DNA from: an uncultured Gemmatimonadota bacterium
Lineage (GTDB): Bacteria; GCA-2686955
Length of the DNA: 42,403 nucleotides
Assembly: GCA_964490075.1 (NCBI GenBank)
Contig: CAZBBK010000049.1
Location: 1 to 42,403 of the forward strand
Direction: 5' to 3'
Position 1 is the stretch's first letter. Each line of letters starts with the position of its first letter. This document shows positions 1 through 42,403 of the stretch, piece by piece. Made by a program: the position numbers and the translations under genes. The notes beneath the pieces were generated by a model. The model was not told where the DNA came from. It made no database searches and was given only the letters and a program-made list of their open reading frames with translations.

Positions 1-368
1 TCGGCCTGGTTGCGGGCGAGGATACAGTTGGTGAGGGTGGCGTGGGAGGATCCGGAGAGGTTGCCTGTTCCCGCGGGCGCTGTAGTCTGTGCAATCGTGC
101 AGTCCTCTAGCGGCACGTCGGAGGCTGAGGCGTAGAGTGCCGCCCCCTCGCCGAACGACTGCATGTGATTGTTGCGAATGGTGCAGAAGCGAATCCTCGC
201 TGATGAGCCCACTGCGCGAATACCGCCACCCTGATCGGTGGCCCAATCGCCCTCGGCGGCTGCATCGATCGCCGCCTGGATCGTGGCATGGTCTCCGGGT
301 ACGGAGATCAACACGGCCGACGCGCCGTGGGACTCCCGCCGGATGGGACGGCCAGAGGCCGCATCCAC
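1..368 (-). CDS. Partial right-handed parallel beta-helix repeat protein (runs off the left edge; possibly internally deleted)
   Basis: Not in the ORF track. My translation of the minus strand is open to the edge: ...SVPGDHATIQAAIDAAAEGDWATDQGGGIRAVGSSARIRFCTIRNN...LTNCILARNQA. VPGDxxTIQAAIDAA and GGGI/CxIxxN are typical of beta-helix surface proteins. The GTG start at 368 is uncertain. Confidence 0.55.
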   Translation of the reverse strand, partial: MDAASGRPIRRESHGASAVLISVPGDHATIQAAIDAAAEGDWATDQGGGIRAVGSSARIRFCTIRNNHMQSFGEGAALYASASDVPLEDCTIAQTTAPAGTGNLSGSSHATLTNCILARNQA

Positions 369-369
369 G

Positions 370-422
370 GGGTGCGCGCGAGCGGACCTCGACAAGGAGG
401 TCCCTCTTGCTCGCGCGCACCC
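370..422. repeat. GC-rich inverted repeat / long hairpin
   Basis: gggtgcgcgcgagc (370-383) is the reverse complement of gctcgcgcgcaccc (409-422); inner stem ggacctc/gaggtcc with a 6-nt loop. Confidence 0.75.
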
Positions 423-580
423 TGAGGCCGGCCGGGAGCCCCACGGCGCGGCGTCCCCCCGAGTCAATAGCCGACCGATCGGTGGCTGGCACTCGCCCCC
501 CTCCACCAATCGCACGCGAGGCTCGACAGCCCCTGCAGCTGAATGAACGACCAACGCCGTCAACAGGGCGAGCTCTGTCA

Positions 581-647
581 TGACTTCTGCTCCGGAAACC
601 GGCCAGAATTTCCGGAATCAGGGCGGACAGAATTTCTGGAACTCGCA
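581..647 (-). mobile_element. Orphan IS21-family-like terminal sequence
   Basis: Minus strand reads TGCGAGTTCCAGAAATTCTGTCC...TTCCGGAAATTCTGGCC: a TG terminus plus subterminal direct repeats ggccagaatttccggaa (601-617), ggacagaatttctggaa (625-641) and a degenerate copy at 581-597, as in IS21 ends. No istA/istB is visible. Confidence 0.55.
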
Positions 648-648
648 C

Positions 649-844
649 GTCACAACTCCGCGATCTCGATCGAGAGTCTCAAGCCATGACGCAAATACGG
701 TCGTAGCTCGGCGTTCTTCCGCCTGAGTGCCGAGTTGCGGCGCATATACGGCCGTAACTCCGCACTCTCGCTCGAGAGTGGAGAGTCGTGTCGCGAAGGG
801 GCGTCATGACTCGCTCCTCTGATCGCGGAGCTCGGCTTTGTGTC
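649..844. repeat. Four degenerate 42-bp palindromic units at 51-52 bp period (REP/BIME-like)
   Basis: Units start at 649, 700, 751 and 803; the first two linkers are gcaaatacg and gcatatacg. Unit 2 forms a 15-bp stem with G-U pairs; unit 3 contains cactctcg-ct-cgagagtg. Confidence 0.6.
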
Positions 845-884
845 ACGGGGGGCGCCGGGACCCCCACCGCCGATCGATTTCGCT

Positions 885-914
885 TTGGCATCCCGCCCCC
901 CGCCGCGCTATGCT
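885..914 (+). promoter_or_regulatory. Putative sigma70 promoter for tRNA-Ala/SRP RNA
   Basis: TTGGCA (885-890), 18-nt spacer, TATGCT (909-914), ending 16 nt before the tRNA. Confidence 0.35.
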
Positions 915-930
915 GGAGGGTCCCATTTCT

Positions 931-1006
<76 letters not shown>

Positions 1007-1012
1007 AGACCC

Positions 1013-1042
1013 CCCTCCGGTCCGCCTTCGCGGTCCGGAGGG
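1013..1042 (+). other. Stem-loop downstream of the tRNA (processing or termination element)
   Basis: ccctccgg-t-ccgc-cttc-gcgg-t-ccggaggg; no clear U-tract. Confidence 0.5.
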
Positions 1043-1059
1043 ATTCGGGAACGACCTTT

Positions 1060-1194
<135 letters not shown>

Positions 1195-1202
1195 TCCTTT
1201 TG

Positions 1203-1230
1203 CCCCGGGCTCCGGCGCCGGAGCCCGGGG
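1203..1230. repeat. Perfect 28-bp palindrome
   Basis: ccccgggctccggc|gccggagcccgggg between ffs and the dnaX RBS. Confidence 0.85.
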
Positions 1231-1265
1231 ATGCGGACTCTGTCCGGCGGCCTGGAGGTCTATCG

Positions 1266-3074
1266 ATGGCGGACCAAGGTTTTTACACCGTCCTCGCCCG
1301 CAAGTACCGGCCCAAGCGCTTCTCCGAGCTGGTCGCGCAGGAGGCGATCTCGACCACCCTGCGCAACGCGCTGCGCTCTGAAAAGGTCTACCACGCCTAC
1401 CTCTTCACCGGCCCGCGCGGCGTCGGCAAGACCACCTCGGCGCGCATCCTCGCCAAGGCCCTGAACTGCCCCGAGGCCACGGACTGGGACCCCTGCGGCG
1501 AGTGCCCCACCTGCGAGCGCATCGCCGGCGGCGGCCACGACGACGTGCTGGAGATCGACGGCGCCTCGAACAACGGCATCCAGCAGGTGCGCGAGCTGCG
1601 CGAGAGCGCCGCCTACGTGCCGAAGGAGAGCAAGCACAAGATCTACATCATCGACGAGGTGCACATGCTCTCCACCGCGGCCTTCAACGGGCTGCTCAAG
1701 ACCCTCGAGGAGCCGCCGCCCCACGTCGCCTTCATCATGGCCACCACCGAGCCGCAGAAGATCCCGGCCACGGTCCAGTCGCGCTGCCAGCGCTTCGACT
1801 TCAAGCGCCTGACGCCGGCCGAGATCGGCGACCGCGTGGTGCAGATCGCCGCCGCCGAAGGGATCGAGATCGACGACGAGGCGGTCTACCAGATCGCCCG
1901 GCTGGCCGACGGCTCGATGCGCGACGCCCAGTCCCATCTCGACCAGCTGCTGGCCTTCTGCGGAGAGAAGATCTCCGGCGCCGACGCCGCCCAGGCGCTG
2001 GGCGTGGTGCCCGACGAGCTCTTCCTGCGCTGCAGCGAGCTGATCGGCACCCAGAGCCCCGACCAGGTCTTCCCCTTCGTCGAGACCCTCTACACCGACG
2101 GCCACGACCCGATCCTCTTCCTGCGCGGCCACCTCGACCACCTGCGCACCCTGATCGCCCTCGGCCTGGGCGCCACCCCGCCCGAGGTCGAGCGCATGCC
2201 CGACGCCCTGCGCCAGGCCCACCAGGAGCTCGCGGAGCGGACTCCGGTCGGCGACCTGGTGCGGGCGGCGCGCGTGGTGTCGGAGGCCGAGCGCGCGATC
2301 CGCGGCGCCGCCAACCCGCGCGTCGAGCTGGAGCTCACGCTGGTGCGCCTGGCCCTGCTCGCCTCCACCGTCGACCTGCGCGAGGTCCTGACGGGCATCG
2401 AAAAGGGTGGTGGTTCGCCGGTCGGCCAGGGGGCGGAGCGGAGCGGCCGAGCCAGCGGGAGGGTCCCCCGCCCTTTTGAAGGCGAGGCGCGCGGCGGTGG
2501 CACGGCGCCCGCCAAGCGCGATCAGCCCGCACCCACCGCCGCGCCACCGGCGGTGTCCCAGCCGCCCCCCGACGGCGCGGCCCCCGATCGACCGTCCGCC
2601 ACGCCGGCGAAGCCCGAGCCGCCCTCCGCCGCCGCCTCATCCACGGCGCCCGCAGCTCCCCCCTCGGCCCCCTCGAGGCCCCCCAGGCCGGAGGCGGTGG
2701 CCGACCTGCCGGCCATCCTCGGCCGGCGACTGCACGGCGATGCCCCTCTGGTGGCCGCCACCCTGGCGCAGGCCGCCGCGCGCACCACCGAGCGGGGCGG
2801 CGTGCGGCTGGAGCTGCCGGCGGCGAGCCGAGCGGCCCTCACCCGGGCCACCGCGCCCGAGGCGATGGCCCTGATCGAGGCGGTGGTCCACGACACCCTC
2901 GGCTCGCCCCTCGAGGTGCAAATCGTGGCGGCGGAAGGGAAAGAGGGCAACCAGCGACCAACCCGCGTCCCCGGCCGCGCGCCAAAGCGTCACGAGACGG
3001 GCGAGCTGAGCAAGATCGCGGCGGAGGAGCCGCGCGTGAGAGAGATCATGGAGCATTTCGACGTCGGTCAGTGA
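1266..3074 (+). CDS. dnaX: DNA polymerase III subunit tau/gamma
   Basis: LARKYRP, Walker A GPRGVGKT, Zn motif C-x8-CGECPTC, EIDGASN, IIDEVHML, SRC, GSMRDA; Pro/Ala linker. ATG 1266 follows GGAGGT (track start 1200 is too long). Confidence 0.96.
   Translation: MADQGFYTVLARKYRPKRFSELVAQEAISTTLRNALRSEKVYHAYLFTGPRGVGKTTSARILAKALNCPEATDWDPCGECPTCERIAGGGHDDVLEIDGASNNGIQQVRELRESAAYVPKESKHKIYIIDEVHMLSTAAFNGLLKTLEEPPPHVAFIMATTEPQKIPATVQSRCQRFDFKRLTPAEIGDRVVQIAAAEGIEIDDEAVYQIARLADGSMRDAQSHLDQLLAFCGEKISGADAAQALGVVPDELFLRCSELIGTQSPDQVFPFVETLYTDGHDPILFLRGHLDHLRTLIALGLGATPPEVERMPDALRQAHQELAERTPVGDLVRAARVVSEAERAIRGAANPRVELELTLVRLALLASTVDLREVLTGIEKGGGSPVGQGAERSGRASGRVPRPFEGEARGGGTAPAKRDQPAPTAAPPAVSQPPPDGAAPDRPSATPAKPEPPSAAASSTAPAAPPSAPSRPPRPEAVADLPAILGRRLHGDAPLVAATLAQAAARTTERGGVRLELPAASRAALTRATAPEAMALIEAVVHDTLGSPLEVQIVAAEGKEGNQRPTRVPGRAPKRHETGELSKIAAEEPRVREIMEHFDVGQ
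2382..2520 (+). promoter_or_regulatory. Candidate -1 programmed ribosomal frameshift cassette in dnaX
   Basis: In-frame X_XXY_YYZ heptamers A_AAG_GGT (2402-2408) and C_CCT_TTT (2471-2477); -1-frame TGA at 2477-2479; SD-like GAGGT (2382) and GGAGG (2458); a GC hairpin after each site. Confidence 0.5.
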
Positions 3075-3118
3075 CACCGGACCTGGGCTACGATCCACAG
3101 GCTCCCGAGCGCGGTGAC

Positions 3119-3196
3119 CACCCCGTCCCATTCCAATCTCATCCCGATCCCACTCCATCCCACCCCAATCCCAATCCCCTTCCCCTTCCCACTCCC
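3119..3196. repeat. C-rich degenerate (A/T)TCCC repeat; G-tracts on the minus strand
   Basis: ccccgtcccattccaatctcatcccgatcccactccatcccaccccaatcccaatccccttccccttcccactccc in the dnaX-ybaB spacer. Confidence 0.75.
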
Positions 3197-3217
3197 AAGA
3201 GATAAAGGACCGATCCG

Positions 3218-3544
3218 ATGCGCGGAATGCCGAACATGGGCAAGCTGATGAAACAGGCCCAGCAGATGCAGGCCAAGATGGCCGAGGTGCAGGAGCAGAT
3301 GAAGGAGATGCGCTGCGAGGGGCAGGCCGGGGGCGGCGCGGTGCGGGCGGTGCTCAACGGCAACAACGATCTGATCGAGATCGTCATCGACCCGGAGGTG
3401 GTCGATCCGGAGGACGTGGAGATGCTGCAAGACCTGGTGCTGGCGGCGGTTCGCGGCGCCCGCCAGCAGGTCGACGCGCAGCAGCAAGAGGCGATGAAGA
3501 AAGCGACCGGAGGCATGGGATTGCCGCCGGGAATGGGCCTCTAG
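3218..3544 (+). CDS. ybaB: YbaB/EbfC nucleoid-associated protein
   Basis: MKQAQQMQ, AGGGAV, DVEMLQDLVLAA; dnaX-ybaB-recR synteny. Confidence 0.93.
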   Translation: MRGMPNMGKLMKQAQQMQAKMAEVQEQMKEMRCEGQAGGGAVRAVLNGNNDLIEIVIDPEVVDPEDVEMLQDLVLAAVRGARQQVDAQQQEAMKKATGGMGLPPGMGL

Positions 3545-3577
3545 CGATCGGCGGATCGCACGGAAAGGCGGGCTGAG

Positions 3578-4186
3578 GTGAAACCGGTCCAGTTCGCCCC
3601 ACCTCTGGAGAGGATGGTGCGCGCCCTGAGCTCGTTGCCGGGGATTGGCCGGCGGGCGGCAGAACGGATCGCCCTCCACCTCGCGGCCCGTCCGGAGGCG
3701 GAGGTGCGGGATCTCGCGAACGCGCTGGCGGAGTCGCGGGGGGATCTGAAGAGCTGCGGGTCGTGTGGCAACCTGACCGGGCGCGATCCGTGCGAGCTCT
3801 GCGCCGACTCGACGCGCGATCCGAAGGTGATCTGCGTGGTCGAGAGCCCGCGCGAGGTCGCGGTGATGGAGCGCTCGCGGATGCACCGCGGGCGCTACCA
3901 CGTGCTGGGGGGGCTGCTGGCGCCGCTGGAGGGGGTGGGCGCCGACCAGCTGCGCATCGCCGAGCTGGCGGCGCGGGTGCGGGACGAGGGCGTGGAAGAG
4001 GTGGTGCTGGTGCTCAGCCCGAGCCTCGAGGGCGACGCCACGGCGCTCCTGGTGCAGCGCGAGCTGGCCGACTCGGGCGCGCGCATCAGCCGGGCGGCGC
4101 GCGGCATTCCGGCCGGCGGCAGCCTCGACCACCTCGACGAGGTCACCCTGGGCAACGCCTTCGAGGGCCGGCGGGAGATGCATTGA
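3578..4186 (+). CDS. recR: Recombination mediator RecR
   Basis: LPGIGRRAAERIA HhH, CxxCGN...CxxC Zn finger, ICVVE, YHVLGG Toprim. Confidence 0.95.
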   Translation: MKPVQFAPPLERMVRALSSLPGIGRRAAERIALHLAARPEAEVRDLANALAESRGDLKSCGSCGNLTGRDPCELCADSTRDPKVICVVESPREVAVMERSRMHRGRYHVLGGLLAPLEGVGADQLRIAELAARVRDEGVEEVVLVLSPSLEGDATALLVQRELADSGARISRAARGIPAGGSLDHLDEVTLGNAFEGRREMH

Positions 4187-4764
4187 ACCTCCCCAACGCC
4201 TTGACCCTGTCGCGCATGGCGCTGGCGCCGATCTTCATCCTCTGCCTGCTCGCGGGGGGATTCAAGGCGATGCTGGCGGCGCTGGTGATCTTCGCCGGGG
4301 CCTCGCTGACCGACTGGGTCGACGGCCACCTGGCGCGCAGCCGGGGCGCGGTCACCGACGTCGGCAAGCTGATCGACCCTCTGGCGGACAAGCTCTTGAC
4401 CTCGTTGGCCTTCATCGGCCTGGTCGGGATCGGCCTGATCCCCGCTCTGCCGGTCATGATCATCATCGGGCGGGACTTTCTGGTGACTTCGCTGCGGGCG
4501 CTGGCGGGCGACAAGGGGGTGGTGATCGCGGCGTCGAAGCTGGCCAAGTGGAAGACGGCGATCCAGATGCTGGCGATCGGCGCGGCGCTGGTCTACCTGG
4601 TGCTGATCGCCTGGGGGATGCGGACCGGAGGCGCGCCGCCCCTGGAGCGGCTGCACCCGCTGTGGCTCGGCTCGGTTCGGGCGCTGGTCTGGGTGACCGC
4701 GGGCATGGCGCTGATCTCGGGGGGGCGCTACGTGGTGGCGAGCTGGCCGGCGGTGCGGCGTTGA
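4183..4764 (+). CDS. pgsA: CDP-diacylglycerol--glycerol-3-phosphate 3-phosphatidyltransferase
   Basis: NLPNALTLSR; DxxDGxxAR...GxxxDxxxDK motif; AKWKT. TTG start overlaps the recR stop. Confidence 0.9.
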   Translation: MNLPNALTLSRMALAPIFILCLLAGGFKAMLAALVIFAGASLTDWVDGHLARSRGAVTDVGKLIDPLADKLLTSLAFIGLVGIGLIPALPVMIIIGRDFLVTSLRALAGDKGVVIAASKLAKWKTAIQMLAIGAALVYLVLIAWGMRTGGAPPLERLHPLWLGSVRALVWVTAGMALISGGRYVVASWPAVRR

Positions 4765-5222
4765 GCCTGGCGATCGGGCTGGCCTCGCTGGGGGGGGTGG
4801 GGCGATTGCGACCGGCGCCGGGAACCTGGGGCACGGCCCTTGCTGCGGTCGTCCTCTGGCTCCTCCCCGCGGCTGGGGGGGGCGCGCAAGCAGCGGCTCT
4901 GGCCCTGGTGCTGGCGGTCGTCGCGGTGCCGATCTGCGCGGCCGCCGAGTATCGGTCGGAAGAGCGGGACCCCGCCTGGATCGTGCTCGACGAAGCGGCG
5001 GGAATGGCGGTGGCGGTGGTGGCTCTGCCCCACGCCATCGGTCCCTGGCTGGTTGCGTTTCTGGCCTTTCGGGCCTTTGACATCATCAAGCCGCTCGGCA
5101 TCGACTCCGCCCAGGATCTCCCGGGCGGACTGGGCGTGGTCGCGGACGACCTGCTCGCCGGGATCTACGCCAACCTGGTCACCCATGCGCTCCTCTTCAT
5201 CTTCCTCTTCCTCTTCACCTGA
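4761..5222 (+). CDS. pgpA: Phosphatidylglycerophosphatase A
   Basis: APGTWGT, DPAWIVLDE, FRAFDIIKP, GGLGVVADDLLAG; TTG start overlaps the pgsA stop. Confidence 0.9.
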   Translation: MSLAIGLASLGGVGRLRPAPGTWGTALAAVVLWLLPAAGGGAQAAALALVLAVVAVPICAAAEYRSEERDPAWIVLDEAAGMAVAVVALPHAIGPWLVAFLAFRAFDIIKPLGIDSAQDLPGGLGVVADDLLAGIYANLVTHALLFIFLFLFT

Positions 5223-6474
5223 CACGCGCGCCAAGCGCCCCGCGGCGCGCATCGTGGCGATCGGCGACGAGCTGATCTCCGGGTCACGAATCGACACCAA
5301 CTCGGCGCGGCTGGGTCGTGCGTTGACCCTCTGGGGCTATCGCAACCTGGGTGCGCGCAGCGTGGGGGACCGCATCGAGGAGATCGTGGCGGCGCTGGAC
5401 GAGGCGGCGGCCGGCGCCGACCTGGTGCTGCTCACCGGCGGGCTGGGGCCGACGCCCGACGATCGCACCCGCGAGGCGCTGGCGGCCTGGCTGGGGGTCG
5501 ACTGCGAGCAGGATGAGGCGGTGGTGGACTGGCTGCGGGCGCTCTTTCGCCGCTTCGGCCGCGACATGGCCGATTCCAACCTGGCGCAGACCTACGTGCC
5601 GCGGGGGCTGAGGCCGCTGCTGAATCCGGCCGGGACGGCGCCGGCGCTGGCCGGGGAAGGGCGCGGGACCCTTCTGATCTCGCTGCCGGGGGTGCCGGGC
5701 GAGGTCGAGGCCTTCCTGGAGGGCGAGGTGGGCGAGATCTTGCGGGGGCGTGGCGGTGCCGCGCCGCTCGAGACCGCTCGGCTGCGGGTCACCGGGATCA
5801 CCGAATCGAAGCTGGCCGATCTGTTGCGGGGGCTGCCGGCCGAGCCCGCGCGGCTGGCCTTCCTGCCGGGGCTGGAGGGCGTGGAGCTGGCCCTCTCGGC
5901 TCCCTCGGCGGAGCTGCTGGCGCGGGAATCGGGCAGGCTGCGGGAGCGGCTCGGTGAGCTGGTCTTCTCCGAGCGGGGCGAGCGCCTCGAGGAGGTGGTC
6001 GGCGCGCTGCTGGTCGCCGAACGCGCCACGGTGGCGGTGGCCGAGTCGTGCACCGGGGGGCTCGCCACCAGCCGCCTGACCGACGTGCCCGGCTCCTCGC
6101 GCTACCTGCTCGAAGGGGTGATCGCCTACGCCAACGACGCCAAGATGCGCCTGCTGGGAGTGGATGAGCAGACCCTGGACCAGGATGGAGCGGTGAGCGA
6201 GGCGGTGGTCCGGCAGATGGCCCTGGGGGTTCGGGAGCGCGCCGGAGCCAGCTTCGGCCTGGCGTCGACCGGGATCGCCGGTCCCGGCGGCGGATCAGCG
6301 GAAAAACCGGTCGGCACGGTCTGGCTGGCGGTCGCCGGCCAGCGAGAGATCACCTGCAGACGCGTACAGCTCCCCGGCGACCGCGCCACCATCAAGGCCC
6401 GCGCGGCCCAGGCGCTGCTCGATCTGCTGCGCCGCCGCTTGCGGGGGCCGCGGGGGCGGGGGCGGGCGCCCTGA
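5185..6474 (+). CDS. cinA: CinA family protein (MoCF-biosynthesis-like + PncC NMN deamidase domains)
   Basis: [50 protein letters not shown]. Start uncertain (ATG 5185 overlapping pgpA, or GTG 5254). Confidence 0.9.
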
Positions 6475-6604
6475 CCGGTTCGAGTCGCGCCGAGCAGCGC
6501 AACCGCGATATCCTGACACCGATCTCGCCCCCGCGAAGATCACGATCGACCTCGCGCCCGCACGCGCGATCCCCACGGACGACTGCCGCGGGAGCCCGAG
6601 AGCA

Positions 6605-7714
6605 ATGACAGAAAGAGACCCCGAGATGAAAACCGCCACGACCAAACAACGCAGCGCACCGACCAACAACCGCGAGCGCGCCATCGACGACGCGATCCTG
6701 CAGATCGAGAAGGCCTTCGGAAAAGGCTCCATCATGCGTCTGGGCGACGCCGGCGAGCAGCGCACCGAGGTCATCTCGACCGGCTCGCTGGCCATCGACC
6801 ACGCGGTCGGCGTCGGGGGGCTGCCCCGCGGGCGGGTGATCGAGGTCTTCGGTCCCGAATCCTCCGGCAAGACCACGCTCACCTTGCACGTGGTCGCCGA
6901 GGCACAGAAGCTGGGCGGGCGCGCCGCCTTCATCGATGCCGAGCACGCGCTCGACCCGATCTACGCCAAGAAGCTCGGCGTCGACGTCGACAACCTCTTG
7001 ATCTCGCAGCCCGACCACGGCGAGCAGGCGCTGGAGATCGCCGACATCCTGGTCAAGAGCGGGGCGGTCGACGTGGTGGTCGTCGATTCCGTCGCGGCCC
7101 TGGTCCCCAAGGCGGAGATCGAGGGCGAGATGGGCGACACCCACGTCGGTTTGCAGGCACGACTGATGTCGCAGGCGCTGCGCAAACTCTCCGGCAACAT
7201 CAGCCGTTCCAAGTGCATGGTCCTCTTCACCAACCAGATTCGCGAGAAGATCGGCGTCATGTTCGGCAATCCCGAGACCACGCCGGGCGGGCGCGCGCTG
7301 CGTTTCTACGCTTCGATCCGCCTCGACGTGCGGCGCATCGCCGCCATCAAGAAGGGCGACGAGGTGCGCGGCAACCGAACCCGGGTCAAGGTGGTCAAGA
7401 ACAAGGTCGCCCCCCCCTTCCGCAAGGCCGAGCTCGACATCATCTACAACGAGGGCTTCTCCACCGAAGGCACACTGATCGACATGGGGCTGGAGCACGA
7501 CCTGCTCAGCCGCAGCGGAACTTGGTACTCCTTCGGCAGCGAGCGCATCGGCCAGGGGCGCGAGGGTGTCATGCGTTTCTTGAAGGAGAACACCGACATC
7601 GCGCGGGCGCTCGACGCACAGATTCGCCAGCGTCTCGGGTTCGCCGCCCCCGCGGCGCCCGCCACCGAGGGTGCCGGCGCTGAATCGCCCGATGGTGGCG
7701 ACTCGCGGAAGTGA
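6605..7714 (+). CDS. recA: Recombinase RecA
   Basis: [43 protein letters not shown]. Alternative start 6626. Confidence 0.98.
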
Positions 7715-7766
7715 TGCCCATGGCGCTCCCGGCGGCATCGCCGCGGAGCATCCGGAGCCCACGCAG

Positions 7767-10372
<2,606 letters not shown>

Positions 10373-10376
<4 letters not shown>

Positions 10377-11164
10377 GCAACCGAAAGCCGGGCCCACGCC
10401 CTTCCTTCGACGCCATCATGCTGAGATCGGCGCGCCAGCTCGAACGAGGGGTCTTGCTCTTGATCGATCCCGATCGGCACGAGCTCGACGAGATCGCGGA
10501 GCGTGCCGCCTTCGGCGCTCGCTGCGGCGTGAAGGCGATCCTGGTCGGCTCCAGCTTCCTGGCGTCGGATCGATTCCAGCAGGCGGTGCGGATCTGTCGG
10601 AAGAGCTGCGACCTGCCGGTGGTGCTCTTTCCCGGATCCGGCGCGCAGCTCTGCGCCGACGCCGACGCGATGTTGCTGCTGTCTCTGATTTCGGGTCGAA
10701 ATGCCGAGCTCTTGATCGGCGAGCACGTGCGTTACGCTCCGGCGATCAAGCGGCTGGGATTGGACGTTCTTCCCACCGGCTACATGCTGATCGAGTCGGG
10801 GGGGATGACCTCGGCGCAGTTCATGAGCAACACCCTGCCGCTGCCCCGCGACAAGACCGATCTGGCCGCGGCCCACGCGCTCGCGGGGCAGCTCCTGGGA
10901 TTGAAGCTGATCTACATGGACGGCGGCAGCGGCGCGCGGCAAGCGGTGCCCGTGGAGCTGGTGCGCGAGGTCTCCAGGGCGATCGACATCCCCTTGATCG
11001 TCGGCGGAGGACTGAAGACTCCTGGGCAGGTCGAAGCGCGCATTCGCGCCGGCGCCGATTTCGTGGTGGTGGGCACCGCCGTCGAGGAGGATGCCGTGGA
11101 CAGTGGGCGCCTGGCCGAAATGACCGCCGCGGCCGCGACCCAAGAGCTGCTGGTTCGAGAATGA
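10373..11164 (+). CDS. Geranylgeranylglyceryl phosphate synthase family protein (group II type)
   Basis: LLIDPD, ILVGSS, VVLFPG, SLISGRN..LLIGEH, PTGYMLI, YMDGGSGA, LIVGGG, VVVGT; ATG overlaps the alaS stop. Confidence 0.9.
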
Positions 11165-11607
11165 GCGACCAGGCGCCGGTAATCGTGAGCGCTTGCCTGC
11201 TCGGGATTCGCTGTCGCTACGACGGCGCGCATTCGCGGGATGAGAGCGTGGTCGACGCGCTGCGGGGTTCCGCCGTGGTTGCGCTCTGCCCCGAGCAGCT
11301 CGGCGGGCTGCCGACACCACGCGAGCCGGCGCACCTCGCCGGCGGCACGGGCGGCGATGTGTGGCGGGGGAGAGCGCGCGTGCTGCGAGTGCGCGATGGC
11401 GCCGACCTGACCGACACGTTCATGGCCGGGGCGCGCCGGACCCTGGCCGCCGCCCGAGAGGCGGGGGCCACGAGCGCCATCATGAAGAACGGCTCCCCCT
11501 CCTGCGGAATCTCACGCGTCGTCCGGGAAGGAGTCGCCGTTGCCGGCGCCGGAGTCACGTCGGCGCTTCTCGAGGCCGAAGGACTCACGGTGGAGCAGGC
11601 CGGATGA
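11161..11607 (+). CDS. DUF523 family protein (TudS-like thiouracil desulfidase)
   Basis: SACLLGIRCRYDG, CPEQLGGLPTPR, KNGSPSCG with the conserved cysteines. Confidence 0.88.
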   Translation: MSDQAPVIVSACLLGIRCRYDGAHSRDESVVDALRGSAVVALCPEQLGGLPTPREPAHLAGGTGGDVWRGRARVLRVRDGADLTDTFMAGARRTLAAAREAGATSAIMKNGSPSCGISRVVREGVAVAGAGVTSALLEAEGLTVEQAG

Positions 11608-12748
11608 TCGCGCCGAAGTCGGAAAACCGGGGCATCATGATCGCCTCGGTCTTCATCGCCGTGGTGCTGTGGCTGCACATCGCCACCGAGCGCACCGCCG
11701 AGACCATGCTTCGATTGCAGCCACGGGTCAGCGGGCTCGATGAATCGCGAATCGTCACCGTGCAGCCCTCCGGCGAGTGGCTGCTCACGGTCGAAGGCAC
11801 CGGCAAATCGCTGTTGCGCAACTCGCCGGAGGACCTGCCGCTGATCCTGGATATCTCGGCGCTGCCGAACGGGGCCCACGAGTTCACCCCAGCGTCGGCC
11901 AGCCGCGTCGAGTCGGCAACGCAGGATCATATTCGTGTGACGCTGGTCGCCGGTCTGCCTCCTCAGATCACGGTCCCGAAGAACAACGCGATTCGCTTCG
12001 GTGCGGTGCACCAGCCGCTCTCCATGCGCCTGCACATCGAAGAGCTGGAGCGAGAGCAAGTGCCGGTGGTTCCCTTCATCGAGGCCGATCGCTTCTCCGA
12101 GGTGGCGTTGCTCACGTCGGTTGTGGTCGAGCCGGATTCGGTGGCGGTGCACGGGCCGCGCTCGGCGCTGGAGGCGCTGCGTTCTCTGAAGACGACGCTG
12201 ATTCGATCGCAGGTACGAGGCTCCGATCTGATCTTCGAGTCGCGGGGCGGCGATGCCAAGACCGTGTCGCTCGAGCAGGGCAAGGGCGACGTGAGAGTCG
12301 ATCTTCCGGTTGGACTCGACCTGACCCACCTCGATCACAGAGCTCGTTGCGAGTCCAGCCAGGTCGTGGTCAGGCTGGTGCTCTCGCCGATCACGGAGCG
12401 CGTTTTCGAGTCGATTCCCGTTCAATTCGTCAATCGGCCGCCCGGCTTCGATGTGAGAGTCGACTCGAGCCGAATGACTCTGACCTTGGCCGGTCCGGCC
12501 GACGTGCTCCAAGCGGTCGCGGAGAGCGAGCTCGAGCCTTTCGTCGACCTGCGTCCCTACCGAAGCGGCGGGGTCTACTCCGTGGCGGCCGAGATCCCCC
12601 TGATCGAGCGCTTGTCGTTCCGCCGCGCCCGGCCCAAGGCGTTCAAGATCACGTTGACGCCCACCGCGAGCTCAGGAGATCCCGGCGAGGATGCTACTCC
12701 CGAGCCGGAGACCGGCGACCCGGAACCGGGCGGCGCGGAAGGCGGATC

Positions 12749-12752
<4 letters not shown>
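11604..12752 (+). CDS. YbbR/CdaR-like membrane-anchored protein
   Basis: N-terminal TM SVFIAVVLW; repeated beta-rich modules (VEPDSVAVHGP, LTLAGP..VL...FVDL) as in YbbR domains. Confidence 0.65.
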
Positions 12753-13764
<1,012 letters not shown>

Positions 13765-13768
<4 letters not shown>

Positions 13769-15762
13769 TCGCCGGCTTCGCCCTGTTCGCGGCGACGGCC
13801 GCGGCCCTGCTCCTGCCGCGCGCTCTGAGCGGTCTCGATCAGCGTTCCCGTTGGTCCACGGTGGCACTGCGTACCGCCGCGGCTTGCGCGCTGCTGCTCA
13901 TCGCCTGGGATCCGGAGTGGATCTGGCGCCAGACGCGCACCCGGCCGGTCGAGGTGGTGGCGCTGGTCGATCGTAGCGCCTCGATGCGGATCGCCGATCC
14001 CGAGCCGCGCTCCGATGTGGCGGATCGCTTGCTCGAGAGGCTGCGCTCGGCGAACGCGGAGCGAAGCTGGATCGTCGAGGAGTTCGGGAGCCCGACCCGC
14101 TCCGACCTTGGCAAGGCGATACGCGGCGCCGGAATGCGCCACGACGCAGCGGCCCTGGTTCTGGTCTCGGACGGCGCCGGCAACACCGGGCCGCCGCCCG
14201 AAGGGGTCGCGGCCACTCTGGGAATCCCGGTTCATACGATCTCGATCGGATCGCATGAGGGGCCGCCGGATCTGCGGATCGCCACGCCCCGGGTGCCGGA
14301 TCCGGTCCCCGCCGCCACTCCTTTCCATGCCGAATTCAGCGTGGAGTCTCATCGGCCGGAGCAGAGCGGGACGCAGCTCCGCGCAGAGATCCACTGGGGC
14401 GACTCGCTGCTAGCCTCGTGCCAGATCTCGGTGCCGGAGGGGCACAGCGACCACCGCGTCGACCTGCCGTCGCTGCCGAGCGGAGCTCATGAGCTGCGCA
14501 TCGAAATCCCGGTGCAGCCCTCGGAGACGATCGCCGCCAACAACTCCCGATCGGTGATGGTGCGGGTCGCGAGTACGCCGATCGCCGTGCTGGTGATCGC
14601 GCGCGCCCCCTCTCCCGACCTGGCGTCCCTGCTGCGTGCCCTGCGTGCCGATTCCGGCTTCGAGGTCCGAAGCGTGGTGCGGACCTCCTCGACCCAGGCG
14701 CTCCGGGAGGGCTTCGCGGTGGCCTCGACCGCCCCCGTATCGCCGCTCGACCTGGAAGGGATCGAGGTCGTGGTTCTGGTGGGATCTCCCTGCCCCGACC
14801 GATTGCCGATCGAGGAGGCGGTGCTGAGCCGCGGCGTCGGCCTGATCGCGTGGGCCAGGGACGCGGACGATCACTGCTTCCCCCTCGCGGAGCACCTGCC
14901 ATTGGCCTTCGCTTCGCATGGTCCTCGATCCGGTCCGGACACATCCCCCCCAGCGCGGCTCGACCATCCCGCGCTCGGAGCCGGAGCGCTTCCGCTGCCG
15001 GATTGGCGGGCGCTGCCGCCGCCCCTGTCCGGAGCCGCGGCCACGCTCGGATCGGGGCAGCTGATCGTGGGATCGGCCGACGAGCCGCTGGTCGCCGTCG
15101 CCGCGATGGGACGGGGCCGGGTCGCCGCGCTGGCCCTGGGCGGCACCTGGCGCTGGGAGCTCTCGTCGATGCGCGCCGGACGCGGCACCGCCCGCGTCTT
15201 CTGGACCTCGCTGGTCCGTTGGGCCGCGGCGCGAGCCGGCGGCGGGGACTTCGTGGCGGCGCCGAGCCAGCCCTTCGCCTACGCCGGCGACTCCCTCTAC
15301 TTCGAAGCCACCGCCACCGATGAGCGGGCGGCGCGAGGCTCCCCGGTGGTGCGAATCACCGGTCCCGAGGGGGATGCCCTCGCGCGCTTTGCGCTGCGCG
15401 CCGTGGCCGCGGGTCGCTACCGCGGCGGCGCACCGGGTCTGCCCCCCGGCAGCTACCGCTACACCGCCTTGGTCGACGAGGTGGCGGCCGACTCGGGCGC
15501 CTTCGTGGTCGCCGCGCAGGATCGGGAGCTGCTGGAGCCGCGCGCGCGCATCGACGTCATGGCGAGCATCGCCGCCGCCTCGGCCGGGATCGGTGCAGAT
15601 GCCGCGACGCTCGCCGACCTCGAGGCTCTGCTGCCCGAAGGACGCCGGGAGCAGCGCGTGCTGCGGAGCGCCCGACCCGGCCGAAACCCCTGGCTCCTGC
15701 TCCTGGCGGCCGGACTGCTCGGGGCCGAATGGTGGCTCCGGCGGCGCTCGGCTCTGCCCTGA
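13765..15762 (+). CDS. Large membrane protein with vWA-like and Ig/GATase-like domains
   Basis: Two N-terminal TMs, MIDAS-like DRSASM and LVSDG, GRGRVAA..WRW, C-terminal TM PWLLLLAAGLLGAEWWLRRR. Confidence 0.7.
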
Positions 15763-15789
15763 TTGCACCTGTGCATTACACTCGCCGCG

Positions 15790-17295
15790 ATGGAACTGAC
15801 CCTGCTCCTGGCCAGCGCCGATCCGAAGATGCGCGAGACGGTCACCGCCGTAGCGAATCGAACCGGGTTTCGCGTGCTCTCCGCCGCCAACGGCTCCAAC
15901 GCGCTGGCCTGGCTCAGCAACGAGGCCGCCGCGGTGCTGGTGCTGGATCACCCGCTGCCCGATTGCGACGCCACGCGCCTGTTGACCACCGCGCGCCGCA
16001 AGGCGCCCACGCTCATGGCGCTGGCGGTGGTCGACTCGCTCGACTCCGCGGAGCGCGACCGGCTGCTGCGCGCCGGCGTCGACGAGCTGGTCGACAAGCC
16101 GGTGGGCGGCCGGGGTCTCGGCGGCCGCCTCGAGGCCCTGCTCGCCAAGGCGAAGACCGATCGCCGCTTCAACATCCTCGGAACCTCGCGCGCGGTGCAG
16201 GAGCTGCGCAACATGATCCGACTGATCGGCCCGACCGCGGCGACGGTGCTGATCACGGGTGAGAGCGGGGTGGGAAAGGAGCTGGTCGCACGTGCGCTGC
16301 ACGGAGTCAGCGAGCGCGCTCAGAGCCCCTTTCTCGCCGTCAATGCCGCCGCTCTGGCCAGCAGCGTGCTGGAGTCGGAGCTCTTCGGACACGAGAAGGG
16401 CGCGTTCACCGGGGCAGACACGACTCGCAAGGGGAAATTCGAGGCGGCCGCCAAGGGCACGCTTTTCCTCGATGAGATCGGTGAGATCGACCTCAACACG
16501 CAGGTGAAGCTCTTGCGCGTGCTCGAAGACGGACGCTTCTCTCGAGTGGGAGGAAACGCCGAGCTGAGCACCGACTGCCGGGTCATCACGGCCACCAACA
16601 AAGAGCTGGGGAGGGAGGTCGAGCGCGGCGATTTTCGCCGCGACCTCTACTACCGGCTGAAGATCGTCGAGATCCACGTGCCCCCCTTGCGCGAGCGGAT
16701 CGAAGACCTCCCGATCCTGTGGGAGCATTTCGCGGCGCAGGCCTCGGAACGCAACGCCGTTCCCTATCGCGGAGTCCACCCGGCGGCGCTGCGGCTCCTG
16801 GAGAGCTACCGCTGGCCGGGGAACATCCGCGAGCTGCGCAACGCCGCGGAGCGCGCGGTGCTGCTCGCGCAGGGCACCCAGATTCGCGAGGAGCATCTTC
16901 CGGTCGACCTGCACGCTCAGTCCCCGGGCTCCTCCGCCAATCTGCCCGCCCCGGTCGCCCGCAGCCGCGAGGATATGGAGCGGGAGGCTCTCTACCAGTC
17001 GCTGGTTGCGCTGCGCGCGGAGATCGCCGAGATCAAGACCATCCTGCTGCAGATGCAGGTGCTGCCAGCCCAGCAGCCGCTCCACAAGGCGCACGATCCG
17101 CTCGCCCCCCCGCCCCAGGAACCGGGCCCGGTGCTGGTTCCCGACGAGCACAACTACACTTCTCTGGGCGAGATGGAAGAGCAGATGATCCAGCGCGCCC
17201 TCTTCGATTTCGACGGCAACAGAAAGCGTGCCGCCACCGCTCTGGGCATCAGCGAGCGCACGCTCTACCGCAAGCTCAAAGAGCTCAGCGACTGA
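15790..17295 (+). CDS. Sigma54-dependent transcriptional activator (receiver-AAA+-Fis HTH)
   Basis: GESGVGKE, ELFGHEKGAFTGA, LFLDEIGE, FRRDLYYRL, WPGNIRELRN, HTH AATALGISERTLYRK; N-terminal receiver-like domain. Confidence 0.93.
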   Translation: MELTLLLASADPKMRETVTAVANRTGFRVLSAANGSNALAWLSNEAAAVLVLDHPLPDCDATRLLTTARRKAPTLMALAVVDSLDSAERDRLLRAGVDELVDKPVGGRGLGGRLEALLAKAKTDRRFNILGTSRAVQELRNMIRLIGPTAATVLITGESGVGKELVARALHGVSERAQSPFLAVNAAALASSVLESELFGHEKGAFTGADTTRKGKFEAAAKGTLFLDEIGEIDLNTQVKLLRVLEDGRFSRVGGNAELSTDCRVITATNKELGREVERGDFRRDLYYRLKIVEIHVPPLRERIEDLPILWEHFAAQASERNAVPYRGVHPAALRLLESYRWPGNIRELRNAAERAVLLAQGTQIREEHLPVDLHAQSPGSSANLPAPVARSREDMEREALYQSLVALRAEIAEIKTILLQMQVLPAQQPLHKAHDPLAPPPQEPGPVLVPDEHNYTSLGEMEEQMIQRALFDFDGNRKRAATALGISERTLYRKLKELSD

Positions 17296-17401
17296 TCTCA
17301 GCCGGCTCTTTTCCCCCTCGATCTGTGCTGCATTTGCACGCGATTGCCCGGCATTTGACCACGTTCCCGCATTGCTGACACGCACCGCCGGCGCGATCTT
17401 C

Positions 17402-17418
17402 CTGGTAGCGAAGTAGCA
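17402..17418 (+). promoter_or_regulatory. Putative sigma54 -24/-12 promoter
   Basis: CTGGTAGCGAAGTAGCA: GG (17404-5) N10 GC (17416-7), 34 nt before the next ATG; flanks match the consensus imperfectly. Confidence 0.4.
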
Positions 17419-17451
17419 TCGATTCCACTGCCGCAGCGAAGGGGACCGCTC

Positions 17452-19473
17452 ATGCTAGCCCGCGTTTCTCACCAACTTCCTACTACGGCGATTCTGATTA
17501 TTGCCGTCGCCGGCTGCGGAATCGAGCCTCCGCAAGCGCCAACCTGGGATGCCTCCTATACCCTCCCCCTCTTTGGAGACACCTGGGACGCCGCCGAGAT
17601 GTTGCAGGAGCTCGATTCGCTGATCGTCTACGATCCAGAGGACCCCGCTTCCCTCGGCATCGATCTCGACTACGAGCTCGAACCGATCTCCATGTCCGAC
17701 GCTCTCGTCGCAGGCGGCAGCAGCGACACTTTGGACTACGGATTGAACGATCTCGATCTCCAGGTCGAGATAGACGCCGATCCCGTATCGTTGGTGTTCG
17801 TCGATCTATTCCCGCCGATCGATCGCGGGATCGGCACCTACCAGGGATACGTCGACACCTTTTCGTTCCACCAGACGGTGCTGGTCGAAGAGGTCATGGA
17901 GCTCGAATCGGCTCACGTCGCCAGCGGAGAGCTCACGGTCAGTCTGTACAACGGGCTGCCGGTGCAGGTCTTCGACGTCAACGAACCGGATCGCCAACGG
18001 TTGCTGGTGCTCAAGGACTCCGGCGGTGCGACCATCGCCGAGACCGTGATCGAATCTCCGCTGCTTCCGGAGACGACTCAGGACATCGTCATCACACTCA
18101 GCGACGCGTCGCTCACCGCCGACCTCGAGATCGAAGTGATCGGCAGCTCGCCCGGCAGCGGGGAATCGCTGGTGTGGATCGATCCACAAGCAACGGTCGA
18201 GGCGGTCGTGACGTCGGAGTCCGATCTGATCGTCGACGAGCTGACGGGAGAGCCCGAGCCGATCGTTCAGACCTTCGAGACGGTTTTTCCGCTGGACGAG
18301 GGCATCTTCATCAGCTCGGCTGTGATCAAGAGCGGCAGCATGGAGATCCGCTACGAGAACCTCTTCGATGCCGGCGTCGAGGTCGAGCTGGTCATTCCGA
18401 CCTACACGCGCGAGGGCGATCCGCTGCAAGAGACGACCTGGATCGATGGACAATCCAGCTCAAATCTGTCCCTGGATCTGAGCGATGTCCGGATCGAACC
18501 GGAACCGGATCACCAGGAGTTGGCCATCGTGGCGACGATCCGAACCGAGGACCGGAGGGGAAATCCCGTCGTCATCGACGCCGATGATCGGCTCGAGATA
18601 TTCGTCCAGCAACAAGAGATGCACCTGAAGAGCATCTCCGGAATCGTGTCGACCCCATTCGAAGTCGAGCCGGAAGAGGTCGAGACTGAGTTCGGCGATC
18701 TCGATCTCGGCTTCCAGTTTCAATCGCCGCAGGGAGAGATCGTATTCGACGGCCCCCTGCCCTGCGATCTGGACCTCGACCTGGAGCTGGCGCTGCCGGG
18801 GGGCGGAACCCTGCTGCACGTGCAAGGCGCCGTGCCCGCCGGCGGCGGCGAGATCGCTCTGGAGAGCGCCGAGCTCGCCCAGCTTCTGGCCCAGGCGCCG
18901 CCGGTCCTGGTGCGCTCCGGAGAAGTCCGCCTGGGCAACGGCGTGGAGCAGATCGAGCTGGTCGCCAGCGACGCCATCGAGGGGCGGCTCCACGTATCGA
19001 CGCCCTTCGAGCTGATTCTCGAGGGCTTCAGCGACACCCTAGAAACGATGACCGTGGACGATGTGGACGAGGAGCTTCGCGAGGCGGTCCTGGAGCGCAT
19101 GCAGCAAGCATCGGTCGCTCTCAGGATCGAAAACTCGCTGCCGATGGGGCTCCAGGTCGAGCTGCGCCTCGATCCCGACTCGACCCGAGTCTGGTCCGAT
19201 CCCGCGGTGATCCTGCCGGCCGACGGGGCGCTGTCGATCGATCCCGCGCCACTCGGGGAAGGCGGTCGACCGACCGGCTCCACTCTCTCGACCGAGCAGA
19301 TCGAGATCACCGAGCAAGAGATCGCGGAGCTCTTCGGCGGCAAGTCGTTCTACGTCGGCGCGGTGATCGCGGTGCCGAGCTCAGAAGGGGAAATCGTGTC
19401 GATCTACGGCACGGACTCGATCGACCTGGCCGCACAGCTCGAGTTCACGGCCAGTCTCGGCGACATCGACTAG
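17452..19473 (+). CDS. Highly acidic beta-rich lipoprotein with internal repeats
   Basis: Signal peptide with lipobox VAGC; D/E-rich; recurring motif (ELTVSLYNGLP / SMEIRYENLFD / GEIVFDGPLP / VALRIENSLP). Confidence 0.75.
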   Translation: MLARVSHQLPTTAILIIAVAGCGIEPPQAPTWDASYTLPLFGDTWDAAEMLQELDSLIVYDPEDPASLGIDLDYELEPISMSDALVAGGSSDTLDYGLNDLDLQVEIDADPVSLVFVDLFPPIDRGIGTYQGYVDTFSFHQTVLVEEVMELESAHVASGELTVSLYNGLPVQVFDVNEPDRQRLLVLKDSGGATIAETVIESPLLPETTQDIVITLSDASLTADLEIEVIGSSPGSGESLVWIDPQATVEAVVTSESDLIVDELTGEPEPIVQTFETVFPLDEGIFISSAVIKSGSMEIRYENLFDAGVEVELVIPTYTREGDPLQETTWIDGQSSSNLSLDLSDVRIEPEPDHQELAIVATIRTEDRRGNPVVIDADDRLEIFVQQQEMHLKSISGIVSTPFEVEPEEVETEFGDLDLGFQFQSPQGEIVFDGPLPCDLDLDLELALPGGGTLLHVQGAVPAGGGEIALESAELAQLLAQAPPVLVRSGEVRLGNGVEQIELVASDAIEGRLHVSTPFELILEGFSDTLETMTVDDVDEELREAVLERMQQASVALRIENSLPMGLQVELRLDPDSTRVWSDPAVILPADGALSIDPAPLGEGGRPTGSTLSTEQIEITEQEIAELFGGKSFYVGAVIAVPSSEGEIVSIYGTDSIDLAAQLEFTASLGDID

Positions 19474-19488
19474 GAGGCAGAGGCAACG

Positions 19489-20697
19489 ATGCGCGCACCC
19501 ATCCTCGGAATCGCAACCATGTCGCTGATGTGCGGCTCGGCATCGGGCTCAGGACCCGACGCGGCGTCTCTGGCCCTCGGCGGCGGCGGACTGGCCGCGT
19601 CCCGCGGCATCTCCAGCGCCTGGCAGAATCCGGCGCACCTGGCCCTACCGGACGGCCCTTCCTGGTCGATCGGTCTGGTCGGTGCCCAGGCGGCGATCGG
19701 CAACGACGCTTTCTCGCTTTCGGACTACCAGAGCTACAACGGCGCCTACCTCGATCAGGGCGCCAAGGACGAGATCCTGGGTGCGATCGGCCCCGAGGGC
19801 ATGGCGCTGCACGCAGCGGCGAGCGGTGCTCTGCCGGGAATCCACATCGGTCCTTTCGCGGCCTTCTCGACCACCATGCTGCACTCCTCCGCGACCCTCT
19901 CGCGGACCTGGGCCGAGCTGGTGCTGGACGGTGTGCAGCTCGACGAGGCGATCGACCTGGGCACCACGGCCGGCGTGCTGGACGCCTGGTCGGAGCTGGG
20001 CGTCGCCCACGGGCGGCGCATCGGCCCGCTCGCCTTCGGAGCGTCGATCAAGTGGTTGCAGGGTCACTACCATGTCGAGAGCGAGGCGGCGGGCGACCTC
20101 TCCCCGACGGTGGAAGATGGTGTGATCACTTCGCTCGGGGCCACGGGATCGCTGCGGGCGACCACCGCCGAGGGGGGCAGCGGATGGGGCGTCGACGTCG
20201 GGCTCGCTCTGCTGCTCGGCCGCACCACTCTCTCCGCGGCGGCATCGAATTTCGCCGGGAGCATCCACTGGGACCAGAACCCCCGTCTGACGGGACTGGT
20301 CTACGACGAGGAGCTGGAGCTCGGCGAGGAGCCTCCCGAGCCGCAGGAGATCGATGAGACGATCGATCCCTTCGATGCCGCGCTGCCGCAGGTGTGGCGC
20401 GCGGGCCTCGCCCATCCAGTCTCGGATCGTCTGCTGGCGGTAGCGGCCGCTTCGCGAGTCGGCAGCGGAGCCGACGCCGTCGACGATTTCGGCGCCGGTC
20501 TGGAGCTGCGGCCCTTCTCATGGTTTGGTCTGCGCTTCGGCTCGGGGCACAGCTCGGTGGACGGCGTGCGCTTCACCGGCGGCATCGGATTCAGCCCGGG
20601 ACCGATCGCCTTGGACTTCGGTGTCGGCCACCGCGGAGGATTCTTCGGCAGCGCCATGGGCCTCGACCTGGCACTCACCCTGGCACTGGTTCCCTAG
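19489..20697 (+). CDS. Putative outer-membrane beta-barrel (FadL/PorV/DUF5723-like)
   Basis: Signal peptide; SLALGG...WQNPAHL N-terminus; amphipathic strands FGASIKWL, GWGVDVG, GAGLELRP..LRFG; RBS AGGAGG. Confidence 0.65.
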   Translation: MRAPILGIATMSLMCGSASGSGPDAASLALGGGGLAASRGISSAWQNPAHLALPDGPSWSIGLVGAQAAIGNDAFSLSDYQSYNGAYLDQGAKDEILGAIGPEGMALHAAASGALPGIHIGPFAAFSTTMLHSSATLSRTWAELVLDGVQLDEAIDLGTTAGVLDAWSELGVAHGRRIGPLAFGASIKWLQGHYHVESEAAGDLSPTVEDGVITSLGATGSLRATTAEGGSGWGVDVGLALLLGRTTLSAAASNFAGSIHWDQNPRLTGLVYDEELELGEEPPEPQEIDETIDPFDAALPQVWRAGLAHPVSDRLLAVAAASRVGSGADAVDDFGAGLELRPFSWFGLRFGSGHSSVDGVRFTGGIGFSPGPIALDFGVGHRGGFFGSAMGLDLALTLALVP

Positions 20698-21395
20698 GGC
20701 ACCAGACCGGGCGCCAGCCGCTCGACTTCGTCCGCCGAAAGGCGAAAGTAGGCCTCCGCGCATCCCTGCTCGAAGAGACCGGTGAAGGCTCGATACTCCG
20801 ACAGCCCGTCGGCCGCCCGCGCCAGATCCTCGGAGACGATCGCCAACGCTGAGTGCCGCCTCGCGGCCTCGTCGCGTCCGAGAGAGAGCGCGAGGTTCAC
20901 GATCCCCAGGTCGACTCCGTCGTGGAAGGCGATCCAGCGTGGCCGGCACACTTCGAGCGATTCCAGCACCGCGCGCAGCATCGGCGCGTCGAGACCGATC
21001 GGTCCGGGCACGACCAGAAGCGAGGGCGAAGGTCGCGCCCCACCGAGGTCAGAGATCGCCCTGGCGAGGGGCGCATCGGAGAGCTCGGTGATTCCGAGCG
21101 CCGCGGCAGCCTGGCGCTCGGCCGCCGGCCACGACACCTCCTCGGCCAATTCGAATCGCACCCGCACCAGCCTCAGCGCCACTCCCGCCGCCGCCCACCT
21201 GGCGAGCGACCCGCCACAGGCGAGGAGCGTGTCACGCGGCTCGCGCGCCCAGACCCACACCGGTCCGCTCGGCGTCGCCTCCCACCTCCGGGGATGAACC
21301 GGCGCACGCCGCAACGAAGGGAAAGGGTGGAGGCGGTCCCGGACGCGCTCCGGAACCACGCGCCGCACGACACGCGTCACCCGCGATTCCGGCAC
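20694..21395 (-). CDS. Degenerate PIG-L/LmbE deacetylase-like protein
   Basis: VWVWAREPRDTLLACGGSLARW and ERQAAAALG resemble PIG-L (PHPDDExxGxGG, ExxxAxxxLG), but the metal-binding His residues are absent. GTG start inferred; the upstream part of the track ORF overlaps the next gene. Confidence 0.5.
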   Translation of the reverse strand: MPESRVTRVVRRVVPERVRDRLHPFPSLRRAPVHPRRWEATPSGPVWVWAREPRDTLLACGGSLARWAAAGVALRLVRVRFELAEEVSWPAAERQAAAALGITELSDAPLARAISDLGGARPSPSLLVVPGPIGLDAPMLRAVLESLEVCRPRWIAFHDGVDLGIVNLALSLGRDEAARRHSALAIVSEDLARAADGLSEYRAFTGLFEQGCAEAYFRLSADEVERLAPGLVP

Positions 21396-21397
21396 GA

Positions 21398-21988
21398 CTA
21401 GGATCCTCCCACCAGCTCGAGCTTGAGCTCTCCCCAGCTCCAGTCGGTCGCCCCCCGCTGGTCCTTCCAATCCAGGATCTCCCATTCCGACCCGCTCGGA
21501 ACACGCTGGAGCAGGAAAAGAGCCTCTCCCAGGGCGACGATCTGGATCGGTGGCTGGCTTCCGAAGGGGTCGTCGACCGTCAGCACGTAGTCTCGATAGA
21601 GCTCGATCGAATCCTCGTACTGCTCGGGATCGGGGTGCTCGTCGGTCTCGGTGAGGACGAGCAGCGGAGCCGCCGGCGTAGCGTCGAGAAGATTGCGCGT
21701 GAAACGCGCCTCCTCCTCGGCATCGAGAACGCCGCCATCGGGGATTCCCAGGGCATCGGCGGGATCGGGGAAGAAGAGGTAGTCGTCGGCGAGCAGCATC
21801 GTAATCAGGCTCGGCTCCTGGTTCTGGTAGATCTGAACCAGGTCGAGCAGGGTCGTCTGAGGCGTGATCGGGCTCAGCCACCAATCCGGAAGCTCCTCCG
21901 GCGGCTCCCCTTCGCGGAGCGCGAAGGGATTGGCGCAGCCCGCCGTGGCGAGCGCAACGAAAGCGATCTGGAGAGTCTGGCGAATCAT
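21398..21988 (-). CDS. Hypothetical lipoprotein
   Basis: Lipobox TAGC; RBS AGGA; acidic mature domain. Confidence 0.7.
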   Translation of the reverse strand: MIRQTLQIAFVALATAGCANPFALREGEPPEELPDWWLSPITPQTTLLDLVQIYQNQEPSLITMLLADDYLFFPDPADALGIPDGGVLDAEEEARFTRNLLDATPAAPLLVLTETDEHPDPEQYEDSIELYRDYVLTVDDPFGSQPPIQIVALGEALFLLQRVPSGSEWEILDWKDQRGATDWSWGELKLELVGGS

Positions 21989-21996
21989 GGTCCTGC

Positions 21997-23766
21997 TCAG
22001 AAGTCTACGCTGAGCCCCATCACGACGACGGTTTGCAGAGGATGAAGCTCATCGTCCGGGCGAATTCTCTCCTCCACTCCCAGATCCCAGGTGCGCGTCT
22101 CGCTGAGTGTCAGACCGAGATCCAGGCTCAGATCGTGGATCGAGTTGGGCTCCCTCCCCTGCGCCGCCGACTCGCGCCAGACCCAGCCGATGCCGAATCG
22201 GGCCCAATCACCGATCCTGCCGTCGGCACCGACGTCGATGCTGGAGACCAGCTCCTCCCTGGTCGGCTGGATCTGCGCTTCACCGCTGGAGGATCGAACC
22301 AGTCCGCCAATGGTCCGGAAGTGGAGCCGCGCCTCGACGTGGGCGGCGACCGGCGAGGCACTCCAGACCAGCGCCGACGAGATGCGTCGATCGAGCAGGA
22401 AATTCGATGCGTCGCTGTCGTAGATGTAGTCGGTGAGGGTGGAGAGCAGGGTGGTGCCCAGTACCAGACTCAGTGAATCGACCGGTTCGTAGGAGAGCGA
22501 AGATCGCAAGGTGTAGGCACTGCGATCGAGGCTGAAGGCGGCCCAGTCGGCACGCAGATGCCGCTCCTGCAGGCGATCGAGCGTGAAACTCGCGTCGATC
22601 CCGACGCGCTCCGCGGGATGCAGCTCCAGACCGAGCTCGAAGAGATCGCCGAGGTCGTCCCCGTCGTCCCCGTCGGCCCCGTCGGCGTCGTCATGGTGGT
22701 CGGTGCGATGCAGCGTGCGCGCGCCCTCGACCTCGACCCCCAGCCAGTCCCATTTCCGCCAGTGCGCCGAGAGCCGAACCCCACGCTTCTCCACCCGACG
22801 GTCGAGCTTCCCGCCGCCCAGCAATCCGGCGAGCTCCCGGTAGAACCCACGTTCGACCGCGAAGGTCACACCGGACGAGTCGCTGGCGTGGTAGTTGAGC
22901 TCGGCGACCAGAGCATCGTCGTCCTCCTCCCGGTTCTTATGAGGTTGCTCCAGGTAGCTCCTTCCATGACGATGGATGTCGAGCTGGACAGTCGTCGTCA
23001 GGCGGTCGGAGAAGGCGTCCTGGCTGATCGAGCTCGAGATCCTCCGCCGCTTCGTGACCCGCTTCTCGAAACCATCGAGCACCTCGCTGACCGGGAAGTC
23101 GCGGATCTGATCCGCGCTCAGATCGACATCGACGACCAGCTCTCGGCCCGGATAGCGCAGGGCGCCGGATGCGCCGATCGCGCTGCCGGGGAATGCGGCC
23201 TGCAGTTGGTTGGTGACCCCGAGGCTGCCATTGAGTTGAGCATTCCTGACCGCGCCCGCCCCCGAGAGATCAAGTCGGTTCTCGAGCCCGCGGTTGACCT
23301 GTGTCGTGACCCCTTCGGAATCCAGGTCCTCGGTCCGAAACCAGAAGGCACCGATCGTGTGATCGATCGAAAAGGCGCCAGGCGTATCGATGCGCGTGGA
23401 GAGCTCGAATTCCTGCGCGTCTTGCTCGACGGAAGAGTTGCGCGAGAACTGGGCGCGCGAAGCGTCCAGCGATCCGTCGATCCGCAGCCAGGACCGGATC
23501 GAGCGTTCGACCTCCAGCGCCAGGCTGAACTGGTCGGAGGAGTAGCGGTTGGAAGAATCCCGAGATCCGGACTGGCGCGCGCGGGATTGCAGCTCGAGCC
23601 CGGATCCGGCCTGAAAGAGGGTGCCGATGTCGTGCGCGAATTCGGTGCGCTGCTCGAAGATCGACCCCGAAGCGTGGTAGTCGGAGGAGGATGCGGCGGC
23701 GCCCGTTGCCCCGACCAGCGCGAGCACCGGCCAGCACCGCCGGAGCGTGTGATCAGCGAAACCCAT
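21997..23766 (-). CDS. Putative large outer-membrane beta-barrel protein
   Basis: Signal peptide WPVLALVGATGAAA, many amphipathic strands, C-terminal Phe (GLSVDF); start overlaps the rsmA end. Confidence 0.6.
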   Translation of the reverse strand: MGFADHTLRRCWPVLALVGATGAAASSSDYHASGSIFEQRTEFAHDIGTLFQAGSGLELQSRARQSGSRDSSNRYSSDQFSLALEVERSIRSWLRIDGSLDASRAQFSRNSSVEQDAQEFELSTRIDTPGAFSIDHTIGAFWFRTEDLDSEGVTTQVNRGLENRLDLSGAGAVRNAQLNGSLGVTNQLQAAFPGSAIGASGALRYPGRELVVDVDLSADQIRDFPVSEVLDGFEKRVTKRRRISSSISQDAFSDRLTTTVQLDIHRHGRSYLEQPHKNREEDDDALVAELNYHASDSSGVTFAVERGFYRELAGLLGGGKLDRRVEKRGVRLSAHWRKWDWLGVEVEGARTLHRTDHHDDADGADGDDGDDLGDLFELGLELHPAERVGIDASFTLDRLQERHLRADWAAFSLDRSAYTLRSSLSYEPVDSLSLVLGTTLLSTLTDYIYDSDASNFLLDRRISSALVWSASPVAAHVEARLHFRTIGGLVRSSSGEAQIQPTREELVSSIDVGADGRIGDWARFGIGWVWRESAAQGREPNSIHDLSLDLGLTLSETRTWDLGVEERIRPDDELHPLQTVVVMGLSVDF

Positions 23767-24577
23767 CGGCCAGCCGGGCGAAATCCTCGAGGTCGAGCGT
23801 CTCGGCGCGCGCTCCGGGGTCGACGCCGGCGCTCTCCAACGCCGGGTCGACCGCGCCACGCCCTCCCGGCAGCGTAGCGGCCCCCGCCAGAAGACAGTTC
23901 CGCAGCGTCTTGCGGCGCTGTGCGAAGGCCGCGCGCGCCACGGTCATGAGAAGCCGGGCATCGGCGACCTCGACCGGAGGGGCGGGATGTGGAATCAGCT
24001 TGATCACCGTGGAAGCCACCTTGGGTCGCGGGCGGAAAGCCCCCGCGTGCACCTGGAAGCAGCGCTCGATGCGGAAGTGGAGACGGCAGGCGAGGGTCAG
24101 GAGTCCGTAGGCCTTCACCCCGGGGTCGGCCAGCACCCGGTCGATCACTTCCGATTGGAACATCGCCACGGCGCGATCGATGCGCGGCGCGGCGCTCATG
24201 AGCCATCGCAGCAACGCGCCCGAGATCGAGTAGGGCGCGTTGGTGAGCACCACGTTATGGCGCGAATCGGTCCCGAACAACTGCTCCGGGGCGGTCTTCA
24301 GGATGTCCCCCCGCACCAGTCGGAAGCGGTCCTCGGCTCCGAGCTCGTCGTTCAGGGTCTCCGCCAGGCGCCGGTCGATCTCGACGGCGATCACCCGCGG
24401 CCGCGACGGATCCTGGAGCGCCGGTCGAACGAGCGCGCCCTTCCCGGCCCCGATGTCGACCACCGAATCACCCGGTCCGATCTCCGCGATTCGAACGATG
24501 CGCTCGGCGATCGCGCGGTCGATGAGGAAATTCTGTCCCAGCTTGCGGCTGGGTCGAAAGGGCCGCGGCTCGTCCAT
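23753..24577 (-). CDS. rsmA: 16S rRNA dimethyladenosine transferase
   Basis: LGQNFL, DIGAGKG, AVEID, NAPYSIS, FRPRPKV, FAQRRKTLRN, RAETL. Confidence 0.95.
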   Translation of the reverse strand: MDEPRPFRPSRKLGQNFLIDRAIAERIVRIAEIGPGDSVVDIGAGKGALVRPALQDPSRPRVIAVEIDRRLAETLNDELGAEDRFRLVRGDILKTAPEQLFGTDSRHNVVLTNAPYSISGALLRWLMSAAPRIDRAVAMFQSEVIDRVLADPGVKAYGLLTLACRLHFRIERCFQVHAGAFRPRPKVASTVIKLIPHPAPPVEVADARLLMTVARAAFAQRRKTLRNCLLAGAATLPGGRGAVDPALESAGVDPGARAETLDLEDFARLADGFR

Positions 24578-25761
24578 CAGCGCGGCGGGCGATCCATGCC
24601 TGCCAGGTCGGCGAAGGTCACCGCCATGAGAAGCGCCGGGTTGACGTTCTTGGTGCCCGCGCCCTGCAAGAGCCTGCGTCGCTCCAGGGCCACCTGGAGC
24701 ATGCCGAGCACCGACTCGCGATCCAGACGACCGGCCGCCGCCTCGACTTCGTTGCGCCGATCCTGGTGCACGATCTCGAACCCGCTCTGCATCGCGATCA
24801 CGTCACGGCAGGCCGCCTGGAGCTCGTCCAGGAATGCCGCGCACTCGACTCCTTCGAGCCGCTTCGATCCCTCCGCGGCCGACTCCAGCTTGGCCAGCCA
24901 GCGCGGCGCATCGCGACCGATCCCTCGGCCGAGCATCTCGAAGGCGAGGCGGTGGTAGACCGATGGACCGAGGCGCAGGCGCTCCACCAGTGCGCCCGGG
25001 CGCCCCCCGGACTGGGCGATGGCGGCCTCGATGTCCTGCTCATCGAGAGCCTGCGCCAACGACTGCGCAGCGCGGCAATCGCCCGGCTCGGCGACCCGAT
25101 CTCGCAGGAGCCGCGTGAAACGCTCCATCTGGTCCCGGCTCAACTCCCGAAAGGGACGGCGTTGGGCGCGCGAGAGCAGCGTCGGAAGCAGGGCCGCGGG
25201 AGCGGTCGTGGTCATGATGATCACGCAGCCAGCCGGGGGTTCTTCGAGGGTCTTCAGGAACGCGTTGGCCGCCGTGTGGTTCATCGTCTCGGCATTGCGC
25301 AGCACCAGAACGCGGGGCCCTCCGGTCACCGAACGCAGCGCCAGGCGGCGCTGGATCTCACGCACCCAGGCGATCGAGATGGCGGCATTCCCCTCCTCCT
25401 GGTGGTGGCCGAAGGGATCTTGGCGCCGCTTCTCCAAGCGCTCGGCGAGCAGATTCTCCTCTGTTTCGAAGCGCTTGCTCGGCTCCGCGCCGACCGCGCC
25501 CGCGATCGGCATCACGTAGAGCAGGTCGGGGTGAACGAGCCTCTGCACCCGGGAGCATTCGGGACAAGAGCCGCAGCCATCGTCCGGCTCCCGATCGGGC
25601 GCCGAGCACAGCAGTGCCGCGGCGAGCGCGTTGGCCGCGGTCCACTTGCCCACCCCCTCGGGACCGCTGAAGAGAAGGGTGTGGTGCAGGCGCCCGGAGT
25701 CGAGCGCCTTGCGCAACATGCCGGTCGCTCTCTCCTGTCCGATCAGCTCGGCGAGTCTCAT
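24577..25761 (-). CDS. holB: DNA polymerase III subunit delta'
   Basis: IGQE, LLFSGPEGVGK, CGSCPEC, HPD, AANAFLKTLEEPP, LLPTLLSR. Confidence 0.9.
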   Translation of the reverse strand: MRLAELIGQERATGMLRKALDSGRLHHTLLFSGPEGVGKWTAANALAAALLCSAPDREPDDGCGSCPECSRVQRLVHPDLLYVMPIAGAVGAEPSKRFETEENLLAERLEKRRQDPFGHHQEEGNAAISIAWVREIQRRLALRSVTGGPRVLVLRNAETMNHTAANAFLKTLEEPPAGCVIIMTTTAPAALLPTLLSRAQRRPFRELSRDQMERFTRLLRDRVAEPGDCRAAQSLAQALDEQDIEAAIAQSGGRPGALVERLRLGPSVYHRLAFEMLGRGIGRDAPRWLAKLESAAEGSKRLEGVECAAFLDELQAACRDVIAMQSGFEIVHQDRRNEVEAAAGRLDRESVLGMLQVALERRRLLQGAGTKNVNPALLMAVTFADLAGMDRPPR

Positions 25762-26729
25762 GGTCTCCTCTCGCGCGCCTCGATCCTGCGATCGTAAAGC
25801 AGCCGGGCCCAACGCGTCGCCAGCAGCATGCTCGCCGGCGATGCGATCCCGGTCCCCACGATGTCGAATCCGGTGCCGTGGTCGGGCGAGGTCCGCACCA
25901 CCGGAAGGCCGACCGTCACGTTGACCATCTCCCGTCCACGCACCACCCTGAGCGGCACCAGAGCCTGGTCGTGAAAGAGCGCCACCACTCCCCGCGGCTC
26001 CCTCCCGGACTCGCGTTCGACCAGTAGCTCCTCGCAGCGATGCGGTCCGCTGGCCTCGATGCCCTCGCGCCGAGCCTCCGCCACCGCGGGAGCGATCGCG
26101 TCGATCTCCTCGCGCCCCAGCAGCCCCCCCTCCCCGAGGTGGGGATTGAGCGCCGCCACGTCGATCGGTGTCAGGGGCTCGTTGAGCTCCCTCTCCAGGG
26201 CCGCGCTCAGCATGCGCACACAACGCAGCACCGACTCCTTGGTGATCTCGCGCGCGACCTCCGCCAGGGGGATGTGGGTGGTGAGCAGAGCAACCCTCAG
26301 GACCCCGGCCACGAACACCATGCCCGGTCGCTCCACGCCGCAGAGCTCACCCAGCAGACCGGTATGCCCCCGGTGGTCGACTCCGGCCAGCGCCAGCGAC
26401 TCCTTCGAGACGGGTGCCGTCACCAGGGCCTGCACCTGGTCGCGCTTGGCCTCCGCCACCGCGGCCCGGAGCGCCTCGAGGGCGCACTGGCCGGCGGCCT
26501 TGGAAGGGCATCCACTGGGCACCCGCGGCGGCCCCGGGCAAGGCCGCAGCAAGGGGCGGATCTCGGCCAGAGGAATCGCGGCGCGCTCCGCGCCGACGGC
26601 CAGCGTGTCTTCGGTGCCGAAGAGTACGGGGCGCACACCGCGGGGCGGATCCGCCGCCACCCGTGCCGCCAGCTCCGGTCCGATTCCACCCGGATCCCCC
26701 AGCGTGATCGCCACCGAGATCGCCTTCAT
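25758..26729 (-). CDS. pdxA: 4-hydroxythreonine-4-phosphate dehydrogenase
   Basis: GDPGGIGPE, TAPVSK, GHT, TTHIPL, LNPH.GE, HDQ, RTSPDHGT. Confidence 0.9.
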   Translation of the reverse strand: MKAISVAITLGDPGGIGPELAARVAADPPRGVRPVLFGTEDTLAVGAERAAIPLAEIRPLLRPCPGPPRVPSGCPSKAAGQCALEALRAAVAEAKRDQVQALVTAPVSKESLALAGVDHRGHTGLLGELCGVERPGMVFVAGVLRVALLTTHIPLAEVAREITKESVLRCVRMLSAALERELNEPLTPIDVAALNPHLGEGGLLGREEIDAIAPAVAEARREGIEASGPHRCEELLVERESGREPRGVVALFHDQALVPLRVVRGREMVNVTVGLPVVRTSPDHGTGFDIVGTGIASPASMLLATRWARLLYDRRIEARERRP

Positions 26730-26992
26730 TGGCCCTCGCGGGAGGGAGCGGAGATCGGCTCCACATAGCGGGCCTGGTCGCTCTTGGGCGCCGGAGACGA
26801 AGGCAGAGCCAGCACTTTCCAGTGCTGCTCGCCACCGCCTGAGGCCAGGCTCAGGACCATCCCGGGCTCGACGCTGGAGGCCGGTTTCGCGAGCCTGCCG
26901 CTGAGCCTCACGCGCCCCGCTTCGCAAGCTTGTCTGGCCCGTGTCCGGCGTCGAATCAGGGCACTGCGATGGAGGAAAATGTCGGCTCTCAT
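26726..26992 (-). CDS. S4-domain RNA-binding protein (Hsp15/RqcP-like)
   Basis: MRADIFL...RRRTRARQACEAGRV...AKPASSV, 88 aa. Confidence 0.85.
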   Translation of the reverse strand: MRADIFLHRSALIRRRTRARQACEAGRVRLSGRLAKPASSVEPGMVLSLASGGGEQHWKVLALPSSPAPKSDQARYVEPISAPSREGQ

Positions 26993-28314
26993 CGCGCCGG
27001 ATCCGCGCCCCGGTGCTCCTTGACGTAGACCCGCTCGCGACGCTCGGCGATCCACTCCGCGAAACGCTCGTCCAACTTCTCCAGGCGCAGGCGCTCCTCG
27101 ATGCCGGCGTAGAGCTCGCCCAGGGGCCGCACCCTTCCGCCACGGATCGCCTCGATCCGCACCAGACTGAGGGTCGTCGAAGTGCTCATGATCGGGGTCA
27201 GTTGATGCGCGCGCATGCCGGACAGGGTCGCGCGCAGCTCGGATGGGATCTCCTCTTCCCCGAGCTGCCGGCTCTCCCAGTCCTGAACCGCGCCGGGAAA
27301 GCGCAGCACCAGCGCCCTCCAGTCGATCTCACCCGCGACCAGCTGCTCACGGGCGGCGCTCAGATCCCGGCGGATCTCGTCGGCGCGCTGCTGATCCACG
27401 GTGGTGGTTCGCAGGATGTGGAACACACGGGACTCCTCCTCCCGCCGCCCGTCCACGAAGAAAAGGTGCAGCCCGAATCGGGACTGAGCAATGTCGCTCA
27501 TCTGGCCGACCTCGAGAGCGCTCACGGTCGCGTCGATCTCGTCCACCAGCTGGCCCTGCGCGATCCAACCGAGATCACCGCCGCGTGCCGCGGTGGCGGG
27601 ATCCTGGCTGTGCACGATCGCCGCCTCCTTGAACGCTTCGGGTGTCTTGATCTCGGCCCGCAAGCGGCCCAGCAGCTGCCGCGCCTCGAACGCCTGGGGC
27701 TCCGTGAGCGGCAGCGGATGCGAGAGCCGGCTCAGGGTGAAGCGCCGCTCGCTCTTCTGCAGCTCATCGAGGTGTGCCTCGTAGTAGGCCTGCACCTCGC
27801 GCCGGCTCACCTCGACCCGATCGTAGATCTCCGCCGCGATCACCCGGTCGCGCACCATCTTGTCGCGGATCTCCTCTTCGTAGTTCTCGCGCAGCGACTG
27901 CAGAGTCAGCCCTTCGCCGGCGAGCGCCCGATCGAACTCGGCGTCGCTATCGAAACCGCTCCTCACGTCGGCCAGGGCGCGTTCCACGGCGTCGTCGAGC
28001 TCCGCCTCTCCCACCTCGATCTGGTTGGCGCTGGCATAGATCTGCAAGATCTTCTCGTTGATCAGCTCATCCAGGGCTTGGCGCCGATCGTGCTCGGTCG
28101 GAGGAGCCTGGGCGCCGGCGCGACGCAGGCGGATCAGATAGGCCCGTTCCTCTACCTCGCTCAAGAAGACCAGCTCGCTCCCAACCTGCGCGGCGATCCC
28201 CTCGAGCAGCTCGCTCCTGGCATCGCGCCTCTCCCCCCCCGCCACCAGCAGCAGCGCCAGCGCGACATGGCGCAGCAGGCGGGAGGACGCGCCGATCGTC
28301 CGTCGCCGCCTCAT
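26989..28314 (-). CDS. SurA-like periplasmic chaperone / parvulin PPIase
   Basis: Signal peptide, SurA_N-like IAAQVGSELVFLSEV, parvulin HSQDPATAARGGDLGW...SRFGLH; upstream of pdxA. Confidence 0.8.
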   Translation of the reverse strand: MRRRRTIGASSRLLRHVALALLLVAGGERRDARSELLEGIAAQVGSELVFLSEVEERAYLIRLRRAGAQAPPTEHDRRQALDELINEKILQIYASANQIEVGEAELDDAVERALADVRSGFDSDAEFDRALAGEGLTLQSLRENYEEEIRDKMVRDRVIAAEIYDRVEVSRREVQAYYEAHLDELQKSERRFTLSRLSHPLPLTEPQAFEARQLLGRLRAEIKTPEAFKEAAIVHSQDPATAARGGDLGWIAQGQLVDEIDATVSALEVGQMSDIAQSRFGLHLFFVDGRREEESRVFHILRTTTVDQQRADEIRRDLSAAREQLVAGEIDWRALVLRFPGAVQDWESRQLGEEEIPSELRATLSGMRAHQLTPIMSTSTTLSLVRIEAIRGGRVRPLGELYAGIEERLRLEKLDERFAEWIAERRERVYVKEHRGADPAR

Positions 28315-29954
28315 CGCCCCATCCCCTCGACCGGAAACCACTCGTCCAGCAGCCCCTGGACCTCCTGCTCGCGCTCAGCGCGCCGCTCCTTCTTGAGGCG
28401 GTGCGCGATCGAGCGTCGCGCCTCGTCGAAGGTCAGCTGCCGAGCGGGGACCCGCTTGCGCAGCTCGACGATCACCCATTCCTTCTCGGTCGCGATCGGC
28501 GGCGTTCTCTCGCCGATCTCCAGGGTGTCGGCCTGCGCCCAGCGCTCCGGTCGATAGGTTTGCTCGAAGGGGCCGAGATGCCCGCCGCTGCGCGCGGTGA
28601 GCCCCTGCGAGTAGCGCGAGGCGACCGCCTTGAAGGGAGCACCGCCCTTCAGCAGCGAATCGGCCTCCTGGATTCTCAGCTCGGAGCGGGTGCTGATCTC
28701 CCCCACCACCATCCGATCGGCTATCACGAAGTTGTCGCGGCGGGCCTCGTAGTCGGCCTTGATCGCGGCTTCGGGCGGCGAAAAGCTCTTCGCGTTGGCG
28801 AACAAGAGCTCTTTGGCCCGGTCGGCGAGCCAGATCTCGACCCCCATCCGGGTGATCTCGATGACCCGCGGGTCGTCGCCGAGACCCTTCTCGATCCCTT
28901 CGCGATAGAGCTTGTTCTCCAGCGCCATGCCCCGAAAGAAGTGCTTCACCGTCTCCGCGTTCTTGAAGGTCGCGCGCCGTCCGGGGTTGTAGGTGGCGTA
29001 TTCCGCCAGGGCGGATCCAAGAGTGAGACGCTGACCATCCATCTCCAGCAGAGTCAGAGAGCTGTCGGCCTGGAACCTCTCCAGCAGGTAGGTGGGCGAT
29101 CCATCTCCAGAGCGCGCCGCGCTTGCGATCTGCTCGCAGATCGACTCGTTCCACACCAGCGCCGATCGCTCCAGCACGGCGGTGAAGAAATCTGCTTCGC
29201 GTTGGCGGATCTCCTCCTCCTTCATCTGGGTGAGCAGCGCGGCGTAGATCGAGTCGGCCGCGGCCGGCTCTTCGAAGCGCTCCTCGGTGGCCTGCAGCAC
29301 ATGATGACCATGCTCGGTCTCCACGATCCGGCAGTCGCCCACCTCCATCGAAAAGAGCGCTTCGTTCACCGCCTCGACCATTCGTCCGCGTTTCGACCAG
29401 CCCAGGTCGCCGCGGGTGTATCGAACCCGCGCCGCTTCCGAGCGCTTCAGAGCCAGCTTCTCGAAGTCGGCCCCCTCTTGCAGCTCGTTTCTGATCTGGC
29501 GCGCGGCGTCGAGATCGGCCACGACGATCTGCCGGGCCCGGCGCTCCTCGTTCTTGTCGCGGTACTTGCGCCGGGCATCGTCGATTCCGAGATCGAGGGT
29601 GGTGTCGATCACGGTGGGTCCCATGAGGCGCAGTACCGCGTACTTTCGCTCGCTGCGGTTTCGGGCCTCGAGCAGAGGATCGAGGTGCAGCCCCTGGCGC
29701 TCCGCCGTCGCCGCCAGCTGCAATCGTTGCGCCAGCTTGGGCATGAGCTCCTGGCGCGTCGGCCTGGCGCGCCCGACCGGCAGGCGGGCGATTTGATCCA
29801 CCAGGTAGCGATCGGCTTCGGCGACCGTCACGGTGCGCTCGCCCACACGGAACTCCACCGGCTCCGTCGGTCCGCAGGCGCCCAGCATCGGCGCCAGGCA
29901 CATGATCCAGCTGATCACGGCTCGGTCACGAATTAGATGGCGGATTATGGTCAT
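28311..29954 (-). CDS. PrsA/PpiC-type lipoprotein PPIase with two parvulin domains
   Basis: Lipobox LGAC; GADFEKLA..SE..GDLGW and FKAVASRYS..SGGHLG. Confidence 0.8.
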   Translation of the reverse strand: MTIIRHLIRDRAVISWIMCLAPMLGACGPTEPVEFRVGERTVTVAEADRYLVDQIARLPVGRARPTRQELMPKLAQRLQLAATAERQGLHLDPLLEARNRSERKYAVLRLMGPTVIDTTLDLGIDDARRKYRDKNEERRARQIVVADLDAARQIRNELQEGADFEKLALKRSEAARVRYTRGDLGWSKRGRMVEAVNEALFSMEVGDCRIVETEHGHHVLQATEERFEEPAAADSIYAALLTQMKEEEIRQREADFFTAVLERSALVWNESICEQIASAARSGDGSPTYLLERFQADSSLTLLEMDGQRLTLGSALAEYATYNPGRRATFKNAETVKHFFRGMALENKLYREGIEKGLGDDPRVIEITRMGVEIWLADRAKELLFANAKSFSPPEAAIKADYEARRDNFVIADRMVVGEISTRSELRIQEADSLLKGGAPFKAVASRYSQGLTARSGGHLGPFEQTYRPERWAQADTLEIGERTPPIATEKEWVIVELRKRVPARQLTFDEARRSIAHRLKKERRAEREQEVQGLLDEWFPVEGMGR

Positions 29955-32900
29955 GAAAAAGCTCCCCGCATCTCCCGCACCTGCGCGAGCACGGTGTCGA
30001 GATCCGGTTGCAGTCGAACCACCGCCGACAGGTGGTCGGAGGGCTCGAAGACTACCCGGCCTTCCAGCATCACAGCGAGTCGTTCGAGCGTGCGGCGGTC
30101 GGGACCATGATCGGCGGACCAGGCGAAGCGCGCGGTCTCGGCGCCGAGCACCAGCTCCTCCACGCCGATCTCCCGCAGTCGAAGCTCGAGCTCTTTCAGG
30201 CGCACCAGGTTGGCCAAGGGCTCGGGCGGCGGCCCGAATCGATCTCGACACTCGCCAAGAAGATCGGTGGGCTGCGAGGGATCGGTGAAACGGGCGATCC
30301 TCTTGTAGAGAGTGAAGCGTTCCGCCGGGTCCGAAATGTAGTCCTCGGATAGATACGCGTCGACCTCGGCGTGAATCCGCACTTCGAGCTCCGGGGCGCC
30401 GTCGCCGTCGGTCAGCTCACCGACCACCTCGCTCAAGAGCCGGCAGTAGGTCTCGAACCCGACCGTCTGGATGAAGCCGTGCTGTTCCGGCCCCAGCAGA
30501 TTGCCGGTCCCGCGGATCTCCATGTCGCGCATCGCGATCATGTAGCCCGCGCCGAGCTCTGTGTGGTCCCGCACCGCCCGCAGCCGCCGCCGCGCGCGGG
30601 GCTGCAGATGAGCGTGGCGTGGCACCAGGAAGTAGGCGTAGGCGCGCCGTCCGCCTCTGCCGACCCGGCCGCGAAGCTGGTGGAGCTGCGCCAGGCCGAG
30701 GCGATCGGCGCGATGCACGAAGAGCGTGTTGGCATTGGGTAGGTCGAGCCCCGACTCCACGATCATGGTGCTGATCAAGAGATCGATCTCTCCCCGGTAG
30801 AAAGCGCTCATGGTCTTCTCCAGGGGGCGCTCCGGCATCTGGCCGTGGACCACGCCGATGCGGGCGCGCGGCACGATTCCGCGGAGCAGACCCTCGATCG
30901 CCGGGAGAGTACGCACCCGGTTGTGGACGAAGAAGATCTGGCCGTCGCGCGCCAGCTCCAGCTCGATCGCCTCGCGAATCAGAGTTTCGGAGAAGCCGAC
31001 CACTCGAGTCTCGACCGGAAATCGGTTCTTCGGAGGGGTCGCGATCACCGACAGGTCTCGGATCCCGGAAAGCGCCATGTGCAGCGTGCGGGGAATCGGT
31101 GTCGCGGTCATCGACAGGCAATCCGCGCGCAGCTTGAGCGCCTTGATCTTTTCCTTCTGTCGCACACCGAATCGATGCTCTTCGTCGATGACCAGCAGCC
31201 CGAGATTGGCGAAGTGCACGTCCTTGGACAGGATCCGGTGGGTTCCGATCACGATGTCGACGCGCCCGGAGCGGATCTCCTCGATGATTCGAGCCTGGGC
31301 GGTGGAGGAACGGAATCGCGACAGTGTTCTCAGCTCGACCGGATAAGGAGCGAAACGCGCGCGAAAAGTCTCGTGATGCTGTTCGGCGAGCAACGTGGTC
31401 GGCACCAGCACGGCGACCTGTCCGCCACCCAGCACCACTTTGAAGGCCGCGCGCAGCGCGATCTCGGTCTTGCCGAAGCCGACGTCGCCGCAGATCAGTC
31501 GGTCCATCAGCCGGGGCGATATCTGATCGTCGCGAACCTCACCCGCCGCGCGAGATTGATCCGGGGTCTCGTCCCAGGGAAAGGACTCGGCCAGCTCGCG
31601 CTCCCAGAGCCCATCGGCATCGTAGCGGTGTCCGGTGGTCTCGGAGCGCTTGGCGTAGAGCTCCAGCAGATCGGATGCCATGGTCTCGATCGCGCGTCGA
31701 GTCCGCTCGAGCCTGCGCTTCCAGGCCTTCCCCCCGAGCTTGTCGAGACCCTTGGGCGTCTCGCTCTCGTCGGAGTCGCGCAGCCTCTGCACCCTGTCGA
31801 GCTGATCCACCGGAACGAAGAGTCGGTCGCCTCCCGCGTAGCCGAGGCGCAGACAGTCGGTTCGGCGGCCGTCGACGACCAGGCGCTCCATCGCCTCGAA
31901 GAGCCCGGTGCCATGCTCGATGTGCACCACGTGATCACCACGTTCCAGCGAAAACGCATCGGTGACATGGGCCCCTTCCTCGAAGCGGGGCGCCGAATGG
32001 ACCGTGGGGCGCCGCCCGAACACTTCGTGATCAGCGAGAATCGCCAGCCGAAGCTGCGGCAGCACGAACCCCTCAGAGATGACGCCGACCCTGACCTCCA
32101 CCGGAGGATCCACCTCTTCGAGTATCTCCAGGCAGCGCCGTCGATGGGTTTCGTTCTCGCAGAAGACCACCACTCGAAATCCGCGTCCGCGCAGCTCGCA
32201 GACACTTTCGCGCAGCCCTTCCGAACGACCGGCGCCAATCGGTGGCGCGTGTGTCGCGACCTGAATGCACTTGCCCTCTCGCTGCTCATCGGTCGCCAAC
32301 TCGCAGAGATCGATGCGCCGCCAGTGGGAGGGAGCCGGCAGCAGGCGATCCAGCTCCGGCGGCTCGCGATCATCCTCCTGGTCTTCTTCCAGCAGGATCG
32401 CTCCTCGCTCCGGCAGGTAATGAGCCAGCTTCGGCTCCATTCCCAGAATCGCCGCGATCGTGACTTCGTACCCTTCGAAGTAAGGGTCCAGCGCCAGGCG
32501 CTCGGCCACCCGCGGCCGCCCGGAGGATCGTAGCTGGGCGCTCACCAGCTCGCGCTCCTGCTCCGAAAGCAGGATTTCTCTGCGCGGCAAAATCGTCGCC
32601 ACGTCCACCTTGGCGACCGACCGTTGACTCTGCACATCGAATTCGCGGATCGACTCGACCTCATCCCCCCAGAACTCGATCCGCAAGGGGCGGCTCCTGC
32701 CGAAGCTGAACAGGTCGACGATCCCGCCCCTGCGCGCCACATCCCCCACCTCCTGCACCGTATCGACCTGCTCGTAGCCGCGCTCCATCAGCTCCGCCAC
32801 CAGCTCGAGCGGATCCCGCTCGGCCCCCACCCTCACCACCTCCACGGCCCGCTCCAGGCGGTCGGGATCGACCGATGGCGCGCTGAGGGCCTGGCGCGTC

Positions 32901-33289
32901 GCGACGATCGCCGACGGCTCTCTCGAGAGCAGGGCGCTGAGAGTCTCCACCCGCTGCGCCAACACCTCTACCGACGGAGACTGCGGCACCTTGTGTCCCG
33001 GATCCCAACCCGGGAAGAGCAGTGCATCGATCGAGGGATAGAGCGCGCGCAGGTCCAGGAGTCGGGAACGTGCCGCCACCTCGTCGCCGGTGATCAGCAG
33101 CACCGTCGTTGTTCGCGCCAGGTGGCCGGCCACCAGTGCGTGGGTCGGGCCGCTCAGCCCGTCGACCGAAATGCGCTCTCCGGTGCTGGAATTACGCGCC
33201 GCATCGTCCAGAGCCCGCAGCGCTTCGAAGCGATCCAGCGGCTCCGAGTCGATCACTCCCGGGGCGCGGGCCGCGCCATCCAGCTTCAC
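29951..33289 (-). CDS. mfd: Transcription-repair coupling factor
   Basis: UvrB-homology RGGIVDLF, CarD-like GDHVVHIEHG, GDVGFGKTE, IDEEHRFG, TATPIPRTL, QLRGRVGR, TRCF C-terminus; GTG start inferred just after the gyrA stop. Confidence 0.93.
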   Translation of the reverse strand: MKLDGAARAPGVIDSEPLDRFEALRALDDAARNSSTGERISVDGLSGPTHALVAGHLARTTTVLLITGDEVAARSRLLDLRALYPSIDALLFPGWDPGHKVPQSPSVEVLAQRVETLSALLSREPSAIVATRQALSAPSVDPDRLERAVEVVRVGAERDPLELVAELMERGYEQVDTVQEVGDVARRGGIVDLFSFGRSRPLRIEFWGDEVESIREFDVQSQRSVAKVDVATILPRREILLSEQERELVSAQLRSSGRPRVAERLALDPYFEGYEVTIAAILGMEPKLAHYLPERGAILLEEDQEDDREPPELDRLLPAPSHWRRIDLCELATDEQREGKCIQVATHAPPIGAGRSEGLRESVCELRGRGFRVVVFCENETHRRRCLEILEEVDPPVEVRVGVISEGFVLPQLRLAILADHEVFGRRPTVHSAPRFEEGAHVTDAFSLERGDHVVHIEHGTGLFEAMERLVVDGRRTDCLRLGYAGGDRLFVPVDQLDRVQRLRDSDESETPKGLDKLGGKAWKRRLERTRRAIETMASDLLELYAKRSETTGHRYDADGLWERELAESFPWDETPDQSRAAGEVRDDQISPRLMDRLICGDVGFGKTEIALRAAFKVVLGGGQVAVLVPTTLLAEQHHETFRARFAPYPVELRTLSRFRSSTAQARIIEEIRSGRVDIVIGTHRILSKDVHFANLGLLVIDEEHRFGVRQKEKIKALKLRADCLSMTATPIPRTLHMALSGIRDLSVIATPPKNRFPVETRVVGFSETLIREAIELELARDGQIFFVHNRVRTLPAIEGLLRGIVPRARIGVVHGQMPERPLEKTMSAFYRGEIDLLISTMIVESGLDLPNANTLFVHRADRLGLAQLHQLRGRVGRGGRRAYAYFLVPRHAHLQPRARRRLRAVRDHTELGAGYMIAMRDMEIRGTGNLLGPEQHGFIQTVGFETYCRLLSEVVGELTDGDGAPELEVRIHAEVDAYLSEDYISDPAERFTLYKRIARFTDPSQPTDLLGECRDRFGPPPEPLANLVRLKELELRLREIGVEELVLGAETARFAWSADHGPDRRTLERLAVMLEGRVVFEPSDHLSAVVRLQPDLDTVLAQVREMRGAFS

Positions 33290-33302
33290 CGTAACACCGT
33301 CA

Positions 33303-35962
33303 CTACTGAGTCGCCGACTCCGTAGAAAGCATGTCGTCTCCGGCGCCGGGGTCGTCGGGGCCTTCGGCGCCGGAGTCGTCCTCCAGGTCCTCGGCNNNNN
33401 NNNNNNNNNNNNNNNNNNNNNNNNNNNNNNNNNNNNNNNNNNNNNNNNNNNNNNNNNNNNNNNNNNNNNNNNNNNNNNNNNNNNNNNNNNNNNNNCGGCG
33501 CCGGGGTCGTCGGGGCCTTCGGCGCCGGAGTCGTCCTCCAGGTCCTCGGCTCCCAGCGTCGCCACGTCGACGATTCGGTCCGCTCCTCTGAGATCCATCA
33601 GCCGCACCCCTTGCGTCGATCGGCCGATGAGGCGCATCGCGGCGACTGACGAGCGGATCACCACGCCATCCTCGGAAAGCAGCATGACCTCGTCGCCGGG
33701 CCGCACCGCCAGGGCCGCCACCACCGCGCCATTGCGGTCCGAGCAAACGATGTTTCTAATCCCCTTGCCTCCACGCCCTTGCTTGCGATACTCGGCTTCG
33801 GAAGTGATCTTGCCGAAGCCTCGCCCACAAGCGGTGAACACCGACACACCCGCTTCGATCGGCAGCAACGAGACCGCCCGATCGTCGCCGGCCAGGCGAA
33901 TGCCCCGAACTCCTCGCGCCACGCGCCCCATGCTGCGCACGTCGGAGGCCGAGAAGCGAATACTGCTGCCACGGCGTGTCGCCAACATTACTTCGCTCTC
34001 CTCCTGGCACAGTTCCGCGCCGATCAGAGCGTCGTTCTCCTCGATGGCGATCGCCCGGATGCCCGCCCGGCGCGGCCGCGAGAAAGCCGCCAGCGGCGTC
34101 TTTTTGACCACGCCCGATTCGCATGCGAAAATCACGTAGTGCTCGCCGTTGAACTCCCGAACCGGCACGTAGGCCCTGATCTTCTCTCCCTTTTCGATCG
34201 GGATCAGGTTGACGATCGGCTTGCCCTTCGAAGTTCGACCCGCGGTCGGGATCTCGTGCACCTTTAGCCAGCGACACATGCCGCGGTTTGTGAAGAAGAG
34301 AATGTAGCTGTGAGTGGAGGCCACGAATATATGTTCCGGGAAGTCTTCGTCTCGTGTCGTGACTCCCGTCAGACCCTTGCCGCCGCGCCGTTGCGTGCGA
34401 TAGGTCGTGGTGGGCAGCCTCTTCACGTAGCCGCGATGAGAGATGGTGATGACCATATCCTCTTCGGCGATCAGATCCTCGATGTCGAAGTCCCCACTGG
34501 CCTCCACGATCTCGGTGCGGCGCGCGTCACCGTGGCGGCGGGCCACCTCTGCCAGCTCCTCCTTGATGATGCTGGAGACCCGCTCCGCGCTTCCCAAAAT
34601 CTCCCGCAGATCCTCGATCAATGCCAGCGTTTCCCGCAGGTCGTCCTCGATCTTGTCGCGCTCCAGTCCGGTGAGCTTCTGCAGGCGCATCTCCAAGATC
34701 GCTTTGGCCTGGTCCGCTGAGAGTCCGAAGGTGCTCATCAGGCCAGCGTGCGCCGACTGGGCATCGGCCGAAGCGCGGATCAGCGCAATGACCTCCTCGA
34801 TATGATCGAGCGCGATCTTCAGACCTTGCAGGATGTGGGCGCGCTGCTCCGCCTTGGCCAGGTCGAAGCGCGTCCTGCGCTCCACCACCGTGCGCCGAAA
34901 TGCGATGTACTGCGCGAGAATCTCTCGCAGGGTCATCAGCTTCGGTCGCTGGCCGTCGAGCGCCAGCATATTGGCACCAAAGGTGGTTTGAAGCTGAGTG
35001 TGTTTGTAGAGTAGGTTGCAGACCACCTCGCCGTAGGCGTCGCGTTTCAGGTCGACCACCACCCGCATACCGTCGCGATCCGACTCATCGCGGATGTCCG
35101 ATATACCCTCGATCTTCTTCTCTCTGACCAGCTCCGCCATCTTCTCGATGAGCGCGCTCTTGTTCACCATGAAGGGGATCTCGGTGATGATGATCCGCTC
35201 GCGAGACCCGTGTGCAAGCTCTTCGATCTCTGCCCGCCCACGCACGATGATCCGACCGCGCCCGGTCGTATAGGCGTCGAAGATCCCCTGGCGCCCGTAG
35301 ATGATCCCGCCGGTCGGGAAATCCGGGCCCCTGACGTAGCGCATCAGATACAGGTCGTCCAGCTCCGGATCATCGATCAGGGCGGCGATCGCTTCCGAAA
35401 CCTCGCCGAGGTTGTGGGGCGGGATGTTGGTCGCCATGCCCACGGCGATACCCGACGATCCGTTGACCAACAGATTCGGCAGCACGGTAGGCAGCACCGA
35501 AGGCTCTTCGAGACTCTCGTCGAAGTTGGGAACGAAGTCTACGGTGTCCTTGTCGATGTCGCGGAGCAGCTCTTCGGCCGCGGTGGCGAGGCGCGCCTCT
35601 GTGTAGCGCATGGCCGCGGCAGCGTCGCCGTCGACCGATCCGAAGTTGCCTTGGCCGCGTACCAAGGGGTAGCGCAGCGAGAAATCCTGCACCATGCGCA
35701 CCATGGCGTCGTAGACCGCGCCATCACCATGAGGATGGTATTTGCCCAGTACGTCACCAACGACTCTCGCCGATTTCTTGTAGGGACGATTGGGAGCCAA
35801 CCCCAGCTCCCTCATTCCAAACAGTATTCTGCGGTGGACCGGCTTCAGACCGTCGCGAACGTCGGGCAACGCGCGACGGATGATGACGCTCATCGAGTAG
35901 TCGATGTACGAGGACTTCATCTCCTCTTCGATCAGAACATCGACGATTCTTTGCTCAGACAT
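33303..35962 (-). CDS. gyrA: DNA gyrase subunit A (acidic tail spans the assembly gap)
   Basis: [21 protein letters not shown], GyrA-box QRRGGKG; after the gap the tail continues in another frame to ...[15 protein letters not shown] (33303). Confidence 0.95.
33341..33550. repeat. 100-N scaffold gap flanked by an identical 55-nt sequence
   Basis: 33341-33395 is identical to 33496-33550; Ns at 33396-33495; the 55-mer is a 51-nt unit plus cggc. Confidence 0.9.
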
Positions 35963-35986
35963 TGTTGCTTCCGGAAGGGGGCGCGA

Positions 35987-38208
<2,222 letters not shown>

Positions 38209-38250
38209 GGAGTCCCCGAAGAGGGTGTGTAGATGGCGGGGGAAACGCGG

Positions 38251-38259
38251 AGTATAGCA
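38251..38259 (-). promoter_or_regulatory. Putative extended -10 promoter for dciA-gyrB-gyrA
   Basis: Minus strand TGCTATACT (TGn-TATACT) in the recF-dciA spacer. Confidence 0.45.
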
Positions 38260-38319
38260 CGGATGGAGCAGGGCGTGGTGGGGCGTAACATCCCGTGGGC
38301 GGCAAGCTTGCGCCGTCGT

Positions 38320-39390
38320 TCAGGCGGGCGGCCGAGGGGGAAGGGCAAGCGCTTCGAGAAGCGTATAGGCTCCCGGAAGATCGGCCGTGCCAGTGTCGGT
38401 AACGATAGCCTGGGCGTCGTGGGGAAAAAGAAGATCGAGTCGGGCGACATGCTGCGGATCGAGCTCGCCCCAGAGGTCGTCGAGCAGGAGGACAGGAGGC
38501 TGAGCCAGGGAGGCGCTCAGGAGGTGCGCCTGAGCGGCGAGCAGGGCGAGAGCGAGGGACTTGCATTCACCGAGGCTGGCGTAGCTGCGGGCCGGGTGCT
38601 TGCCGAGCAGAATATCGATGTCGTCTCGATGGGGACCGATGGTGGTGTATCCGAGACGGCGATCGCGGTCGAGATTGTCCTGCAAGGCGCTCAGGGCCTC
38701 GAGAGGGTTCGCGGAAGACAGCGAAGGACGATAGCGAAGGGCCATGGAGGGCGAGGAAGGGGAAAGCCGTTCGTGGAGCCGCTGGGCCTCGACCTCGAGG
38801 CGCTCGAGGAAAGCCCCACGCTGCGCCACAATCGTGCCGCAGAGCTGAGCGAGCTGCGTGGACCAGACTTCCAGCTCTGCCGCAGGGGCGCTGGTCAAAG
38901 ACAGGTTGCGCCTGCGCATGACCACTCGGTAGTCGAGAAGACACTTGAGATACGCGGGGGATAGCGTCGAGAGAGAGAGATCCAGAAAGGTGCGGCGACG
39001 GTGCGGGCCGGAACGTACGATTTGAACGGAATCGCTGTCGACGACAACGGTGGCGAGGCGGCCGATCAGCTCGGAAAGGCGCGGCAACACCTGAGCGTCG
39101 ACTTTGACCCGCTTGGTGCCGCGGCTCCAGGAAACGCTCAGGTCGCTCGACAGTACGTCGGATTCGACCAGCCTACCCGCGACGGAGAAAGAGCGCCGCC
39201 CCACGCACACGATTTGGTGATCCGACGCACCACGGTGGGAGCGGCCGGTAGAGAGGTAGCCGATCGCCTCCAAGAGGGTCGACTTCCCCGAGCCGTTGGG
39301 ACCGATGAGCCGCAATCCGGCGCGGGGAATCGAAATTTCTCTGTCCTCGAGGGCCCTGAATCCGTTGGTGCAAAGCGTCTCGAGGTGCAC
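38320..39390 (-). CDS. recF: DNA replication/repair protein RecF
   Basis: GPNGSGKS, GPxxRRxFLD, GPHRDD, LLLDD..ELD. Confidence 0.93.
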   Translation of the reverse strand: MHLETLCTNGFRALEDREISIPRAGLRLIGPNGSGKSTLLEAIGYLSTGRSHRGASDHQIVCVGRRSFSVAGRLVESDVLSSDLSVSWSRGTKRVKVDAQVLPRLSELIGRLATVVVDSDSVQIVRSGPHRRRTFLDLSLSTLSPAYLKCLLDYRVVMRRRNLSLTSAPAAELEVWSTQLAQLCGTIVAQRGAFLERLEVEAQRLHERLSPSSPSMALRYRPSLSSANPLEALSALQDNLDRDRRLGYTTIGPHRDDIDILLGKHPARSYASLGECKSLALALLAAQAHLLSASLAQPPVLLLDDLWGELDPQHVARLDLLFPHDAQAIVTDTGTADLPGAYTLLEALALPPRPPA

Positions 39391-39419
39391 GAATCAGCCT
39401 GGAGCTCGAAAGCGTTCCT

Positions 39420-40532
39420 TCAAGCGTGCGAGTAGAGGCGCAAAGGCATGACCAGACAGAGATAACGCTCGTCGCCCTCGATCTCGTCGGGCTCCAATAG
39501 ACCCGCCTGAGTCGATCCGCCCAGGCGCATGACCACACGAGGGGAGCTGATGTGACGGAGAACCTCGAGCAGATAGACCGCATTGAAGCCGATCTCGATC
39601 GACTCGCCCTCGTAGTCGACATCGATCGTCTCCACCGCGTCGCCGACCTCTGGCGTATTGGTGGCAATCGACAAGGCGCCGGTCTCGAGGGAGAGTCGAA
39701 CTTGATGGGTTTGGCTGTGGGAAAGAACCCGGACACGCCGCAGAGCCTGAATCGCCTCTTCGCGATCGATTTCGAAGACGTTGTCGTTGTTGGCGGGAAT
39801 CACCTTCTCATAGTCGGGGAAGGGTCCTTCCAGGAGGCGCGAGTAGACCCTCGTCTGAGCGTACGAACAGGCGATGTAATTGCCGGCCAGCTCGAGCACG
39901 GCGCTCCCCTCGCTGGAGCCCAGGGTGCGGCCGAGCAGTTGCAGCGTTTTCAGGGGAACGATGGCCTCGAGCGGCTCGGCGCGAAGGCTCGGGAAGTCAT
40001 AGCGGACCAGGCGATGGCTGTCGGAGGCAACCAGACGCAAGCCTTCGGGGGAGATCTGGACCAGCGCGCCCTGCAGGTTCGGACGCGCCTCGTCGGTGGA
40101 GACCGCGAAGGTGGTGTGGTTCAGGCCACGGAGCAAAGCGGCGACCGGAATCTCGACGCCGCTGCCGGTGACGGAGGCCGGGATCCCGGGGAAGTCGGTC
40201 GCTGCCATTCCCAGGAATCGATAGGTCCGCCGCCCGCAGGTCAAGGTCGTTTGGTTGCTGTCGGTGGTGAGCGACAGAGCCTCGCTGGGAAGCTCTTTGA
40301 CGATGTCGGTGAAGCGCCGGCCGGGAACGGTGACCACCCCGTCCTCGGCACCATCGACCTCTAGCTCGGTCACCACATATACATCCAGGTCGGTTGCGGT
40401 GAGTCGAAGGCGCTTGCCTTCCAGCTCGAAGAGCAGAGTCGAAAGGATGGGAAGAGTGCTGCGCTGGGGAATGATCGCTGCCGCGCCGGTGAGGGCGTTG
40501 TGCAGGTCGTCCTTGTCGATTGAGAACTTCAA
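39420..40532 (-). CDS. dnaN: DNA polymerase III beta clamp
   Basis: LPILS, ATDLD, ASDSHRL, SRLLEGPFPDYEKVIP, IGFNAVYL, LVMPLR; TTG start. Confidence 0.97.
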   Translation of the reverse strand: MKFSIDKDDLHNALTGAAAIIPQRSTLPILSTLLFELEGKRLRLTATDLDVYVVTELEVDGAEDGVVTVPGRRFTDIVKELPSEALSLTTDSNQTTLTCGRRTYRFLGMAATDFPGIPASVTGSGVEIPVAALLRGLNHTTFAVSTDEARPNLQGALVQISPEGLRLVASDSHRLVRYDFPSLRAEPLEAIVPLKTLQLLGRTLGSSEGSAVLELAGNYIACSYAQTRVYSRLLEGPFPDYEKVIPANNDNVFEIDREEAIQALRRVRVLSHSQTHQVRLSLETGALSIATNTPEVGDAVETIDVDYEGESIEIGFNAVYLLEVLRHISSPRVVMRLGGSTQAGLLEPDEIEGDERYLCLVMPLRLYSHA

Positions 40533-40846
40533 GGGCGTGCTCCGAGGGACGGTCGGTGTGGGTTATCCACGTCTTCTGGTAAAGATGAGGGGAGTATATA
40601 TCTAAGAAGTCAGTAGTAGATGTACTGTGGATGATGTGGAGAAGTGGGTGGATGGGAAGGGGAAGGGTGGTTCATGGTATGAGCTTGTGGATGGGATGAA
40701 AAACCGAGGACGACGTGGAGAGCCTGGGGAGGAACAGGGGAGAAGGGGGGGTGCTTTCCACAGGGGCGCAGAGAGCCCACAGGTGGGTGGTGGTTATCCA
40801 CAAGCAATGCAGAGCTTTTGGACAGGGCGGATGGGGGCGATACATG
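40533..40846. other. oriC (dnaA-dnaN spacer) with DnaA boxes, DnaA-trios and a short AT-rich tract
   Basis: Perfect TTATCCACA at 40794-40802; variant boxes at 40563, 40626, 40635, 40686 and 40754; minus strand TTCTCCACA-TCATCCACA-GTAC-ATCTACTACTGACTTCTTAGATATATACT. Confidence 0.85.
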
Positions 40847-42238
40847 TCAGGCACCATCGAGGGAGGAACGGAGCTGGCGAATGGTCGCGGCGAGCTCGGG
40901 ATCGGTGTCGAGGAGATCGCGGATCTTGCCGCAGGCGTGGATGACGGTGGTGTGGTCACGGCCACCGAACTGGCCGCCGAGGTCTATGAGGGAGGCGTTG
41001 GTGAGCTCGCGGGCGAGGAACATGGCGACCTGGCGGGGGAGGGCGATCGCCTTGGTGCGCTTGGGACTGAGCAGGTCGCTCAGGGGCAGACCGAAATGCT
41101 GACAGACCTTCTTCTGAATGTCGGCGACGGTGAGGGGGCGCGACTGGGGAATCAGGTTGTCGCGCAGGACGTGCTGGGTGAGGGCGAGGGTGATGTCCTC
41201 GCCGGTGATCGAGGCGTAGGCGAGGAGGCGGATCAGGGAGCCTTCGAGCTCGCGGATGTTCGACTTGATGTGCTTTGCGATGTACTCGGTGACCTCGGGT
41301 TCGACGTCGATGCCATCGGCGGCGGATTTCTTGCGGAGAATGGCGATGCGAGTCTCGAGATCGGGAACCTGGATGTCGGTGACCAGACCCCACTCGAAGC
41401 GGGAAATCAGGCGCTCTTCGAGGGTGTGGAGCTCTTTCGGGGGGCGGTCGCTGGTCAGGACGATCTGCTTGTGGGAGTCATAGAGAGTATTGAAGGTGTG
41501 AAAGAACTCCTCCTGGGTGGCTTCCTTTCCTTGAAGGAATTGGACGTCGTCGATCAAGAGAAGGTCCACGCCGCGGTACTTGCGGCGGAAGGCGATGCGG
41601 TCGTTTTCCTGGATCGATGAGATCATCTCGTTCATGAAGGTCTCGGCGGAGACGTAGAAGACGCGCAGATCGGGGCGGATGTGGCGAACGTGGTTGCCGA
41701 TCGCCTGCATGATGTGGGTCTTGCCGAGGCCGCTGCCGCCATAGATGAAGAGCGGGTTGTAGGTCATGGCGGGGGTGTCGGCGACGGAGCGGGCGGCTGC
41801 CTGGGCGAATTGATTGCCGCGGCCGACGATAAACTGGTCGAAGGTGTAGCGGGGGTTGAGGGCGGGAGAGAGGGTGCGCGGCGAGGGGGGGGAAGGAGGA
41901 CGGGGAGAGGGCGCCGGGGGGGCGGGGGGAGGATCGGCGGGACGGGCGGAGGGACGGCGATCGTCGACCGTGAGTTGGATGCGGCGATGGAAGCCGGTAA
42001 CGGCCCGGAGGGTGTTGGTCAGGGTTTGCAGGTAGTTTTCTTCGATCCATTCGCGAAAGAAGCGCGAGGGAACGGTCAAGTGGAGGGCCTCGTCGTCGAG
42101 GGCGGAAGGTCGGATCGGCTCCAGCCAGGTTCGATAGGCCTGGGCGGACATGCTCTGTTGAAGAGTGGCGGCGACCTCGCTCCAAAGGGTTTGAAGCGGG
42201 GGAGGAGAAGCGGGGGTGGTGGCGTCGTCCGGCGTCAT
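40847..42238 (-). CDS. dnaA: Chromosomal replication initiator DnaA
   Basis: YNPLFIYGGSGLGKTH, LLIDDVQF, RLISRF, NIRELEG, FGGRDHTTV; start MTPDD preferred over the track's 42346. Confidence 0.98.
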   Translation of the reverse strand: MTPDDATTPASPPPLQTLWSEVAATLQQSMSAQAYRTWLEPIRPSALDDEALHLTVPSRFFREWIEENYLQTLTNTLRAVTGFHRRIQLTVDDRRPSARPADPPPAPPAPSPRPPSPPSPRTLSPALNPRYTFDQFIVGRGNQFAQAAARSVADTPAMTYNPLFIYGGSGLGKTHIMQAIGNHVRHIRPDLRVFYVSAETFMNEMISSIQENDRIAFRRKYRGVDLLLIDDVQFLQGKEATQEEFFHTFNTLYDSHKQIVLTSDRPPKELHTLEERLISRFEWGLVTDIQVPDLETRIAILRKKSAADGIDVEPEVTEYIAKHIKSNIRELEGSLIRLLAYASITGEDITLALTQHVLRDNLIPQSRPLTVADIQKKVCQHFGLPLSDLLSPKRTKAIALPRQVAMFLARELTNASLIDLGGQFGGRDHTTVIHACGKIRDLLDTDPELAATIRQLRSSLDGA

Positions 42239-42358
42239 GGACAAGGTTCGTCCTCTTTGGCGAGTAGTGAGAGGAAGAAGGATTGCAGCCAGGGAAGCGG
42301 AGCCAGAAGCGGAAAATGGGAAGAGTCGGAAGTCATTGAAGAACAATGAATTCGGTAG

Positions 42359-42391
42359 TTATCCTCAAGACTATCCACAGAACGATCCACA
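42359..42391. promoter_or_regulatory. DnaA-box cluster upstream of dnaA
   Basis: TTATCCTCA (42359), CTATCCACA (42371), CGATCCACA (42383): same orientation, 12-bp period; truncated by the window edge. Confidence 0.7.
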
Positions 42392-42403
42392 GGGGAGAAA
42401 GGG

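Follow-up and report, generated by a model that had tools for sequence, protein, structure and literature searches.

The dnaX gene of an uncultured, GC-rich marine Gemmatimonadota bacterium probably yields two proteins, full-length tau and a 404-aa gamma, the latter by a programmed -1 ribosomal frameshift at the slippery heptamer C_CCT_TTT. This reading is drawn from the sequence of contig CAZBBK010000049.1 (GCA_964490075.1), whose whole 42,403-nt stretch is referred to here as the window. What is directly established is that the sequence elements of the proposed signal exist, that they are strictly conserved and rare, and that the genome encodes tRNA-Pro(GGG). An earlier note on this DNA had proposed that gamma is made through a signal unlike that of E. 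coli, with two heptamers as candidates; comparative evidence bears out the second of them (site 2), while the first (site 1) is unconserved.

The dnaX gene and the elements around site 2

Pfam analysis of the DnaX protein gave matches to DNA_pol3_delta2 (PF13177, 7e-45), to the ATPase lid (PF22608) and to gamma/tau domain III (PF12169, residues 237-373), that is, to the AAA+ module and the domain III by which a DnaX clamp-loader subunit is recognized. The neighbourhood is the usual one, with the SRP RNA upstream and ORFs of 108 aa (3218-3544) and 202 aa (3578-4186) downstream, which we take to be ybaB and recR. Across the whole gene the -1 frame has stops at 1379 and 2477 only, and just two X_XXY_YYZ heptamers lie in frame, A_AAG_GGT (site 1) and C_CCT_TTT (site 2), a number that is ordinary for a gene of this length (1.42 expected per 602 codons). 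The positions of both heptamers, of GGAGG and GAGGT and of the -1 TGA given in the earlier note were confirmed on the sequence, and its -1 product of about 404 aa, against 602 aa for tau, came out at 404 aa, with TGA directly after site 2 (CCC TTT TGA). Codon counts likewise upheld its remark that CCT, TTT and GGT break the G/C-ending bias of the gene: GC3 is 93%, and these codons account for 2 of 54 Pro, 2 of 14 Phe and 6 of 47 Gly codons, respectively. The features are collected in Table 1.

Table 1 Features of dnaX and its candidate frameshift signal in the window
Feature	Position	Strand	Basis
dnaX CDS, 0-frame product tau, 602 aa	1266..3074	+	Pfam domains; C-terminal part kept in relatives
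Predicted gamma: codons 1-404 in frame 0, -1 slip at 2471-2477, TGA at 2477-2479; equals tau 1-404, ending ...VPRPF	1266..2479	+	Inference
A_AAG_GGT (site 1), in frame, unconserved, left out of the signal	2402..2408	+	Absent from relatives L002 and L003
Internal SD-like GGGAGGG; core GGAGG (2458-2462) ends 8 nt before the heptamer	2457..2463	+	GGAGG upstream in 3/3 family genes
Slippery heptamer C_CCT_TTT (site 2); P-site CCT Pro403, A-site TTT Phe404	2471..2477	+	Invariant in 3/3 family genes, absent from 105 other dnaX genes; rare codons
-1-frame TGA, first codon after the slip	2477..2479	+	Kept in 3/3 genes though the overlapping 0-frame codon varies (GAA Glu to GAC Asp)
GC-rich stem-loop, candidate stimulator, beginning 3 nt past the heptamer	2481..2513	+	-24.2 kcal/mol, z = -2.5 over 40 nt

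Site 2 sits 31 residues beyond domain III, and at the equivalent position many other dnaX genes in our survey carry A-rich heptamers with close -1 stops. As in a cassette of the E. coli type, an in-frame heptamer thus lies shortly after domain III, with a -1 stop close by and a Shine-Dalgarno (SD)-like element upstream. The linker contains no A-rich heptamer, and the E. coli sequence A_AAA_AAG, decoded by a single tRNA-Lys, is missing from it. A cmscan of positions 800-3400, with E up to 1, returned no match to the Rfam DnaX frameshifting element, the only matches being the SRP RNA, a tRNA and weak chance hits.

The assembly was searched for 16S rRNA, which is absent from it, and the anti-SD sequence was therefore assumed, with the placement of GGAGG relative to start codons serving as a proxy. 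In long ORFs of this genome, GGAGG is most frequent 4-10 nt ahead of the first ATG, and it is also found 8 nt before the dnaX ATG. A tRNA-Pro(GGG) gene is present in the genome; a tRNA-Phe gene was sought in the assembly and is absent, and the Phe anticodon was therefore assumed.

Conservation and rarity of the site 2 cassette

Five genomes of the phylum in the collection were searched, among which the assembly of G002 (84% complete) is without dnaX. The DNA comparison comprises three genes of one family, those of the window, L002 and L003, the proteins of the latter two being 67% and 64% identical to that of the window. This check on the DNA of relatives, suggested in the earlier note, favours site 2: all three family genomes that have dnaX keep C_CCT_TTT, the TGA in the -1 frame and a GGAGG upstream. 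The 12 nt CCGCCCTTTTGA are invariant, and the flanking 75 nt on each side are almost unalignable; elsewhere in the three genes the longest invariant runs, of 18, 16 and 12 nt, all lie in the ATPase core. The distance from the end of GGAGG to the heptamer is 8, 8 and 13 nt in the three genes, with per-position chances of 0.031, 0.013 and 0.068. Two of the three upstream GGAGG elements may be homologous.

At columns with a conserved amino acid, the same codon is used in all three genes in 105 of 311 cases (34%). The window has an A/T-ending codon at 12 conserved columns; three of these are identical in all three genes, and two of the three are the CCT and TTT of site 2. After the heptamer the window has GAA (Glu) where both relatives have GAC (Asp), so the GA needed for the -1 TGA is kept. 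The identity of CCT and TTT amid general codon drift, together with the retention of GA despite the change from Glu to Asp, indicates that the constraint at site 2 acts on nucleotides.

The conserved element could instead act at the protein level, with RRPF[D/E] serving as a short motif of the disordered tau linker, for example a docking or protease-recognition site, and the heptamer and stop as by-products. Of 7 family proteins, 6 contain a single R-P-F-[DE], located between residues 402 and 436, within a linker that otherwise varies freely, and the conserved RRPF[DE] peptide could be under selection itself, which counts against our reading. We know of no motif like RRPF[D/E] in tau. Short DnaX can arise from the tau protein, as in Caulobacter, where PMC5009743 describes gamma as a product of tau proteolysis. 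Peptide selection, however, does not explain the identical rare codons, since the probability of CGC-CCT-TTT, calculated from each gene's own codon counts with the site excluded, is only about 0.001-0.004 per genome. The survival of GA through the change from Glu to Asp and the upstream GGAGG of all three genes are likewise left unexplained. We consider this explanation unlikely, although it fares best among the alternatives for site 2.

The motif is not universal in the group. The protein P0006, from a fifth lineage of the family, has PRPPRAD in place of RPF, and the linker of G004, a relative at class level, lacks the heptamer; the signal is thus confined to one family. Further DNA from the family was sought in several ways. 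A metagenome scan gave 80 loci, all of at most 54% identity and none from the family, and a search for shorter family fragments found none. The sequencing runs listed as containing the locus are four, all of DNA and from one study, with no RNA run among them; they yielded contigs identical to the window at site 2, along with the ATPase cores of other organisms, but no informative variants.

Rarity was assessed in the genome and among dnaX genes. The genome-wide counts were made on 1,466 long high-GC3 ORFs (781,805 codons), and CCT accounts for 5% of the Pro codons and TTT for 9% of the Phe codons genome-wide. These ORFs contain 10 in-frame copies of C_CCT_TTT, of which only the one in dnaX has an immediate -1 stop; 13 heptamers of any kind have such a stop. 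The survey of dnaX genes started from 114 loci, from which four duplicates (L031-L034) were removed, as were L046 and L106, which lack a dnaX ORF that reaches 330 codons, has a P-loop and aligns with a score above 300, leaving 108 loci; the linker of one of the loci, L012, contains N bases. The heptamer with immediate -1 stop is present in 3 of 3 family genes versus 0 of 105 other dnaX genes. Among the other dnaX genes with GC of at least 0.60, only 1 of 18, with a G7 run, has any linker heptamer with a -1 stop within two codons. A combination of A_AAT_TTT and a stop in an AT-rich family (G012 and three relatives) was set aside as uninformative, because heptamers and -1 stops are too frequent there.

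These counts bear on the account in which the 12 nt are a functionless remnant of shared ancestry kept by chance and tau is the sole product. In its favour, the comparison is limited to three DNA sequences, GC-rich sequence folds well regardless of function, and P0006 and G004 manage without the motif. On the other hand, the 12 nt have stayed unchanged while the surrounding linker diverged beyond alignment, the three genes share a codon at only about a third of their conserved residues, motifs of the site 2 type are rare genome-wide, and GGAGG, heptamer and stop are three separate features that co-occur. Chance and ancestry together are thus an improbable explanation.

Site 1, the downstream fold and a proposed mechanism

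The earlier note had also put forward site 1 as a shift signal, with GAGGT (2382-2386) ahead of it and a hairpin behind it. Site 1 is absent from both L002 and L003, and the sequence after it (2409-2470) folds at the level of chance (z = +0.10, 102 of 200 shuffles as good), so site 1 was rejected as a conserved signal. It could still serve as a second, lineage-specific shift site feeding the same -1 stop at 2477. A slip there is predicted to give a gamma with a 24-residue tail, GWWFAGRPGGGAERPSQREGPPPF, and the transframe peptide GWWFAGRPGGGAER, with Lys380 having the same codon meaning in both frames. A_AAG_GGT is in frame and rare in this genome (4 in 781,805 codons), three rare GGT codons follow it, and it is among the shifty, under-represented motifs listed in PMC4066793. 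The heptamer also turns up in the dnaX of 2 of 3 species in a genus of another phylum (that of G011), where GGAGG precedes it by 13 nt and TAA follows it. Besides its absence from the relatives and its chance-level fold, however, site 1 has GAGGT as far as 15 nt upstream, and tRNA-Gly(GCC) would, by our reasoning, re-pair on GGG with a wobble mismatch. We regard a role for site 1 as improbable and leave it out of the signal.

The stem that the earlier note described after site 2 stood up in part. Over 40 nt its folding energy was matched by 3% of shuffles, and the counterpart hairpin in L003 is strong (-24.3 kcal/mol, z = -4.1), but the fold fades in longer windows (z = -1.4 at 48 nt, -1.1 at 50 nt) and the counterpart in L002 is weak (-9.6 kcal/mol, z = +0.5). 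The downstream sequences cannot be aligned among the three genes, a stable hairpin being present in two of them, and in the window an alternative pairing of 2489-2498 with 2510-2521 is about equally stable. The stem of the window starts very close to the heptamer, at the spacing given in Table 1, which is a point against our reading.

Some other RNA or DNA function, namely an intragenic terminator or attenuator, an RNase site giving a truncated mRNA, or transcriptional slippage on the T run, is the least probable of the explanations considered: GGGAGGG can pair in predicted folds with CCCGCCC just before UUUU in the window and L002, but L003 lacks this stem, a terminator scan flagged nothing at 2460-2480, where there are four T only, so that an intrinsic terminator was rejected, the tracts known to cause slippage are much longer (9 A or T, according to PMC5009743), and a truncated mRNA does not explain the retention of the -1 stop.

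The elements at site 2 suggest a mechanism for the proposed frameshift. At C_CCU_UUU, the P site of the ribosome would be occupied by tRNA-Pro, paired with CCU, and the A site by tRNA-Phe, paired with UUU. The internal GGGAGG, 8 nt upstream, may pair with the anti-Shine-Dalgarno end of 16S rRNA, and the GC-rich stem-loop just 3' of the heptamer may resist unwinding. Both tRNAs would slip one base back onto CCC UUU; for tRNA-Pro(GGG) the slip would exchange a G:U wobble for a G:C pair, while tRNA-Phe would retain UUU. After the slip UGA would be read next, ending the chain at Phe404. The resulting gamma would consist of clamp-loader domains I-III and a 31-residue tail, with no residue foreign to tau and without the C-terminal third of tau, and ribosomes that do not slip would complete the 602-aa tau.

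Comparison with known systems and implications

The closest counterpart is the -1 frameshift of E. coli dnaX, which occurs in the same gene and at the same place, shortly after domain III, and has tau as its 0-frame product (PMC3711429, PMC5009743). It also has the layout proposed here, in which an SD-like element precedes an X_XXY_YYZ heptamer, a -1 stop follows immediately or almost so, and a stem-loop, in our gene a candidate one, lies downstream (PMC3711429, PMC5009743). The E. coli heptamer, however, is A_AAA_AAG (Lys-Lys), whereas C_CCU_UUU would engage Pro and Phe tRNAs, and one -1 codon is read before the stop in E. coli (PMC5009743), whereas here the stop is the first -1 codon and gamma would carry no foreign residue. 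The SD spacing of 8-13 nt, the lack of an Rfam match, and a hairpin whose sequence is unconserved and whose counterpart in L002 is weak also set the present case apart.

Other dnaX genes reach two products by different routes. Transcriptional slippage on A9 in Thermus thermophilus, and the two-ORF poly-A dnaX genes described by Antonov et al. (2013), likewise give two products with stops near the recoding site. They rely on long A runs, and the two-ORF form recodes to make tau, unlike the gene described here, which has T4 only and encodes tau in one open frame. Caulobacter crescentus also has a short DnaX without the E. coli signal (PMC5009743), but its route is post-translational and has no nucleotide signal, in contrast to the codon-level conservation at site 2.

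The identical heptamer C_CCU_UUU is used for NS1' in West Nile virus and the Japanese encephalitis group (PMC11797035). That system differs in operating with a eukaryotic ribosome on viral RNA, with a pseudoknot-type stimulator and a longer transframe product; the present one would operate in a bacterial cellular gene with a putative SD-like stimulator and an immediate stop. According to Sharma et al. (2014, PMC4066793), who report 69 candidate gene clusters, H_HH.U_UU.Y heptamers, the class to which C_CC.U_UU.U belongs, rank with the most efficient ones in E. coli reporters, though these carried IS911 or IS3 stimulators, and C_CC.U_UU.U itself is listed among under-represented shifty motifs. 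We found no dnaX case with C_CCT_TTT in the literature searched; the supplementary lists of PMC4066793 and PMC3711429, which lay outside its scope, might name other dnaX heptamers.

If the frameshift is real, C_CCU_UUU would be put to natural use in a bacterium, in a compact shift-and-stop design. To our knowledge, the uses of this heptamer described so far are those in flaviviruses and in reporter constructs tested in E. coli. Annotation pipelines would miss gamma here, since tau is one intact reading frame.

The importance of gamma outside E. coli has long been debated. Each independent route to gamma, whether by frameshifting, polymerase slippage or proteolysis, is evidence that gamma is selected for, and a conserved cassette built on another heptamer would add an independent origin, in a lineage that is GC-rich and represented by five species genomes in the collection. 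On balance, it seems that a deep-branching marine phylum, as yet hardly sampled, has evolved a tau/gamma cassette of its own, in which a flavivirus-type C_CCU_UUU is fused to UGA as a 9-nt shift-and-stop unit, gamma is an exact N-terminal copy of tau, and RRPF[D/E] is the imprint of an RNA signal and not a protein motif. If so, recoding to gamma arose repeatedly with unrelated slippery sequences, which would imply that a short DnaX is selected well beyond Proteobacteria.

Heptamers, stops and codon usage in the window dnaX

The DnaX encoded in the window contains a clamp-loader ATPase module, a lid and gamma/tau domain III (residues 237-373), as detected with Pfam, and its gene has a GC content of 73%, rising to 93% at third positions. 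Analysis of the reading frame revealed two in-frame slippery heptamers and no others, A_AAG_GGT (site 1) and C_CCT_TTT (site 2), at exactly the coordinates of the earlier note. The GGAGG 8 nt upstream of site 2 and the -1 TGA at site 2 were likewise found where claimed, and the sequence observation (heptamers, stop and Shine-Dalgarno (SD)-like element) is thus confirmed. The 1.8 kb of dnaX holds two -1-frame stops, at 1379 and 2477, the latter sharing the last T of site 2. A proposed break in codon bias at site 2 was borne out by codon counts, since only 2 of the gene's 54 Pro codons are CCT and 2 of its 14 Phe codons TTT. Directly 3' of site 1, at 2409-2417, are three rare GGT codons in a row (6/47 Gly codons in the gene; about 8% genome-wide).

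Features in and around the window dnaX
Feature	Position	Remark
tRNA-Ala	931-1006	upstream of dnaX
SRP RNA	1080-1180	upstream of dnaX
dnaX ORF	1266-3074	602-aa DnaX
Site 1, A_AAG_GGT	2402-2408	X_XXY_YYZ phase
SD-like GGAGG	2458-2462	ends 8 nt before site 2
Site 2, C_CCT_TTT	2471-2477	X_XXY_YYZ phase
GC-rich stem-loop	2481-2513	downstream of site 2; predicted by folding

Between the SRP RNA and the dnaX start, at 1194-1225, is a perfect palindrome rich in GC, CCCCGGGCTCCGGC/GCCGGAGCCCGGGG; its Rfam matches were just weak, chance-level ones, and it probably marks where transcription of the SRP RNA ends.

The genome background was taken from 1,466 long ORFs of the source genome, G000, whose composition is of the coding type and which total 781,805 codons. 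The heptamer number in dnaX is ordinary, 1.42 being expected per 602 codons. In-frame C_CCT_TTT occurs 10 times in this set, with a -1 stop directly after the dnaX copy only, and 13 heptamers of any kind run straight into a -1 stop. What is unusual at dnaX is the kind and place of the heptamer, not the count.

Conservation of site 2 in the family

The collection examined contains five species genomes of the phylum. Same-family dnaX genes were compared from G003 (locus L002, 67% protein identity to the window) and G001 (L003, 64%), both of other genera; dnaX was not found in the assembly of the third same-family genome, G002. A further genome, G004, belongs to a different family, and its linker (the stretch after domain III) contains no heptamer. 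The linkers of L002 and L003 are unalignable with that of the window; the L003 linker carries Glu-Arg dipeptide repeats (ERERER...) followed by QAQEQEQ, missing from the window gene. Downstream of the window dnaX, the intergenic spacer holds a nearly G-free C/A/T tract of ~80 nt (3118-3198) with ATCCC/CTTCCC-like units; the corresponding spacer is short and ordinary in L003, and L002 has a different sequence there.

When the genes are anchored at site 2, the 12-nt CCGCCCTTTTGA is identical in 3/3 family genes, and the 75-nt flanks show next to no identity. After Phe, the window has a Glu codon (GAA) and both relatives an Asp codon (GAC), and the GA completing the -1 TGA is kept in all three despite this change. 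Over the whole dnaX, an amino acid with synonymous codons is conserved at 311 alignment columns, and the three genes agree on the codon at only 105 of them. Twelve of the 311 columns have an A/T-ending window codon; three of the twelve are identical throughout, and two of these are the CCT and TTT of site 2. CCCTTTT is the sole in-frame heptamer in L003 dnaX and one of two in L002. Site 2, GGAGG and the -1 stop, whose conservation the earlier note had proposed examining, are present in 3/3 family genes.

BLASTP against a large protein collection identified five further family DnaX members (52-65% identity). R-P-F-[D/E] occurs exactly once, within residues 402-436, in 6/7 family proteins, which represent four lineages with mutual identity of at most 67%; the most distant lineage, P0006, has PRPPRAD in its place. 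The conserved element could accordingly be read as a purely peptide-level motif, but this leaves the rare identical codons, the kept GA and the GGAGG unexplained. Chance retention of the conserved nucleotides is unlikely, because the sequence around site 2 has diverged. A terminator or polymerase slippage on the T4 run has no support, no terminator-like site being flagged there.

Site 1 was not supported as a shift signal: A_AAG_GGT is absent from L002 and L003 dnaX, and its downstream hairpin is no better than chance (z = +0.10, folding energy relative to shuffled sequence). At most, it may be peculiar to G000. Folding downstream of site 2, where the earlier note had proposed a stem, gave differing results in the three genes. 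The fold in the window reached -24.2 kcal/mol (z = -2.5 over 40 nt; z = -1.1 to -1.4 over 48-50 nt); the hairpin is strong in L003 (-24.3 kcal/mol, z = -4.1) and weak in L002 (-9.6 kcal/mol, z = +0.5).

Between the end of GGAGG and the heptamer lie 8, 8 and 13 nt in the family genes; of all positions in these genes, fractions of 0.031, 0.013 and 0.068, respectively, have a GGAGG at a distance of 6-16 nt upstream. The window and L002 share AGCGGGAGGG, so their GGAGG may be one event. 16S rRNA was not found in the G000 assembly. Since GGAGG peaks 4-10 nt upstream of the first ATG in 1,097 long ORFs, and precedes the dnaX ATG itself at 8 nt, the 16S rRNA of G000 likely carries a canonical anti-SD.

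Survey of candidate dnaX recoding sites

The survey covered dnaX genes from 108 loci, of which three belong to the family and the remaining 105 span many phyla. C_CCT_TTT running straight into a -1 stop was found in 3/3 family genes versus 0/105 others. In 17 of the 105, some heptamer lies 10-80 codons past domain III and is followed by a -1 stop at most two codons on; these heptamers are mostly A-rich (A7, A_AAA_AAG, A_AAA_AAT), of the known E. coli and Thermus kinds. The other genes with GC >= 0.60 (n=18) gave one such site only, a G7 run.

In a genus from a different phylum (GC 0.43), two species (L009 in G011 and L119 in G044) have an identical cassette ~69 codons past domain III, in which GGAGG is separated by 13 nt from the site 1 heptamer A_AAG_GGT and a -1 TAA follows at once. 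The cassette may represent a further non-classical shift signal in dnaX; a third species (L120) is without it. The linkers of L020, L036 and L045, which come from metagenome or unrelated genomes, have GAAAAAAAA(A/C/G)TCCTGA in common 23-34 codons past domain III; with its A8 run and a -1 TGA two codons on, it resembles the A-run recoding already known for dnaX.

Passages of Antonov et al. 2013 (PMC3711429) and Atkins et al. 2016 (PMC5009743) describe several routes to the short DnaX form: proteolysis in Caulobacter, slippage of transcription on an A9 run in Thermus, and A_AAA_AAG frameshifting in Escherichia, Salmonella, Neisseria, Vibrio and relatives; they also list two-ORF poly-A dnaX genes, in which recoding is needed for tau. 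No dnaX signal with CCUUUU/CCCTTTT was found in the titles and abstracts of the literature searched. The same heptamer, C_CCU_UUU, is the West Nile virus shift site, according to a passage of PMC11797035.

Proposed mechanism of gamma synthesis

In the proposed pathway, a tandem -1 slip on C_CCU_UUU would let tRNA-Phe re-pair with UUU and tRNA-Pro with CCC. G000 encodes tRNA-Pro anticodons GGG, CGG and UGG, and the slip would improve pairing for tRNA-Pro(GGG). For tRNA-Phe, a GAA anticodon is assumed. ARAGORN detected 44 tRNAs in G000, including tRNA-SeC, and no tRNA-Phe, Thr, Ile or Tyr; the assembly is rated 95% complete despite lacking these and 16S rRNA. UGA would be the next codon after the slip, and because it follows directly, gamma would be identical to tau residues 1-404, carrying domains I-III followed by a further 31 residues and no foreign ones. 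Passages of Sharma et al. 2014 (PMC4066793) place H_HH.U_UU.Y among the most efficient heptamers in E. coli, give cognate A-site re-pairing as the main rule, and describe C_CC.U_UU.U and A_AA.G_GG.U as both shifty and under-represented.

The suggested lineage-specific -1 shift signal in dnaX is therefore supported for site 2 and not for site 1. The sequence evidence makes it probable that site 2 is a working -1 frameshift signal. The C_CCT_TTT cassette, not found for dnaX in the titles and abstracts searched, would represent a variant on known dnaX recoding.
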